From Fibrobacterota bacterium (GTDB lineage: Bacteria; Fibrobacterota; Fibrobacteria; UBA11236): a stretch of 64,000 nucleotides of DNA. Shown in pieces: positions 1 to 64,000 of this stretch. How positions within the stretch are numbered: the stretch's first letter is position 1; each line of letters starts with the position of its first letter. A program made the position numbers and the translations under genes. The stretch covers positions 1 to 64,000 of the forward strand of contig JAYUVP010000058.1 in NCBI GenBank assembly GCA_043753995.1, given 5' to 3'. Below the pieces are notes generated by a model, which did no database searches, had not been told where the DNA came from, and saw nothing but the letters and a program-made list of their open reading frames with translations.

Positions 1-99
1 CGCTGATATTTAAGGACAAGCAGGTCGAACGCACGCTTGTCTCCAGCCTGCACGCGCTCTACGAGTTCCTGATCGACCGCACGGTCGCTCATCAGCAGT

Positions 100-1494
100 A
101 CCAACAAATGGATGTACCTGTTTTATTCCACCAAGGAGGACTCGGCCAAAATCCTCACCCGTTATACCCTCGGCACCGATGGCAAGCTGACCGAGAGGAA
201 AACCCTCCTTAAGTTCTTCTATTCCGCCGCTGGCGCCGATCACGGGGGCGGAGGCCTGGGATGGGACAGCAAGGGAAACCTTTATCTCGGCACCGGGGAC
301 GACACCTTCATCGGGGCCTGCGACGGGTTCTCCCCTCACGACGAAAGGCCAGGGCGGCTTCCCTTTGACGCCCAGAAGTCCGCGTCTTCCACCAAGGATT
401 TCCGCGGGAAGATCCTGCGCATCACGCCCAAGGAGGATGGGACCTACACCATCCCCGCGGGCAATCTGTTCACCGATACCACCAAGGGATTCCCCGAAAT
501 CTATACCATGGGCAATCGCAATCCCTTCCGCTTCTCCTTCGACCCCAAGACAGATTGGCTTTACTGGGGAGAGCCCGGTCCCAATGCCACTGCAGACAGC
601 GCGGCCCGTGGCCCCCGCAATATCGACGAAATCAATATGACCAAGGAACCGGGCAATTTCGGCTGGCCGTATTTCATCGGTCCCAACAAAGCGTTCAAGA
701 AGTTCAACTTCGACACCCGTGTCGTCGGGGCCGAATGGGATTCTCTCAAGCCCGTCAATTCCTCCCCCAACCACCGCGGTCTGGACACCTTGCCTCGTGC
801 CCGGCCTTCCATTATCTCCTACGGATATAAACCCCTCCCCGAATGGGGTACTTATTTCGGCCCCAGCAATACCAACGCCGCCATGGTGGGCCCCCTATAC
901 CGCTTCGACGCCGCGCTCAATTCCGCCATCAAGCTTCCCAAAGCATTGGACAATAGCCTGATCATTTACGACTGGGGTCGCAGCTTCATCAAGTACGTGA
1001 AGATGGACAGTACCGGGAAGCCGCTCGAGATCGAGCAAGTGAAGGACGGAGCGCTGAATGATATGCTGCTGGAATTCGACGACAAGGGCAATTTCGTAAG
1101 CGCCTTCCAGACCAAGAGCATACTCCAGCAGCCGATGGACATCAAGCTCGGTCCCGATGGCGCGCTCTATGTCCTTTGCTGGGGCGAGTGGAATTACCCG
1201 CACAATACAGCCAACGGCACCTTGATGCGCTTGGAATATATAGACCCTACCGTGGGTAACCGGGAGGTTAATGCCTTCTACCGAGCCCGAACCTTTCATC
1301 GCAATGGCCTGGTCGCCAATTTCCGTGCCGCTCAAACCCTGGACATCCCGGAAGGGGTAAAAGGTTTCGATTTGTATGACATGCGTGGATCCAAGGTTTG
1401 GTCCTTCCGTCGCACGAATGCAGGGGATCAGGCGACGATTTCCCTTCCTTCCGGTCTTCCCCAGGGAATGTTGCAAATCCGGATTTCCAAATAA
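100..1494 (+). CDS. PQQ-dependent sugar dehydrogenase (GSDH) family beta-propeller with T9SS-like C-terminal domain; N-terminus missing
   Basis: Motifs HGGGGLGWD, GNLYLGTGD, GKILRITP, GNRNPFR, GNFGWP, GPDGALY. The frame reads STNKWMYLFYS from about 97, but upstream codons do not continue the family pattern and there are in-frame stops at 4-6 and 70-72. Confidence 0.85.
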   Translation, partial: TNKWMYLFYSTKEDSAKILTRYTLGTDGKLTERKTLLKFFYSAAGADHGGGGLGWDSKGNLYLGTGDDTFIGACDGFSPHDERPGRLPFDAQKSASSTKDFRGKILRITPKEDGTYTIPAGNLFTDTTKGFPEIYTMGNRNPFRFSFDPKTDWLYWGEPGPNATADSAARGPRNIDEINMTKEPGNFGWPYFIGPNKAFKKFNFDTRVVGAEWDSLKPVNSSPNHRGLDTLPRARPSIISYGYKPLPEWGTYFGPSNTNAAMVGPLYRFDAALNSAIKLPKALDNSLIIYDWGRSFIKYVKMDSTGKPLEIEQVKDGALNDMLLEFDDKGNFVSAFQTKSILQQPMDIKLGPDGALYVLCWGEWNYPHNTANGTLMRLEYIDPTVGNREVNAFYRARTFHRNGLVANFRAAQTLDIPEGVKGFDLYDMRGSKVWSFRRTNAGDQATISLPSGLPQGMLQIRISK

Positions 1495-1502
1495 GTGATT
1501 CT

Positions 1503-1571
1503 GCCCGCTACCGCCGATTTCTCACGGCGGCAGCGGGCTCTCTGAGGCGGCGCGGTAAGCGCCGTACTTTT
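1503..1571 (+). terminator. Two GC-rich hairpins downstream of the GSDH gene; the second is followed by a T-tract
   Basis: gcccgct-a-ccgccg / cggcgg-c-agcgggc (1503-1538) and cggcgc-ggtaa-gcgccg-tactttt (1548-1571). Confidence 0.45.
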
Positions 1572-1588
1572 CTCACCAGGACGGCAGG

Positions 1589-2944
1589 ATGCAGCTTTTT
1601 CAAGCCCATATTTTTTTAATCGTAATGCTCGTGGTTTCTGGCCCAGTCCAAGCCATGAAGGCCGCAGGCGGATTCCATTTTTTCGACGCACTCGATACGG
1701 CCAAGGTTCCGAAGCGGCTTTCCGAATCCGGGCTCTTCGCAGATATTCGAACCAAACAGCCGAATGATGGCGTGATTCCTTTTACAATCAATACCGCATT
1801 GTGGAGTGACGGAGCCGCCAAGATCCGATATATCATCCTGCCATCGGATTCGCAGGTCACTTATCGCAAGGATTCCTCTTATAGTTTTCCCATCGGTACC
1901 GTGTTCGCGAAAAATTTCCTGATCGATACCATTCCCGGAAACGCAAATTCCCGGATTTACCTGGAAACACGCTTACTCGTCCGTATACCTGATGGGCAGC
2001 CGGAAGCCTACTGGTATGGCTTCTCCTATCGCTGGGCCCGGGATCAGAGCGATGCCTTTTTAGTCGATCCGCAGACGGGGCTGGATACCGTGGTGCCCCT
2101 GGCCGCCACGACTGGAGGGTCGCCACGGGAAATGCGCTGGACCTACCCTTCCCGCGAGGCCTGCTGGCGTTGCCACCTGCAACGCGGTCGGCACATTCTC
2201 GGTTTCGCCACGGCGGAGCTGAACCTGCCTGCTTCGACCGGAATGGGAAACCAACTGGAAACCTTGGCGAACCTGGGAGTCTTTCGTGATAAGCCCGATC
2301 TCGTAGGCGCGCATCGGTGGAGTTCCCTGTCCGACACTTCCGCTTCCCTGGAGGCGCGGGCGCGTTCCTACCTGGCAGCCAATTGCTCCTTCTGTCATGG
2401 AACGGAGGGGGTCGGGGGCGGCGCGGGGGCGACCCAAAACTTTGATTATTTCCGCGCTGACTTCCCAATCAATTACCTCAACCGTGACGCCAAATTCGAA
2501 TGGGGGATACCGGGTGCACTTTTCGTTTACGGAGGGGATCCGGACCGATCCATCCTGCTTTATCGGATGGGAAACCGGGCCGATAAGCGGACGCAAATGC
2601 CGCCATTGGCCACCGTCCTCCCCGATAGCGCGGCCCTGAGTGTGGTCGCCGGCTGGATCCGTACTTTGCCTGCCCCCTCCGTGGCTATCCGGCAACAAGC
2701 CGGGCCTTTCCGGACCCATTTGCCGCACATACTCGCAGGGGAATTGGTGCTGCCCGTGTATGTCACTTTGGGAATTGCGCCTAGCCTTTTTTCGCCGCGA
2801 GGCCAGCGCTTCGATTTGAAGGCGGTGGGGCCAGGTCGCTATCGATTGCCAACCCTGGACGGACCAGGAATCTATTTGTTGCGGGCGGGCAGCGAAGTTT
2901 TCCGCATCGTCTGGACTGCAGAGCCTTATTCGTACTTGAGATAG
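1589..2944 (+). CDS. Exported diheme c-type cytochrome (SO2930/HNE_0200-like) with T9SS-like C-terminal domain
   Basis: Signal peptide; PKRLSESGLF, LWSDGAAKIR, FPIGTVFAKNF, LETRLL; two CxxCH motifs (CWRCH, CSFCH); QMPP; tail with LFSPRG...GIYLLR. Confidence 0.8.
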   Translation: MQLFQAHIFLIVMLVVSGPVQAMKAAGGFHFFDALDTAKVPKRLSESGLFADIRTKQPNDGVIPFTINTALWSDGAAKIRYIILPSDSQVTYRKDSSYSFPIGTVFAKNFLIDTIPGNANSRIYLETRLLVRIPDGQPEAYWYGFSYRWARDQSDAFLVDPQTGLDTVVPLAATTGGSPREMRWTYPSREACWRCHLQRGRHILGFATAELNLPASTGMGNQLETLANLGVFRDKPDLVGAHRWSSLSDTSASLEARARSYLAANCSFCHGTEGVGGGAGATQNFDYFRADFPINYLNRDAKFEWGIPGALFVYGGDPDRSILLYRMGNRADKRTQMPPLATVLPDSAALSVVAGWIRTLPAPSVAIRQQAGPFRTHLPHILAGELVLPVYVTLGIAPSLFSPRGQRFDLKAVGPGRYRLPTLDGPGIYLLRAGSEVFRIVWTAEPYSYLR

Positions 2945-4101
2945 CCGAAGACGGATTTATAGTCCAATCCTTTGGCGACTAAAGCTCCCCATTCCGGGCG
3001 GTCATCGCCGACTGTTGCGCGAATCGCGAAATGCTTTAGACCCACACTGGCCTTGGGGAATTTCACCGAGACCACCGGCATATCCACCGGTCGACCGTCA
3101 TTGTCCAGAGTGATCAAATCCTCCCAATCGGATTCCGGTGCATCTAAATGGGTATAGAACCACTGGTAGAAAAGTTGCTCCTTATAGGTTTCTCCGGCGG
3201 GGGATCGATAGGGTTGTTCTGCATCGCGGGTGGCCGCAATCATGAAATAGGAATGCCCGGGCACCACCTTGAGAGTGTCATAGTGGATGGCGATCGGGTT
3301 GCTCTCCGATAAGGTGGAGAAAAAGATCGTATCGGCTTTGTAACTCCCGATCTTACTGAAGTGGTTGATGCCAGCGGCATGCACATCAATGAAGCCAATG
3401 GAGTCGATGACCGGGTTGCGATTCACATTGGATAGGTAGGAGCCGCTCTCAAGCCGGTTGCTATACCGCACCGTCAGATTCTTAGTCACATCTAACTTGA
3501 ATCCCGGAGAACTCACCTTGGCCTTGACCTGCACTAATGCGACGAGGCCGTCCACTAGGGGAGAAAGCTTGTTCGATATCGTGTTCACGGAGTCGAGGGC
3601 TCCGATCAGGTCTAACTTTTTCAAGCCATTCTCGAAGGAAGTCATGCCTAGTTTTCTCAGTTCTTCCTTTTCTTCATCGGTGATATCGGACTCGATTTTC
3701 AGAACCTCTGGCGACAAATCGGTAAGCTCCAAGGGGTTTTTGCTGCCCTTGGGAATGACGACAGAAAATGCCAGGCCATCCGTCGAAGGATTTAGCTTCC
3801 CGTCGCCCGTTTCTAAATCGATGATTTCCGTGACCGTTGGGAAGCCGGAACTGGTGGCGCCCTGGTTCACCTGGTATTTGAGGCCGAGTTCCCAATCCAC
3901 TTCATACTTCTTTTCGGCATCGTATAGCTTCAGCTCTACCCTGACGGTATCCCCTGGCGCCGCTTCCGGAGGGTCGATGACGATGGCGAAGGGCCGAATC
4001 TTATTTCCTTCAATCACGTTTTCATAAACTTCTGGGAATTCGGCGCATCGTGAGAGCGCCAAGGCCACAAATAGCAGAATCAACTGGGTTGGTTTTTTCA
4101 T
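2926..4101 (-). CDS. Hypothetical lipoprotein, last gene of the TonB operon
   Basis: MKK + hydrophobic stretch + LSRC lipobox-like site; PPEAAPGDTV; 16 nt downstream of the TBDT. Confidence 0.7.
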   Translation of the reverse strand: MKKPTQLILLFVALALSRCAEFPEVYENVIEGNKIRPFAIVIDPPEAAPGDTVRVELKLYDAEKKYEVDWELGLKYQVNQGATSSGFPTVTEIIDLETGDGKLNPSTDGLAFSVVIPKGSKNPLELTDLSPEVLKIESDITDEEKEELRKLGMTSFENGLKKLDLIGALDSVNTISNKLSPLVDGLVALVQVKAKVSSPGFKLDVTKNLTVRYSNRLESGSYLSNVNRNPVIDSIGFIDVHAAGINHFSKIGSYKADTIFFSTLSESNPIAIHYDTLKVVPGHSYFMIAATRDAEQPYRSPAGETYKEQLFYQWFYTHLDAPESDWEDLITLDNDGRPVDMPVVSVKFPKASVGLKHFAIRATVGDDRPEWGALVAKGLDYKSVFGYLKYE

Positions 4102-4117
4102 GTTTCGATTCTCCAGG

Positions 4118-6811
4118 TTAAAATTCCGCCGTCAGGCCTAAGGACGGGAAGAAGATCGCTCCCACGGGCTTTCGCGAGCTATTGTCATAGCTGTAGTCGT
4201 AGATCTCGGGGCTATTGTAAAAGAAATAGTTGGCATTGCTGATATCGAGATAGGTGGAGAGTATCCAGTTTCGATACACGAATCGCTTATCCACACGAAG
4301 GTCCAATTGCAGGAATGGCCCCACCCGATCTGAGAAGGGCTCGCCCAGCTCGGGCACATATTCCCGGATCTCGCTATCGTAGAGAAATTCGTTATGGGTC
4401 ATAGAACGCAAAGGCGAGGCGGGACTGCCGGTGATGTATTGAAAACGGAAACCCGCCTCCCAACCTCGTGGCAGTCGCCAGCCGCCCACCACTTGCAGGT
4501 TATGGGTCTGATCGTTTTTCCATAGCACCCATTTATCCTTGTCCCAGCTCTCATTGGCAGCATAGAGGTCAGGGGCAAATGGGGCACCGGCTCGCCTTTC
4601 CGATCGTGAGAGGGAATAACTGATCCAGCCGAAAAAGCGCTTACCCTGGTCCTGACGCAGCATTATTTCCAGGCCATACATGCGGGCATCCATGTCCGCG
4701 ACATAGTTCATGTCCTTGCCTGTCACCGGATCCAGGCTGTCGGTGGCATTGGGAATATTCTTCTGGGTATTGAAATAGCCCTGAACATCCAAGGAAAGCA
4801 AATCAGAAATTTGCCACTCCTGACCGAGGGTGTATTGCACGGCTTCGGTAGGAGGCAAGTCCGGATTTCCGAGTCCCTCGGCTGTGACTCCAATGAAACG
4901 AGGGGCCTGGGTATAGGTCCCGGCGGATCCCTTGGCTGTCAGGCCCTGCAAGTATTCGAATCGGGTGGCCATGCGAAAGCTGGGCACGCCCTCCTCCACT
5001 TCGGGGTAATATTCGTAACGAATGCCTGGAAGTATAAGCCACTTCTCGATGGGGTGGATTTCCACATTGGCATAGGTCCCAAGCGTGCCGACATCCAGGA
5101 CAGCATCTTCGGCAACCACGCCTTTCTGGCTTAGGAAGCCATAGTCGAAATCAAAGCTTTCGAAGCTAAGGTCCACGCCTGGCTTGAAGGTGAGATACGG
5201 GTTGGCGTGATAGCGGCCCTCGTCCCGGAAACTGAAGCCCTTGGAATTCTGACCGTATTTGGCGGCGCCGAAAAAGGAAGCCTCGGTTCCTGACTGCACC
5301 AAGCTCAACCGGATCTCATTGCTGAAAGACGATCCGATTTTGGAATTGAGGCCCAATAGGGCCATATGAAACCAATCTTCGGACATGCCTTTCGAAGTAT
5401 TGCCGGACAAATCCCCGCTTCCGCCGCGAGCATCGGCAGAAATGATTTCCAAATCGTCACGGGAGAAGCTATAGGTCAGGAAACCTTGGTTTTGCTTATT
5501 GATATTCCAATCCAGCCTGGCATAGGCATCACGGTATAAAGGTGCCACCGTGGTGGCTTGGCCCTGGGTCGCCGACTTAATGACATCTCCGATATAGCTG
5601 TAAGTGCCGGAGACTTGTAAGGCCAGGTTTTCCGAAAGCGGGCCCTCCACGCGACCGCCGGCATCCATCAGGTTGATATCCACCTTTCCATGCCATCGAT
5701 CTTTTAAGGCGGGACGTCCCTTCACTTCTACCACGCCGCCGACGGCGCCGCCATAGCGGGTACTGAAGCCCCCGGGATACATGTCGATGGAGGAGAGGAG
5801 GTCGGAGTTGTAGAGAGATCGGATGGCGCCGAAATGGAAGAGTCGGATCACTGGAACTCCGTCCAGCAGGAAGCGCGAGTCTTCCGGACCTGCTCCACGA
5901 ATCAAGATTTCTCCGCTGATGAAAGGCGGCCGAGCCACGCCCGGAAGCGCCCTCACCACCTTGATGGCATCGCCGCCGAAGCCGGGCACCTTTTTGACTT
6001 CCGCTGCGGAAAGGCTGGTCTTGGCCACTTCCTCTCGCTCCGCTTTGCCATGCACTACGATTTCATATTCATCATAGGTATCACGGCGGATACGGTAGTC
6101 CATCTCGACAAGCTTACCGGGGAGCACGATCTCTCGGAAGGAAGCGAGTTGAAATCCGGTCACGGGAAAGCTCACCTGGATGGAACAAGCAGGCAGGGAT
6201 TTGAATGAGAAATAGCCTTGAGCATCGGTGGTGGTGACGAGCCTACCGTCTTCCAGGTTTTGGCCGGGGAGAGATCCCAATCTCACCAGGTATTGGCTGA
6301 AGGGCATATTGAGACTTTTATCCAGGATCGTGTCCAGAATTTCCACCACCACCATGGCCTCCGCAATGGGAGCGCGAGTACCTTTTTCCCGCAACCGTCC
6401 TTTGAAATTGACTTGGGCCTCCAACGGGACATCCACGCTGTCGAGCTTGAAGGCGTAGGTGTATTCGATAGCGACCGGAACCGCTTGACCATTCGCAGAA
6501 GCAGGTGAGAATTCGAATTGGCGAATGGCATGCAAGGCCGCCGAATCAAGATCAGGACGTATGCCCGCCATCACTCTGGCGGAATCCACCAGGCCATTCT
6601 GGTTGATAGACACTTCCAACTTGACCATTCCCTGAGCGCCCGCTTTGAAGGCCTCTTCGGGATAAGCAGCCTGGATGAATTTCTTCACCGCAGGCATGCT
6701 ATCCGCCGGAGCTGGGGCGGTCGAGATTATTTCTTCCGCTTGGATATTTCCCGCAGCCATAAAAATCGCGGCCATCAAAGGGAATAGAAGGAGGGGATGC
6801 ACTTGTCTCAT
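4118..6811 (-). CDS. TonB-dependent receptor with N-terminal TonB_C domain and carboxypeptidase-regulatory-like domain
   Basis: N-terminal YPEEA...GMVKLEVSINQNG...LDSAALHAIRQFEFSPA...G.AVPV (TonB_C); plug VRALPGV, ILIRG, LDGVP, YPGGFSTRYGGAVGGVV; C-terminal Phe (GLTAEF). Confidence 0.9.
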   Translation of the reverse strand: MRQVHPLLLFPLMAAIFMAAGNIQAEEIISTAPAPADSMPAVKKFIQAAYPEEAFKAGAQGMVKLEVSINQNGLVDSARVMAGIRPDLDSAALHAIRQFEFSPASANGQAVPVAIEYTYAFKLDSVDVPLEAQVNFKGRLREKGTRAPIAEAMVVVEILDTILDKSLNMPFSQYLVRLGSLPGQNLEDGRLVTTTDAQGYFSFKSLPACSIQVSFPVTGFQLASFREIVLPGKLVEMDYRIRRDTYDEYEIVVHGKAEREEVAKTSLSAAEVKKVPGFGGDAIKVVRALPGVARPPFISGEILIRGAGPEDSRFLLDGVPVIRLFHFGAIRSLYNSDLLSSIDMYPGGFSTRYGGAVGGVVEVKGRPALKDRWHGKVDINLMDAGGRVEGPLSENLALQVSGTYSYIGDVIKSATQGQATTVAPLYRDAYARLDWNINKQNQGFLTYSFSRDDLEIISADARGGSGDLSGNTSKGMSEDWFHMALLGLNSKIGSSFSNEIRLSLVQSGTEASFFGAAKYGQNSKGFSFRDEGRYHANPYLTFKPGVDLSFESFDFDYGFLSQKGVVAEDAVLDVGTLGTYANVEIHPIEKWLILPGIRYEYYPEVEEGVPSFRMATRFEYLQGLTAKGSAGTYTQAPRFIGVTAEGLGNPDLPPTEAVQYTLGQEWQISDLLSLDVQGYFNTQKNIPNATDSLDPVTGKDMNYVADMDARMYGLEIMLRQDQGKRFFGWISYSLSRSERRAGAPFAPDLYAANESWDKDKWVLWKNDQTHNLQVVGGWRLPRGWEAGFRFQYITGSPASPLRSMTHNEFLYDSEIREYVPELGEPFSDRVGPFLQLDLRVDKRFVYRNWILSTYLDISNANYFFYNSPEIYDYSYDNSSRKPVGAIFFPSLGLTAEF

Positions 6812-6819
6812 GGGGATTC

Positions 6820-7611
6820 CTATTCGTGCAATTCGTAACTGAAGGTGAAGGGGATCCAGACGGCCACCGGGGTGCCGTCTAAAGTGCCGGGCTCGAACTT
6901 GACTTGCTTGAGTGCGCGGAGGGACGCCTCTCGTGTGCCATAGCCGATATCCTGGAGGATTTCGACCTTGGCCACCTGGCCATCGCTATCGACCAATAAC
7001 CGGGCTTTCACCTTGCCCGCAATGCCGGCCTGGCGCATCTCCGGGGTATAGTCCGGCTTCGTAGCGACTCGGACCGTGGGCATCCTTGTAACTCTTGTCA
7101 CGGAAACCAGTTTTCCCTTCAAGGGATCCTCAGCCGGTTTTATCTCCGGGGGTGGAGGCGGGATCACGCTGTCGGCCTTGGTATTCACGGTATTGCCCAT
7201 GGCCACGGCCATATCGCTCTTTTCCCCCAGGTCATCCTCGTCTAGTCCGAATTGCGGAGGCGGTGGTTCTGGGGGCTTCTCTTCGATGGGCTTTGTCGCA
7301 GGCTTTGGAGCTGGCTTGGGGGGCTCTGGGGGCGGTGGTTCAGGAGGCTTGATTTCGGGAGGCTTGGGAGGTTCCAGCATTTCCGCATCCACCAGAAATG
7401 GCTTGTCTTCGGGAACATCTTGTCTCATAGTCGGCCACAAAGCAGAGGCGAGAATGAGGGTCGCTGCTGCTGAAACGAATACTTTGGGCCCGGTGCTTTC
7501 CCGGATCGGCGCCACGTTGGAAAGGTTAAAGCTGACGGCGGAGAACCGACCGCTTTTGGGTTTCCGAGGGGCACGAGGGCTTCCCGAAACCTTTTTGTAT
7601 CGAGTGATCAC
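6820..7611 (-). CDS. tonB: Energy transducer TonB
   Basis: TM anchor, Pro-rich linker (EPPKPPEIKPPEPPPP), TonB_C domain (PDYTPEMRQAGIAGKV...FEPG..DGTPVAV); start overlaps exbD stop. Confidence 0.9.
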   Translation of the reverse strand: MITRYKKVSGSPRAPRKPKSGRFSAVSFNLSNVAPIRESTGPKVFVSAAATLILASALWPTMRQDVPEDKPFLVDAEMLEPPKPPEIKPPEPPPPEPPKPAPKPATKPIEEKPPEPPPPQFGLDEDDLGEKSDMAVAMGNTVNTKADSVIPPPPPEIKPAEDPLKGKLVSVTRVTRMPTVRVATKPDYTPEMRQAGIAGKVKARLLVDSDGQVAKVEILQDIGYGTREASLRALKQVKFEPGTLDGTPVAVWIPFTFSYELHE

Positions 7612-8018
7612 TCTTGCCTCGATACCTTGAGGGCGTATTTATGAACACCCGCGCCGCGCACCCAGTCCAATAGCCGAACCACGTCTTGGTAGGGCAAGCC
7701 TTGGTCGGCGGCGATGAGTACTTGGTGGGTCGAGTCGCGGCTGACCTTCTCCCGTAACATGGCCGTGACCTGCGCCGAATCGGAGGCGAGCCCGTCCAGG
7801 AAAACCTTTTTGTCGAGGGTCATGGAAAGGCCCGAAGCTTTAGGTGCTTCCTCACCGGCATGGGCGGCCTTGGGAATGCTCACGGGAATTTCCCGGTGTT
7901 CGAGCAAAGAAGAGGAAATCATGACGAGGATCAAAAGCACAAGGAATACGTCCACCAGGGGCGTGATATTGATACTTGTGATTCCGTCTTCGTCCTCAGC
8001 GCCGGCTGCGGAGGCCAT
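7608..8018 (-). CDS. exbD: Biopolymer transport protein ExbD/TolR
   Basis: INITPLVDVFLVLLI motif; IAADQGLPYQDVV. Confidence 0.92.
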   Translation of the reverse strand: MASAAGAEDEDGITSINITPLVDVFLVLLILVMISSSLLEHREIPVSIPKAAHAGEEAPKASGLSMTLDKKVFLDGLASDSAQVTAMLREKVSRDSTHQVLIAADQGLPYQDVVRLLDWVRGAGVHKYALKVSRQE

Positions 8019-8653
8019 CAGAATATTTCCTTGGCCACGGACTGATAGCTGCGAGCCATGAGAAGCCCGCGGATTTCGCCCAAAGATTTCAAAGTCTTGC
8101 GGATGCGGGTCTTGAGTACGTTGTAGAGCACTACGGCAGGAATGGCTACCATGAGGCCCGCCGCCGTTGCAATCAGGGCCCCGGAAATGGCGGACATCAC
8201 TTCGACTCCGCCGGCGCCATCCTCGGCCATGCGGCGGAAGGCCGACAGAATGCCGATAACCGTGCCGGTCAATCCCAGGAAGGGGGCATTGGCGCCCACC
8301 GTGCCTAGGAACTGTGCGCCGCGCTCCAAGCTTTCCCGCTCGCGGCCTTCTTGGGTTTCTAGGACTTTGTCCAGGGCTTCGGGACAGAGATGGGCATTGG
8401 CTAGCCCCAGCTTGACCATGCGCTCGGCGGCGGACGCCTCGTCGGATCCGGCGGGCGCGCTCGATGCTGTCAGATCGCCGGTGAGCGCGCGCGCCAGCTT
8501 GTCGAGCCAGGGAGTGGCGGCGCTGCGGACCTTACTCACGGCCTTCCAGCGCCAGGCGAAGAGTAGGAGGCAAGCCAATCCCAAGACCAGCAACAAACCC
8601 AAAATGCCGAACTCGACGGATTTCAAAACTGTTTCGGACGTGATGCGCGTCAT
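8018..8653 (-). CDS. exbB: MotA/TolQ/ExbB proton channel
   Basis: LGTVGANAPFLGLTGTVIGI, ISGALIATAAGLMVAIPA; ATG at 8653 preferred over GTG at 8743. Confidence 0.9.
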   Translation of the reverse strand: MTRITSETVLKSVEFGILGLLLVLGLACLLLFAWRWKAVSKVRSAATPWLDKLARALTGDLTASSAPAGSDEASAAERMVKLGLANAHLCPEALDKVLETQEGRERESLERGAQFLGTVGANAPFLGLTGTVIGILSAFRRMAEDGAGGVEVMSAISGALIATAAGLMVAIPAVVLYNVLKTRIRKTLKSLGEIRGLLMARSYQSVAKEIF

Positions 8654-8997
8654 GATAGGATGGGTCTTTCCGTGATGCAGGCAGTCAGGGCGGTCTGATG
8701 CTTGGACTTTGGATTGAACACCGGGATTCCGGGAAAGTGTCACCGGTCAGATTAAGTCGTGGAAGGGCGGTATTGGATTCCCCTGCCGGCTAGCCGTTGG
8801 CAGGGAAAAACCCCTGACGGCGCGAATGCCTGGAGGCCAGGGTAATACCCAGGTTACGGGCGCCGGCGCCCGCAGGGGAAGGCGAGGGGAAAAGGGATGG
8901 ATGTTTCGTGCGATGGAGGGGAATGAATATTCGATTTACCTATGCCAAATAGGACACACCCATCTCGCGTTTCATTCAAAATTCCTATTTCATCCCC

Positions 8998-9717
8998 TCA
9001 GGCGGGCTTATGCACATAGATATTGGTGGCGACGACGATCCCATCCACCTGGGTTTCCACTTTATTTAATTTCGGCTCTATTTGAATTCGCTTGAACTCC
9101 ACTTTTCGCGGCTGAACAGGTTGTTCCGTATGGACTTCGCCAATTAAATGATTGTCTTGCACACGTAGACTAAAAGAGAGAGGGAAGTCATAAGGGTTAC
9201 TTAGGCGCAAATCCTTACTGCCCCAAACAACCGTTGAGTCGGCACCCAAAGGGGTAAAGCGCAAATGCTCTTCATAAATATCAATGCTGTGGGGATGGCG
9301 CTCCCGTATTTCAAGGCCAGCAAGCAGGGATAAATGGTATAGGATGGAAGACACTTGGCATAAACCACCCCCAATTTGGGCGCTAATTTCGCCGTTGACC
9401 AAATTTCTTCCCTTGCAGAAGCCATTTTTTTTAGTTGGACGGCCGAGGCTATGCCAAAAGGACCAATTTTGTTTTTTGCCAATCGATCCGACCGACAATA
9501 AAGCGCATCCGCGGGAAATATTCTTGATTTTATTTTCATAATAACTGCCGCGTACTATCGGTTGAATGAGTTGTATCGGAGACGTCGATTTGATGGCTAA
9601 TACATTGCTATCAAAGTGAGTTCCATTTTTTCTGTCTCGGTTTATCCGTTGAATATGTTTGAATTCCTGGCGAATTCCCAAGGGAATAAATCGTCTGCAC
9701 GCCGAAACGAAATTCAT
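8998..9717 (-). CDS. VanW family protein (short, no obvious signal peptide)
   Basis: SFWHSLG, GGGLCQVSSILY, ERHPHS, GADSTVVWGSKDLRLSNPY. Confidence 0.85.
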   Translation of the reverse strand: MNFVSACRRFIPLGIRQEFKHIQRINRDRKNGTHFDSNVLAIKSTSPIQLIQPIVRGSYYENKIKNISRGCALLSVGSIGKKQNWSFWHSLGRPTKKNGFCKGRNLVNGEISAQIGGGLCQVSSILYHLSLLAGLEIRERHPHSIDIYEEHLRFTPLGADSTVVWGSKDLRLSNPYDFPLSFSLRVQDNHLIGEVHTEQPVQPRKVEFKRIQIEPKLNKVETQVDGIVVATNIYVHKPA

Positions 9718-10385
9718 TTCATTTTTCTCAATTCGACGATATAGTAGGATGCGTAATGTGATAATATCGTTTTACAAAGCACGCCATCTATCTTTAGTAG
9801 AAGGGGCCGTAGTAGGGGCGGCAGTCTGTGGATGGGTATCAAAACGATACCTCGCCATCTTGAAATGGCCCAATGGGGCTTAATCAATTCAGAAATATCC
9901 GAAATGGTAAAATCGGTATTCCCATGCCAACCGGATTTTTTGTGATTCAGAATGCGTCTTCGCTTTGCTGACATGAAGTCCACGATTAATCTGCCTCCAG
10001 GCAGAATGACTTTCGAGGCATGGGCTAAAAAATCCTGAATTTGACGGCGCTCCATGTGCATGAACACATGAAAGCAGAGGCCTGCTTCAAAACCGGATAC
10101 ATCCGGTGGAATACGAGAAATATCGGCTTGAAAAAAAGTGCGATCCGGAAATTTTTTGGCTGCTATCTCTAGCATTTTTTCAGACCCATCCAGGCCTGTC
10201 ATTGCGTATTCCAAGTGCCGTCCGGTACCGCAGCCGAAATCGATCACTAAACTCTTGTTTGTGCCTTTAAGCCAAGAATCAAGCAGGGTTTTTTCAGACG
10301 AATCAATAAATTTCCCATAACTGTTCGAAAACCGAGAATTATCGTATTGGCTTGCTAGGCTATCGTAGTAGTCGATGATGGACAT
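9714..10385 (-). CDS. Class I SAM-dependent methyltransferase
   Basis: YYDSLASQYD, VIDFGCGTG, GLDGSEKML, PGGRLIV; 4-nt overlap with the VanW gene. Confidence 0.88.
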   Translation of the reverse strand: MSIIDYYDSLASQYDNSRFSNSYGKFIDSSEKTLLDSWLKGTNKSLVIDFGCGTGRHLEYAMTGLDGSEKMLEIAAKKFPDRTFFQADISRIPPDVSGFEAGLCFHVFMHMERRQIQDFLAHASKVILPGGRLIVDFMSAKRRRILNHKKSGWHGNTDFTISDISELIKPHWAISRWRGIVLIPIHRLPPLLRPLLLKIDGVLCKTILSHYASYYIVELRKMK

Positions 10386-10497
10386 GCGCTAGCATAAAAA
10401 CTACTCGATATTTCCCACTTCAAGCACAAACTAAAACCGAGGCCATGCCCTCTTCCTCTTACATGGCCCGGCTTGTCTAAGTGGTTTTCCTTATCCC

Positions 10498-12360
10498 TTA
10501 TGGGCCGAAAACATGCACATCATTCAGGCCACCGCCTTGGTTAGTGGCGTTATTGCTTTTAATGACAGGGTAGGGCCAGAAGGGATTATTCCGCGTCGGA
10601 TACCAGCTATCCACGTATATCTTCACGTACCTGCCAGTGACGGCGGAGGGGAGGCGTAGGGTATAGGGAGTGGTCGGAAAACTGGCGCTGCTATAGCTCG
10701 TGAAAGGGAGGGTGTCGGCCAGGGAATGGACCACCGCCTGGCTCGCATCCAGGATTTCCAGGCGGAAGGCTTGGGTTCCCCGATCATTGGCGCCGTCATT
10801 GTTGATGTTGTAGATATCAATGGTGCCCAGGGCGAATTCCTGACCCAAATCCACCTGCCACCATCCCGTTGTCTCGTTAGGCAAGACCCAGTAATTCCCC
10901 CCCCTTGGGGCGTCATAAGTCGAACCATCAATGGCCAGTGAAGGACGGACACTCTGGTTGTTTTCCCAAACCTCGCTGGCCGTCGCCGTTCCATTCCGTG
11001 CGAGATTGGTAGCAGGCTGCCGTAGGCTCAGAATGGCTCCCTCACTGGTGACAGTTCCACGAGTATTCGTTACTGTGACGGAATAGATACCGGAGTCTGC
11101 ATAAGTAACCGACGCCAGGGTCAAAGTCGCGGAATTCGCACCGGGAATAAGCACTCCATTCTTTAACCATTGGTATGCCGGTCCCACGTCGAAGGTTTGA
11201 ACAGCAAAGGTTTCGCTTTCACCGACAAATGCGAAACGCGACTTCGGCGCCCGGGTGATGATGGGAAATGCGTATTCATCGTCCAATACCGTGACGCATT
11301 GGGTGGCGCAGACCACCATTCGCCCGGGAGCTTGCTGAAGGATGGAGGTTTTCACCTCATTCTCGTTACCAAGCACCTTATCCCAGACAAAATTCCCTTG
11401 GGAATCTCTTTTCATGAGTCGGCCTTCTCCTGAAATCGGTGCTCCCCAAAGCACATAACCGTCGTCCATGGCTTTGACCGAGTAAGCCACTTCCTCAGTG
11501 TTATTGTTTCCTATAGTCTTTACCCAGAGTAGGTTGCCCAGGGCATCGGTCTTCATCAGTGCCGCGTCGCCGTCGAGATTCCAGAAGGACGTTGTGCTTC
11601 CCGCCAGGATATATCCGCCATCCTCGGTGAAGTCGAGGTCATTGGCGATATCCCTCCCTGACTCGGAGTATTTTCGAATCCATAGAGGGCGACCTACAGA
11701 GTCCGTTTTCATCAGGGTGGCATCCAACCCGGCCGAAGCGGATGTATCGCTGGCAACGCCAGCAAGCACCAAGGCGCCGGCCTCGTCCTGCTTCATGGCA
11801 TGGATCGCGCTGTAGGCGAAATCCAAATACTCATGGAACCAAACCACCGCACCCGTTTTGTCCGTTTTGAGGAGTACGGCATGGGTATTCTCCGTTTCGA
11901 AGCTGCCCTCTCCGGCAAGGACGAATCCTGAATCCGGCGTCGCAATTATCGCATGGAAGCGGTCCCGTCCGACACCCGTGAAGGTTTTATGGAATTCCAA
12001 GTGCCCCAGGGAATCGATCTTGGCCAAAAAACCATCTTGTTCGCCATTGACTAGCTCGCGATAACCGGTAATGGCCAGACCTCCATCCAGGCTCTGAGTC
12101 ACAGCCAGACCGACATGCCGCATTCCAGTGAATAACCACCGTGACCAGAGTGGAATCCCATCCGCGGTGAAATGAGTAATGGAAAGTTCCCCGGAATTGA
12201 AACCAACGCTGGCATAACCTCCGTCCTTCATTGCGCATGCGATATTGGTGGGCGAAGCGTTGGGGATGGAAACGCGTTTGAAGACGATCGGGTCTGCTAC
12301 GGCCATTTGGTGGAGGATGAAGAGAGCGGAGAACGAAGCAAAGACTTTCGATATTATCAT
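10498..12360 (-). CDS. Secreted protein: beta-propeller-like repeats, Ig-like domain and F5/8 type C (discoidin/CBM32-like) domain
   Basis: Signal peptide; repeats of DGG(Y/F)xxxG ... LxKxDxxGxxxW; YQWLKNG...DSGIYSVTVTN (Ig); NLARNGTATAS...AIDG...WWQVDLG...GRYVKI (F5/8C). Confidence 0.82.
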   Translation of the reverse strand: MIISKVFASFSALFILHQMAVADPIVFKRVSIPNASPTNIACAMKDGGYASVGFNSGELSITHFTADGIPLWSRWLFTGMRHVGLAVTQSLDGGLAITGYRELVNGEQDGFLAKIDSLGHLEFHKTFTGVGRDRFHAIIATPDSGFVLAGEGSFETENTHAVLLKTDKTGAVVWFHEYLDFAYSAIHAMKQDEAGALVLAGVASDTSASAGLDATLMKTDSVGRPLWIRKYSESGRDIANDLDFTEDGGYILAGSTTSFWNLDGDAALMKTDALGNLLWVKTIGNNNTEEVAYSVKAMDDGYVLWGAPISGEGRLMKRDSQGNFVWDKVLGNENEVKTSILQQAPGRMVVCATQCVTVLDDEYAFPIITRAPKSRFAFVGESETFAVQTFDVGPAYQWLKNGVLIPGANSATLTLASVTYADSGIYSVTVTNTRGTVTSEGAILSLRQPATNLARNGTATASEVWENNQSVRPSLAIDGSTYDAPRGGNYWVLPNETTGWWQVDLGQEFALGTIDIYNINNDGANDRGTQAFRLEILDASQAVVHSLADTLPFTSYSSASFPTTPYTLRLPSAVTGRYVKIYVDSWYPTRNNPFWPYPVIKSNNATNQGGGLNDVHVFGP

Positions 12361-12492
12361 AATATCCTGCCTTTCTAGCGGGTGTCGAAAAGGCGGGCGG
12401 CGGAAAGCCGCTCGTTCCCAGTGGACTTAGCTAGGCGGCATTGCATTCACGAATAGCCAGTATTGCGCGTCAGATTCAAAACGATTTAATCC

Positions 12493-13167
12493 TCAGTCAC
12501 TAGACCCCGAACGCTTCCCAGGAACAGGTTGGCTCACGCAAGGACTGTCGCCGAGATAAAAGCGCAAGGGCCAATCGGCGGCCACGCGAATGCCGACGCG
12601 GGTGGTCGTCACCAGGGATTTCAAGCGTGCGGGTTTCCAATCGGAGCTGCTAGCGGCGGGCCTGAGCTGCAAGATTTCACCGCTTAAATGGATGCCGGAA
12701 AATCGGCGTCCTAGGCCCATGGCGATGCCGAGCTTGCCTGGGCCGCGGCACAAGTCCTCTATGGCGAAGGCCTTGGGCTTGATTTGCAAAGTGCAGCCTT
12801 CGACCTCGGTCTCCGGTATTTTCACGCGAAAATTTTGCCGCCGTTTTTGCATGAGGTCGAAACCGGTCAGGGGTTCGAGGGCTCGAATCAAAACGGCCTC
12901 GCCCACGCCAACGGGGCCAGTGACCACGTTAAAGCAGTCGTACATGCCGTAAATGAGGTAGACATAAGCATGGCCTGGCGGGCCGAACATGACGGTATTG
13001 CGTGCCGTTTTCCCCCGGGATGCATGGCAGGCGGGGTCGTCGTGCAGATAGGCCTCGGTTTCGACGATGCGACCTGCCGTCACCCCTTCGGGGCATTGAT
13101 GCCAAAGCACGGCCCCCAAAAGTTGTCGGGCAGCCGTGACTGTATTCTCTAATTCAAGTCGGCCCAT
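12493..13167 (-). CDS. mpg: DNA-3-methyladenine glycosylase (MPG/AAG family)
   Basis: AARQLLG, GRIVETEAY, MFGPPGHAYVYLIYGMY, AVLIRALEP, GPGKL, RVGI; start placed at ATG 13167 near the terC stop (ATG 13200 is an alternative). Confidence 0.9.
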   Translation of the reverse strand: MGRLELENTVTAARQLLGAVLWHQCPEGVTAGRIVETEAYLHDDPACHASRGKTARNTVMFGPPGHAYVYLIYGMYDCFNVVTGPVGVGEAVLIRALEPLTGFDLMQKRRQNFRVKIPETEVEGCTLQIKPKAFAIEDLCRGPGKLGIAMGLGRRFSGIHLSGEILQLRPAASSSDWKPARLKSLVTTTRVGIRVAADWPLRFYLGDSPCVSQPVPGKRSGSSD

Positions 13168-13921
13168 CGCCGCGTTCTTCGGTGTGGAACTGGGGTTCAT
13201 TGGCCGGAGCCACCTTACGGTCGCGCCAGCGGAAATACCCCGCGAAGCCAGCAACCAGGGCAATGCCCAGGCCTTCGCCTATCCATTTCGCCGTGTGATG
13301 CCAAGCCTCAGGTACGATATTCGCTTTCAGGAAATGATCGGTGGCAATCATTTCACCACCGATTTTGCCTAATAGCAAGGCGCCCAGAATCACTATCCAG
13401 GTATAGCGGGCCATCAATTTGGAAAGCATGGAGCTGGCGAAAACCACCAAGGGAATGGAAAGCATGAGTCCAAACCAAAGCAAAAGGGGATTGCCATGCG
13501 AGGCTCCCGCGACGGCCATGACATTGTCAAGTGACATGGAAGCATCGGCAATGAGTATGAGTTTGATGGCGTGGCCAATGGATTCGGCGGGTTTATGGCG
13601 AACGGCATGTTCTTCATTTTCAGCCAGCAATTTCACGGCAATCCACAGAATGGCCGCGCCGCCGACGAATTTGATGAATGGCGTCGTGAGCAATACCGAG
13701 GCAATGAGGGTGAGCCCTACTCGAAGAGCCACTGCCGCGCCCGTGCCGATAAGTATGCCCTTGCGGCGCTTTTCTGCGGGAAGGGATTGCACTGCCATGG
13801 CGATGACGATGGAGTTGTCGCCGGATAGGATGATGTCGATGAGGATGATGCTGAGCAAGCCTGAAAAAAAGGCCGCGTCAAATTGCAGATGCGGCAGCAG
13901 GCTGAGAATCCATTCGCGCAG
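13154..13921 (-). CDS. TerC family (YjbE-like) integral membrane protein
   Basis: IILIDIILSGDNSIVIAMA, IADASMSLDNVMAVAGA, FGLMLSIPL; the frame is open upstream of TTG 13858 to a CTG at 13921 preceded by GGAGG. Confidence 0.88.
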   Translation of the reverse strand: MREWILSLLPHLQFDAAFFSGLLSIILIDIILSGDNSIVIAMAVQSLPAEKRRKGILIGTGAAVALRVGLTLIASVLLTTPFIKFVGGAAILWIAVKLLAENEEHAVRHKPAESIGHAIKLILIADASMSLDNVMAVAGASHGNPLLLWFGLMLSIPLVVFASSMLSKLMARYTWIVILGALLLGKIGGEMIATDHFLKANIVPEAWHHTAKWIGEGLGIALVAGFAGYFRWRDRKVAPANEPQFHTEERGDGPT

Positions 13922-14006
13922 AAGTCACCTCCGAGTGGGGAAAGGCCTAAATGTAATGGATTGCGGGCTGGGGCCAGTCGGGGGGATGTGGTACTTTAGG
14001 GACACC

Positions 14007-15269
14007 ATGCGAATCCTCATGCTCACCAACACCTATTTGCCGCATGTCGGCGGAGTGGCCCGCTCGGTGGAGAGAACGCGTTTGGCTTTGACGGCGCGGG
14101 GACACCAGGTCTGCGTCATCGCTCCAGAATTTTCTGGCGGCGAATCGCAGGAAGAAGAGAATGTCATCCGCGTCCATGCCTTGCAAAACTTCAATGGCAG
14201 CGATTTCTCGGTGCGTTTGCCCATACTCGGACAACTCGATGAGCCGGTGAAGGCCTTTGCCCCGGATTTAGTGCATGCCCATCATCCCTTTTTGCTCGGA
14301 GATACGGCGGTAAGGCTGGCTTCGGATTATCGCTTGCCCTTGGTTTTCACCCACCACACCTTATACGAGCAGTACACGCATTATGTGGGAAGCAGCGCGC
14401 CCGGACTCAAGCGATTCGCCGCCCAACTCTCTACCGAATTTGCCAACCTCTGCGATCATGTCGTCGCGCCCAGTGGCAGCTTGCAAAAATTGATTCGTCG
14501 CCGCGGAGTCAAAACACCCATTACCGTGGTGCCCACGGGCTTGGATCGCGAGGCCTATGATCCACCCGGGAAAGGCCATCGGCAGGCTTGGGATTTACCC
14601 GAAAGCGCTTTCGTGGTCGGGCATATCGGGCGGCTGGCCGCCGAGAAAAACCTGGGTTTTCTGGGCCTAGCCCTGGCGCGATTTCTGCGCGAGAACAAGG
14701 GCGCCTATGCCTTATTTGCAGGGCAAGGACCGATGGAGGCCAAGCTGAAGCACCGTTTCGAGAAGCTCGGCGTGGCCGATCGCGTGCGCTTCGCGGGTGT
14801 GCTGCGTGGATCGGATGTGACCCGAGCCTATGCCACCATGGACCTCTTCGCCTTCGCGTCCAAGTCGGAAACCCAAGGCATGGTTTTAGCCGAGGCTATG
14901 GCCGTGGGCACCCCGGTCATCGCCTTGAATGCCCCCGGCGCGCGTGACATCGTGCGTGACGGAGTCAATGGCCTGCTTTTGCCCAGGCAGCATTTGGATT
15001 CCTTCGTAGATGCCATGAGGACTTTCATCAAACTTACTCCAGAGCAACTCGCAAGTTACCGTCGAGAAGCCTTGGTCACCGCCAAAAGTCTGTCGCTTGA
15101 AAACACCATTTCCGATTTGGAAAAGGTTTATCAGGCTGCCCTGGCAAGCTATAGCGCCGGAGAGCCGGAAGATCAAGGTGGGTTTCAGCAATTGTTGAAT
15201 CGCCTGCAAGCCGAATGGAAATTATTCGCCGCCAAGGCTTCCGCGGCGGGAAGCGCCATCGCAGGATGA
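14007..15269 (+). CDS. Glycosyltransferase family 4 (diacylglycerol glucosyltransferase-like)
   Basis: MRILMLTNTYLPHVGGV, HAHHPF, THHTLYEQY, GRLAAEKN, SETQGMVLAEAMA; true start at ATG 14007. Confidence 0.9.
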   Translation: MRILMLTNTYLPHVGGVARSVERTRLALTARGHQVCVIAPEFSGGESQEEENVIRVHALQNFNGSDFSVRLPILGQLDEPVKAFAPDLVHAHHPFLLGDTAVRLASDYRLPLVFTHHTLYEQYTHYVGSSAPGLKRFAAQLSTEFANLCDHVVAPSGSLQKLIRRRGVKTPITVVPTGLDREAYDPPGKGHRQAWDLPESAFVVGHIGRLAAEKNLGFLGLALARFLRENKGAYALFAGQGPMEAKLKHRFEKLGVADRVRFAGVLRGSDVTRAYATMDLFAFASKSETQGMVLAEAMAVGTPVIALNAPGARDIVRDGVNGLLLPRQHLDSFVDAMRTFIKLTPEQLASYRREALVTAKSLSLENTISDLEKVYQAALASYSAGEPEDQGGFQQLLNRLQAEWKLFAAKASAAGSAIAG

Positions 15270-17659
15270 TTCATATTGTCGAAAAATGGTTACGACAAGC
15301 CCGCCGCGCCTTAAGCCGTGATGAATGGTCCTGGCGGCTATTACGTCTACCGCGCCCTAAGCCCAGCGATGGAAAGCGCGGCTTATTGCTCATCCAAATC
15401 GATGGATTGTCGCAAGGGCAATTGGAAAAGGCCTTGCGGAGCGGACGACTGCCCTTTCTGCGCAGTCTCTTGCGCCGAGAAGGCTATGCCGCCCATGCAT
15501 TGTATTCAGGAATGCCTTCGACAACGCCGGCGGCTCAAGGCGAATTGTTTTATGGGCGGCCTTGCTGCGTGCCTGCTTTTGCTTATAAGGCGCGCAGTGA
15601 TGGGCGCGTAATGACCTTGCTGAATGCTGAGAGCGCCGATCGCATCGAAGTGTCTCTGGCGGGTGAGAGCGACGAGCCCTTGCTGTCCGGGGGAAGCGCA
15701 TACTCCAATATTTATACGGGCGGTGCGGCCGAGTCGCATTTTTGCGCTTCGCGCCTTTCCCCGAAGGCCGTGCTACGTCACAGCAATCCTCTGGCGCTCG
15801 CCATTGTCTTGCTTTGGAATTTGCCTTCGGTGCTGCGCTTAGTCACCTTGCTGGCCATGGAGACGGCCTTAGCCATCTATGATGCCGCGCGCGGATCCCT
15901 GCAGCGCGGCGAATTCGGGCCTGAATTCAAATTCATTTTTTCGCGCGTCTTGGTTTGCGTGGGGCTTCGCGAAGTGGTGACGGCCATGGCCAGCATGGAT
16001 TTAATGCGGGGCCTGCCCGTGGTGCAGCTCAACTTCGCTGGCTATGACGAGCAAGCGCATCGCCGTGGGCCTTCTTCTGCTTTCGCGCATTTTTCCCTGC
16101 GCGGTATCGATCGCTGCATTCGCCGACTTTATCATGCCTCGCATCGTTCGAATCAACGCGACTATGAAGTGTGGGTGTATAGCGATCATGGCCAGGAAAG
16201 CACCACGCCCTATTTGCGTGAGACGGGCCGCACCTTGCAGGAGGCCGTGCGCTCGGCCTTGGCTCCCGCCTCCGTCGCCCCTGTGACCAAGGTCGAGCGC
16301 GTGGTGCGCAGCGAGAATCCCCTTGGATCCCGGTGGGAGAACTCATTCACCCGCCATAGTAACACCCATGCGACGGTGACCGAAACTCAAGACGACCCCC
16401 TGGTCTTAGCCTATGGCCCCATCGGGCATATTTACCTAGCCTCGCCCTGCTTGCCCGAATTGCAAGCACGCATCGCCGCGACTTTGCAAAAGCAGGCGGC
16501 CATTCCCATTGTGCTCTATCGCTTGGCCGAAGGACGCGCTCAGGCAGTAACTTCGGAGGGTGTCTTCCGTTTGCCAGAAGATGCGGCCAAGGTGCTCGGA
16601 GCACGCCATCCTTTTTTGGCCACCTGCGCCACGGATTTAGCGGAATTGTGTCATCATGCCGACGCGGGGGATTTCGTCGTTCTGGGATGGCGGCCGAGAA
16701 GTCGCCCCCTGTCCTTTGCTTGGGAAAATGGCGCGCATGGCGGACCTGGGACGGAAGAAACGCATGCTTTCGCCTTGCTCCCAGCTGGCGTAACTCCCCC
16801 GATAACAGAAGGCGAGCCGGCTCAGCCCTTTCGTCATGCGCATTTGCGGAAATTGGCCCTGCGCATGCGGCACCGCGCGCCCCTCGCGGGCAAGGTGCCC
16901 GGCCTATTTCATCCCCGTGATCCCCAGGCCAAGCTGCGGGTGCTGACCTACAATGCCCACGCCTGCGAAGGCATGGATGGCAAGGTCAGTCCCACTCGCA
17001 TCGCCCGCGTCATTGCCCAGACCCGTCCCGACGTGATTTGCTTGCAAGAATGCTATGGTGCCGACCGGGGCGATCTCACCGCGCTAGTGATGGCGGCGCT
17101 AGAGAATGACTTTCATCACGATACGCTGAATGCGATGCAAGATGGCTATGGCAATGCCGTATTGAGCGCTTGGCCCCTGCGGCCGATTCTGCAAAAAGAC
17201 CTTCCCACCGTGACCGGTTATGCTTTGGAGATTCGCGGGGCTCAGTGGGCGGAAATCGAATGGCAGGGTCTTCCCCTGCAAGTTCTCAACACTCACCTGG
17301 GGCTTTTGGGTCGTGAGCGATTAGCGCAGGCCGAGGCCTTGGCTGGCGAGGAATGGCTACTGGCAGCCATGCAAAAAGGCCCGACCGTCTTGGCGGGTGA
17401 TTTCAATGCTGGCCCCAATTCGTCGCCCTTCCGCCTGCTCGACCGGGTTGTGCGCGATGCCCAGCAAAGCATAGTCGAGCACAAGCCACGCAATACCTTT
17501 TTCGGGCGCTTTCCCGTGCATCGCATCGACCATGTTTTTCTCAGTCCGGCCTTACAGGCCGTTGCGGCGGAAGTGCCGCGCAGTCACCTGACCCGCCTCG
17601 CCTCCGATCATTTGCCCGTACTGGTGGAAATGGTGGTGGTTCCGGCGGGAAAAACGTAA
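15266..17659 (+). CDS. Fusion of an alkaline-phosphatase/nucleotide-pyrophosphatase-like domain and an endonuclease/exonuclease/phosphatase (EEP) domain
   Basis: N-half LLIQIDGLS, PSTTPA, YDEQAH, YSDHGQ, GAHGG; C-half LRVLTYN, ICLQE, YGNAVLS, NTHLG, GDFN, IDHVF, SDHLP; ATGA overlap with GT4. Confidence 0.85.
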   Translation: MIHIVEKWLRQARRALSRDEWSWRLLRLPRPKPSDGKRGLLLIQIDGLSQGQLEKALRSGRLPFLRSLLRREGYAAHALYSGMPSTTPAAQGELFYGRPCCVPAFAYKARSDGRVMTLLNAESADRIEVSLAGESDEPLLSGGSAYSNIYTGGAAESHFCASRLSPKAVLRHSNPLALAIVLLWNLPSVLRLVTLLAMETALAIYDAARGSLQRGEFGPEFKFIFSRVLVCVGLREVVTAMASMDLMRGLPVVQLNFAGYDEQAHRRGPSSAFAHFSLRGIDRCIRRLYHASHRSNQRDYEVWVYSDHGQESTTPYLRETGRTLQEAVRSALAPASVAPVTKVERVVRSENPLGSRWENSFTRHSNTHATVTETQDDPLVLAYGPIGHIYLASPCLPELQARIAATLQKQAAIPIVLYRLAEGRAQAVTSEGVFRLPEDAAKVLGARHPFLATCATDLAELCHHADAGDFVVLGWRPRSRPLSFAWENGAHGGPGTEETHAFALLPAGVTPPITEGEPAQPFRHAHLRKLALRMRHRAPLAGKVPGLFHPRDPQAKLRVLTYNAHACEGMDGKVSPTRIARVIAQTRPDVICLQECYGADRGDLTALVMAALENDFHHDTLNAMQDGYGNAVLSAWPLRPILQKDLPTVTGYALEIRGAQWAEIEWQGLPLQVLNTHLGLLGRERLAQAEALAGEEWLLAAMQKGPTVLAGDFNAGPNSSPFRLLDRVVRDAQQSIVEHKPRNTFFGRFPVHRIDHVFLSPALQAVAAEVPRSHLTRLASDHLPVLVEMVVVPAGKT

Positions 17660-17718
17660 AGATTGCCCCTTGCTCCGGGCGGGGGAATCGTACAATAGAA
17701 GCGAAAAGGAAATAGAGT

Positions 17719-19332
17719 ATGACCCCTCCCACCGATAGCAAAAGCCCCCGAAGCCAGATTTTCGGTGGGGTGTTTTCCATGGCCTTTTCAATGGCCTATT
17801 CCATGGCTTTCTTGGCCCTTTTAGGCGCATCGGCAGGGTCTGCCCTGGCCGCCCAGGATTACCCGGGTTGCGGCGCCCTGGTGGAGTCGGAGTTCAAATT
17901 GGTGACCTTGGCCGACAACAAGACAAACGCGGTCAATGAGCCTTTGAAGATGGCCTTCGACATGGACAATCAGGGAGTCGTGGACGTTTACTTCGTGGAG
18001 CGCAGCGGCAAGGTTCGCAAGTATGTAGGCGCCACGAAGGAAGTCCTTAACCTAGGAACGGTGAAAGCCAACCTTGAGGCTGAGAATGGCCTGACTGGCA
18101 TCGCTCTGGATCCGGGCTTCAAGGTCAATAAGAGGCTCTATCTGTTCTATGGTATCCAGTCCACGGAGGGCTTCCAATTCCGCGTCTCGCGTTTCACCCT
18201 CAATGAATCCAACTTGCTGGATATGGCCAGCGAAAAGGTTGTTTTAGCGATTACGGCTGCTGCCGGCCGCATTCATACCGGGGGTGCCATGGCATTCGAC
18301 TCGCAGGGGAATCTCTTCATCACCGTGGGCGACAATGGCGAAGCGGAAAGAGGGCCTGGCAATACCAATGACCTTCGGGGCAAAATCCTGCGCATTCGTC
18401 CCACCGCCGAAGGCGGCTATACCATCCCAAGTGGCAACCTCTTTACCGAGGGCACGGCCAAGACGAGGCCGGAGATTTACATCATGGGCACTCGAAACGC
18501 CTATTCCCTCACCCTGGACCCGACCCGGCCGGGCTGGGTGAGTTGGGGCGATGTGGGACCCGATGGAAAAGGGACCACCGAAGAACACAATACTGCCACC
18601 ATGGCGGCAAATTTCGGCTATCCCTTCTATGCCGGAAACCAAGTTCAGCTCATCGCCGGCGGGACCCCTGAAGCGCCAGTGAACAACCACGCCCAGAATA
18701 CCGGCCTCGTCAATCTGCCCCCAGCCAAAAAGGCCACCAATGCCTACGCACAGGCCGCGGCCCTGACCGGCCCCCTTTTCCGATACCGGAAGAAGACCGA
18801 CATCGGGCTCCCGCCTCACTTCGACGGCATGTGGTTCGTGACGGACTTCAACAACAATCGCATCGATACCATTCTTCTCAATAGCGCTGGAGATACCAAG
18901 GTGGGCATGGCCCAAGTCTTCCGCAATATCAAGCTGAGCCGCGCCTTGGACTTTCAGCAGGGACCCGACGGCGCGCTTTACATCATCAACTATTCGGGGT
19001 GGATGACCGCTACGGAAACGACGGCCCTAGTTCGCATCGAGTATAGCGGTAACTGCCGTCCAGAGCCGGTGATTGCCACCGGTAGAATGCCGACCCCGGA
19101 CAACCGCAGCTTCACGATCCGAGGACAGGTGATGGAAATCCTAGAGTCTGGAAGGCATGTCTTGGAGATCACCGACTTGGCGGGTTCCCGGTTGGCTCGA
19201 TATGAAGGCGAAGGTGCCAAGAGTTACGATCTCTCGGTCGCTGCAAAAGGCCGCGCCGGTCTCTACATCACCCGGCTAACCACTTCGGGCTTAACCCAAA
19301 ACAGCATCGCCGTCCTCGGTTCCCCGCAGTAA
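17719..19332 (+). CDS. Secreted GSDH/PQQ-dependent sugar dehydrogenase family protein with T9SS-like C-terminal domain
   Basis: Signal peptide; ENGLTGIALDPGF, HTGGAMAFD, GKILRIRP, GTRNAY, NFGYP, GPDGALY; tail ITDLAG...GLYI. Start may be one of the Met residues at 17779-17803. Confidence 0.88.
   Translation: MTPPTDSKSPRSQIFGGVFSMAFSMAYSMAFLALLGASAGSALAAQDYPGCGALVESEFKLVTLADNKTNAVNEPLKMAFDMDNQGVVDVYFVERSGKVRKYVGATKEVLNLGTVKANLEAENGLTGIALDPGFKVNKRLYLFYGIQSTEGFQFRVSRFTLNESNLLDMASEKVVLAITAAAGRIHTGGAMAFDSQGNLFITVGDNGEAERGPGNTNDLRGKILRIRPTAEGGYTIPSGNLFTEGTAKTRPEIYIMGTRNAYSLTLDPTRPGWVSWGDVGPDGKGTTEEHNTATMAANFGYPFYAGNQVQLIAGGTPEAPVNNHAQNTGLVNLPPAKKATNAYAQAAALTGPLFRYRKKTDIGLPPHFDGMWFVTDFNNNRIDTILLNSAGDTKVGMAQVFRNIKLSRALDFQQGPDGALYIINYSGWMTATETTALVRIEYSGNCRPEPVIATGRMPTPDNRSFTIRGQVMEILESGRHVLEITDLAGSRLARYEGEGAKSYDLSVAAKGRAGLYITRLTTSGLTQNSIAVLGSPQ
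17773..17808 (+). repeat. 12-bp tandem repeat x3 in the signal-peptide region
   Basis: ttttccatggcc ttttcaatggcc tattccatggct (FSMA-FSMA-YSMA). Confidence 0.7.
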
Positions 19333-19558
19333 ATTCCTTTCCCAGGTGGGATCCACTCGGGCTCCCACATCATGTTTTTCTCAATCCTGCATTTTCGTGA
19401 TGAAGATCACGGGGGTGGCTCCGCCTCCCCCGCCGTCAGCCTGCCATTCTCTGCGGGCACGGTCGGCATCCGGCTCCCCTCCGGTCTTTCGCCTGGGCGC
19501 GCTGCAGGCTAAATTTCGAGCCGCTACCCGAAAACGAAGAAAAAGGAAATCATCGCCC

Positions 19559-21405
19559 ATGCGAAATCCATTTTGGACTTGGCCTTTCTTTGGGTTGATT
19601 CCCCTGATTTTTCTCCTGCAGGGATGTTTTTTATCCACGGGAAAAGGAGATGGTTCGAATACCAACTCCACCTTTTCGGGAATTTTACGGTTTACCCATC
19701 CCCAGTCCAAAGCCCGCTTCGATTTGGATTCTTCGTATCCAATCACTTGGGAAGCTTCGGATGCCGCAGGAAGTGGCCGCCTACGATTGTCTTTATTCCG
19801 AGGCAATCGCAACTTGGGTGATTTGGCCGCCTCCTTGGCTGTGGACGGCAGCTATTCCTGGAACTTGGTGGCCACTCGATCCCTGGCCGAATAGATTCGG
19901 CCTTATCCATAGCTTGGAGTTCGGTGGGTGAAATCGGAGGAGGCGTCGGAATCCAATTATTCCAAGACACTTCCCATTTGCTCAACTTGACCCAATCGGT
20001 CACCGTCGATGCGGGTAGCTTTCTCTGGCCCCTAGCAAAGGCTCCCGCCGGGCCTGCCACGAATTACCGCATTCGCATTTTCGCAGTTGCCGATCCTTCC
20101 ATTGAAAAGTTCAGCGATTATTTCACCCTCTCGCATTCTCCAAAATCCAACTATGCCTTCCTCTCTCCAATTGCCGAAGACACGGTTTATTCCGGCGGTT
20201 CTCTTCGATTGCAATGGACGGTACCTGAAAACAAAGTATCCCTCAGCCAAATTTCGCTTTGGCGAGATCAGCCACGAGATTCATTAATGGGGTACACGCC
20301 CTCATCCCCCGAAGGCAATGGCTTCGAGTGGCGAGTTCCCGAGAATTTGGCACCAGGCCAATATCGGATTCGCATCGCAAGCTATCCCGATCCCCGCCTC
20401 TACACGTTTTCACCCGTCATCCATGTGCTCGTCATCGCTTCCGATGCCTATGAATATGACAATGTCTTGGCGGAGGCCAAGACCATCCCATCCCTGGGAA
20501 ATAGCGAGTCGCATACCCTAACTCCTGGCGATGTCGATTGGATTCGCTTTAGGGTCGACTCGAGAAAGTTTTACCGGTTCCAAGTGAGCGCCGACCGGGA
20601 GTTGGCAATTGAATTGTGTGACAGTCTTGGGTTAAAGAATTTTGAAAAAGAAATTCGACAAATCAATTTCACATGGCATCATCTCGCCGTCGGCCCTAAT
20701 TATCTACGCCTGATAAATCCCTCGAAAAGCTTGGGCGCACACTATCAGGTAGCCATCTTCGAATACGACTCGGCCACCCTACAACCCTCCACCTTTACGG
20801 CCCCACAATCGAATACAGTCTGGCGGGCCGGTACTGAAACGAAAATCACCTGGAATCCTGATACGGCCCTATTCACAAAGCAAATCACCCTTAGCCTTTT
20901 ACACGACTCGTCACTCGTGAGTACGGTGGCGATTTACCAGGATAATTCGGGCGAAATCACTTGGGAAATTCCGGACTCCTTGCCTACCTCGAATCGATAC
21001 CGTCTCCAAATGGGTTCGATGTCTTCAGGATTGATACGTGCCTATGGCCCGCTCTTCACGATCGAAGGGCTTTCACCCGACGCCTTTGAGCCCGATGACA
21101 GCATTCAGGGTGCCAAGGAAATCTTCCCCGACCAGGCTACCCAGAGCCGTAATTTCCTCGCGGGCGAGATGGATTGGTGCCGCTTCCATGCGATCGCTGG
21201 AAAGGATTACCAAGCCGAGTTGATCACCACGTCCATTTTCCTGGCCATGGCGATTACCGATAGCGCTGGAGTCGAATATGATGCCGATACCACACGCAGT
21301 CCGGTAGTTGCCTTCACGGCGCCCAAAGAGGGCAGCTATTTCTTGAAAATTCGCGGCCTCATGGGCGCAGGCCCCTATACCCTTCGGATAAGCTCTCCAC
21401 CCTGA
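19559..21405 (+). pseudogene. Split lipoprotein gene with Kre9/KNH-like Ig domains and PPC-like domains (19559-19894 and about 19891-21405)
   Basis: Lipobox LLQGC. The first Ig-like domain stops mid-domain at TAG 19892-19894. A second frame resumes with IDSALSIAWSSVG and has repeated ITW...YRIRI...F domains plus DAYEYDN/DAFEPDD-PPC units. Confidence 0.7.
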
Positions 21406-21409
21406 AAGC

Positions 21410-21452
21410 TTGACTTCTGCAAATTATTGTACTACATTGAACTAGTACAATA
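21410..21452 (+). promoter_or_regulatory. Sigma70-type promoter overlapped by a YtrA-type GntR operator
   Basis: TTGACT (21410) - 17 nt - TACATT (21433); perfect inverted repeat TATTGTACTA-N8-TAGTACAATA (21425-21452). Confidence 0.8.
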
Positions 21453-21826
21453 TGATAGAGATTGACGCGCGCTCCCCATTGCCGGTATACGAGCAAATCG
21501 TTTTGCAAATACGCAAGGCCATTTCCGAGGGCGTGCTGGCCATCGGCGATCCGCTTCCTCCCATCCGGCAATTGGCCCTGGATTTAGAAGTGAATCCCGC
21601 CACGGTGGCCAAGGCTTATTTGATCTTGGACAAGGACGGAATCATTCACACGGCAGGTCGTCGGGGAACCTTCGTCCATGCCAAAGCCAAGCCGAATCTC
21701 AAAGAAACCTTGCATACGGCGGCGACCGAACAAGTCCGGGAGCTCATCGCTTATTGGAGGGGTCGGGGATTAAGTGAAATGGAGTTGAAGGAAATTTTTA
21801 ATCGGAATTTGAAAAGCCCTAATTAA
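21452..21826 (+). CDS. GntR family transcriptional regulator, YtrA subfamily
   Basis: PVYEQI, GDPLPPIRQLA, VNPATVAKAY, GRRGTFV; short C-terminal helical domain, 124 aa. Confidence 0.92.
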   Translation: MIEIDARSPLPVYEQIVLQIRKAISEGVLAIGDPLPPIRQLALDLEVNPATVAKAYLILDKDGIIHTAGRRGTFVHAKAKPNLKETLHTAATEQVRELIAYWRGRGLSEMELKEIFNRNLKSPN

Positions 21827-21850
21827 AAGAAATAGCGAAAAGGGAACCGT

Positions 21851-22753
21851 ATGAATATCAACCTAGAAGGTCTCCTATATGGCCTTCAAATCCTTGTCAC
21901 CTTTGGTTTCGCTGGCCCAAAAATGGCCCAGGCCGAGCGGCAAAGAAGTTTATCTCGAAATCCAGCCTGGGTATTATCCAATCCGGAATTCCTGAAGTCG
22001 CACCGCACCGTCGCGGTTTGGCCCTTGAGAGCGGCCGCCTTGCTTTCCCTGATGCTATTGGGAGTGGCACTGGCCATGGGCGATGTGAAACTCCTGTATG
22101 CCGTTCACAGTCCCCTCTTTGTTTTGCTTATGACGGGGCTGATTGCCTATTACGTAAAAGCCGAAGCCAAGGTTCAAGCCCTGATTCCCAAGGATGCGGT
22201 GCAGCGTGCCCCATTGATTCCGCGATCCGCATTCCGATTTCTTTCCCCTTGGTCGATACTCCCCTTGATCGGATTTTTCCTCGCCGCCTTGGTACTGAAT
22301 GGCGGCGGGTATTTCTTTGGATCCCTTTCTCCAGCACGCGTGCTCGGGAATATTTCCGTTCTTGTTCTTATGGCCGGTGGAGCCTGGTATGGGCTGATAC
22401 AGACCGTCAAAAGGCAACCCTATCGAACCACTTTGGAAACGGATACCTTAGGCCGAAGGTTTGAACTCCGAATCGTTTTGATCGCCGCTTATTATTTCGC
22501 GCTATTGGGGCTCTACTTCACCATCGGCAGCCTCGGAAGCGCTCCCGTTTTTTCTTTGCCACCCACCCTGCTACACGCCTTTTTCGAAGGCCAATCCTTT
22601 CCCTGGACGAATTTTTTTCAGGACTTCCACTATCGAATCGTCGATTACTCTGGTACAGCTTTAGTGGTTGCCGTGCTTCTGTGGACTGGGACAAGCAGGT
22701 TTTACCGAAAAGTCTTGGCCTTTCAATTTGAAACGTCCGCTCCGCTTCCATAA
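21851..22753 (+). CDS. Hypothetical multi-pass membrane protein
   Basis: About 7 hydrophobic segments; co-oriented between GntR and MFS. Confidence 0.7.
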   Translation: MNINLEGLLYGLQILVTFGFAGPKMAQAERQRSLSRNPAWVLSNPEFLKSHRTVAVWPLRAAALLSLMLLGVALAMGDVKLLYAVHSPLFVLLMTGLIAYYVKAEAKVQALIPKDAVQRAPLIPRSAFRFLSPWSILPLIGFFLAALVLNGGGYFFGSLSPARVLGNISVLVLMAGGAWYGLIQTVKRQPYRTTLETDTLGRRFELRIVLIAAYYFALLGLYFTIGSLGSAPVFSLPPTLLHAFFEGQSFPWTNFFQDFHYRIVDYSGTALVVAVLLWTGTSRFYRKVLAFQFETSAPLP

Positions 22754-22797
22754 GGTTCCGGCGCACTGAACGCCGATCCGTTATCGAAATCAAAGCT

Positions 22798-24006
22798 ATG
22801 ACTCCTTGGAAAGCTCGCTATTTCACCATCTGGTCTGGACAAGCGCTTTCCTTGGTTGGAAGTCAGGTGGTCCAATTCGCCATCATTTGGTGGCTCGCCA
22901 AGGGATCGAATTCGGCGACGGTATTGACCCTCGCTAGCCTCGCGGCTATGGTGCCTGCCATAGCCTTGGGTCCCCTGATTGGGGCCTTGGTAGATCGCTG
23001 GAATCGGCGTATCCTCATGATTGCCGCGGATGTTTGCACTGCCCTGCTGACCTTGGGGCTATTCCTTCTCTTCGCCTCGGATCGCGTGGAGAATTGGCAT
23101 ATCTATGCGGTGTTATTCGTTCGGTCGATAGCCGGAGTTTTTCACTCCGTTTCCATGCAGTCCTCCACCTCCCTTCTCGTTCCGAAGGAACAGCTCGTGC
23201 GAGTCGCGGGTTTGCGTCAAACCTTGGATGCAGGAATGAGCATAGGCGCGCCTTTTCTCGGGGCCTTGCTTGTGAGCCTCCTTCCGATGGAAGGCATTAT
23301 CCTGATCGATACCGTGACCTGCATCATTGCTGTGCTTCCACTCCTCTTCATCCCCATTCCCAAGCATCGTGAGGATGGCGAATCTGTTCCGCCTATTTGG
23401 AAAAGCATGAAAGAGGGTTTGTCCTTTATCAGGGGTTGGCGAGGGTTGGCCACACTCTGCGGCTTGGCTGCCGTGCTGAATCTTTTCGTTGGATCCATTT
23501 CCTCCCTTCTCCCGATCATGGTGACGCGGCACTACGGTTCCGAAGTGGGAACTTTGGCCACCTTCGAGTCGCTATTCTGCGTCGGAATGGTGGTCGGAGG
23601 TTTGGCGATGTCGGTCTGGGGCGGCTTCAAGAAGAGAATATTCACCATGCTGGTTGGCATCATGGGTCTCGGCTTCGCCATCATCGCTTTCGGATTCTCT
23701 CCCGGTCAGCCCTTTTTCCTGGCCTGCATTTTTGTTGGACTTGCCGGCTTCATGGTGGTTTTCTTGAATACGCCGATCGCGGCCCTACTCCAGGGGGTCA
23801 TTCCTCCGGAAAAGCAAGGTCGGGTATTTGCCACTCTTGGTAGCCTAAGTGCAGCATCCGTGCCAGTGGGGTTGGCCGTTACCGGTCCATTGTCCGACGT
23901 CTTCGATGTCTCGCATGTCTACATCGTCATCGGTCTTGTCTGTGCCATTCTAGGCGGGGCCGCCTTCGGTCTCCGGGGGCTGACAACTCTGGAGCAGCAA
24001 CGGTAG
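22798..24006 (+). CDS. MFS transporter, macrolide-efflux (MefA/DHA3-like) family
   Basis: IWSGQALSLVGSQVVQFAIIWW, GALVDRWNRR, IPPEKQGRVF; 12 predicted TM segments. Confidence 0.88.
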   Translation: MTPWKARYFTIWSGQALSLVGSQVVQFAIIWWLAKGSNSATVLTLASLAAMVPAIALGPLIGALVDRWNRRILMIAADVCTALLTLGLFLLFASDRVENWHIYAVLFVRSIAGVFHSVSMQSSTSLLVPKEQLVRVAGLRQTLDAGMSIGAPFLGALLVSLLPMEGIILIDTVTCIIAVLPLLFIPIPKHREDGESVPPIWKSMKEGLSFIRGWRGLATLCGLAAVLNLFVGSISSLLPIMVTRHYGSEVGTLATFESLFCVGMVVGGLAMSVWGGFKKRIFTMLVGIMGLGFAIIAFGFSPGQPFFLACIFVGLAGFMVVFLNTPIAALLQGVIPPEKQGRVFATLGSLSAASVPVGLAVTGPLSDVFDVSHVYIVIGLVCAILGGAAFGLRGLTTLEQQR

Positions 24007-24020
24007 ACGCCTATAGACCT

Positions 24021-24926
24021 CTACCATCGGCTCGCTTTGGAGGTCGCTTCTCTGCTCGGCAATCTTACCGCACTACCCACATAGCTCAACGCCAGCGAAC
24101 GTGTGAATTGAAAGCGGAAGCCGCGCGGCACATTTCCCGTCGCCAAGAGCCGCCAAAAGGCGGAGCTGAATTCCGGGCGCATTCCCCTCATCCCTTCGAC
24201 GCGCAAGCCCGCGCCGGTGCAAAGGTTTGATAGCTCCCGGGGCTTGAGGAAGAGAGGCAAGACATGCATATGTCTCGGCACATTCTTCACAAACCATTCC
24301 ACCCCTTTGATGATGATCAGCCAGGCAAACACATTGCGGTTGAAGGTATGGAATAAGAATAGGCCTCCTGGCCGCAACACGCGTGCCGCTTCTGCTATGG
24401 CCCGCCCAGGCGAAGTCACATGTTCCAGAAAATCCAGTGCGCATACCGCGTCGAAGGAGGCGTTTGGAAAGGGCAGGCTATAGGCATCGCCGGCTAGATA
24501 CGCGGGCGCAATAGAAGGCGATGTGTCAGAAGAAGGGTGAGGTGATTGGGTAAAGGGTGGTGTCTGCCCGTCCCCAGCCTGCGCAGCGCGCAAGCTTCCC
24601 AGCGATGCGTCTAGGCCAGCCACTCGATGGCCCAAGGCTGCGAGATGTCGGGCCAGCAAGCCGCCGCCGCAACCGATATCGAGCACACGGGCAGAGCCCG
24701 GACCCAATGCTTCGCGAATCCGGTCTGCCACCCATGGATCTTTCAAAGCCCCTTCGGCGCGGAGCAAGGCCACGGGATGGTCACTGCCTTCATGCCAACG
24801 CATACCCAGGTTATCGTAAAAGGCATTGTCGAGAATCGCACGATCGTCTACCGCAGTCGGATGTGTAGGCACGCCATCCGTAACTGGAAGGTTACCCTGG
24901 ATGGGCAAGGATGGTTTCCACTTCAT
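24021..24926 (-). CDS. UbiG-like SAM-dependent O-methyltransferase
   Basis: RVLDIGCGGGLL, FDAVCALDFLEHV, LRPGGLFLFHTFNRN, VPRHMH..PLFLKP; ATG 24926 overlaps the upstream stop (ATGA). Confidence 0.85.
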   Translation of the reverse strand: MKWKPSLPIQGNLPVTDGVPTHPTAVDDRAILDNAFYDNLGMRWHEGSDHPVALLRAEGALKDPWVADRIREALGPGSARVLDIGCGGGLLARHLAALGHRVAGLDASLGSLRAAQAGDGQTPPFTQSPHPSSDTSPSIAPAYLAGDAYSLPFPNASFDAVCALDFLEHVTSPGRAIAEAARVLRPGGLFLFHTFNRNVFAWLIIIKGVEWFVKNVPRHMHVLPLFLKPRELSNLCTGAGLRVEGMRGMRPEFSSAFWRLLATGNVPRGFRFQFTRSLALSYVGSAVRLPSREATSKASRW

Positions 24927-25381
24927 TCCTTCACCGCTACTTTGGCCCATGGGCCATTCCAGTAAGCCATTTGCCAGAGCCCGAAAGCGACCATCGCCCC
25001 CGTTTGCATTGCTAAGAATGCTCCAAATCCGGAGGGCCGGGTGCTAAAGGCCCAAAGGCCCGCGATCGCCAGGATAACGGGATGCAGTAGGAAAAGACAG
25101 GCATGCAACCAGCTCTCCGTACCGGAGCATAATTTCGCATGCACCCATTCGTCCTTGGTGACACAGAGGCAAGAGAATACCGAGGCCGTGGCATAGCCAG
25201 TCAGGCCGGCGGGTGTCGGTGGAATGAGGAGCGACATTCCGATGCAGGCTGCCGCCACCATGGTATCGACAGGATGCCCCCAGCGTTCCCAGGCGGGAAG
25301 CCCGCGCTGGCGATGAAAGCCCTCGTCAACAATCATGAGAGCCCCTTGCAGTGCGAAGGGTAATGCGGCCCAGGCCCACAT
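24923..25381 (-). CDS. Small membrane protein with twice-repeated DExxH-x7/8-ExWxH motif
   Basis: VDEGFHRQRGLPAWERWGHP and KDEWVHAKLCSGTESWLHAC among hydrophobic helices; tightly coupled to both neighbours. Confidence 0.75.
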   Translation of the reverse strand: MWAWAALPFALQGALMIVDEGFHRQRGLPAWERWGHPVDTMVAAACIGMSLLIPPTPAGLTGYATASVFSCLCVTKDEWVHAKLCSGTESWLHACLFLLHPVILAIAGLWAFSTRPSGFGAFLAMQTGAMVAFGLWQMAYWNGPWAKVAVKE

Positions 25382-25384
25382 GGC

Positions 25385-26623
25385 TCAAGCCTTGCGCAGC
25401 ATGGCGCCATACAAGGTCAATCCGGGACCGAAGGCTAGGCTGGTGATCAAGGCGCCGGAGGGAACATGGACATCGGATAGCATTCCAGCCCAAACATGGG
25501 GCAAGGTGGCGGAAGACATATTCCCGCAGGCTTTGAGTACGGCGCGGCTATGGGCCACTTGATTGGGCCGCAGTTCTAAAAGGCTCGCCACCTTGTCGAT
25601 AATGCGCGGGCCTCCGGGATGCACGGCAAAAAGACCGCGCTGCATGGCCTCGCGGGGATCGGTGCCCGTTTGCGCGTATAGGTTATCCAGGAAATCGCCC
25701 AAGGCGCCGGCAATAAGATCAGGGACATCGCGTGACAAACCGATACGCATGCCATGATCGCCCAGACACCATGCGATGGCGGGTCCGGTATCAGGCAGGA
25801 TTTCTTCGTGAACGCCTAGAAAATGGAAACCGCTTTCTATTCCATCGGCATTTCCGTCCGCCGCGCGGATGCTATAGCGTATATGCCCATCGGCGAAGAG
25901 GCTTTGGGCAACCAGTTGTTCGGGCTTATGTTCGCCGACATTCAAATGCACGGAACAGAACTCGGTATGCACGATGTCGACGCGCCCTCCGCTAGCCGCC
26001 TTATCGTTATGCACGCGCGGCGAGGCCATGAAGGCGGTGGCCATGCGGAGCGCTGGCATGGATGCATAACATCCCATATGGTAGGCATGAAGGACACCCG
26101 TGCGGCCTCGCCAGCCGCGTTTCGCGACGAGAAGCTGCGGGGCGCTGGGGGCGACATACCCGGTGCATGAGACATGGATCAATTCCTGAGGTGGCTCCTG
26201 CGAGACCCAGGTGTCGGGGATGTCATCGGCGACTTCGGCGCGCAGGGTGGGTAACGCCCCCGGTACTGGATAGAAGGCATTGAAGGCGCGCTCGGCAACC
26301 TCCTGGAACGCCTCCATGCGCACCGTCATTCCCGCGCCGTTGGGGTCGCTCTCCACATTGAACACGCGCATCTCGCTCCAATCAGGTTGGACGAAATCGT
26401 CCATTTCGAATCCGCGCGAAGACAGGTTTTCGGAATTGCAACCGTAGCGAGTGACCAGGCGTTCCATGCGAGTTCGGAAGCCGCCTTCATCGAATTCTCC
26501 TTCGGTACGCGCGGCCTCGGCATGAGCATGGGCCGTGGCCAGCCACTGAACCGCCTCCTCATGGCTCCCAACATGCCTGGGCCTTAGAATGCGGAAATCT
26601 CCGATAATGCAATCGATAGTCAT
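25385..26623 (-). CDS. Type III polyketide synthase (chalcone/stilbene synthase family)
   Basis: HVSCTG, HMGCYA (Cys), LFADG, VHPGG (His), GNMSS (Asn), AFGPGLT. Confidence 0.92.
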   Translation of the reverse strand: MTIDCIIGDFRILRPRHVGSHEEAVQWLATAHAHAEAARTEGEFDEGGFRTRMERLVTRYGCNSENLSSRGFEMDDFVQPDWSEMRVFNVESDPNGAGMTVRMEAFQEVAERAFNAFYPVPGALPTLRAEVADDIPDTWVSQEPPQELIHVSCTGYVAPSAPQLLVAKRGWRGRTGVLHAYHMGCYASMPALRMATAFMASPRVHNDKAASGGRVDIVHTEFCSVHLNVGEHKPEQLVAQSLFADGHIRYSIRAADGNADGIESGFHFLGVHEEILPDTGPAIAWCLGDHGMRIGLSRDVPDLIAGALGDFLDNLYAQTGTDPREAMQRGLFAVHPGGPRIIDKVASLLELRPNQVAHSRAVLKACGNMSSATLPHVWAGMLSDVHVPSGALITSLAFGPGLTLYGAMLRKA

Positions 26624-26768
26624 GGTAGCCCTCTCGGCAGACGTATGAGGGGCAAGATAGTGATAGGGTCGAGGGGGCGCAGGATTTATCGTTGTACACT
26701 TTGTCCCACTTAGGGAAAAAGACTACGGGTAAGTGCGGATTGAAAAAATCAGGTTGGTTGTTCGAGAT

Positions 26769-27707
26769 TTACCGGCTAAGCCTCACGGTTTCTCTCCGCT
26801 CGCCTCGGCCACTATTCCAGAGGAAGCGCGCCACATAGTTGCCTCGCGGCCAAAGTGAGGCATTGAACTCGATGGGCACGTTGGCATGTCGAGTGCGCGA
26901 GAACAACTTCCCTACGGGATCGAAAAGCTGCGCCTCGACATAGTTGCCTGCAAGAACGGGAGGCAAGAAAACGATAAACTTGTCGCCCAGTCGCCGAACC
27001 AGAGCATCAAAAGCCCCGGATGCCGGATCTTCGAAGAGATCCTTTTTTCGCAATCCCAAAGTGGCCTGCGGTAAGACGATATTGAAATCGCCAACTAAGC
27101 AGCCATCCGCTAGGGTTAAGGGAATGATGCGTGACTTCGCGCTCGGATCGTCCGCCCCATAATCTCCGGGGATATAAGGGTCGCCCTGGAAATACAATTG
27201 GGTCACGAGATCGGTCGGCGGAATACGGCCCGTCGGTGTGCGAATGCGAAGATGAATATGACTAGGTCTATAACTGGAACCATTGAGATAGACGCCGGGC
27301 TTGATAGTCAAAAAAGGCAGATCGCCTTTTTCATCGGAAATAATTCGCCCCCAATGCCGTGACTTTTCTGGATCTCCTCGATCATCGCAGGAGGGCATAC
27401 TGGGGTGGATATAACATCCCTGGGACGTGGCATGCCAAACTTCGGCGACCACGCCCTGCACGGGTCCGGAACAATCGGACGCCTTGGCTCGAATGAATAA
27501 ACTTTGCCCTGGGGCACCTGCGGCCAGGGGCGTCAGGCTATTGCGTCCTGGCGCATTGTCCAAATAATAGGGACCATAGCCATAGCGATCGGGAGACGTA
27601 GGCGTGGGGCAAGTCTCTCCCCGAACGCACCTAGGTAAGGCCAAGGTGCTTAGCGCAGCGGCGCCAAAGCCAAGGAATTCCCTGCGCTGCATTTTTGGTT
27701 TGTTCAT
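26769..27707 (-). CDS. Intradiol ring-cleavage dioxygenase-like protein with Tat signal and T9SS-like C-terminal domain
   Basis: QRREFLG Tat motif; GPYY, EVWHA..QGCY, TIKPGVY, RPSHIH, TQLYF; tail LFDPVG...GNYV. Confidence 0.85.
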   Translation of the reverse strand: MNKPKMQRREFLGFGAAALSTLALPRCVRGETCPTPTSPDRYGYGPYYLDNAPGRNSLTPLAAGAPGQSLFIRAKASDCSGPVQGVVAEVWHATSQGCYIHPSMPSCDDRGDPEKSRHWGRIISDEKGDLPFLTIKPGVYLNGSSYRPSHIHLRIRTPTGRIPPTDLVTQLYFQGDPYIPGDYGADDPSAKSRIIPLTLADGCLVGDFNIVLPQATLGLRKKDLFEDPASGAFDALVRRLGDKFIVFLPPVLAGNYVEAQLFDPVGKLFSRTRHANVPIEFNASLWPRGNYVARFLWNSGRGERRETVRLSR

Positions 27708-28942
27708 TCCGTCCCCCTTGGCGAAACTTTGCGGCCATTCAGATGGAAGGAAAAGGGTGTCACGCCTTTTGAATATTCAAGGCCAAAGCCTCGGCCTAAT
27801 CCGGATGCAGTCGCATGAGCCCGGCCACCTTGTTTTCGGTGCACCTGATTCTTTCCTGTCAGCGATACCACCGGCGCGGAGAATTTGGAGAATAGTCCAT
27901 CCTCGTTCATGGCCAGCAAGGTTCCATCGGCCGTGAGGGTCATTGCCGAGATATGCAAATCCCTAAGACCCGCATTCGCGTCTTTCCAAGTAGACCCGCT
28001 ATCGTCGCTGAAGAGAATACCTTGACCCCAAGTGCCGAGCCAAAGTCTTCGCTCAGATATCGAGGTGGCGGAGACGGCCCAAGCGGTGACCGTCGATTCC
28101 GGGAAAGACTTGAAAAATCGAGTCGATGCCAAAACAGTGTCTATAAGTCGACAAACGGTGTGAAGCGATGGCTCCTTTCGAAGAGTTTGGTCAATAGCCC
28201 AAACCAAGGAGTCAGGTGAAATAGGGTCGGCTGCGAGATAGGTCGCCTGAATTTGGTTTTCGTTTTTGATGGCCTTCCAAGTCTTGCCTCCATCGATACT
28301 TCCCCGCAGGGGTCCGGTCGTGGATGCAGCCAAGACCCAGCCTTTCGACATGCAGCGGATATCGGTAATTCTGCCATAGCTTGTCATGTAATTCGAATTC
28401 TTCCAAGTTCGACCCGAATCCACCGTGAAAGAAATGGTTTCGTAAGAACCCCCGGTGAGTGCGGAACCATCGTCACAAGCTGTCATGGACGATTGGAAAT
28501 TCGATATCGAGGGCATACGGCTCCAAGTCCGGCCACCATCGATGCTATGCTGTGGTCCCCAGTAGAGAATGCCCATATTTTTGGCCACTTTGAAGCTAAA
28601 TCGAATAAGGTTTGAGTCTCGCGTCGATGCGATTTTTTGAATCGCTCCGTCAGAATAACGGATGCTGAGCGTGTCTCTTACGGACAAGTAGGTGGAGCCG
28701 TCACGATCGCTAAATAGGCTTGGCAAATTGGTGTGATAATTAGGGCTTCTCCAGGGATCAGGTAAAGGTTGAAAACCAGGTATGGGCTCCCAAACCGCAG
28801 AAGCAAGAGTTGGCCCGGCCAGACAGGCCAAAACGGCAAATCGGAAAAAAAAAGGAAGGCGGAAACGTTTTTTTGGCTTCAATATGCGTTCTCCTGTGAC
28901 AGTCAGGACATTCGGATCTGGGTAAGGCTTTTTGAATTTCAT
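27704..28942 (-). CDS. Secreted BNR/Asp-box repeat beta-propeller protein
   Basis: SIDGGRTW, TVDSGRTW, SIDGGKTW, SDDSGSTW; signal peptide (alternative TTG start at 28882 after GGAG). Confidence 0.8.
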   Translation of the reverse strand: MKFKKPYPDPNVLTVTGERILKPKKRFRLPFFFRFAVLACLAGPTLASAVWEPIPGFQPLPDPWRSPNYHTNLPSLFSDRDGSTYLSVRDTLSIRYSDGAIQKIASTRDSNLIRFSFKVAKNMGILYWGPQHSIDGGRTWSRMPSISNFQSSMTACDDGSALTGGSYETISFTVDSGRTWKNSNYMTSYGRITDIRCMSKGWVLAASTTGPLRGSIDGGKTWKAIKNENQIQATYLAADPISPDSLVWAIDQTLRKEPSLHTVCRLIDTVLASTRFFKSFPESTVTAWAVSATSISERRLWLGTWGQGILFSDDSGSTWKDANAGLRDLHISAMTLTADGTLLAMNEDGLFSKFSAPVVSLTGKNQVHRKQGGRAHATASGLGRGFGLEYSKGVTPFSFHLNGRKVSPRGTE

Positions 28943-29571
28943 GGTGTGATGACAATCTGATTTCGATCGGCTCTAATTCGCGCTGTATCCGCGACGGCGA
29001 CCAGAGTGGTGTCATGTTTCCATCCCGCGCGACTTTCCACTACGAAGCGTAAGGCTTGTGCGGGCACCGAGTCTACCGCGGAGACGGAACGCGAATCGCA
29101 TCGCGTTAGGATATCGGTGCCTGGGAAAAAGGCTATGCCCGAATCTGAGGTCGCATAATTGGCGACACGAAGGGTCACAAGAAAGATTTTGCCCGTGCTC
29201 AAGTTCAAGCTTGCCGGTTTTCCCGGCCTCAAGTTGCGGGCCAAGGCCCAGGCATTTCGCCCCTTGTCGCCAGCGATGACATTCCAAAGCTTAAGCGTAT
29301 CGACAGATTCGAAACTATACTCGCCTTTGCTATCGGTGACGCTCCTACGGATGAGGGACGTATCCGGGTGGCTGGGGTCGTAGGCGGCGGGGAGCAATTT
29401 GACCGGCACGCCGACCGCAGGGAGGCCATCGTTAAAAGACACCAAACCGGTCAGGGTTTCCGTATCCGATCCCCCGCCATCGACAATGGGAGGATGGGTC
29501 GGAGCAAGTGGCGTTGGAGCGGAAAGGCAGGCCGACAATACCAAGGCGCCCAGGGCAAGGATTTGCTTCAT
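28939..29571 (-). CDS. Lipoprotein with carboxypeptidase-regulatory-like beta-sandwich
   Basis: VLSAC lipobox; GGGSDTE; LTGLV..DG.PA.GVPVKL; TDSKGEYSF. Confidence 0.75.
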   Translation of the reverse strand: MKQILALGALVLSACLSAPTPLAPTHPPIVDGGGSDTETLTGLVSFNDGLPAVGVPVKLLPAAYDPSHPDTSLIRRSVTDSKGEYSFESVDTLKLWNVIAGDKGRNAWALARNLRPGKPASLNLSTGKIFLVTLRVANYATSDSGIAFFPGTDILTRCDSRSVSAVDSVPAQALRFVVESRAGWKHDTTLVAVADTARIRADRNQIVITP

Positions 29572-29573
29572 GT

Positions 29574-30413
29574 TCAGGGCTCTCGTGATAGAGGAAACAA
29601 ATTCAAATTAAGCTGAAATACGCGTTCGGGATCTTTATCCATGCGCGCCAATTCGAGAAGTTCGGCCTTGAAATCCCGAATCTTTTTCCGGAAAAGTTCA
29701 AAGGTCTCTTCTGAAATCCCGAAGGTGGTGGACGACATCAGTCGCTCATCGGGGGAAGCGAGGTCATAGGCCTCCAGAGCCAATTCCAACATGCGCTTCT
29801 GGAATCCGATTACCACTTCCGCCTCTACCTGTCCGCCTGTGGTCAATACGGGATCGGCTTGTCGCCAGCGGCCCTGCGAGTCCTTTTTCGCCAGACCGAG
29901 ACGGATGAGCAATGCCACCGAGGCTTCGGCTTGGGTCGAAGTGATGGACGGCAATAGTCTTTTGGCAAGGGCTTGGTAATCGCCCTTGAAACGCAAGCAC
30001 TCCAATAATTCACGCACCGCGCTATGATGCCATTCCCCGTAAAAAGCGTATTGGGCTTCCTCCACTTTACGCTTTTCGTAATCACCTCGCAGACGGGTCA
30101 GCTTGTCGAAATACAGGTTTTTTTCTTTTAAAGTTTTCGCCTGATTGAAAAACACCAGGCTTTGGAAGTATTCGGCGTCGGCATCCTTCAGTCCCAAGGC
30201 TTGGCAGGTTTTCAGCAAGGTGGACTGGCTGAGATTTCGCTTTCCGTCCATCACATATTTGAAATAGGCTGAAGAATTGATGCCGGCGCGCGCAGACAAA
30301 TAGCGAAAGGAAAAATTCGGATCGACGGTCTTGCGCGTGGCATAATAGTCTTTGAGATAGACCCGGTAATCGGAATAGGACAGTAGGTTAAGAGGCGACG
30401 GTGCGGAGCGCAT
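29574..30413 (-). CDS. TIGR02147 family protein (N-terminal HTH-like region plus DUF4423)
   Basis: YSDYRVYLKDYY, FSFRYLSARAG, GKRNLS, YFQSLVFFNQA, WHHSAVRELL, FQLNLNLFPLS. Confidence 0.88.
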   Translation of the reverse strand: MRSAPSPLNLLSYSDYRVYLKDYYATRKTVDPNFSFRYLSARAGINSSAYFKYVMDGKRNLSQSTLLKTCQALGLKDADAEYFQSLVFFNQAKTLKEKNLYFDKLTRLRGDYEKRKVEEAQYAFYGEWHHSAVRELLECLRFKGDYQALAKRLLPSITSTQAEASVALLIRLGLAKKDSQGRWRQADPVLTTGGQVEAEVVIGFQKRMLELALEAYDLASPDERLMSSTTFGISEETFELFRKKIRDFKAELLELARMDKDPERVFQLNLNLFPLSREP

Positions 30414-30539
30414 AGGCAAGGGATAAGGTAGTGGAAGGTCGGGCTATCAGTGGGCAAGGATTGGAACCTATCGTTGCCATTTGTGAACGCTTCATTTTTT
30501 TCAGCACCCAGTAGGGGAGCCCTTGATACCTTTCCGCCC

Positions 30540-31637
30540 ATGGAATCCCTGCGTCATTATTCTTCCCTTTGGCTGGAACACATGACTACTACGCGCTTTC
30601 TGGGCAATTCCCTGCGCGAATATCTCGTTTGCCTGCTGATTTTGCTGGTAGGCTATGTCATGGCCCGCGTCTTGCACCGCCAAATCCTAAGGCGTCTGCA
30701 CATTTGGGCCGCCCGAACCGAAGGCACTTGGGATGATGTGATTGTCACCCTGATGCGCAGCCATGTTTTGCCGTGTGTTTATGCCCTTATCGTCTATCAT
30801 GCCCTCAATGATTTGCGTTTGCAGCCCTCGCTCGCCCGGGCTTTGCAAGTGGCTGTCACCGCCGTATTGGCGTGGCAGGGCGTGCAAATCATTATCACCC
30901 TGATCAATGAAGCTTTGCGGGGGTATTGGCGCCGGCACACCCAGGATCATAGCCCGGCTCAGGAGAAAAGCCTCAATGGCATCATCACGCTAATTAAGGT
31001 GGTGGTCTGGATCATTGCCGCGATTTTGGCCATGGATAATCTCGGCATCAAGGTTTCGGCCTTTATGGCGGGTCTTGGCATTACCGGCATCGCGGTGGCT
31101 TTGGCCGCTCAGGCCGTGCTCGGGGATCTTTTTGCCTATTTCGTGATTTTCTTCGACAAGCCTTTTGAGGTAGGCCATACCATCAAGGTCGGCAATACCA
31201 TTGGCGAGGTCGAACATGTCGGGCTCAAAACCACGCGCCTGCGTAGTTTGGGCGGCGAAATGGTCGTGCTTTCCAACAAGCATCTCACCGATGTGCAGGT
31301 GCATAATTTCAAGCACTTGGAGCGGCGACGCATCGCCTTTCATTTTGCAATAGAAAATCGAACCACCGAAGATGTCTTACGCACCTTGCCCATTCGAGTG
31401 AAGACCCTTATCACCGGTCTTGCCGATGCAAGCTTTGATCGCTGCCACTTTCTGGCCATCACCGATATCGGCCTCAAATTCGAAGTGGTTTATTTCGTCG
31501 AGAGCTCGGATTATACGCGATACATGGATATACAGCAGGAAATCAATTTGGGTCTCAAGGCGGAAGTCGAGCGCCTTGGGGCGGCCTTCGCATATCCCCT
31601 GCGATCCGCTCCTATTGCCACGGAAGGCGCCGGTTAA
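30540..31637 (+). CDS. Small-conductance mechanosensitive channel (MscS family)
   Basis: AGLGITGIAVALAAQ, DKPFEVG, GEVEHVGLKTTRLRSL, FAYP. Confidence 0.92.
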   Translation: MESLRHYSSLWLEHMTTTRFLGNSLREYLVCLLILLVGYVMARVLHRQILRRLHIWAARTEGTWDDVIVTLMRSHVLPCVYALIVYHALNDLRLQPSLARALQVAVTAVLAWQGVQIIITLINEALRGYWRRHTQDHSPAQEKSLNGIITLIKVVVWIIAAILAMDNLGIKVSAFMAGLGITGIAVALAAQAVLGDLFAYFVIFFDKPFEVGHTIKVGNTIGEVEHVGLKTTRLRSLGGEMVVLSNKHLTDVQVHNFKHLERRRIAFHFAIENRTTEDVLRTLPIRVKTLITGLADASFDRCHFLAITDIGLKFEVVYFVESSDYTRYMDIQQEINLGLKAEVERLGAAFAYPLRSAPIATEGAG

Positions 31638-31663
31638 GGGCTCCGAAGTCCTTGGAGATGGTC

Positions 31664-32824
31664 TCAGTTCTCCTTTCGCAGTCGCCACCATCGCCCATCG
31701 TCGGCCCGCCACTGCAAAAGATTATGCAAAGTCACAGAAAAAACCCGTTGGCCGTCAGTCAGGATATCCTCGCTTTGAAGTATTCGAACTTTGAAGGCTA
31801 AATGGCGAAAGAGATGGAGGCCGAACCCCAAGCGAAAAATTTTCGGCCCGCCCCATTCCTGAAAATATCCTTGGTCAAGAAGAAAGGTGTTCAAGAGGAT
31901 TGAATTCAAATCCGCCTCGAAAAAAATGCGTTCGCCTTTCCATCCCGACAATGTGTATTGCTTAGAATACGCCGAGGAAAGAGTCATGTTCAGAATGTGA
32001 AGCTTTCGCGAATTAAAATTCAATGGACTTCCCATTTCAATTTGAAAGGCCGGAGGAGTGAGTAAGTAATTCGCGTCGTCATGAGAAGCGAGGTAGCTTG
32101 AAGTTCCCGCCTCATGACGGTCCAGATAGACCGTGTGCCGGTAGCCATTCAAGTTTTGACCCAGGCGATTCGCCGATAACCCGAATTGAAAATGCTTACC
32201 CCACTGACCGAAATAACCGATGTCCATCAGGAGTCCGGTATTGGATAAACCAGATTTTTCCACGTCGTCCGGGCCCTTAGCCAAGGTCAAGGTGGCACCG
32301 AAGTGGTTCTGCAAATCACCCCAACTCGAAATGCCAGTTGCCACGGACAGAGAATATTCACTGCCGCTTGCGATTCCGAATTGATGGTTCTTGATAGACA
32401 AGCGATATCCGAAACCGGCAATTTGAACCCTGGCGTCGAGTCCTAATTCATAAAAATCAGGAAGACCAAGAACGGGCATCAGCGGGGCATAGGTGAATCC
32501 CACAGTTCCAGAGATCACCCCTTGGTTTTCAGCTGCCAGGGTGGCGGGGTTCCCGTAGGAATGCAGGGTATTTACATCGCTCTCGCCCAACCCTCCCGCA
32601 ATGGCCTGAGTAAAAAGGCCCGGCATATTGAAGCTAAGGTTTACGGAATCCCGGCTGAGAAGTTTGCCTCGGTCGGGTGGGCGGTTGACGATGGGAATTT
32701 GAGCTCCTGCCTTCAGGGTCAGGAGCGGGACCAAGGCGAAGCATGCCACTTTCAAATACGTGATACCACTAAAATTGACTGTCGAAGCGCACCCTTCACT
32801 GAAATACTTTCGCGGTTCCTTCAA
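31664..32824 (-). CDS. PorV/PorQ/FadL-like outer-membrane beta-barrel
   Basis: Signal peptide; AGGLGE...YGNPATLA resembles the PorV/FadL N-terminal motif; MDIG, FGLSANRLG; alternating beta-strand pattern. Confidence 0.55.
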   Translation of the reverse strand: MKEPRKYFSEGCASTVNFSGITYLKVACFALVPLLTLKAGAQIPIVNRPPDRGKLLSRDSVNLSFNMPGLFTQAIAGGLGESDVNTLHSYGNPATLAAENQGVISGTVGFTYAPLMPVLGLPDFYELGLDARVQIAGFGYRLSIKNHQFGIASGSEYSLSVATGISSWGDLQNHFGATLTLAKGPDDVEKSGLSNTGLLMDIGYFGQWGKHFQFGLSANRLGQNLNGYRHTVYLDRHEAGTSSYLASHDDANYLLTPPAFQIEMGSPLNFNSRKLHILNMTLSSAYSKQYTLSGWKGERIFFEADLNSILLNTFLLDQGYFQEWGGPKIFRLGFGLHLFRHLAFKVRILQSEDILTDGQRVFSVTLHNLLQWRADDGRWWRLRKEN

Positions 32825-33102
32825 GTCCCAGAACTCACTTTATATCTCACCGTCGTCATGACATTCCCGCATTTGGGGCAGGCGGCCGCGCGACGTCCTA
32901 CGGACATGCCGCAGCGCGGGCAAGCCGGACCTTGGGCCGTTCGGGCAAGGGACGAAAGCCAACGTGGCAAAAAGGGAACCATTACCATGGCCAACAATTT
33001 CAATGCGGTTGGAAATGTTCGTTTGCCACGTGGTGCACGCGTGAGCAATAGGGGCATGGCCAAGGCGGAAAACAGGACTATCAGGATCAGGATTTTCAAC
33101 AT
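32821..33102 (-). CDS. Small membrane protein with C-terminal zinc ribbon
   Basis: Two hydrophobic helices, then CPRC...CPKC; stop overlaps the next start. Confidence 0.6.
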   Translation of the reverse strand: MLKILILIVLFSALAMPLLLTRAPRGKRTFPTALKLLAMVMVPFLPRWLSSLARTAQGPACPRCGMSVGRRAAACPKCGNVMTTVRYKVSSGT

Positions 33103-33219
33103 GACCCCTAAAATAGCACCCTGGCGCGACACGTCCAGGGCAAGGGGTATTACTTTGAGAATGGAGTCATTTCAACATTGTGGCGGGTTCGGTTTGAATC
33201 CGTGTCTGAGGAGGTTAAC

Positions 33220-34797
33220 GTGTCCAAGACGTCTCTCACACGTTGCGCATATGCTTTGGCATTCGTGTCGGCACTTTCGCTTTCGGCGAAGGCTCAGGTG
33301 GCGAATTCCGAGCGCGAACCCATTATCGGATCGGAAGGCGCGGTCGGCTTGGTGGACATCGTTTCGGCCAATTCCTTGGGCGCGGGGCGGCTCAGTCTCG
33401 GTGTGCATGGCGCCTATTATCAACAAGCGAAGGCCTTCGCCGGCGTGCCTACTTCGGCCTCCGACGTCACGACCTTTTCCGGTGCCTTGGGTTGGGGTTT
33501 GTCTCCTTGGATAGATGGTTATGCGGCCTTGTATGGCTTTCGCCTCGAAGATCCCATCCGAGGTTCGGCCAGCGATATCGGCAGCTTGGTGGGCGGCCTG
33601 AAGGGCACTATACCGGTGCCGGGAGCTTCACCCGTGCGGCTAGGCCTGGATTTGTCGGTATTGGGCGGTGTGGCAGGTCAGTCCATGAACAATAATGGTT
33701 ATGACGGTTGGGCCTGGGCCGAAACCCGGCTTGAGAGCGATGTGCGACTCCGTTTGGTTCAAACCCTGCAATTCGAAGGCAATGGGATGGCCTTGCGTAT
33801 CCATCTAAATGAAGGTGCGGCCATGGCCGTCAATGGAGATCATGGCACCTTGCTGGTTCAAGGTGGCGCCGTGGAATTTTCCCCCCATCCCGTGGTGAAT
33901 TTCGCGGTAGAAATGGCTTCGCGCACGTCTTTTCGCCAACCCCTGGGCACCGATCCGATTTGGCTGACTCCCTCGGTATATTTTGTTGGGCCTCATGTGC
34001 AGCTGCAAGTGGGAACGCAAATCGCCCTAAGTGGTGAGCGTACCGACGTGAATAATCGCTCCCTGGAACCTTGGCGTTTTGTCGCCGGCCTCACAGCGAA
34101 TGTCGACTTTTTAGCTGGCAGCCGCCACGCCGCCGCGGAAAAGGCGCGCAAGGATTCGCTCGATCAAATTCTGTTGCGGACTCGTGCCAAGGATGCCGAG
34201 GCCATGGCCGACAGCTTGGCCCGCAAAGGCCGCGAGGACTCCCTCGCCCGCGTGCGTGAGCAAGAAGAAATGCGCCGTCGCGCCGATTCCCTGGCTGCTA
34301 TGGCCGCCGAAAGCGCCGCAACCGCGCGCAAAAAGGCCTATCAGGACTCATTGAATTTGGCGGATGTGCAGAAAAAGTTGGCGGAGGAAAAGGCCGCACG
34401 CAGCGATGCGGAAAAGCAATTCCTTCGCACGGGTATGCTGAATCTCGAAGCCCTCTATTTCGAAAGCGGCAAGGCTGAAATATCCATCAATTCCAAGCCT
34501 TATCTGAATGTGATAGGAAAAATGCTGGCGAAATATCCCAAGCTGCAACTAGAAGTGGGCGGACATACCGACAATATCGGCAAGCTGACTTCTAATATGG
34601 CCTTGAGTCAGGCGCGCTCCGAAGTCGCGCGGTTGTATTTGATCAGCGTCACTCCGGATTTGAACAATCGCATCACCGCCCGCGGTTATGGCCCGACCTC
34701 GCCCAAGGCGAATAATCGCACTCCTGAGGGAAGGCAAATCAATCGTCGCGTCGAAATCATGGTGACTAATAAGGACGCCCTGAAGATTTACGAGTAA
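33220..34797 (+). CDS. OmpA family protein (N-terminal beta-barrel, coiled-coil linker, OmpA_C peptidoglycan-binding domain)
   Basis: GAGGAGG then GTG 33220; YFESGK, GGHTDNIG, NMALSQARS, GYGPTSP, NRRVE. Confidence 0.9.
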   Translation: MSKTSLTRCAYALAFVSALSLSAKAQVANSEREPIIGSEGAVGLVDIVSANSLGAGRLSLGVHGAYYQQAKAFAGVPTSASDVTTFSGALGWGLSPWIDGYAALYGFRLEDPIRGSASDIGSLVGGLKGTIPVPGASPVRLGLDLSVLGGVAGQSMNNNGYDGWAWAETRLESDVRLRLVQTLQFEGNGMALRIHLNEGAAMAVNGDHGTLLVQGGAVEFSPHPVVNFAVEMASRTSFRQPLGTDPIWLTPSVYFVGPHVQLQVGTQIALSGERTDVNNRSLEPWRFVAGLTANVDFLAGSRHAAAEKARKDSLDQILLRTRAKDAEAMADSLARKGREDSLARVREQEEMRRRADSLAAMAAESAATARKKAYQDSLNLADVQKKLAEEKAARSDAEKQFLRTGMLNLEALYFESGKAEISINSKPYLNVIGKMLAKYPKLQLEVGGHTDNIGKLTSNMALSQARSEVARLYLISVTPDLNNRITARGYGPTSPKANNRTPEGRQINRRVEIMVTNKDALKIYE

Positions 34798-34822
34798 GGC
34801 ACCGGAAATCGAAGATGTGAGG

Positions 34823-34851
34823 AGGGGCGGGCCGTGAGGTTCGCCCCTTTT
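34823..34851 (+). terminator. Intrinsic terminator after the OmpA gene
   Basis: aggggcgggcc-gtga-ggttcgcccc-tttt. Confidence 0.7.
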
Positions 34852-35911
34852 AGTTGGTTAAAGCTGGTTTAAGCGGATGAAAGCAGGCCGCTTGCCTAGC
34901 CATTGCTGTCGCGTCAGTCTGCGCCGTCTGTGCGTCCGCCAGGGTTAGCAATGGCGGATCGCTAAGCCGACAATCGGCTTCCGCGCGCGAGCAGCGGGAA
35001 GCGAAGGCGCAACCCGCGGGCCGATTCACCGGCGAGGGGATTTCTCCATGCAATTGCCTTGGTTTTTTACCGCGCTCCAAGGTGGGGATAGAATCAAGTA
35101 GGGCCTGGGTATAAGGGTGCCTTGGCTGAGTGAATACCGTATCGGCTCGCCCTTGTTCGACGATGCGTCCGAGATACATCACCAGAAGCCGGTCACTCAG
35201 GCTTTTCACCAAGGACAGATCATGGCTGATGAAAAGCAGGGAAAGTCCGAGCTTGGCTTTTAGGTCTAAAAGCAATTGAATGATTTGCGCTTGCACCGAA
35301 ACGTCGAGCGCCGAGACCACTTCGTCGCAAATCAGTAATTTGGGGCGCAAACCGATGGCGCGGGCGATGCCGATGCGCTGGCGTTGCCCCCCGGAGAAGG
35401 CATGGGGAAACCGGCGCATATAATCGGGTTCTAGCCCCACTTGTTGCAATAAGGCGGCTACTTGATCGCGCAGTTCGCGCTCCGGATAAAGGCCATGCAC
35501 GCGCATGGGCTCGGCGAGTATTTCGAAAACCGTGTGCCGGGGATTGAGTGAGGTATAAGGATCCTGAAAAACGATTTGAAAGTCTTTGCGATAGGGCGAC
35601 CAGGCGGCGTTTTTTTCGATGTCAATGCTCTTGCCGAGCAAATGCAATTCTCCGCCCGTAGGCTTCACCAAACCAAGCAGGGAATAGCCCAAAGTGCTTT
35701 TGCCGCAGCCGGATTCGCCCACCACCGACACCACTTCGCCGGGATAGACTTCGAGGGAAACGCCGTCGACCGCTTTGACCTGGCCCGTGACCCGCTTCAA
35801 AATTCCACCTGTGACGGGAAACCAGGTGCGCAAGTCGCGCGCATGCAGAAGTGGCTGGGCTTCGCCTTCGGAGGCGGAGCGAGCTGAGGATTGGGGCAAG
35901 GACGTGATCAT
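34850..35911 (-). CDS. Oligopeptide/dipeptide ABC transporter ATPase (OppF/DppF-like)
   Basis: GESGCGKST, FSGGQRQRI, ICDE, HPYTQALL, C-terminal Cys-rich oligo_HPY region. Confidence 0.92.
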   Translation of the reverse strand: MITSLPQSSARSASEGEAQPLLHARDLRTWFPVTGGILKRVTGQVKAVDGVSLEVYPGEVVSVVGESGCGKSTLGYSLLGLVKPTGGELHLLGKSIDIEKNAAWSPYRKDFQIVFQDPYTSLNPRHTVFEILAEPMRVHGLYPERELRDQVAALLQQVGLEPDYMRRFPHAFSGGQRQRIGIARAIGLRPKLLICDEVVSALDVSVQAQIIQLLLDLKAKLGLSLLFISHDLSLVKSLSDRLLVMYLGRIVEQGRADTVFTQPRHPYTQALLDSIPTLERGKKPRQLHGEIPSPVNRPAGCAFASRCSRAEADCRLSDPPLLTLADAQTAQTDATAMARQAACFHPLKPALTN

Positions 35912-36912
35912 GGCGACACCTCGATCAAATTTGAGGTGGCCGGAGTTTCTCGCCAAAAGCAGGCGGTACGATGCTGCGGCCCCCTTTCCTCAAAGGAGGG
36001 TTTGGTAGCGCAAATCTCCATGGCATGTCCGCAGCGAGGTTGAAAGCGACAACCCGTCACATAGTCCGAAGGCCGGGGCACGGTTCCCGCGATGGCGCGT
36101 AGGCGCGGTGCGGTGTCGCTTAGGCGAGGCAGGGCATTGAGCAAGCCTTGCGAATAAGGATGCTGCGGTCCCCGCAAAAAGTCGGTGACTTCGGCTTCCT
36201 CCACCAGGCGGCCGGCATACATCACCCCGACGCGATCGGCGTATTGGGCAATCAAGTTCAGATTGTGCGTGACTAGAATCACAGCCATGCCCAAGTCCTT
36301 GCGCAAGTCGTCGAGCAAGTCCATGATTTGCGCCTGCACGGTGACATCGAGGGCCGTGGTCGGCTCATCGGCAAGCAGCAAGGCGGGCTTCAACGACAAA
36401 GCCATGGCTATCATCACGCGCTGCAACATGCCCCCGGAAAGCTCATGGGGATAGCTGCGCAAAATCCGCTGCGGATCGGCAATGCCGACGCGCTCCAGCA
36501 ATTGCAATATATGCGCCTCGGCATTACCCGAATAGCCGTGCACTTGCAGGGGCTCGAGCATTTGTTTTCGTACCGTGAGCAATGGATTGAGGGCGGCTCC
36601 TGGCTCTTGGAAAATCATGGCGATGGAGGCGCCTCGCAATTTGCGCAAATCCTCAAGTGGCATATCGAGAACGCTGCGCCCCTGAAAGCGTACCTCGCCG
36701 TACAGAACTCGGCCTCCGGGTTGTGGCAGCAAACGCAAGAGTGACAAGCACGTTACGGACTTCCCGCAGCCGGATTCGCCCACTAAACCGTACATTTCGC
36801 CTGGTTTTACGCTAAAAGAGACGTCTTCGGTTATCGCAGTAACACCTTCTTCATCGGAAAATCCAATGGAGAGATCGGTAACTTTTAACACGGGTTCGGA
36901 GTAATCAACCAT
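35908..36912 (-). CDS. Oligopeptide/dipeptide ABC transporter ATPase (OppD/DppD-like)
   Basis: GESGCGKS, LSGGMLQRV, ADEPTTALD, HPYSQGLL. Confidence 0.92.
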   Translation of the reverse strand: MVDYSEPVLKVTDLSIGFSDEEGVTAITEDVSFSVKPGEMYGLVGESGCGKSVTCLSLLRLLPQPGGRVLYGEVRFQGRSVLDMPLEDLRKLRGASIAMIFQEPGAALNPLLTVRKQMLEPLQVHGYSGNAEAHILQLLERVGIADPQRILRSYPHELSGGMLQRVMIAMALSLKPALLLADEPTTALDVTVQAQIMDLLDDLRKDLGMAVILVTHNLNLIAQYADRVGVMYAGRLVEEAEVTDFLRGPQHPYSQGLLNALPRLSDTAPRLRAIAGTVPRPSDYVTGCRFQPRCGHAMEICATKPSFEERGPQHRTACFWRETPATSNLIEVSP

Positions 36913-37039
36913 ATCACGTAAATTAGCTACAAGACATCAAGCCATACCCTGGGACGGGGGCTATATTCGAGGACTCATTGGGCATTTGCCTGCTTGGCTG
37001 GGGACCTTTTAGGATCGGCCAACTCTGGGGGTGGGGACC

Positions 37040-39091
37040 ATGTTATACAACTGGAATAAGAGTTTTCGTATCGTGGCCTTTGGCCTGATGGCTACCGCCT
37101 CGGCCTTCGGGGCCGACGGCAGTTTTTGCGATCTCGTGATCGAGGCTTGCCCCAAAGAATTCGCCAATAAAATCATCACCGTTCCCAAGAGTACGGTGGC
37201 GCTTTCCGCCCGCATGCCGACTTGCAAAGAGACCGTTGACATTCCTGTTCCCGAAGTCAAACCGCCTGACATCATGTTCATCATCGACAATTCCACCAGT
37301 ATGAACAATACCGATGGCAGCGAGGCACGTTTCACTCAAACCATCCTCATGCTCGACAGCCTATTCAAGCAGGTGCCCCAGGCCCATGTGGGCATCACCT
37401 CCTTTTCGCGATTTCTGCAATTCGACGATCGGGAGCCCCATTTGCTAGTTCCGGCTTTTCCGGGTACGGAGAATCACGGTGCCTATGTCCCGCTAACGCG
37501 ACTCGACACCGTTTTCGCGAATGGCATCCGCGGCGTCGACACCTTGAAGGCCATGTTGAAGCACAGTAGTAACGGCAACCTCACCTATGGCCTGGCGAGC
37601 ACGGGGGCCAATAATACGCGAAATGGAACGGATATTACGCTTGGATTCGAGTCTGCCTTGACGGCGATGAAGAAGTCGACTGTTGCCAAGGAGGCGCAGT
37701 TTATCATTTTCCTATCCGATGGCGAGCCCGGCAGTTTGGATAGCGCGCGAGTTTCGAAGCAAGACGAATATTTGGCGGGCGTGGGAGTCCCCACCACCTT
37801 CACCATCTTTTTCGGCGATGAAAACTCCGAGGGTTTCGTGGCTACCAATACCATGACCACGAATATTCAAAAGAATGGTTATAGCCTTTCCAATCCGAAA
37901 AGCGCGATTTGGAATATCACTAATCCCAGCGCCAATTTGCAGGCGATTTTGCAAGGTTTGGTTTCGGGAGTTTTAACCGTTCCTACGGCGACTTCGGCCC
38001 AAACCGCGACACTTAGCAAGGGAAATCAGGTCTTGCAGTCCAATCTATTGGACGGCACGAATTTCGTTTTTCAGAAGCGCCTTGCCTTGGATGCGGACAG
38101 CACGGTTTTCAATTTTCAAGTGGCCTATTCCTATACTGACAATACCAAGAATCCTCCGGTCACAAGCAATAAGACTTTTGACTATAAGCTCACCGTCAAG
38201 CGCACAGGAGCCAATCCTCCCCTCGGTGCCAGTACAGCCTGTTTCGATGCGCCATCCATTGCCTTGCTATCGGAAAACAAACCTCTTTCCATCGTGACGG
38301 CCGATAATACGAATTTGCAGGTGCAGGTGACTTCGGCTACGGGCAGAACCTGCACTGGATGTTCGGCCGCCCTATCCTCAGCGAAGGGAAACGACAAAGA
38401 GACCCTACCGTTGACCGGCGCAACCCATGTGGTGACGGGAAATTTTTCGCGCGAAGTCAATTCCGCAACGATTCCCAATGATTCAAAATTGCAACACATG
38501 GCACTCAATGACAGCGTTATCGTGGTTTTTCAAAATCCAGAATTCCCCTTGGAAACCGTGCGGCGCGCTTTCAAATATGAAGACATCAGCACAGTTCTGA
38601 ATTTGGCTTGGCGAAATCCCGTGGGTCAAACCACCCTCAATGTTCCCGCCAACCAGCAATTCATCATCGCCTCGGGAGTGGCAGGCCTCAAGGCTGAGCC
38701 CACCGGTTCTAACCTGAATTGTTGCTATTCCATGGACACCACGACCTTGCATACGGTCGACAGCGCTAATTTTGTCGGTATTGGGTTGACGGTCACCCGT
38801 GAATTTTCGGCGAGCTTTCGCATCTTCGATAATTTAGGGACCCTGGTGAATACCATTGCCTTCAAATTGCCTAAGGCCGAATTCGCCAAATTGAAAGCCA
38901 AGGATCCGCGCGCAAAATCCCATAAGGTTTGGGTGCTTTGGAATGGCATCACCAATCAAAATGCCAAGGCCGCCACCGGAGCCTATATCATGTTTGGAAC
39001 GGTGACCTTGGCCATTGAGCCAGGGGTGGCCGAAGACAAGGCCACCACGGTTTTAAAGCGTCGTATCGGACTCATACGCAATGTCGAATAA
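37040..39091 (+). CDS. Secreted vWA-domain protein with Fibrobacterota-type C-terminal domain
   Basis: Signal peptide; MIDAS FIIDNSTSM, GTDI, IIFLSDGEP; tail RIFDNLG...WNG...GAYI. Confidence 0.82.
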   Translation: MLYNWNKSFRIVAFGLMATASAFGADGSFCDLVIEACPKEFANKIITVPKSTVALSARMPTCKETVDIPVPEVKPPDIMFIIDNSTSMNNTDGSEARFTQTILMLDSLFKQVPQAHVGITSFSRFLQFDDREPHLLVPAFPGTENHGAYVPLTRLDTVFANGIRGVDTLKAMLKHSSNGNLTYGLASTGANNTRNGTDITLGFESALTAMKKSTVAKEAQFIIFLSDGEPGSLDSARVSKQDEYLAGVGVPTTFTIFFGDENSEGFVATNTMTTNIQKNGYSLSNPKSAIWNITNPSANLQAILQGLVSGVLTVPTATSAQTATLSKGNQVLQSNLLDGTNFVFQKRLALDADSTVFNFQVAYSYTDNTKNPPVTSNKTFDYKLTVKRTGANPPLGASTACFDAPSIALLSENKPLSIVTADNTNLQVQVTSATGRTCTGCSAALSSAKGNDKETLPLTGATHVVTGNFSREVNSATIPNDSKLQHMALNDSVIVVFQNPEFPLETVRRAFKYEDISTVLNLAWRNPVGQTTLNVPANQQFIIASGVAGLKAEPTGSNLNCCYSMDTTTLHTVDSANFVGIGLTVTREFSASFRIFDNLGTLVNTIAFKLPKAEFAKLKAKDPRAKSHKVWVLWNGITNQNAKAATGAYIMFGTVTLAIEPGVAEDKATTVLKRRIGLIRNVE

Positions 39092-39192
39092 CTTTTAACG
39101 TTGCCTGAGTCCTGCGCTAGGTTGGACATTCGGCTCTGCCAATCTCAGCCATCGCCTGACATTCCTTGACATCGACGACGGTTTGTGAATCG

Positions 39193-39223
39193 ACCCCGAG
39201 GGTAACCTTGGGGTTTCTTCTTT
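39193..39223 (+). terminator. Intrinsic terminator downstream of the vWA gene
   Basis: accccgagg-gtaa-ccttggggt followed by ttcttcttt. Confidence 0.65.
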
Positions 39224-39317
39224 AAATACCCCTGATTTCCGTTTTGGCCGGGCTTTTTTAGCTCCGGCACTTGCTTTGCGTCTTCTTATCCGTGACTCGC
39301 GGTTTTGGAGATGTGTC

Positions 39318-39704
39318 ATGAAAGCCCAAGAAACCATACTCGTCGTCGAAGATGAACTGTCCTTGCGAAAATTTATCAGTTTGGCCCTGGAGGACAATGG
39401 CTATCGCGTCATCCATGCCGATAGCGGCCAGGATGCCCTGCAATTGGCCACTCACCATCGCGGCCCCATACATTTGCTGGTGACCGATTATATCCTCATG
39501 GGGCCTATGGACGGCCTGGAATTAGCCCAGATCTTAAAGCAAAAGCGACGCGACATGGCCGTGCTATGCACCTCGGGTTATGATCTGGATCGACGTTGGA
39601 ATGCTCGGGAACCCGAGCCCGAAGATGAGCCGGATTTGTTCCTGCAAAAGCCATTCACGCCGCGCCAGCTTTTACGCAGCGTGCAGGCATGCTTGCCGAA
39701 TTAG
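39318..39704 (+). CDS. Single-domain response regulator (receiver only)
   Basis: ILVVEDE, LLVTD, MDGLELA, TSGY, FLQKPF. Confidence 0.9.
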   Translation: MKAQETILVVEDELSLRKFISLALEDNGYRVIHADSGQDALQLATHHRGPIHLLVTDYILMGPMDGLELAQILKQKRRDMAVLCTSGYDLDRRWNAREPEPEDEPDLFLQKPFTPRQLLRSVQACLPN

Positions 39705-39710
39705 AGCCAG

Positions 39711-40799
39711 TTATTCTACGCGATGACCCGATCGTGGGTCGAAAGCCTCGCGTATGCCTTCACCGACAAAGGTGGCTAAAAGCAAGGTGATGAAGAGCGC
39801 CAGGATGGTGGTGATGGCCAGCCAAGGCGCATGCAGGTTTTCCAAGGCTTGGTGGATGAGTTCGCCCCAACTGGGTGTTGGGGGCTGCAGGCCAAAGCCC
39901 AAGAAGTCCAGGGCCGTGAGCGAAGAAATGCCGCCTATCAGCATGAAGGGCAATAGGGTAATGGCCGGCGTCATGGCATTGGGCAAAATCTCATGTGCGA
40001 ATATGCGCCACCAGCCTTGCCCCGTCGCCCTTGCCGCTCGCACGTAAATGGCCCCCTTGATGCGGTAAAATTCTCCCCGCATGTAGTAGGAAAGCCCTAT
40101 CCATTCGAAGGCGGCGGTGATGCCCAGCAATAAGGCGAAGCTGCGGCCATAGACCGAGCCCAATAAAATCACGACATAAAGAAATGGGAGCGAGGACCAA
40201 ATTTCGATGATGCGCTGCCATGTCATGTCCACCTTGCCGCCCGCGAAACCTTGGATGCCTCCAATGAGGATGCCCAAAACTGCAGACACGCAGGCCAAGA
40301 AAAGCGCGAAGCCCATGCCGATGCGATAACCATAAATCAATCGTGACAAGACATCACGCGCGGTATTGTCGGTGCCCAGCCAATGCTGCGTGGAAGGCGC
40401 ATGCGGGGGATTACCCGCCAGCTCTAGGTGGGCACGATAAGGCCCCCAGGGAATAGGAGGCATGAGCATCCACCCCCCGGCGGATTGAAAGGCGGGTTCT
40501 TGTCGTAGGGTGATATAGTCGGGCGCTGTACCAAAGCCCTGTCCGAATTCCGATGCGGCATGAAAGGACAGTATCGGGAAAAAAACCTGGCCTTGATAAC
40601 CCATGACCAGCGGCTTGTCATTGGAAATGAATTCACTTCCCAAAGAGAGCGCAAAGCTAATGGCGAGAGCCAAAAGGCTATACCACGACCTTCGCATGCG
40701 GCGAAAACGATGCCAGCGCTCGCGCGTCAAATCGCTGAGCCAGGGCGTTGTAAGGTGAGGCAAGTTTTTTGATCCGATCGGCGATGGAGCTGTGGCCAT
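39711..40799 (-). CDS. yejE: Peptide ABC transporter permease (YejE/OppC-like)
   Basis: ISNDKPL, HWLGTDNTARDV, QRIIEIWSSLP, LDFLGFGL. Confidence 0.8.
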   Translation of the reverse strand: MATAPSPIGSKNLPHLTTPWLSDLTRERWHRFRRMRRSWYSLLALAISFALSLGSEFISNDKPLVMGYQGQVFFPILSFHAASEFGQGFGTAPDYITLRQEPAFQSAGGWMLMPPIPWGPYRAHLELAGNPPHAPSTQHWLGTDNTARDVLSRLIYGYRIGMGFALFLACVSAVLGILIGGIQGFAGGKVDMTWQRIIEIWSSLPFLYVVILLGSVYGRSFALLLGITAAFEWIGLSYYMRGEFYRIKGAIYVRAARATGQGWWRIFAHEILPNAMTPAITLLPFMLIGGISSLTALDFLGFGLQPPTPSWGELIHQALENLHAPWLAITTILALFITLLLATFVGEGIREAFDPRSGHRVE

Positions 40800-40801
40800 G
40801 C

Positions 40802-41815
40802 TCAGGTGAACCGAATGCGAGGATCGACCAGCACATAAAGAAAATCAGAAAACAATCGACCCAATAAGCCCATGAAGCTCATAAGCAAGATGAGGCCCAT
40901 GACGATATTGTAATCGCGATTCACGATGGAGTTGTAAAACAGCAAGCCCATGCCGTCGATGTCAAAAACCTTTTCGATGAGCACGGCCCCGGCGAACATG
41001 ATGGTAAAGGCTTCGCCGCCGCGAGTGGCCAAGGGCACCAAAGCATTGCGCAAGGCATGCCGCCACACCGCCTGGCGAAAGGTGAGGCCCTTGGTGACCG
41101 CCGTTCGCATATAGTCGCGCGACATTTCTTCGAGCAAGGTATTCTTCATCATTTGGGTGAGGAAGGCGAATTCGGATGCCATATAACAGGTGAGAGGCAA
41201 GACCATATGCCAAAGAAAATCCCCGACCTTGCCCGCAAAGCTGAGACTTTCGAATTCTTCGGAGACGATGCCGCCCAGGGGAAATAAATCGAGATAGCCG
41301 CCGCCTGCGAAAAAAGTGAGCAGCAAAACCCCCAGGGCATAGCCCGGCATGACATAGCCCGCGAAAATGAGCACCGAGATGACGGTGTCGAAGCCACTGC
41401 GATGGCGCATGGCCTTGGCTATGCCCAAGGGAATGGACACGGCATAGGAAAGCAAAAGGGAGGTGATGCCGAAAAAAAGACTGATGGGGAATTTGGATCG
41501 AATGACATCCCAAACCGGTTGGTTATAGGCATAAGACTTGCCGAGGTCGAGTTGGCAAACCCGGCCCAGCCAGCGCACATATCGCACCGGCGCCGGAGCG
41601 TCGAAGCCATAATAAGCCTTGATATTGGCGACTTCCTGCGGCGTGATGGAGCGGGATGCATCCATGCCGCGCTCATTGCCAACGCGGCGCATCTTGGCAA
41701 TCATTTCCTCGACGGGGCCGCCTGGCACAAATTGAATCAGAGTGAAGCAAGCCAAGGTGATGCCCAGCAAGGTTGGGATAATCAGCAAGAGGCGGCGGGT
41801 GAGATAGGCGGTCAT
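40802..41815 (-). CDS. yejB: Peptide ABC transporter permease (YejB/OppB-like)
   Basis: RRLLLIIPTL, QFVPGGPVE, YGFD, HALRNAL, DPRI. Confidence 0.8.
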   Translation of the reverse strand: MTAYLTRRLLLIIPTLLGITLACFTLIQFVPGGPVEEMIAKMRRVGNERGMDASRSITPQEVANIKAYYGFDAPAPVRYVRWLGRVCQLDLGKSYAYNQPVWDVIRSKFPISLFFGITSLLLSYAVSIPLGIAKAMRHRSGFDTVISVLIFAGYVMPGYALGVLLLTFFAGGGYLDLFPLGGIVSEEFESLSFAGKVGDFLWHMVLPLTCYMASEFAFLTQMMKNTLLEEMSRDYMRTAVTKGLTFRQAVWRHALRNALVPLATRGGEAFTIMFAGAVLIEKVFDIDGMGLLFYNSIVNRDYNIVMGLILLMSFMGLLGRLFSDFLYVLVDPRIRFT

Positions 41816-41820
41816 GGATC

Positions 41821-41880
41821 AAGGAAAAAGGTAAAAGGATGGATCAATTAAAAAGGAAAAAGTTAAAAGTCCAAAGTAAG
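41821..41880. repeat. Degenerate heptamer tandem repeats
   Basis: aaggaaa aaggtaa aaggatg ... aattaaa aaggaaa aagttaa aagtcca aagtaag. Confidence 0.6.
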
Positions 41881-41954
41881 GGGTGGAAAAGACGTTGGGT
41901 GGGATAAACTCCAAATCAAGTGAAAGGCGGGTTGCTTTGGGCCAACGGTCTCCT

Positions 41955-42575
41955 TTAATGGATGGAAATCGACTCCACTTGTTCCGAGGACCTATCGCTT
42001 TCACTCAGTAGTAGATACGTCACCACCCCAGCGGCTACGGCCGTACTCGCAGCTCCTACGGCCCACCAAAGGCCAGGTGTTCGGTACCAAGAATTGGGCT
42101 TCGAGTGAGTTGATGTCTCGTTTGAGATGGGCTGAGGATCGGGATTTGTCGGCGCGACTGGCGCGGCTTGGATTTGCGCGTAGTCGAGCTTTTTTTGAGC
42201 ATCATACACCTCCCATACCGCTGTCCCGGGATTCATATAGGCTGCACGCGCCAAATAAGCTTTGCCCTTTTCGCGAGTTGCGCTGTCGGTTATGGCCATG
42301 CGGCCTAGGCTTTTAAGTAGGAAGATCGAATCGATACGTCCTGTATAGCGGCGGTTCTGAAGCAAATCTTCAAAGTACGGGATGAGGGTGGAGTAAGATC
42401 TTTCTTCCATCAATTCCCCTAGATAAGCCGTATCCAAGGTGACTTCGTCCAAAGGCTTGGGGGGAATGACAGATCGCGATTTGCCCGAAGCCCCGAAGGG
42501 AGTCTGCATTAGCCCCAGAATTAGCAGGCATAATGGGGGGATAGGGCGACGGAAAAATTCAATGAATGCGCACAC
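41955..42575 (-). CDS. Hypothetical exported protein with C-terminal TM anchor (paralog of 43004-43636)
   Basis: LDTA.L.E.M....Y..LIP.FEDLLQ...DS.FLL..L.RM......TR..GKAYLAR.A.MNPG..VWE.Y shared with the neighbour. Confidence 0.75.
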   Translation of the reverse strand: MCAFIEFFRRPIPPLCLLILGLMQTPFGASGKSRSVIPPKPLDEVTLDTAYLGELMEERSYSTLIPYFEDLLQNRRYTGRIDSIFLLKSLGRMAITDSATREKGKAYLARAAYMNPGTAVWEVYDAQKKLDYAQIQAAPVAPTNPDPQPISNETSTHSKPNSWYRTPGLWWAVGAASTAVAAGVVTYLLLSESDRSSEQVESISIH

Positions 42576-43003
42576 TCATGCCTCTCGATTCTAAAAACCA
42601 GCTAACCTATTAATAATTACATCTCAATGAAAACGGTTTCAATTTCTTAGGGGTTTCTCGGCCTATTTTGTCTTAAATATCCTAGTACGTAAATCATTTT
42701 TCCCCAGAAGAATGGCCAATAATGGGTGGACGAACGGAAAATACCTAATTCTAGGAATTCCAGTTCCGATGGACGCCTACTGAAATGACTGTCTTAAGGT
42801 GGGACGTATTCGCAAAAACGGCCACAGCAGCGGGGATGGGGATGGGTGTGGGATATTAGCTTCCGTCTTATCTATCGCAACTTTTGACGCTCAATAGATG
42901 AGGATAATGGCTGGATTTGAAAAGGTTTAATATTAAAATCACCCTCAGCTCAACTAATTGAGATATAAACTTGTCGCTTCGTTTTATTTATGATGTCTGG
43001 GGT

Positions 43004-43636
43004 TCATTTTATGTGAGAATTCGCGCTCACCGCGAAGACATGTTCCTGCGATTCTGAAGATTGAGAATCCTGCATAATCACGTAGGTGATTGCTCCGACG
43101 ATGAGGCCCACACCGAAGCCACCCGCGACCCACCATAGCCCTTTTCCTTCATACCAGGATAATGTCGAGGCATTGACATTTTCCTGGGCAGGGTTCGAAG
43201 TGGGCGTCGCTGTTGATGTCATCCGAGCCGCTTGTTTCACTTGGGCATAATCCTGTTCCAATTGATCGGCATAGAGTTCCCACACCGGTTCTCCAGGATT
43301 CATCTTCGCGACTCGGGCTAAATAAGCCTTGCCCTGGTCCCGGGTTTCGGGATTGGCCAAGGTCATACGCGCCAGGCCTCTCAGTAAGAAAACCGAATCG
43401 ACGCGATGTAGCGGGCGATGCTTCTGAAGCAAATCTTCAAACAAGGGTATGAGAGCGGGATAGGGCTTTCTTGCCATCCATTCATCCAAAGTGGCCGTGT
43501 CCAATGCCGAAGCGAGGACGGGCTTGGATGTGTCTTCTTGTGCCTGCACCTGACCGCTGAGAGCTACGGATAGGAGGCAGAACACCGAAGCAATAAAGAC
43601 GGCCCCAGCGCGAATTTTCACAAAGTATGCGAACAT
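43004..43636 (-). CDS. Hypothetical exported protein with C-terminal TM anchor (paralog of 41955-42575)
   Basis: ATG 43636 after GAGGT; signal peptide ending VQA; same core and WY...GLWW TM anchor. Confidence 0.75.
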   Translation of the reverse strand: MFAYFVKIRAGAVFIASVFCLLSVALSGQVQAQEDTSKPVLASALDTATLDEWMARKPYPALIPLFEDLLQKHRPLHRVDSVFLLRGLARMTLANPETRDQGKAYLARVAKMNPGEPVWELYADQLEQDYAQVKQAARMTSTATPTSNPAQENVNASTLSWYEGKGLWWVAGGFGVGLIVGAITYVIMQDSQSSESQEHVFAVSANSHIK

Positions 43637-43658
43637 AGCTACCTCGCTGTTTGAAGAA

Positions 43659-45488
43659 TTATTCTGCGTAATGCACCGCGCTGGTGTCCATGGGCAAAGC
43701 CGTGCCAGCCGCCTTGGCCTCGCAAAGGGATTTCGCTTTGGCCGGATCGACAAACCAATAGGTTAGCACCGCGTCCTCGCGATTGAATTTATCGAGCGCG
43801 TATTTGGGTGTGCCGAAGCGATCCCACCATAGCAAGCGATGGCGGTCGCTTTGCCATAAGAGCACATAGGGCTTGATGGCCAAAAGGCGGACGTCAATGG
43901 CTTTAAGTATGTCATTACGCTTGTCGAGATCCATTTCGGTTTTTTGCAATGCGATGAGGCTGTCTATGGTTTTGTCTTTCACGCCCGTATGATTATTGCT
44001 CCCTTGCTCATCGGCGGTTTTGCCCAGCCACTGCGGCTCGGGATCGCGCAGGCGGCCAGCGCCCCAGGCTTCCCAATGCATATCGAATTCATGGGCGTCG
44101 ATGCGTTTGGTCAAGGTCGATGGAGAAATTTGATCGAGGCGGGCATCGATGCCAGCCTTTTTCAAGTCTTCGAGATAAATATTGTAGTGGCGCAAATCCT
44201 GGGAGGAAAGGGGAATGACGATGGAAAATTTTTGTCCGTCCTTCGCCAGCACGCCATCGCTGCCGGGCTTCCATCCCGCGGCCAAAAGCAAGTCGCGCGC
44301 CTTGCCCGGATTATAATCGCTCATGGGTTCATTGGGATTCTGGTTACTCTCGTAAAGATCGGGATAATAGGCATTCAAAAGGAAATATTGATTGTACATG
44401 AGCTTATCATTCATCAATTCGCGATTGAGCAAATGCGCCAAGGCTTGACGCACGCGCACGTCTTGGAAAATGGGGCGGCGCATATTGATGGCAAATCCCT
44501 GGAAGCCAATGGGCTCGCGATTGAAAATGTTTTTGCGCTTCACCCAGCCTTTTTGCACTTGATCGAATAGGGTTTTCTCGGCCCAAATGGCGGCGGTATA
44601 GACAGGATAAGCGTCATAATCGCCTTTTTTAAAGGCTTCGAGGGCTTTGTCGCGTTCTTCCATGAAGCGGTAGCGAATCACGCCGAAATTGAATTTGTTC
44701 TGGTTGTAACGCTTGCTCCGTCCCCACCAGTCGGCGCGCCGCTTGAGTGAGAGGCTTCGCTCGGTTTTCACCTCGCCGACGCCATAGGGGCCGCTGACCA
44801 CGGGAAAATCAAAATTGATTTGATTGAAATCCTTGCCTTCCCAGGCATGCTTGGGAAAAGCGATGAGGCCGGCGGCTTCCCAGAAATTATTCCAATGCGC
44901 CTCATGCGCGGTGATGCGCACGGTTTGCGCGTCTACGGCCACGGGAGCGTCGAAGCGCGACAGGCCCACGCGGAAAATCGGCGTGAGATTTTTGGGATTC
45001 ATGATGGTCGCGTAGTAAAAGCAAATATCGTCGGCGGTGACGGGATGCCCGTCGCTCCAACGCGCACGCGGATCGAGATGAAAGGTGAAGGTCTTTTTGT
45101 CTTCGGAAATCGAGAACGAGTCGGCCAAGGCGCCCATGGGCTTATTCTCGGTGCTATGCAATTGCATCAAGGGCTCAAACATCAGCCCCATGACCTCGGC
45201 GGAAAAGCTGTTATAATCGAGCCACATATTCAGGGACTTGGGCCAACCCGAAGCCCAGGCCGAATAAGTGCCGCCTATCACGGCCGAGCTATTGGCGATG
45301 GGATCCACCTCGCCCGCGTCGACGTGGAGCGTGTCCTTGGCGCCCAATCCCGCGACCTCGACATCGCAAGCGCCGCCACCTTTTCCACCCTTATTGCAAG
45401 CGGTCAAAACCGCGAAGCCGGCGAAAGCGAAAGCGATGGCCCTAAGGTGAAACGAAGGTTTTCCCGACACGTAAAAGCGACCGAACAT
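43659..45488 (-). CDS. yejA: Family 5 extracellular solute-binding lipoprotein (YejA-like)
   Basis: LTAC lipobox; ARWSDGHPVTADD, SGPY, NFGVIRYRF, NMRRPIFQDVRVRQAL. Confidence 0.82.
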   Translation of the reverse strand: MFGRFYVSGKPSFHLRAIAFAFAGFAVLTACNKGGKGGGACDVEVAGLGAKDTLHVDAGEVDPIANSSAVIGGTYSAWASGWPKSLNMWLDYNSFSAEVMGLMFEPLMQLHSTENKPMGALADSFSISEDKKTFTFHLDPRARWSDGHPVTADDICFYYATIMNPKNLTPIFRVGLSRFDAPVAVDAQTVRITAHEAHWNNFWEAAGLIAFPKHAWEGKDFNQINFDFPVVSGPYGVGEVKTERSLSLKRRADWWGRSKRYNQNKFNFGVIRYRFMEERDKALEAFKKGDYDAYPVYTAAIWAEKTLFDQVQKGWVKRKNIFNREPIGFQGFAINMRRPIFQDVRVRQALAHLLNRELMNDKLMYNQYFLLNAYYPDLYESNQNPNEPMSDYNPGKARDLLLAAGWKPGSDGVLAKDGQKFSIVIPLSSQDLRHYNIYLEDLKKAGIDARLDQISPSTLTKRIDAHEFDMHWEAWGAGRLRDPEPQWLGKTADEQGSNNHTGVKDKTIDSLIALQKTEMDLDKRNDILKAIDVRLLAIKPYVLLWQSDRHRLLWWDRFGTPKYALDKFNREDAVLTYWFVDPAKAKSLCEAKAAGTALPMDTSAVHYAE

Positions 45489-45647
45489 GGCATCTCCTGG
45501 CGAAACAAAGGGGCGAGGGCTAAAGCCGCGCAGCTTTCAAATTAACAAGGCGAGGCTCTTATCTTGCCGCACTTTGGGGCCGGCGCCCCTTTGGCTCATG
45601 GCGCCGCGAAGGAGGACTGGTCCGCCGCCATGCACCTTATCCTCCTT

Positions 45648-46160
45648 TCATTCCAGGTATTCGTCGCGCGTCAACCATAGGGTTTCGATGCGATACATAT
45701 GCAAATGCTCGTGCATAAGCATATGCCGTAAAAGGATGCCGGGGGTATAGCGATCGTATTCGGGATGCTTCGCCTCGCGCTCCCAGAAACCTTCCGGGGC
45801 TTGTGCCGCGAAGTCGAGTGTTTTGCGCCGCCATTCGTGGAATTCACGCAAAGCTTTGGGCAAATCGATGCGCAAAAGAGCCGCTTCGGGGTCGGCGGCA
45901 TCGCGGTCAGGAATATAGGGCGTGAAAGTCGGATGCCCTTCCTTGAGAAATCTTTCCAAGCGGCCAAAAAGCATGGGCTGCACACCCGCGATGTGCACGG
46001 CCTGGGCATGAATGCACCATTGGCCCGGAATGCGATGCGCATGCAAACGGCTGGCAGGAATGCGGCTGATCATGTCTTCCAGTAAGGCGGGCGTAGCAGC
46101 CAGGGCTTGCAAAAGTTGGGCAAAGGTTTCGGGTGGCATGGGGTGGCTTTCCAGGGTCAT
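45648..46160 (-). CDS. DinB family protein
   Basis: WCIHAQAVHI ... HMLMHEHLH metal-binding histidines. Confidence 0.85.
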   Translation of the reverse strand: MTLESHPMPPETFAQLLQALAATPALLEDMISRIPASRLHAHRIPGQWCIHAQAVHIAGVQPMLFGRLERFLKEGHPTFTPYIPDRDAADPEAALLRIDLPKALREFHEWRRKTLDFAAQAPEGFWEREAKHPEYDRYTPGILLRHMLMHEHLHMYRIETLWLTRDEYLE

Positions 46161-46245
46161 AATTCCAGCCTTAATTGATTTGGAGTGAATTTCGAATTAA
46201 CTATGCACTGCAAATAGAGACGTCGCAATAAACTAAGGTAAATAG

Positions 46246-47205
46246 ATGAACCTGGTAAAATCCTTCGCATTCCTGGTATGGTTCGCTTCTTCCGCTTTTT
46301 CTGCGGAGAGGTTGTACATGCCTTTTTTTGAGTTGATTAATGTTCATTCCGACTACCAATATTCCACGGCCAAATTGTTTAAAAGTTATGTGGATGAAGC
46401 CGGCCGATATGTGGTACTCATCCCCGAGCGTTCCGACTCCCTGGTGCGCCAACCTCCCTTGGATTCGGTGCGCGAAACCGCTCAGAAATTGAATTGCTCC
46501 AGCTTTATCCTGGGTGAAATGAACCGCATCGGGGAAACGGTCATTTTGAATATGGCCATGTATTCCACCTCCACAGGCGAGCCCATTTGGGTGGACCGAT
46601 TGAAAGCCTCAGGGCCGGACGATTTGGATCCCATTTTTCAAAAACTCGCCAAGGCGCTTGGGAGCAAAAACAAGGCGGCTGAAAATGGGGATATCTACTC
46701 CGTCACGAATTTCGAGGGTAAAGATTTGCGACAAATCCAGGTCAAGAATTCCTTCGGGGTCGCCCTAGGCGGCGTCTTTTTTACCCCAGGCCTTTTGTAT
46801 GGCAAGAGTTGGGAGGATCCCTTTGTCGCCGGTGGGGCGATATTCTGGGCCTATGATTCTAGAACCCTTTTGTTTCAGTTGGAAGGAGAATTGTATGGGG
46901 CGGAAAATAATCACATGACTGCGGCATCCATCTCCGCCTTTAAGCCATTTTCTTCGGAAAATACTACGGTATTCGGCGGCGGTGGATTGGGCATAGCTCG
47001 CGTTGATACCCGATATCAAAACAAAAAAACCGATGGCAGCGGCCTGACCTTGCAAGGCGGTGGCGGCATTATTTTCAATCGGCTATCCACGGTGCAATTG
47101 CGACTCACGGGAAAATATTTCGTAGGACTATTCGATTTGAAGTCCCCGCGTGACGAATTTCCTCGCGGCATTATCGTCCGCATGGAAATTGCGTTTGGGA
47201 AATAA
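46246..47205 (+). CDS. Exported protein with a CsgG/TolB-N-like domain and a small C-terminal beta-barrel
   Basis: Signal peptide; AQKLNCSSFILGEMNRIGETVIL; Gly/aromatic strands (FGGGGLG, QGGGGIIF); ends IAFGK. Confidence 0.6.
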   Translation: MNLVKSFAFLVWFASSAFSAERLYMPFFELINVHSDYQYSTAKLFKSYVDEAGRYVVLIPERSDSLVRQPPLDSVRETAQKLNCSSFILGEMNRIGETVILNMAMYSTSTGEPIWVDRLKASGPDDLDPIFQKLAKALGSKNKAAENGDIYSVTNFEGKDLRQIQVKNSFGVALGGVFFTPGLLYGKSWEDPFVAGGAIFWAYDSRTLLFQLEGELYGAENNHMTAASISAFKPFSSENTTVFGGGGLGIARVDTRYQNKKTDGSGLTLQGGGGIIFNRLSTVQLRLTGKYFVGLFDLKSPRDEFPRGIIVRMEIAFGK

Positions 47206-47208
47206 TCC

Positions 47209-47607
47209 ATGAAGCGCTTTTACTTTCTCTTTGCTTGCTTCCTACTCTTGGCGGGTTGTGGTTCCACCAAAATCATAAGCCAGGATGCGCGAGCGGATAT
47301 TTACGTGGACGACCGCTGGATTGGTCTCGGGGAAGGCAAGGTGAGCCGGGTTGGACCTCCCAAAACGGTCCTATTAAAAGCCAAAAGAGAAGGTGAAATC
47401 GTCGGCACCACCACCATGAGCCGTTCTTTTTCCTTTAAGACCGTATTGTGGGCCATGGTCAGTTATTACTCTGGGTTTTACTGGGCCTGGTATTATCCAG
47501 CCTTGATCGTCATTCCAGTAGATCTTTCCGCAACCGGGACGAAGATTATTCGCAAAAGCGCCTGGTCGGATTCCAGCCAAAGCATTTGGATGCAACCGTT
47601 GAAGTGA
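47209..47607 (+). CDS. Lipoprotein with PEGA-like beta domain
   Basis: LLAGC lipobox; ADIYVDD..IG.G. Confidence 0.65.
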   Translation: MKRFYFLFACFLLLAGCGSTKIISQDARADIYVDDRWIGLGEGKVSRVGPPKTVLLKAKREGEIVGTTTMSRSFSFKTVLWAMVSYYSGFYWAWYYPALIVIPVDLSATGTKIIRKSAWSDSSQSIWMQPLK

Positions 47608-47850
47608 TCTGGCTTTTCAATTTGGCCCGAGGCGTTGGGCTAAGGTGACGAAGTTTTTTAGACGGCAATTGCTTGGTAGCCATCAGATCCTAGACCGGAG
47701 TCAATTGTAGGCAATATTGTATTCACCCCCGATCCTTTGGTCGGGGGCGAGACTCGAAAATTTATTTTGGGGGGTGTAGGAAAGAAATCGCTTACCATTT
47801 CCCAGAGATATTCCCATTCCAAAATAGGAAGCTCCAATGCCCTCTGATTT

Positions 47851-48378
47851 GGAAAGAAAGAGATTGTGCACAATCTTTTAAAACTGGGCGCTAATCCCAA
47901 CTTCAAAATGGCGAAGTACAACTCGACCCCGCTTCAATGGGCTACATATTGCGGCATTAAAAACGCACCCAAGCTGAATTACCAATTAAATGCGGCGGTA
48001 ATCGAGGCGCTTTTAATAGGAGGGGCTACCTACGACATTATGTCCGCTGTGGCGAATCAGGATTTGCAGCAAGTAAAGTGGATGCTGAAGAAGAATCCAG
48101 AAGAAGTGAATTCCAAATGGATGAACGGATTTTCGCCGCTCCATGTGAACAATAGTTTTGAAATTGGAAAGTTACTTATTAGAAAAGGCGCAGACATGAA
48201 TGCCCAAAATAAAGCGGGAAGAACAGCATTACATGGAGCAGTCCGCAGAGGTCATGAAGAAATAGTTCATGCTTTATTGAAATCAGGCGCCAAGAAAGGA
48301 TTGAAAAACAAGAAGGGTGAAACGCCCTTAGATAAGGCAAAAAATCTGAGAAAGAAGCCTTTAAAGGCAATCTTGTAA
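47851..48378 (+). pseudogene. Ankyrin-repeat protein, probably N-terminally truncated
   Basis: FGKKEIVHNLLKLGANPN starts right after an in-frame TGA (47848-47850); TPLQWA, SPLH, GRTALHGA, GETPLDKA. Confidence 0.65.
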
Positions 48379-48440
48379 TAGAAACTCGCTCAACTCGCAA
48401 GCCTTCTCAGCCCATTTCCCGTTGGCGCAGAGGCCATGTG

Positions 48441-48701
48441 TCACCGCTTCGATTTGGATTTGGTTTTTGTGGGGGAGGGTGAATCGGGTTGCACCGGCTT
48501 AGGCGCCATGCGCACCGGACCCGCTTCGTGTCCGAACAGAGCCAAGACTTGATTCACTTTATCGAGCCGCACGCTCGCCTTGCCTTGCTCCAAGTCACGA
48601 ACAAAACGCAGACCAACCCCTGCCTTCCTCGCCATGTCGGGCTGGGTCAGGCCATTCTGGCGTCTCCTAGCTTTCACGAAATCGGAAAATGGATTTGGCA
48701 T
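48441..48701 (-). CDS. HipB/y4mF-like XRE HTH regulator (antitoxin-type)
   Basis: FVKARRRQNGLTQPDMARKAGVGLRFVRDLEQGK.SVRLDKVNQVLALFG. Confidence 0.88.
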   Translation of the reverse strand: MPNPFSDFVKARRRQNGLTQPDMARKAGVGLRFVRDLEQGKASVRLDKVNQVLALFGHEAGPVRMAPKPVQPDSPSPTKTKSKSKR

Positions 48702-48763
48702 ATTTATACCCGTAATGGTATAAATCTATGGTTTTTCCACAGGAATATACCCGTAAGGGTATA
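48702..48763. promoter_or_regulatory. Two palindromic operator sites upstream of the HipB-like gene
   Basis: TATACCCGTAATGGTATA (48705-48722) and TATACCCGTAAGGGTATA (48746-48763). Confidence 0.75.
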
Positions 48764-48812
48764 GTACATTCTGGCTTCCGAAGGTTCCTCTTCTACCTAC
48801 CCTTTATCCCCC

Positions 48813-50558
48813 ATGCTCAACTTGCTGGTCTCCCTCTTTTTGCTATTACTCGCCTCGTGTTCGCCATCCCCTGAAAAGGAGGCGAATACGATACGTGTTG
48901 CCATCCTTGGCAATATCAAGTCCTTCGATCCCGCACAAGCCAGCGATCAATACAGTATCAATTGCCAGAATCAGGTTTATGAGGCGCTCTATGAATACCA
49001 CTATCTTGCCCGTCCTTATCGAGCCCAGCCCTTATTAGCGCGGGCATTACCAACTGTCACAAATAGCGGTCTAACCTATATCTTGCCTATACGAACCGAT
49101 ATTTATTTCCAGGACGATGCCTGTTTTCCAGGTGGTCGTGGCCGCCGCATGACGGCGCAGGACTTTGTCTACAGCGTGAAGCGCCTGGCCGATGTGCGTA
49201 CGCAAACCACGGGCTGGTGGGTTTTGGACGGCAAGGTGGAAGGATTGGATGCCTGGCGACAAGCTTCGGAATCCCTACCCGATTTGCCGGATACCGCGGT
49301 GCCCGAACTTTATTCGCGGCCCGTCGCGGGTCTGTTTGCTCCCGATGACAGCACCGTGGTGATGCACCTCACTCATGCTTATCCCTATTTCAAAGACCTT
49401 TTGGCCATGCCTTATTTAGCCGTCGTGCCCGTCGAAGCGGTTTTGCATTATGGCGAGGAGTTTTTGAATCATCCCGTGGGCACGGGGCCTTATCGCCTGA
49501 CGGAATGGCGACGCAGTTTGCGCCTACGCTTTGCACGAAATGAAAAATATCATGCGGCGGTTTATCCCTTGGAGGGCATGCCGGGAGATAGTGCTGCCGG
49601 GCTTTTGCGCGATGCGGGACAAATTTTGCCTTTGACGGACCGTCTCGATATCGGCATTTTCGAAGAGACCCAGCCCATGTGGCTGAATTTTTTGCGTGGG
49701 CGTCTCGATCGCGCGAGCATACCCAAGGACAATTACAATGACGCGGTCACGTCGGAGCGTTTGCTGCGTCCCGATTTGGCGGAAAAGGGTATTCGCCTGC
49801 TGCGCATGCGTGAGTTGCGCACCGATTATATCAGCTTTAATTTGAAGGACAGCGTCTTGGGCAAGCACAAGGCATTGAGACAGGCCATGGCCTTGGCCTA
49901 TAATGTCGAAGAAGTCATTGAGCGGTTTTCCAATGGCCGCGCCATTCGCGCCCAAAGCCCAATACCACCTGGCCTTTTCGGCTATGACACCGCCTATGCC
50001 GGACCTTATGGCCATTACGATTTGGACGCCGCCAAAACCAAATTGGCCGCGGCGGGATTTCCGGGCGGAGCGGGTTTGCCCGCTTTTGAATACCTGTCGG
50101 TCTCTGGCACCGACGCAAGGCAATTGGGCGAATATTTCGTGCAAAGCATGGCGCGCCTAGGCTTGCAAGTGAATTTGGTTTCTTGCACCTGGCCTGAATA
50201 TCTCGATCGCCTGCGCAAGGCCAAATTTCAAATCGTCGGTGCAAGCTGGGGAGCCGATTATCCCGACCCCGAAAACTTCTTGCAATTGCTTTATGGCCCC
50301 AATCAGCCGCCGGGAGAAAATAATTCCTCCTATCGCAGCGAAGGTTACGATAGCGCCTATCGAACCATGGCGGTTATCCCCGATTCCCCCCAGCGCTTGG
50401 CCTTGATACGCCATATGCAAGAACTCGTCTCCGAGGATTGCCCTTGGATATTGACGCGCCACCGCGTTCAAGAAAGTCTGGTTCAAGGCCGTTTGGAAAA
50501 CGTCCAATTGAATGCCGTCATCGATGCCCCATTCAAGTATTATCGAGTCCATCCATGA
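48813..50558 (+). CDS. Family 5 ABC transporter substrate-binding lipoprotein
   Basis: LLASC lipobox; FDPAQASD, YEALYEYHYL.RPY, HPVGTGPY, WGADYPDPENFLQL. Confidence 0.9.
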   Translation: MLNLLVSLFLLLLASCSPSPEKEANTIRVAILGNIKSFDPAQASDQYSINCQNQVYEALYEYHYLARPYRAQPLLARALPTVTNSGLTYILPIRTDIYFQDDACFPGGRGRRMTAQDFVYSVKRLADVRTQTTGWWVLDGKVEGLDAWRQASESLPDLPDTAVPELYSRPVAGLFAPDDSTVVMHLTHAYPYFKDLLAMPYLAVVPVEAVLHYGEEFLNHPVGTGPYRLTEWRRSLRLRFARNEKYHAAVYPLEGMPGDSAAGLLRDAGQILPLTDRLDIGIFEETQPMWLNFLRGRLDRASIPKDNYNDAVTSERLLRPDLAEKGIRLLRMRELRTDYISFNLKDSVLGKHKALRQAMALAYNVEEVIERFSNGRAIRAQSPIPPGLFGYDTAYAGPYGHYDLDAAKTKLAAAGFPGGAGLPAFEYLSVSGTDARQLGEYFVQSMARLGLQVNLVSCTWPEYLDRLRKAKFQIVGASWGADYPDPENFLQLLYGPNQPPGENNSSYRSEGYDSAYRTMAVIPDSPQRLALIRHMQELVSEDCPWILTRHRVQESLVQGRLENVQLNAVIDAPFKYYRVHP

Positions 50559-51487
50559 AGGCCTATTTGCTGCGCCGCCTATTGCAGATGTTGCCCACTC
50601 TTTTCGGCGTGGTATTGATCACGTTTTTGCTTTTCCAGGTGGTGGGCGGGAATCCCGTCTATCGCCTTTTGGGCAAGAATGCTTCGCCCCAGGAAATCGC
50701 CCGCATGTCCCATCAATTGGGCTTGGACAAGCCCATCTATGAGCGCTTCGGGCATTATCTCTTGCAATTAGCCCAATTCGATTTCGGTCGCTCCTGGGAA
50801 ACGCATCAGCGCATTTCGGCCATGATAGCCGATGGCTTGGGACCTTCGCTTTCCCTGGCGCTACCGGCTTTCGCCATGGGTACGGTGCTGGCAATAGGTG
50901 TGGCCTTGCTGGCGGCGGCTTGGCATCGGCGCTGGGTCGATCGCCTGCTCGTCATCCTTTCGGTTTTCGGCATGAGCCTTTCCTTATTGGCTGTCATCAT
51001 CGGAGCCCAATACCTGCTCGCCTTTCGCCTCGACGCATTTCCGATATCGGGTTGGGAAGCTGGCCTCGCGGGTTTGCCTTATTTGGCCTTGCCCATTTTG
51101 ATTTATGTGGTGTCGGGCATGGGCGCGGATGTCCGTTTTTATCGCACGCTTTTCGTCGAGGAGCTCGGCAAGGATTATGTGCGCGCCGCCGAGGCCCGGG
51201 GCATTCCCTTCGCGCGCGTGCTCTTGCGCCATGTGTTGCGCAATGCCGCCGTGCCCATTATCACCCAGCTCGCCATAGCTTTGCCCTATCTCTTCACGGG
51301 TTCGCTTTTGCTGGAAAACTTCTTCGGCATTCCCGGCCTAGGTAACTTGAGCGTGACGGCACTCAATGCCTCCGACTTGCCAGTGATACAGGCCATGGTG
51401 GTGGTGGGCGCAGTCCTTTATATGCTGGCCAATCTTCTGGGCGATGTGCTATATGCTGTCGCCGATCCTCGCGTGAGGCTGCGATGA
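50555..51487 (+). CDS. Peptide ABC transporter permease (OppB/DppB-like)
   Basis: YLLRRLLQMLPTL, LGLDKP, DFGRS, DYVRAAEARG, HVLRNA, DPRVR; ATG 50555 overlaps the SBP stop. Confidence 0.9.
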   Translation: MKAYLLRRLLQMLPTLFGVVLITFLLFQVVGGNPVYRLLGKNASPQEIARMSHQLGLDKPIYERFGHYLLQLAQFDFGRSWETHQRISAMIADGLGPSLSLALPAFAMGTVLAIGVALLAAAWHRRWVDRLLVILSVFGMSLSLLAVIIGAQYLLAFRLDAFPISGWEAGLAGLPYLALPILIYVVSGMGADVRFYRTLFVEELGKDYVRAAEARGIPFARVLLRHVLRNAAVPIITQLAIALPYLFTGSLLLENFFGIPGLGNLSVTALNASDLPVIQAMVVVGAVLYMLANLLGDVLYAVADPRVRLR

Positions 51488-52344
51488 AGGTGGCTTCCAA
51501 AACCGGCGGTCCTTGGTCCTTAGCCTGGGCCAAGCTGAGGCGCAATAAGATATTCTTGGTTTCTGCTGGCCTCATCGCCATTTACCTCGTGCTCGCTCTC
51601 GCGGCATCCTTGGGCTTGCTGGCCACGAATTTTCGCGAAGCCGTGGGTCCTGCCTATCAGGCTCCGGGTGGCGACTTCGCTTTCGGCACCGATGTGCTGG
51701 GGCGCAGCGTGCTGGCGCGCTTGGTGCATGGCGCGCGGCTTTCCCTGCTGGTGGGCTTTGTCACCACGGGCATAGCCATACCGCTGGGCGTAGCCTTGGG
51801 GTTACTGGCTGGATTTTCCCGCCGCTTTGTCGATCCGCTGGTGGTTTGGCTTTATACGACGCTGGATTCCATACCGACCATACTCCTGCTTTTGTCGCTG
51901 GCCTTGCTCATGCCCACGGGCAAGGGCATGCTCACCATTTGCCTGGCTCTCGGCATCACCTCCTGGGTCAGCACTTGCCGCATTGTGCGTGGCGAGGTGA
52001 TGCGCCAGCGTGAATGGCCTTATGTGCGCGCGGCCAAGGCTGTCGGCGTGCCTTCCTGGCGCATTGCCTGGAAGCATATGCTGCCGAATCTCTGGCATTT
52101 GATCCTGGTGCAGGCATCTCTGGTTTTCGTCTATGCCGTCAAAAGCGAGGTCATACTCAGCTATCTCGGCGTCGGCATTGTCGATAAGCCCAGCTGGGGC
52201 GTGATGATAGATGATGCCCGCTTGGAACTCGTCGGCCGCGGCGCTTGGTGGCAATTCACCGGAGCCACGGCGGCCTTATTCGTCCTGGTATTAGCCTTCA
52301 ACCTCTTCAGCGATGCTTTGAAAGAAGCCTTGGATCCGCGCTAA
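51484..52344 (+). CDS. Peptide ABC transporter permease (OppC/DppC-like)
   Basis: FGTDVLGRSV, RIVRGEV, YVRAAKAVG, HMLPN, PSWG, ALDPR. Confidence 0.9.
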   Translation: MKVASKTGGPWSLAWAKLRRNKIFLVSAGLIAIYLVLALAASLGLLATNFREAVGPAYQAPGGDFAFGTDVLGRSVLARLVHGARLSLLVGFVTTGIAIPLGVALGLLAGFSRRFVDPLVVWLYTTLDSIPTILLLLSLALLMPTGKGMLTICLALGITSWVSTCRIVRGEVMRQREWPYVRAAKAVGVPSWRIAWKHMLPNLWHLILVQASLVFVYAVKSEVILSYLGVGIVDKPSWGVMIDDARLELVGRGAWWQFTGATAALFVLVLAFNLFSDALKEALDPR

Positions 52345-52347
52345 GCT

Positions 52348-53517
52348 ATGCGACTTTTGCATACCTCGGACTGGCATTTGGGTCGCTTATTACATGAAGC
52401 TTCCTTGCACGACGATCAGGCCCATGCCCTCGATCAAATCGTCACCATGGCCAAGGAGGAGAAAGTCGACTTGGTGGTGGTAGCGGGCGATCTTTATGAT
52501 CGCGCCTTGCCGCCCGCCGAGGCCGTGGGCTTGCTCGATGATGTCTTGACCCGCTTGGTTTTGGATGCCCGCACCCAGGTTTTGCTGATTCCTGGCAATC
52601 ATGATAGCGCCCAGCGCCTGCTTTTCGGATCGCGCCTGCTGCGCTCGCAGGGAGTCACCGTAGTGGGACGTCTCTCAGAAGTGACGGAGCCGCTACGCTT
52701 TCGCGATGCTCATGGCGAAGTCGAGATTTTCGCCGCCCCCTATGTCGAGCCCGCCGAGGTGCGCGCCTGGCTAGGCGATGAGAGCTTGCGCGGGCATGAT
52801 GAAGCCTGGCGCGCGGTATTGGCAAAAATCCCCGCAGCCCGGACCGGCATACGTCGGATCTTGGCAGCCCATGCCTTCGTTGCTGGCTGCCTGGACGGCG
52901 AAAGTGAAAGGCCGCTCACCGTGGGTGGCAGCGGCTTGGTGGGCGCCGACGCATTCGCAGGCTGGAATTATGTGGCTTTGGGGCATTTGCATCGGCCCCA
53001 GCAAGTGGGCGAAGGCCCGCTTTGGTATCCGGGATCCCTTTACAAATACGCCTTCTCGGAAGGCCCGCAACGCAAAGGTGCCTTGCTTGTCGATGTGGAT
53101 GCGCAGGGGAAGGCTCATGTCGAGGCCCGCCCATTCGAAGTCCGGCGTGAAGTGCGACGCATCGAAGGTTTGCTGGAATCTTTGCTGCAAGCGCCCGCAA
53201 GTGCAGGAAGCGACGATTATATCGAAGCCGTTTTGCTCGACGATGCGCCTCAATTGCATGCCATGGAAAGATTACGGGCACGTTACCCCAATGTCTTGCA
53301 CGTGCAGCGCCCGAATCTCTTGCGATCGGTCGAAGGACGCGTGGGATTGCGCGGCGATCATCGTCGTTTCGACGATATCGATTTATTCCGCGAGTTCATG
53401 AAGCAGGTCTATCAACGGGAAATGACGCCCGAAGAGGAAGGGGGCTTTGCCCTGGCGGTGGCTCAGGTCGATAAAGTCGATCAAGCTCCTAAGGCCGAAA
53501 GCAACGGCGCGGTATGA
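52348..53517 (+). CDS. sbcD: Exonuclease SbcCD subunit D
   Basis: HTSDWHLG, AGDLYD, GNHDS, AHAFV, ALGHLH. Confidence 0.93.
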   Translation: MRLLHTSDWHLGRLLHEASLHDDQAHALDQIVTMAKEEKVDLVVVAGDLYDRALPPAEAVGLLDDVLTRLVLDARTQVLLIPGNHDSAQRLLFGSRLLRSQGVTVVGRLSEVTEPLRFRDAHGEVEIFAAPYVEPAEVRAWLGDESLRGHDEAWRAVLAKIPAARTGIRRILAAHAFVAGCLDGESERPLTVGGSGLVGADAFAGWNYVALGHLHRPQQVGEGPLWYPGSLYKYAFSEGPQRKGALLVDVDAQGKAHVEARPFEVRREVRRIEGLLESLLQAPASAGSDDYIEAVLLDDAPQLHAMERLRARYPNVLHVQRPNLLRSVEGRVGLRGDHRRFDDIDLFREFMKQVYQREMTPEEEGGFALAVAQVDKVDQAPKAESNGAV

Positions 53518-56500
53518 AGCCCGAACGCTTGCGTCTATGCGCCTTCGGCCCCTATGCGGGGCGTGAAGAAGTCGATTTCGCCGCCCTGGGCCAAGCGCCT
53601 ATTTTCCTGATTCACGGCAATACCGGCGCGGGTAAAACCAGCTTGCTGGATGCCCTGTGTTATGCCCTCTACGGCGATGTGCAAGGGGACGCCCGCTCGG
53701 GGAAATCCATGCGCAGCCATCACGCAGCCCCCGAAGTACGCACCGAAGTCGAATTGCATTTCGCGCTTGGCGCAAGGCATTTTCGGGCCTTGCGGCGTCC
53801 TGAATTTCAGCGTCCCAAGCTCAAGGGAGAAGGCTTCACCAAGGACGATGCCGAAGCCGAATTGTGGGAAATGCCGTCTTCCACTAAAAGTGGAAAGGAT
53901 GGGGGAGAGGTTGATGCGGAGGGGACGTCATCCGTAGGTTATCCACGCTTACTGGCCTCGGGTGTAGCCAAGACCAGCGAAGCCATCACCGGCCTCTTGG
54001 GATTTTCCGTCGATCAATTTCGCCAAGTGGTGGTATTACCGCAAGGCCAGTTTCAGCGGCTTTTGCAGGCGCCTTCGACTGAACGCGAAGCCTTGCTCGA
54101 AGCCCTATTCAAAACCGCGCGCTATTCGCGCATCCAAGACGCCTTGGCTCGCGAAGCCGCGTCTGCCAAGGCCAGGGCCGAAAACCTTTTTCATCAAAGA
54201 ACAGCCTTACTGCGCCAAGGCGAAGCGGAAAGCCTTTCGGATTTGGAAGCCAAGCGCGACAAGTTGAAAATCGATGTCGAAGACGCCCAATCCTTATGGG
54301 AGAAGTGCCGCCGCGTCGAGCAAGAGATTCAGGCCGCGCTCACGGAAGGCGAGGCCTTGCACACCGACTTTTCGCGACTGGATTCGATTCGCGCCAGGCA
54401 TTTGATTTGGCAAGTCGAAGCGCAAACCGTGGAACGACTTCGCCAAGAGCTGAAACAAGCCCAAGCCGCCAGCCATTTGGAAGGTGCCTATACCGCTTAT
54501 CTCTTGGCACAAGAGGCAGAGCAAGCCGAAAAGCAATCCGTAGCGCTTGCCACCAAGACTCGCGAGCAAGCCATGGCCTTGCATTCGCGTGCCGAACTCG
54601 CATTGCAAACCACCGAAGCCGCCGCCCGCGCCTTGCCCGATATGGAAGCGCTGCTGCGGGCTTTGCAATCCGCCGATGTCCTGCAAAAGGAATGGGTATC
54701 CATCGCGGCTGCGGCGAAGGGCGAGGAAAGTGCGTCCCAAAGCGCCGTCGCTGAATGGGAGCGCGGATCGAAATTGCTTCAAGAATTACGGGAGCGCATT
54801 CCGGTCTTGCAAGGCCAATATGCCAATGCTCGAGAGCTTTCGGCACGTAGCGACGAGGCTATACGCCTGGCCGAGGAGGCAGAAAAGCGATGGATGCGAA
54901 GGCAAGCGCTGGAAGCCATGCTCGCCGAGCAAAAATCCTTGGAGCGGAGCCATCAAGTTTCGCTGGCGAATCTTGCCAAGGCCGTTTCAGAATTGGAAAC
55001 TCGACGCCGCAAGCATGCCGACAAAGTGCAATTGCGATTGCAGTCCCAGGCCTTATTGGTAGCTCATGCCTTGGTGCCTGGACAGCCTTGCCCGGCTTGT
55101 GGATCCACCGAGCATCCCAATCCCGCCATCGGGGAAATGGTAGGCCTCGACGATGCTTCCCTGGAGAAATCAGCGGGGCAAATCGAACAGGGAGAAAACC
55201 AGGTTGCCGCTCTAGACCGTGAGGCGCGCGCTTTGGAATTGAAGCGCGGCGCCGTGGAAAGCCAGGTTCAGGCTCAAGTCATCGAGTTGGGTGAGGCCGC
55301 GATTTTAACTCTTGACCAAGCGCAGGCGGAATGTCGGGATAGGCAGGCCTCCGCGCAAATCGCCCGCGATAAAGCTTCGCAAGCCCAAAATGCGGAGCAA
55401 GATTTGGCGGCCTTGTGGTTGAGAGTTGGCCAAGGCGAAAAAAAAGTCGAGCATATGGAAAAGGTGAAAAGCGAGGCCCATGCCGCCTTGATTGCCGCCC
55501 GCACTCGTTTGGAAAGTTTGCGACAACAGTGGGAAAGCCTGAAAGCACAGGCCCTTGGTTTGGAATTCCGCGATAAGTCGATGGTTTGGCCCGAACCCGA
55601 AGACAGGACCGCCTGCCAAGTCCAGCAGAAAACGACCCAGCTTCGCATCACGACTTTATCTTCGGACACGATGGCCGCGCAAAAGCAAAAAGAAAATGCC
55701 GAGACCCAGGTGCGTCAGGCGGAAGCCTTGCTGAAGGATGCTTCCCTGCGGCTACAAACCGCTCAAGCCCGCGCCCTGAAGGAGCAAGAGTCGTTCTCCC
55801 AGCTTTACGCCCAAGCTGGTTTCGAAGACAAGTCGGCTTTTCTCGCCGCGCGCCGTTCTGAAGCCCAAGTCCGAAATCTTGAAGCGCAATGCCAGACCCA
55901 TGCCCAGGAAGGGCAAAGCTTAATGGATCAGGAACAGCAGACCCTTCGCAGCATAGCCGGACGCGAAAGACCCCAGCGCGATGCCTTGCGGTCCGCCCAC
56001 GCCGCCGCCCAGGAAGCCAGCGATCGTGCCAAGCTGCATGTCGGTGGGCTCAAACAAAAAGCGGCCCAGTCTGAGATTTCCCTACAGCAGCTTCAATCTC
56101 TGGAAAGCGAATACGGCGATGCGAACCGCCATCACGCTCTGGCAGCCAATTTGCATTTGGCCGCTTCCGGCAAAGGCGAAATAAAGCTCAGCTTTCAGCG
56201 CTTTGTGCTGGGGGCCTTGCTGGACGATGTTTTAGCCTTGGCCTCGGCCCGGCTCGATCGCATGTCACATGGACGTTACCTACTTGAGCGCGCCGTCGCC
56301 GCTTCGAGCGGGCGAAGCGCCTTCGGCCTCGACTTGGCGGTGGCCGATAGCTATACGGGCACACGCCGTCCCGCCGCCATGCTTTCCGGCGGCGAAACCT
56401 TTTTAGCCTCCCTGGCCTTGGCATTAGGTTTGGCCGATGTCGTGCAAGCCTATGCGGGCGGCTTGCGCCTCGACGCCTTATTCATCGACGAAGGTTTCGG

Positions 56501-56675
56501 CACCCTCGATCCCGAAGCCCTGGATCAAGCCCTGCAAGCCCTCGAATGCTTACGTGAAGGCGGTCGCCTCGTTGGCGTGATATCCCATGTCGCCGAATTG
56601 AAAGAGCGCATTGCCGCGCGCATTGAAATACAGGCCACCCCGCGCGGAAGTCATTTGCGAGTGAACGGGGTTTAG
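53514..56675 (+). CDS. sbcC: Exonuclease SbcCD subunit C (SMC-like ATPase)
   Basis: GNTGAGKT, LPQGQF, zinc hook CPACGS, LSGGE, FIDEGFGTLD, ISHV. Confidence 0.93.
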   Translation: MKPERLRLCAFGPYAGREEVDFAALGQAPIFLIHGNTGAGKTSLLDALCYALYGDVQGDARSGKSMRSHHAAPEVRTEVELHFALGARHFRALRRPEFQRPKLKGEGFTKDDAEAELWEMPSSTKSGKDGGEVDAEGTSSVGYPRLLASGVAKTSEAITGLLGFSVDQFRQVVVLPQGQFQRLLQAPSTEREALLEALFKTARYSRIQDALAREAASAKARAENLFHQRTALLRQGEAESLSDLEAKRDKLKIDVEDAQSLWEKCRRVEQEIQAALTEGEALHTDFSRLDSIRARHLIWQVEAQTVERLRQELKQAQAASHLEGAYTAYLLAQEAEQAEKQSVALATKTREQAMALHSRAELALQTTEAAARALPDMEALLRALQSADVLQKEWVSIAAAAKGEESASQSAVAEWERGSKLLQELRERIPVLQGQYANARELSARSDEAIRLAEEAEKRWMRRQALEAMLAEQKSLERSHQVSLANLAKAVSELETRRRKHADKVQLRLQSQALLVAHALVPGQPCPACGSTEHPNPAIGEMVGLDDASLEKSAGQIEQGENQVAALDREARALELKRGAVESQVQAQVIELGEAAILTLDQAQAECRDRQASAQIARDKASQAQNAEQDLAALWLRVGQGEKKVEHMEKVKSEAHAALIAARTRLESLRQQWESLKAQALGLEFRDKSMVWPEPEDRTACQVQQKTTQLRITTLSSDTMAAQKQKENAETQVRQAEALLKDASLRLQTAQARALKEQESFSQLYAQAGFEDKSAFLAARRSEAQVRNLEAQCQTHAQEGQSLMDQEQQTLRSIAGRERPQRDALRSAHAAAQEASDRAKLHVGGLKQKAAQSEISLQQLQSLESEYGDANRHHALAANLHLAASGKGEIKLSFQRFVLGALLDDVLALASARLDRMSHGRYLLERAVAASSGRSAFGLDLAVADSYTGTRRPAAMLSGGETFLASLALALGLADVVQAYAGGLRLDALFIDEGFGTLDPEALDQALQALECLREGGRLVGVISHVAELKERIAARIEIQATPRGSHLRVNGV

Positions 56676-56741
56676 AGCCGGTCTCAAAACTCCTTTTGCA
56701 GTCGCCCGGTTCAAGTTAAAGGGACTTTGTATTTTCGCTGA

Positions 56742-57128
56742 GTGCGCTTCCTGACATTGTTATTCATCGTACCCGGCTTAGGAATTTCCCAGCTTGCGGA
56801 TTCGAATGCGCAATGGAAACAGGAATTTCCTTCGCAGTTGGATACCATGACCTTGGACTCGATGGCAACGGAGACCGCTTCGGCTAATCAAGACACGCTG
56901 GAACTTTCGACCTTGACGGCCAAAACAAGTCGTAATGATTCTTTTAGCCGTGAGTTCAAGAAATATTGGGCCAGGGTGGAAAAGCAAGACGGATTCGATA
57001 AACTCAAGGAGCAGATCAACTCCCGTGACATCGATCGCAGTTGGATTCCCCACTTGTACTTTTTCGATTCTAACCTGGTTGTCTTCCCGTTTTGGTTTGT
57101 CTGGCGACAGAAGAACCGGGATAACTAG
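56742..57128 (+). CDS. Hypothetical exported protein
   Basis: N-terminal hydrophobic segment; TATTTT 6 nt before the GTG. Confidence 0.5.
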   Translation: MRFLTLLFIVPGLGISQLADSNAQWKQEFPSQLDTMTLDSMATETASANQDTLELSTLTAKTSRNDSFSREFKKYWARVEKQDGFDKLKEQINSRDIDRSWIPHLYFFDSNLVVFPFWFVWRQKNRDN

Positions 57129-57134
57129 CGCCTA

Positions 57135-57737
57135 TTAATCCCAGTCGAATCCTCCGCCGCCCCCTTTGGGAGGATCCGGATCGGGCGGATTTGGATCGAA
57201 GGTTTTCCAAATAGAGGTCAATCCGCAATTTAATAGGCTATCCGGGCGCAGATATAAATGCCCGGCGGCTATCAAGGTATCATCACGAAATTTCAAGACC
57301 GTTTCAGGCCGAAACATTTCTGCGGTATCGGGATCGGGGGGATCCGGAAAAACAAATTCCCTTTTGAGAATATTTTCGTCCAAAGAGTAATTTCCATAGG
57401 CTTTCAGGGATTGGGTCCTTGTGGTTTCCGTCCATTTAATACCGAGCAAATCGTATCGTACTTTATAGGTGAAAGGCTCAGGTGCTGTTAACACCTGTTC
57501 GAAATCATCCGTCTTCAGACTAAAGCAAAGATCCACACAATAAAAACTGGTTACAGGATTTTTGACTTCATGCCAGCATCCGGCAATGTCTTTTTTTTCA
57601 ATACGTCGAATGTCGCCCACGGTAATACTGGTTTGGCCGGTTAAAAGGTCTCCTAGGACACAGCTATTCCCAAGCAAGGCCATCCCAAGCGCCAGAAAGG
57701 CAATCGCCCATTTATAGACCTTTTGAAGCATTAACAT
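57135..57737 (-). CDS. Hypothetical lipoprotein
   Basis: LGNSC lipobox-like site; Pro/Gly-rich C-terminus. Confidence 0.65.
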   Translation of the reverse strand: MLMLQKVYKWAIAFLALGMALLGNSCVLGDLLTGQTSITVGDIRRIEKKDIAGCWHEVKNPVTSFYCVDLCFSLKTDDFEQVLTAPEPFTYKVRYDLLGIKWTETTRTQSLKAYGNYSLDENILKREFVFPDPPDPDTAEMFRPETVLKFRDDTLIAAGHLYLRPDSLLNCGLTSIWKTFDPNPPDPDPPKGGGGGFDWD

Positions 57738-57843
57738 TTTTTGCTAATTCACTCGCGGTTTAGATGAAGCTAGGTATTCACCCTACGATAATCCCGTCAT
57801 TTCGATCTATTTAGGTAAGCACATGTCATTTTAGCATAGGCTT

Positions 57844-57859
57844 GGTGACATAAGTTACT
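57844..57859. promoter_or_regulatory. Crp/Fnr-like imperfect palindrome upstream of the DUF2892 gene
   Basis: GGTGAC-ATAA-GTTACT. Confidence 0.35.
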
Positions 57860-57945
57860 GAAGTTACCCCCTTCACCTACTAGGTTGAATCTCATAGACA
57901 AGGCACCCAGGCAATATTGCGGGCCTTGTATCACAGGAGAGTCCC

Positions 57946-58131
57946 ATGGTTTGCAATGTCGGCGGTACGGATCGAATCCTTCGCATTCTTTTAGGCTTGG
58001 TAGTGGGCGCAGCGGGAATTTATTTCCAGAGTTATTGGGGTTTACTGGGTCTTGTATTTCTGGGCACCGGTATCTTTCGCTTTTGCCCCGCTTATTTGCC
58101 ATTTGGTTTTTCAAGTCAAAAAAACAAATAG
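57946..58131 (+). CDS. DUF2892 (YgaP-like) small membrane protein
   Basis: NVGGTDRILR..LG, TG...FCPAY.PFG; AGGAG RBS. Confidence 0.88.
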   Translation: MVCNVGGTDRILRILLGLVVGAAGIYFQSYWGLLGLVFLGTGIFRFCPAYLPFGFSSQKNK

Positions 58132-58199
58132 GGCTTTGGCGCTTATGCCAAGGGGTGGGGGATGGGAGCGTTTTTGCGGCCTCCCCCCGAAATAAATCG

Positions 58200-59333
58200 C
58201 TAGGTCAATACTTGCCTAGCAAAAGGCTCGATTTGGGCCCAAGCCGCTGCGGCTGGAAAATCTCTTAGGCAGCGTATGTCTCGGGTGATGCATTCCGGAT
58301 TCCGGCCCACATTGGCCCCGATGCGGCAGGGGCGGCAGGCTAAATCGTTGCGGCCCACCACGAGGTGGCGAAGGCGCCCACCAAGGCGATCGGCATGGCC
58401 ATAGGGGCCGGTGCGCTGGGCCGAAGTGGGTCCGAAAAAAGCCGCGCAGGGTATTCCCAAAGCTACCGCAACATGCATGATACCGCTGTCATTGCCGAGA
58501 TAAAGCCGCGCGCCGGCCACCACGCCTCCGAGATCGGTGAGATTGCGCGTGCGAATGTCGCGCAGGGCCTGGCCTTGCCCCGCCGCTTGAAGGCTGTCGG
58601 CGATGCTTTTACGTAATTCGTTTTCTTCGGGACCACCTACAAGTACGGCCTGCAAGCCGAATTGGTTATGCATGCGGGCAATCAAGTCAGCAAAAATTTC
58701 GGGTGGCAAACGTTTGTCGGACATGCCGCGCTCGGCACTCGATCCCGGATGCACGACGAAATAATCCGGGCCTTCCGAATCCTGCGGAGTTTTCGTGGGA
58801 GGGTGAGCGGGCAAGGGCCAGGTGAGGCGCACCGGCGCCGGTTGCTTGCGACCGATGAGGTTTTCTACCAAGGCCAGGTTTTGATCGGTGTCATGCGCCT
58901 CGGGATTTGCCTGCAAAGCCTGGGAAAAAGGCTCCGATAAAAACCCCAAAGATTTGCCCTGGGGATGCCGAAAGCCGATGCGTTGGCGTATGCCTGAAGC
59001 GAGGGCAAAAAGCCCGAATTTCCAGTGAAAGGTGGGGAAAAGCGAGAGGCTATGCGAATAGCCGTGCCGGCGAATGTCGGACAAAAGCCGCAAGCCGCGC
59101 CCCAAGCCTTCTTTGTCCGGATCCCAGCGATGGATGGCCCCAAACCAAGCGCTGGCTTCGCCCAATTCGGCGATGGCGCCTTTTAGAGCCAAAAGCCCCA
59201 GGTTATCCCGACCCAGGTGGCGGGACAAGAGGGCAAGTGCTGGGGTCGCCATGATAAAATTGCCCAAACCGATGGGACACATAACCAGAACCTTGGCATC
59301 GAGCGGTAAAACGGGAAAAGGGGTCTCAGGCAT
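58200..59333 (-). CDS. Glycosyltransferase family 9 (heptosyltransferase-like)
   Basis: GLGNFIMATPAL, VHPGSS, GGPEE, GNDSGIMHVAVALG, FFGPT. Confidence 0.9.
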   Translation of the reverse strand: MPETPFPVLPLDAKVLVMCPIGLGNFIMATPALALLSRHLGRDNLGLLALKGAIAELGEASAWFGAIHRWDPDKEGLGRGLRLLSDIRRHGYSHSLSLFPTFHWKFGLFALASGIRQRIGFRHPQGKSLGFLSEPFSQALQANPEAHDTDQNLALVENLIGRKQPAPVRLTWPLPAHPPTKTPQDSEGPDYFVVHPGSSAERGMSDKRLPPEIFADLIARMHNQFGLQAVLVGGPEENELRKSIADSLQAAGQGQALRDIRTRNLTDLGGVVAGARLYLGNDSGIMHVAVALGIPCAAFFGPTSAQRTGPYGHADRLGGRLRHLVVGRNDLACRPCRIGANVGRNPECITRDIRCLRDFPAAAAWAQIEPFARQVLT

Positions 59334-59423
59334 GAGAGGGCAAAGCTATAAAAGGCCCGGTTCGACTCTGAAATGAAGCTTTGGGCGTGTAGACTTTTTG
59401 ACTTCGGCGGCTAGATTGTTGCA

Positions 59424-60416
59424 ATGCGCCTCCCAAACCGACTTTCCGTTTTCATTCTCCCCGCCAAAACGGCCCGCTGCGCCGCCCTAACTTTAGGACT
59501 GGCTCTTCCCGCCTTGGTTCCGGCGGCTATTTGTGATGCGACCTACCACCTACAAAGCGCCACCCAATACCTTTCCACGACTCAGGATGTGAACCAATTG
59601 GGCACGGCGACGGTGAAATCGCTGAGCTCGGATTTGAGTGATATGTCCTTCATTTTTGATTCGACCGGGTATCGCATCATCCACAGTTTTGAAGGCGCTT
59701 GCGGAACTTATACGGCTAAACCCATTAAATATCGAGTGCGCAATAAAGGCGAGAAGACTTTGGTCGATGGTGTGCAAAATGACATCTTGGTGCGACTATT
59801 CGATACGAATACCACCCTTCAGGGGTACGATTACAAATATTGGTTTGGCTTTGCGTCGAGTCCCGACAACCTGCTATTTCCCATTGGACAAACCAAGGAT
59901 GAGAATGCCAAATTCACGGCTTGGTATGGGACCGCTGTTTTTCAGGACTCCACGCGTGATAATGTTAGCGGACTATGGTCCTCGGGATGGTCGTATAAAG
60001 CCCAGGCAAATGGCCCCAGTGACTCCTTGGCCTTGGCCAAGCAAATCCTGCAAGGATGGAAGTCCGAGGTTTTCGACGCCAATCATAAAGGGTCCTTCAG
60101 GGTACAACTCATCAAGGTGACCTATGACACGGTGCCAAGCCCCACGGGTGTGCGGCAGTCCCGGAGTAAGGTTCAAAGGGTCTCCGGCTTTTCTGTTTCG
60201 CAAAATGGTGGCCAAGTCCGTATCACTCAGGGTAAGGCTGCTTTGGCGCCCATTCAACTCTTTGACATGCTAGGCCATAAGGTGGCACAACTCTATCCCA
60301 CCGGTGACACCTATTTGTGGAATGGCCGTAACCTGCAAGGCCACGCCGCCATCGGTGGCATTTATTTCGCCGAGTCTGCGGGCAAGGTCGTCGGCAAATT
60401 CTTGTTTACGCCTTGA
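59424..60416 (+). CDS. Secreted hypothetical protein with T9SS-like/FlgD-type C-terminal domain
   Basis: Signal peptide; PTGVR linker; LFDMLGHKV...WNGRN..G....GGIYF. Confidence 0.75.
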   Translation: MRLPNRLSVFILPAKTARCAALTLGLALPALVPAAICDATYHLQSATQYLSTTQDVNQLGTATVKSLSSDLSDMSFIFDSTGYRIIHSFEGACGTYTAKPIKYRVRNKGEKTLVDGVQNDILVRLFDTNTTLQGYDYKYWFGFASSPDNLLFPIGQTKDENAKFTAWYGTAVFQDSTRDNVSGLWSSGWSYKAQANGPSDSLALAKQILQGWKSEVFDANHKGSFRVQLIKVTYDTVPSPTGVRQSRSKVQRVSGFSVSQNGGQVRITQGKAALAPIQLFDMLGHKVAQLYPTGDTYLWNGRNLQGHAAIGGIYFAESAGKVVGKFLFTP

Positions 60417-60442
60417 AGGTGAGCCTTGCGGCACATCGCCGA

Positions 60443-61036
60443 TTAGAACAGCATCAATAGCTGGGGCTGATATTCGTCGGTAGGGTTTTTTCTTTTCCGA
60501 ATTTTTTTCCTGGGATCGCCGGCGGCTCCCAAGACCACGGCGGCTGCCCATTCTCGAATGCGGTCCACGGTGGGGTCGCTGCGTTCCATGCCCTGAGCAC
60601 CGCTTTTGCTTTGCTGAGGAATGGGAAAGATTCGCTTGCCTTCGGCCTTGGCCAGTTCCGCTTGCCCACCGAAACGCAAACCGCTTTCCGTGCGCGCTCC
60701 GGTGACATTCAATTGCAGATGGGTGGTGGTTTTTCCGGTGTCTTCCGTGATGCCTATGCCCCGGCTGCGAAATTGAAAAATCAACTCCTTGCGTATTTCT
60801 TCGCGAAAGCGAGTGGTGTCCCAACCTTGCGGTTCCAGCAAGGCCGAGAGGCTATCTGCTAAAATCAGGGGAGGCAAATAGAGCACGTCCTTGGGGGTGG
60901 CTTCTATCAGGGGTTGGGGAGGGGTGGAGTTTTTGGACGAGGCGCAATGGGTGAAAATCATGGCGCAAGCGAAGGCCATGCCGAATTGCGTTACTGTTCG
61001 GAGGGTCGAACGGGTCGATAAAAATGAAGTTGGCAT
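60443..61036 (-). CDS. Hypothetical lipoprotein
   Basis: FTHC lipobox-like site after a hydrophobic stretch. Confidence 0.6.
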   Translation of the reverse strand: MPTSFLSTRSTLRTVTQFGMAFACAMIFTHCASSKNSTPPQPLIEATPKDVLYLPPLILADSLSALLEPQGWDTTRFREEIRKELIFQFRSRGIGITEDTGKTTTHLQLNVTGARTESGLRFGGQAELAKAEGKRIFPIPQQSKSGAQGMERSDPTVDRIREWAAAVVLGAAGDPRKKIRKRKNPTDEYQPQLLMLF

Positions 61037-61105
61037 CTTTAAAAGATACCAATCACCTCCTGGCTTAGGAGGTTTGGGGCTTTTTGGCGGGGTACCGAGG
61101 TCGGC

Positions 61106-61996
61106 TCAATCGTCCTCAGTCAATGGAGGCGGAGCGAGGGAATAGGTGGGTAACTCACAGGTTTCGTCGATGAATTCGCTTTCATCTGGGATTTTTCCAT
61201 TTCGATACCGGTCGTCTTTCCAAATCAAAACCCATTCGACCGGGACTTTTTTAACTGAAGAGCTTGTGTCTATGGGAGGCACATTGTTTTTGAAATCAGA
61301 ATACGATTGATAAACTTCAGTCAGGTTTCTGGGAACCCTTGCCTCTTGAGTCCACATCCCCTGGGCATAGTACGAAGGATAACCAAATTCGTGTATGGCC
61401 AAATAAATCCCGCTAACTGGAACAGGAGTATTCATTGGCAATGGCTTGGCCTGTGGTGATGGCAATGGAGTCAATTGCCCAATCAAGTAGGGGACCTCGG
61501 ATAAGCTCATGGGGCGATTTGGCTTGAACCCACCATACCCGCCAACATTGGTGCCGAAAAATTGAAACATGTCCATGAGCTTTTCCGCGAGACGAAACAA
61601 TGCAATAGATTGCCTCGGAAGGCTGCGATATCCAATTTCTCTAAAAACATATCGGTCCTCAAATTGACGATCGTTAATAAAATCAGTTAAATCAGAACTC
61701 TCAAGGCATTCAATATACCCGGTGACGTCCCCACTTAAAATTTTTTTTAAACCACTTTGCAGTTTATCTAGGTAACCGAAAAATCCCTCCATTGCCAATC
61801 TTCGATCCTTATTGAATCCTGTCTTTTTAACGAACAATTCATATGCCTCTGCAAACACCACGAAATGTTCTTCAATTTTCTTGAGATAGGCAATGGAGGT
61901 ATAGCGAAAAATACGAGCATAGGCCAATTGCCTGTCTTTTTCGCCGATTGGAAAAATCCTCACATCAATTGGAGTGACTACGGTGTGATAGCTCAT
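61106..61996 (-). CDS. Putative immunity protein (Imm71/Imm72-like)
   Basis: Starts 12 nt after the toxin stop; R...RYTSIAYL N-terminal helix, VPVSGIY, W.LIW.D.RY..G.IPDE pattern recalled from Imm71/Imm72 proteins. Confidence 0.6.
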   Translation of the reverse strand: MSYHTVVTPIDVRIFPIGEKDRQLAYARIFRYTSIAYLKKIEEHFVVFAEAYELFVKKTGFNKDRRLAMEGFFGYLDKLQSGLKKILSGDVTGYIECLESSDLTDFINDRQFEDRYVFREIGYRSLPRQSIALFRLAEKLMDMFQFFGTNVGGYGGFKPNRPMSLSEVPYLIGQLTPLPSPQAKPLPMNTPVPVSGIYLAIHEFGYPSYYAQGMWTQEARVPRNLTEVYQSYSDFKNNVPPIDTSSSVKKVPVEWVLIWKDDRYRNGKIPDESEFIDETCELPTYSLAPPPLTEDD

Positions 61997-62008
61997 GGGA
62001 ATTCCAAA

Positions 62009-63850
62009 CTAGTGGGAGCGACTTTCTTGTACATCATGTCCCTTCAATGCTTTTTCACCAGCGACAACGGCTTTTTCGTAAAGCCAATCCGGTTTTTTAG
62101 AGGCTCTTTCAGATGCAGGTAAAAATTGGGTCTCCACTGTTTTGTTGGGAACTCGAACACTTTCCAACTCCTCCTTACCCCAAAAGGTGCGCATTCGAGG
62201 CAGGGATTTCGCTGCCTTTTGGGCATGGCGGTTTGATTCGTAGCTGAAATCGACGACCAATTGGGTGGCACCGCCAGGCAAGTATTGGCCTTCAGCATCA
62301 TTGGACAAGATCTTTTCTTTTTTCCGGACAGTTTTTGCGGAATCCAATTGGCTCGCAACCTTGCCTTCCCAAACAAATAGTCCTTGGTCAGGTACGGTCA
62401 TTTCAACATAGAATCCATTATTAGACCACCTTTCGAGTACAGCGTAATCTTCACGCCACACCTTGCCATTTGGAGGTAAGGAGAGAGCCCAGAACAAGCC
62501 GTCGGAAGGTCGGTTGTGCTGTATGACGCGATAGATTTTGGTGCCCGGCGCTAATCGTACCGGCCTAATAGAGCCGCTAAAAGATTCGATGGTTTCAAAA
62601 ACATCCTCTTTTCCATTCAATTTAGCGTGCTTTCCCTTCTTCAAATCCGGCCAACCCTCTATATGCCGGTAATGCAAATCGGGATCGCTTGCCGGAAAGT
62701 GCATTTCGCTCGCGACCCATTTTTTGCCTTCTGGGGTGTCGATGAGGCGCGCCTCGACTTCGCGAGTTTGGCTGACCTTGGATTTAGGTATGGTATGAAA
62801 CTCGCCTTGATAAACCTGTTGCTGCACTTCCTTGAGAATGCGATTTAATTCTTTGACGCAAGAGGGTATCATGGCTTCGCCCTTGGTTTTTAGCTCGCCA
62901 ATAGCCTGTTGTAATTGTTCGAGGCGTTTGACCATGTCCTCGGGGAGGAAGCGTCGATAGGCCTTTTGTACCGCAGCCAGTCCTTGATCCACTCGCTGGC
63001 AAATTTGACGCCATTGCCCCACGAGACCAGCAGAATGCTTTTCGAGATTGAGCTGTTTCAGCCAATCCTGGGCCTTGCCCCAACCCATGCGATTTAAAAA
63101 TGCAATGCATTCACCGATGGCTTGGGTGGGAATGTGGGCTTTCTTTGCACCCCTCGCCAAGAGTTTACCCACGCCTTTGAGAGCGCCGCCCACTACAGGA
63201 ATCAAGGCCAGCAAGGTGACGGTTAAATCAAGCCAGGTCCACTTGTCTTCGCGCTTTTTCGGGTCATTGGCCATACCGAGCACAATGCCGATAACATCAC
63301 GAATGTCGGTGATTTCACCCAAGACAGGAATACAACTAATCACGGCATCGACAACAACCTGGCTGGTGGATTGCTGCTCATTGAAATTGCCTTGTATGGT
63401 TCCCCAAATCCAACTTCCGACGCGAGTAACCAAGGCTTTCTCGGCAGGCTGGGCTTTATCGCTGCGGCTCGGAGCCTGCTGCACTAGGGCCATGGCCTCA
63501 GATTCTTGGAGTTGGCTTTTATAGGAGGCATTGCTTGGTGCCTGCGGCAGCATATAGGGTCGCGCGTCGGGACCGAATTGAACTCGAATCGGTTCACCCT
63601 TCACATGGCGCACCATGGCCTTGCCTTTTTCATCCAATTCGCCACGCAATTGGGAGCCATCAGAAAATTCAATGAGGAAGGGAGCTTTGCAAACCGGTGA
63701 TCCATCGTGATAGCGATGATCGAGGGTCAGTGTTGAATCAATAATTTCGAGATAATGAATGCGGCCGCTGGCGAGGTCGAGTGGAGATGTTTTTCCGTTG
63801 GGTCCTTTTACCACGGTGGAATTTTGAGAAGGTAAGTCGGACTGTGGCAT
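62009..63850 (-). CDS. Polymorphic toxin / T6SS effector with FIX domain and C-terminal toxin domain
   Basis: WIWGTIQGNFNE.QS.SQVVVDAVIS.IPVLGEITDIRD...W.DL...LLALIPVVGGALKGVGK (FIX-like); C-terminal YRV...FW...YAV..WS.NG.Y...WEG.VASQ...LPGG.TQ. Confidence 0.75.
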   Translation of the reverse strand: MPQSDLPSQNSTVVKGPNGKTSPLDLASGRIHYLEIIDSTLTLDHRYHDGSPVCKAPFLIEFSDGSQLRGELDEKGKAMVRHVKGEPIRVQFGPDARPYMLPQAPSNASYKSQLQESEAMALVQQAPSRSDKAQPAEKALVTRVGSWIWGTIQGNFNEQQSTSQVVVDAVISCIPVLGEITDIRDVIGIVLGMANDPKKREDKWTWLDLTVTLLALIPVVGGALKGVGKLLARGAKKAHIPTQAIGECIAFLNRMGWGKAQDWLKQLNLEKHSAGLVGQWRQICQRVDQGLAAVQKAYRRFLPEDMVKRLEQLQQAIGELKTKGEAMIPSCVKELNRILKEVQQQVYQGEFHTIPKSKVSQTREVEARLIDTPEGKKWVASEMHFPASDPDLHYRHIEGWPDLKKGKHAKLNGKEDVFETIESFSGSIRPVRLAPGTKIYRVIQHNRPSDGLFWALSLPPNGKVWREDYAVLERWSNNGFYVEMTVPDQGLFVWEGKVASQLDSAKTVRKKEKILSNDAEGQYLPGGATQLVVDFSYESNRHAQKAAKSLPRMRTFWGKEELESVRVPNKTVETQFLPASERASKKPDWLYEKAVVAGEKALKGHDVQESRSH

Positions 63851-63889
63851 ATTCAGAAGGAGGTGCAGATTGAAATAAATTTGCGGGTA

Positions 63890-64000
63890 CTAAGTGGCCG
63901 GAGTCATCGGTGGCAAGGAGGCGGGTGGTTCATCGTCGTTTGTATCAGCATGGCCATCGGGATGTCCAGGCAATACTTGGTTCGTAAGGGATTGGCCTTT
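63890..64000 (-). CDS. C-terminal fragment of an upstream gene that runs out of the window
   Basis: Open frame KGQSLTNQVLPGHPDGHADTNDDEPPASLPPMTPAT* ending 39 nt before the toxin start. Confidence 0.35.
   Translation of the reverse strand, partial: KGQSLTNQVLPGHPDGHADTNDDEPPASLPPMTPAT

Follow-up and report, generated by a model that had tools for sequence, protein, structure and literature searches.

What does a small membrane protein do when its gene lies between those of a type III polyketide synthase (PKS) and a methyltransferase? Such a gene is present in the window, the whole stretch of 64,000 nucleotides of contig JAYUVP010000058.1 (Fibrobacterota bacterium) that was analysed. An earlier note on this DNA had singled out its 152-aa product, which is named X152 here, as a possible new family of di-metal enzymes.

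The operon and its enzymes

The locus consists of the following features, listed in the order of transcription:

25385..26623, minus strand: type III polyketide synthase of 412 aa, ArsB-type, a predicted alkylresorcinol synthase and the first gene of the operon (Pfam Chal_sti_synt_C, 9.2e-21)
24923..25381, minus strand: X152, a five-helix membrane protein of 152 aa belonging to an unnamed family (open reading frame and AlphaFold2 model)
24923..24926, minus strand: ATGA in which the stop codon of X152 overlaps Met9 of the methyltransferase ('tcat' on the plus strand)
24021..24950, minus strand: UbiG-like class I SAM O-methyltransferase, the last gene of the operon (Methyltransf_11, 3.1e-23)

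The stop codon of the PKS (TGA) lies 3 nt ahead of the X152 ATG (plus strand 'catggctca' around 25379-25387), and the methyltransferase, which is 309 aa long from its first ATG, is 301 aa long with a start at Met9 (24926). Judged from these junctions, the PKS, X152 and methyltransferase genes in the window are a translationally coupled operon. A scan for promoters and terminators fell below the shuffle expectation and is uninformative. The arrangement is widely kept: of 80 loci that were fetched, representing six phyla or more, 77 have a PKS upstream of X152 on the same strand and 76 have a methyltransferase downstream, the other four ending within about 530 nt past X152. Among these 80 loci the order PKS-X152-methyltransferase is found in Fibrobacteria, Myxococcota, Acidobacteriota, Chlamydiota, Verrucomicrobiota and Bdellovibrionota.

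The closest solved relatives of the PKS are ArsB and ArsC of Azotobacter vinelandii, the best matches being the ArsC entries 3VS9 (2.4e-59) and 3VS8 (1.6e-57) and the next match falling to 1.6e-21. Residue W285 pairs in the alignment with the Trp introduced in the ArsC mutant G284W (204.6 bits against the mutant and 198.6 against the wild type). This ArsB-type Trp, common to ArsB and the neighbouring PKS, is present in all 75 of the 75 cassette PKSs. In ArsB the corresponding residue (W281) steers aldol cyclisation to resorcinols (PMC6274091). The PKS thus contains both the resorcinol-directing Trp and the Cys-His-Asn triad, the latter in the motifs MGC 183, HPGG 334 and GNMSS 367. The methyltransferase scores 104.9 bits against the NCBIfam UbiG model TIGR01983, for which the cut-off is 102.95, and its best solved relative is UbiG itself (4KDC, 2e-21). 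A complex prediction for the methyltransferase with X152 gave a score of 0.00 and a mark of 0.32, and says nothing for or against an interaction.

X152 and the methyltransferase are also found as a single polypeptide. Methyltransferase domains are carried by 76 of 77 longer relatives of X152, and X152 forms the N-terminal part in 86 of 87 long forms. When 14 long forms were scanned, 11 proved to be X152 joined to a methyltransferase and one was X152 joined to a UbiA prenyltransferase. The predominance of this fusion, the constant gene order, the coupled translation and the small, largely apolar nature of X152 would all suit a non-enzymatic membrane anchor or substrate presenter, handing over the lipid head group to the UbiG-like methyltransferase and perhaps serving the PKS as well. 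We regard such a role as improbable: the UbiA prenyltransferase is already an integral membrane protein, so that an anchor would be unnecessary in that fusion, and the conservation described in the next section argues against it.

Conserved motifs of X152

Hydropathy peaks consistent with five membrane helices bear out the earlier note's view of X152 as a membrane protein. The AlphaFold2 model (mean pLDDT 94.4, pTM 0.87) has helices at residues 2-26, 30-52, 57-75, 77-84, 87-111 and 119-142. Two motifs stand out:

25265..25327, minus strand: X152 motif 1, residues 19-39 (D19 E20 x x H23 x x R26 ... W31 E32 x x G35 H36 P37 x D39)
25082..25156, minus strand: X152 motif 2, residues 76-100 (K76 D77 E78 x x H81 ... 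C85 ... E89 x W91 x H93 ... L96 F97 x x H100 P101)

Both of the paired strings that had been reported are present in the translation. In motif 1, D19-E20-G21-F22-H23 is followed after eight residues by E32-R33-W34-G35-H36 (DEGFH-x8-ERWGH), and a check at the DNA level gave GAC GAG GGC TTT CAT, that is DEGFH, as the reverse complement of 25313-25327. In motif 2, D77-E78-W79-V80-H81 is followed after seven residues by E89-S90-W91-L92-H93 (DEWVH-x7-ESWLH). Motif 1 is located at the turn between helix 1 and helix 2, and motif 2 takes in short helix 77-84 together with the beginning of helix 87-111. Because of these modelled helix limits each motif spans a helix-turn-helix joint, in agreement with the claim that the motifs link helices. 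The description of the protein as having four His and several carboxylates was accurate for the carboxylates, which comprise three Asp (19, 39 and 77) and five Glu (20, 32, 78, 89 and 152), and has to be amended to five His (23, 36, 81, 93 and 100). The proposed two-fold repeat stands as an in-register motif, residues 11-37 pairing with 69-94 when the two halves were compared by profile-profile alignment; as a duplication it has marginal statistical support, with a local P of 0.047 and a global P of 0.93.

Invariance of the Asp, Glu and His residues among homologues had been named beforehand as a test of the metal-site proposal, and the family passed it. In an alignment of 347 members, D19, H23, R26, E32, H36 and D39 of motif 1 are conserved in all 347 and E20 in 346, and in motif 2 K76, H81 and E89 are conserved in 347, D77, E78 and H93 in 346 and H100 in 345. 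All five His, all three Asp, four of the five Glu, R26 and K76 are therefore invariant or nearly so (345-347 of 347), and this conservation is far beyond chance. Anchoring would not call for conservation of this degree, across six phyla, in five His, seven acidic residues, R26 and K76.

Searches for a family or fold

The earlier note could not place X152 in a named family, and nor could we, since Pfam, NCBIfam, PDB-sequence and fold searches all ended without a clear assignment. Neither Pfam (E ≤ 0.1) nor NCBIfam gave a match for the query. When 39 alignment members were scanned against Pfam at E ≤ 1, SH3_4 was returned for seven (best E 3.9e-4) and EccD for five, and both were regarded as spurious membrane or low-complexity matches. 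Models for COQ7, AOX and related families matched neither the query (E ≤ 0.1) nor any of the 39 members (E ≤ 1), and the same scans gave no Pfam match to FA_desaturase or FA_hydroxylase, or to membrane methyltransferases of the ICMT/PEMT-like kind represented by BpsB. No flavoprotein family was matched by X152 in Pfam, and the protein is without a flavin or nucleotide motif.

A profile search of PDB sequences with X152 gave no match at E ≤ 10. Foldseek against the PDB gave none at E ≤ 0.001 with the X152 model, the best match (0.65) being a de novo designed helical protein, and the ESM Atlas yielded unnamed clusters only, with no usable match among the named ones. The wide VIA-align search returned generic helical bundles, the top row being the bestrophin homologue 4wd7_A (Z 10.8, rmsd 3.2 Å, 130 residues aligned), a Z that is common among unrelated helical bundles. 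Ferritin-like chains were not among the listed fold matches of Foldseek or VIA, which does not in itself exclude that fold. Across Pfam, NCBIfam, the PDB, Foldseek, VIA-align and the ESM Atlas there was no sequence or fold link between X152 and known oxygenases or metalloproteins, and on the strength of these searches X152 is in no described family.

Topology and proposed convergence of the motifs

The family mean of Lys plus Arg is 4.15 and 2.13 in the two motif loops and 2.20 in the C-terminal tail, compared with 0.08, 0.34 and 1.05 on the opposite side of the membrane. The fusion of X152 through its C-terminus to a SAM enzyme places this side of the membrane in the cytoplasm, an argument which is independent of the positive-inside charge. 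One of the 77 longer forms, P0380, is a PKS-X152 fusion and implies a cytoplasmic N-terminus, contrary to this predicted topology. Since the PKS and X152 reading frames in the window are in frame and only one stop and one codon apart, a fusion of this kind could arise through a single mutated or misread stop; P0380 is probably the outcome of an in-frame stop that was lost or misread, and it was given no weight as topology evidence.

Covariation was calculated over 130 columns, each with less than 10% gaps, the gap-prone and indel-rich loops being left out. Pairs of invariant columns, all of which scored about 0.98 as an artefact, were excluded from the evidence. Among the top 40 inter-helix pairs, 75% differ in depth by no more than 6 Å, compared with 33% for all pairs, and 0 of 20000 random sets came up to 75%. 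Couplings join motif 1 to motif 2 (P29-L84, Q25-S86, G35-A94 and F22-T88) and the motifs to the end of helix 5 (R33-N142, R24-Y140 and W34-M138). This pattern indicates that helices 1-4 are probably packed as one bundle. Taken together, the positive-inside charge, the fusions and the covariation place both motifs at the cytoplasmic membrane face, and convergence of the motifs is proposed because covariation and topology agree, rather than from distances in the model.

All of the invariant polar residues, H100 excepted, are predicted to lie at one membrane face. A single cluster on one face is a further point against an anchor, and it bears equally on the idea of a small transporter, a flippase or an ion or metal channel, exporting the phenolic lipid or supplying metal or protons along a path lined by the polar residues. 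Paired acidic and His motifs with two-fold symmetry are known in metal transporters, and the best fold rows for X152, led by 4wd7_A, are channel-like helix bundles. The Z of that row nevertheless falls within the range of the tool for unrelated bundles, the conserved residues are not distributed along a transmembrane path, and neither the cytoplasmic methyltransferase fusion nor the strict linkage to a PKS would be expected of a transporter, which makes this the least probable of the explanations considered and one that we think very unlikely.

Comparison with phenolic-lipid operons

The three-gene make-up of the X152 cassette resembles that of described phenolic-lipid operons. The srs and pkqABC operons combine a type III PKS with a methyltransferase as well as an oxidoreductase or hydroxylase that is FAD-dependent (PMC9927152), and the same set has been described for hidABC and for 58 of 96 planctomycete PKS genes (PMC10896814). 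Their products are described as methylated alkylresorcinols or alkylbenzoquinones (PMC9927152, PMC10896814). Like srsABC of Streptomyces griseus and pkqABC of Mycobacterium smegmatis and Streptomyces sp. MNU77, whose third gene serves to tailor the ring, the X152 cassette has an alkylresorcinol-type PKS, a SAM methyltransferase and one further gene, and it shares its three-gene make-up, with PKS and SAM methyltransferase, with hidABC of cyanobacteria and the same operon in Planctomycetota. The SAM methyltransferase that marks these operons is recognisable in the X152 operon by its ATGA overlap and its UbiG score.

It is in the third gene that the systems part. In the srs, pkq and hid operons this encodes a soluble FAD-dependent oxidoreductase or hydroxylase, whereas the X152 operon contains no FAD-dependent third gene and has the 152-aa polytopic membrane protein instead. 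The cassette differs further in its gene order, PKS-X152-methyltransferase, and in having a methyltransferase of the UbiG-like type. Neither a FAD monooxygenase (FAD_binding_3) nor a P450 was found among 43 flanking ORFs at 17 loci or among 104 at 23 loci. A tblastn search of the 80 loci with two FAD_binding_3 proteins of the genome containing the window also gave no match, which is weak evidence from two queries only. In the ars operon the synthases are accompanied by a fatty acid synthase, ArsA, and the description available has no X152-like gene (PMC6274091). Unlike the ars operon, the X152 loci examined (17 and 23) have no neighbour of the ArsA type. Two other candidates, the Entotheonella cepAB operon (PKS and methyltransferase only) and the Myxococcia alkylpyrone cluster, were rejected as examples of the cassette and are different clusters.

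Comparison with known metal enzymes

The earlier note had likened X152 to Coq7 and to the His-box desaturases. Coq7, alternative oxidase (AOX/PTOX) and AcsF are monotopic interfacial four-helix bundles with the ligand set E...ExxH...E...ExxH. The likeness of X152 to these enzymes would consist in Glu and His ligands, putative in X152, on paired helices at the membrane interface. X152 differs in being polytopic, with five transmembrane helices, and in having DExxH-x7/8-ExxxH twice together with H100. X152 does contain E20xxH23 and E78xxH81, but their partners are E32xxxH36 and E89xxxH93, which makes four or five His and departs from the canonical di-iron set of two E...ExxH. What survives of the comparison is the operon context, X152 being flanked by an alkylresorcinol-type PKS and by a UbiG-like methyltransferase to which it is often fused; at the level of sequence and fold no match to COQ7, AOX or ferritin-like proteins was found. 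In the ubiquinone pathway Coq7 hydroxylates a lipid-tailed ring, which is then O-methylated by UbiG/Coq3, and this sequence of steps resembles the proposed logic of X152 followed by a UbiG-like methyltransferase.

The His-box oxygenases, which include the fatty acid desaturases and hydroxylases and AlkB, hold their metal ligands where transmembrane helices end on the cytoplasmic side and have lipids as substrates, as is proposed for X152. Their eight or nine His are grouped into three boxes (HxxxH, HxxHH and HxxHH), and they have few carboxylates. X152 has only five His, with no adjacent pair, and many carboxylates, and the desaturase comparison fails on sequence.

COQ4 offers a third comparison. 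It has been described as having a binuclear metal site with the motif HDxxH-x11-E, adjoining a hydrophobic tunnel, and as carrying out O2-dependent oxidative C1 decarboxylation of a lipid-tailed ring in CoQ synthesis, a quinone pathway rich in methylations (bioRxiv 10.1101/2023.11.13.566839). The two proteins are alike in having a short His/Asp/Glu motif, which in COQ4 forms the binuclear site and in X152 is predicted only to do so. COQ4 is not polytopic, and its motif is unlike DExxH-x8-ExxxH and DExxH-x7-ExxxH in spacing and residue order. Homology was not supported by Pfam or by the PDB-sequence profile search, which included 6E12 (Alr8543) and was empty at E ≤ 10.

Proposed function

By analogy with srsABC, pkqABC and hidABC we tentatively favour the reading that X152 may be a new polytopic metal-dependent ring oxygenase, filling the slot that is occupied in those operons by the FAD oxidoreductase. 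The three genes would then be a self-contained operon making a tailored phenolic membrane lipid, with X152 in the middle as a catalytic protein that binds metal. In the first step the ArsB-type PKS, to judge from its specificity residue, would use a fatty-acyl starter and malonyl-CoA to form a 5-alkylresorcinol or alkylresorcylic acid. For the second step, the two (D)ExxH...ExxxH hairpins would converge with H100 and the helix 5 end at the cytoplasmic membrane face to hold one or two metal ions, most likely as a carboxylate/histidine di-metal centre, and with O2 this site would put oxygen on the lipid-anchored ring, either by hydroxylation or by an oxidative decarboxylation like that of COQ4. 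In the third step the UbiG-like methyltransferase, linked by coupling or fusion to the C-terminus of X152 on the cytoplasmic side, would O-methylate the new hydroxyl, as its family assignment and the fusions suggest. The pathway would end in a methoxy-alkyl-hydroquinone or benzoquinone, as in the srs/pkq/hid type. With somewhat greater reserve it can be suggested that X152 is the founder of a group of polytopic di-metal membrane oxygenases that hydroxylate or oxidatively decarboxylate the alkylresorcinol head group within the bilayer, replacing a flavin hydroxylase.

The main competitor to a ring oxygenase is an enzyme with a metal (Zn, Mn or Mg) but no redox chemistry, acting independently of O2 on the PKS product ahead of methylation, such as a membrane alkylresorcylic acid decarboxylase, a thioester or ester hydrolase releasing or loading the lipid, or a cyclase. 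The invariant His, Asp and Glu residues clustered at the cytoplasmic face could serve such an enzyme as well. The ligand pattern itself, ExxH with ExxxH twice and four or five His, would equally suit Zn or Mn sites for hydrolysis or decarboxylation, and soluble gamma-resorcylate decarboxylases have Zn or Mn bound by His, Asp and Glu. R26 and K76, both invariant, may point to an anionic group on the substrate, and in a non-redox enzyme they could bind a carboxylate, phosphate or CoA group. Cytochrome b5, ferredoxin, rubredoxin and flavin reductase domains were absent from fusions with X152 in the 77 longer forms, and no electron-transfer partner was conserved beside it (43 ORFs at 17 loci and 104 ORFs at 23 loci), which counts against an oxygenase and in favour of a non-redox enzyme. 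It is also the case that the geometry of the COQ4 site was compared by its authors to that of binuclear metallohydrolases (bioRxiv 10.1101/2023.11.13.566839).

Several observations nevertheless make a non-redox enzyme unlikely in our view. A Trp-type ArsB-like synthase would be expected to yield resorcinols that are already decarboxylated, X152 has no hydrolase or decarboxylase family match in Pfam, and the presence of a UbiG-type methyltransferase suggests a freshly hydroxylated ring. UbiG methylates hydroxyls newly installed by ring hydroxylases. X152 is moreover restricted, within the phylum sampled, to genomes with oxygen reductases. The genome containing the window has three heme-copper oxidase genes, and in a sample of 151 genomes from the phylum COX1 was present in 11 of 11 with X152 and X152 in 0 of 120 without COX1, a correlation which amounts effectively to one evolutionary event because the carriers within the phylum all belong to one family. 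An oxygenase would not be strictly required, because ArsB-type synthases release decarboxylated resorcinols and the hydroxyl of a resorcinol can be methylated without prior hydroxylation.

Significance and distribution

Phenolic lipids and polyketide quinones have been described as membrane components of cysts and spores, as lipids of antibiotic tolerance and as alternative electron carriers, in studies of few bacteria (PMC9927152, PMC7064976). No paper describing an X152-type membrane protein or a PKS-X152-methyltransferase cassette was found in the literature searched, supplements aside. Should X152 be a metal oxygenase, it would represent a new fold among the few membrane oxygenases and would account for the synthesis of quinone-like lipids without a flavin hydroxylase in the lineages that carry it. 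An unrecognised polyketide-derived methoxy-quinone or antioxidant lipid would then be expected in Chlamydiota, Verrucomicrobiota, Bdellovibrionota, Myxococcota, Acidobacteriota and the aerobic Fibrobacteria.

The cassette is compact and portable. X152 was found at 463 genome loci, in hundreds of species genomes from several phyla, environmental chlamydiae included, and the family comprises 274 representatives at 50% identity; the genome containing the window has one copy. A neighbouring UbiE/MenG gene was rejected as a part of the system, a true orthologue being present at three loci only. The flanks of the cassette vary by lineage.

The membrane protein and its conserved motifs

The five-helix membrane protein studied here (X152) is encoded between a type III polyketide synthase (PKS) and a UbiG-like methyltransferase, with which it forms a three-gene cassette. 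The features concerned are:

24923-25381, minus strand: X152, ORF of 152 aa
25385-26623, minus strand: type III PKS, upstream of X152
24021-24950, minus strand: class I SAM methyltransferase, downstream of X152
26769-27707, minus strand: 312-aa Dioxygenase_C protein, 145 nt upstream of the PKS
22798-24006, plus strand: MFS_1/MFS_3 transporter, 402 aa, convergent with the methyltransferase gene and 14 nt from it

Translation of the ORF gives motif 1 as DEGFH(19-23)-x8-ERWGH(32-36) and motif 2 as DEWVH(77-81)-x7-ESWLH(89-93), just as an earlier note had read them; the four histidines counted there are all present, although H100 makes a fifth. Built from 39 aligned sequences, the AlphaFold2 model is of high confidence (mean pLDDT 94.4, pTM 0.87) and shows helices at residues 2-26, 30-52, 57-75, 77-84, 87-111 and 119-142, so that each motif straddles a helix-turn-helix joint. 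Five membrane helices also fit the hydropathy. Profile-profile alignment sets the two halves in register (residues 11-37 against 69-94). At the level of sequence the two-fold motif of the earlier note is real, whereas an ancient duplication behind it is weakly suggested (local P 0.047).

The D/E/H residues of the motifs proved invariant among homologues. In a 347-member alignment (smaller ones were also made) D19, E20, H23, R26, E32, H36, D39, K76, D77, E78, H81, E89, H93 and H100 are each kept in 345-347 members, a set to which every one of the five His and three Asp in the window protein belongs. Conservation exceeds 90% at W31, G35, P37, S70, C85, W91, L96, F97, P101, Q137 and W141. The family comprises 156 relatives by a word-seeded search, 274 representatives at 50% identity by exhaustive phmmer search, 984 clusters at 90% identity by profile search and 463 loci in genomes scanned at one per species. 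Every stand-alone relative listed has 'hypothetical protein' as its source name and lacks a precomputed Pfam domain.

The earlier note could not place the protein in a named family and this has held, with no match in Pfam, NCBIfam or the named Atlas clusters and nothing among PDB sequences at E up to 10 with the family profile. Foldseek with the model gave no match at E <= 0.001, and a wide structural search returned generic helix bundles only, the top one being a bestrophin homologue at Z 10.8, which is within the range common for helical proteins. A role as a transporter or channel is considered very improbable. A weak Pfam SH3_4 match (best E 3.9e-4 to 4.8e-5), which recurs in the membrane domain of the nearest relatives from the Fibrobacteria lineage (P0010, P0421, P0433 and P0439 among others), is probably spurious. 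A literature search covering passages of papers found no description of X152 or of the cassette. X152 is a member of an undescribed family, and its operon varies on a known kind of system.

Topology and predicted convergence of the motifs

Across the family the two motif loops and the C-terminal tail carry on average 4.15, 2.13 and 2.20 K/R, against 0.08, 0.34 and 1.05 on the opposite side of the membrane. In 86 of 87 long forms, which are natural fusions, a SAM-dependent methyltransferase lies at the C-terminus of X152, and the side bearing the motif loops and tail is therefore taken to be cytoplasmic. Seventy-six of the 77 relatives of at least 322 residues have methyltransferase domains and one has PKS domains. 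A non-catalytic role for X152, in anchoring the methyltransferase or presenting substrate to it, is considered improbable. The PKS-X152 fusion (P0380, 541 aa) is at odds with an N-out topology and may have arisen from a lost in-frame stop.

Covariation was analysed by mean-field direct couplings (453 sequences, 130 gap-poor columns, Neff 347). The strongest couplings between helices agree in depth with the five-helix topology: 75% of the top 40 join residues no more than 6 Å apart in depth, compared with 33% of all pairs, and 0 of 20000 random sets attained the 75%. Helices 1-4 appear as one bundle, with helix 5 packing on helices 1 and 2. Couplings link the motif 1 and motif 2 regions (P29-L84, Q25-S86, G35-A94, F22-T88) and the motif 1 region with the end of helix 5 (R33-N142, R24-Y140, W34-M138). 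This provides indirect support for a predicted single site at the cytoplasmic face comprising both motifs, H100 and Q137/W141.

The operon and its conservation

The TGA stop of the PKS lies 3 nt before the X152 ATG, and the X152 stop overlaps the Met9 codon of the methyltransferase as ATGA. The nearest solved relatives of the PKS are Azotobacter ArsC structures (3VS9, 2.4e-59; 3VS8, 1.6e-57), the next being at 1.6e-21. According to a review (PMC6274091), 3VS9 is the G284W mutant of ArsC, whose own structure is 3VS8, and Trp at this position (ArsB W281) diverts cyclisation to resorcinol in place of pyrone. With the Trp mutant the window PKS scores higher by 6 bits, W285 aligns to the mutant Trp, and an equivalent Trp is present in all 75 cassette PKSs covering the position. 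The methyltransferase scores 104.9 bits against the NCBIfam UbiG equivalog cut-off of 102.95, and its best solved relative is UbiG.

Eighty loci were fetched from Fibrobacteria, Polyangia and other Myxococcota, Blastocatellia, Chloracidobacterium, Chlamydiota, Verrucomicrobiota, Bdellovibrionota and Oligoflexia. The PKS lies upstream of X152 on the same strand in 77 (the exceptions being L015, whose contig begins 139 nt before X152, L028 and L076) and the methyltransferase downstream in 76, the other four running out of contig. The genes flanking the cassette vary with lineage. The 312-aa protein has an intradiol domain (1.5e-18) and a twin-arginine-like signal (RREFLGFGAAAL); it probably lies outside the cassette since tblastn found no relative in the 80 loci. 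The MFS transporter has a single weak relative among related loci (L027), which argues against a conserved pathway exporter. Flanking ORFs (43 from 17 loci, and 104 of the 111 listed from 23 loci) contained no FAD monooxygenase or P450; they did include an FA_hydroxylase in L076 and a glutamate-synthase-type flavoprotein in L021, one of each.

Possible function

In ubiquinone synthesis, UbiG-type enzymes methylate hydroxyls newly installed by ring hydroxylases. The invariant His, Glu and Asp of X152 are predicted to cluster at the cytoplasmic interface, a single conserved His lying two turns further into the membrane, and a metal site acting on a lipid-anchored head group would look like this. 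Characterised phenolic-lipid operons, in passages of PMC9927152 and PMC10896814, combine a resorcinol-type PKS with a methyltransferase and a hydroxylase or oxidoreductase and yield methoxy-alkylresorcinols or alkylbenzoquinones; examples are srs and pkqABC (PMC9927152) and hidABC with 58 of 96 planctomycete PKS genes (PMC10896814). In the window operon, by contrast, the only third component is X152. COQ4, as described in a preprint (bioRxiv 10.1101/2023.11.13.566839), carries out O2-dependent ring oxygenation with a binuclear site of the short form HDxxH...E that adjoins a lipid tunnel, offering a precedent for ring oxygenation at a short His/Asp/Glu site so situated. On the strength of the residue cluster, the UbiG-type partner, the third-component position and this precedent, X152 is tentatively favoured, at somewhat below an even chance, as a metal-dependent ring oxygenase whose product the UbiG-type partner would then methylate. 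A di-iron centre is more tentative still.

Several points count against an oxygenase. No homology to any oxygenase was found, and no redox partner is fused to X152 or conserved nearby, cytochrome b5, ferredoxin and flavin domains being absent from the long forms examined. The ligand pattern differs from that of canonical di-iron sites, R26 and K76 may point to a substrate that is anionic, and resorcinols can be O-methylated without prior hydroxylation. A non-redox Zn/Mn enzyme, for example a decarboxylase or hydrolase, is unlikely though credible, and the remaining probability falls to some function beyond those named.

The distribution of X152 fits the favoured O2-using enzyme. The source genome (5.2 Mb, 97% complete) has a single X152 and three genes for heme-copper oxidase subunit I; COQ7 was not found in it. 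Of 151 sampled genomes of the phylum, 11 have X152, and these belong to one family (the source genome and 10 of the 11 others). All 11 are among the 31 with COX1, and X152 occurs in none of the 120 lacking COX1. This co-occurrence amounts to approximately one phylogenetic event.

Variants of the cassette

In one Parachlamydiales genome a gene of 1136 aa (L041:2585-5995), which has a two-partner-secretion (TPS) domain, separates the PKS from X152 and splits the otherwise tight operon. L076 (Blastocatellia) and L028 (an Actinomycetota-labelled MAG) have X152 and the methyltransferase without an adjacent PKS; the PKS may lie elsewhere, or the two proteins may act on another substrate. L076 also has a NadR-like/NMN-transporter pair upstream and its FA_hydroxylase-family gene approximately 400 nt downstream. 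The cassette MAGs L019 and L028, labelled 'uncultured Bifidobacterium sp.' and 'Actinomycetota', are odd hosts in view of where else the cassette occurs; mis-binning or transfer may be the cause. An X152-UbiA prenyltransferase fusion (P0228, 432 aa; one representative, from another library) hints at prenylated pathway variants. Two further genes accompany the cassette in Chlamydiota and Verrucomicrobiota (L025, L034, L038, L041, L044-L049, L053, L055-L057, L059, L060, L070-L072, L074, L078, L080 and others): a TauE/SafE-family membrane protein gene ahead of the PKS in 16 of the 80 loci, and a peroxiredoxin (Redoxin/AhpC-TSA) gene after the methyltransferase in 23 of the 80. In these lineages they may extend the cassette, with a redox theme.
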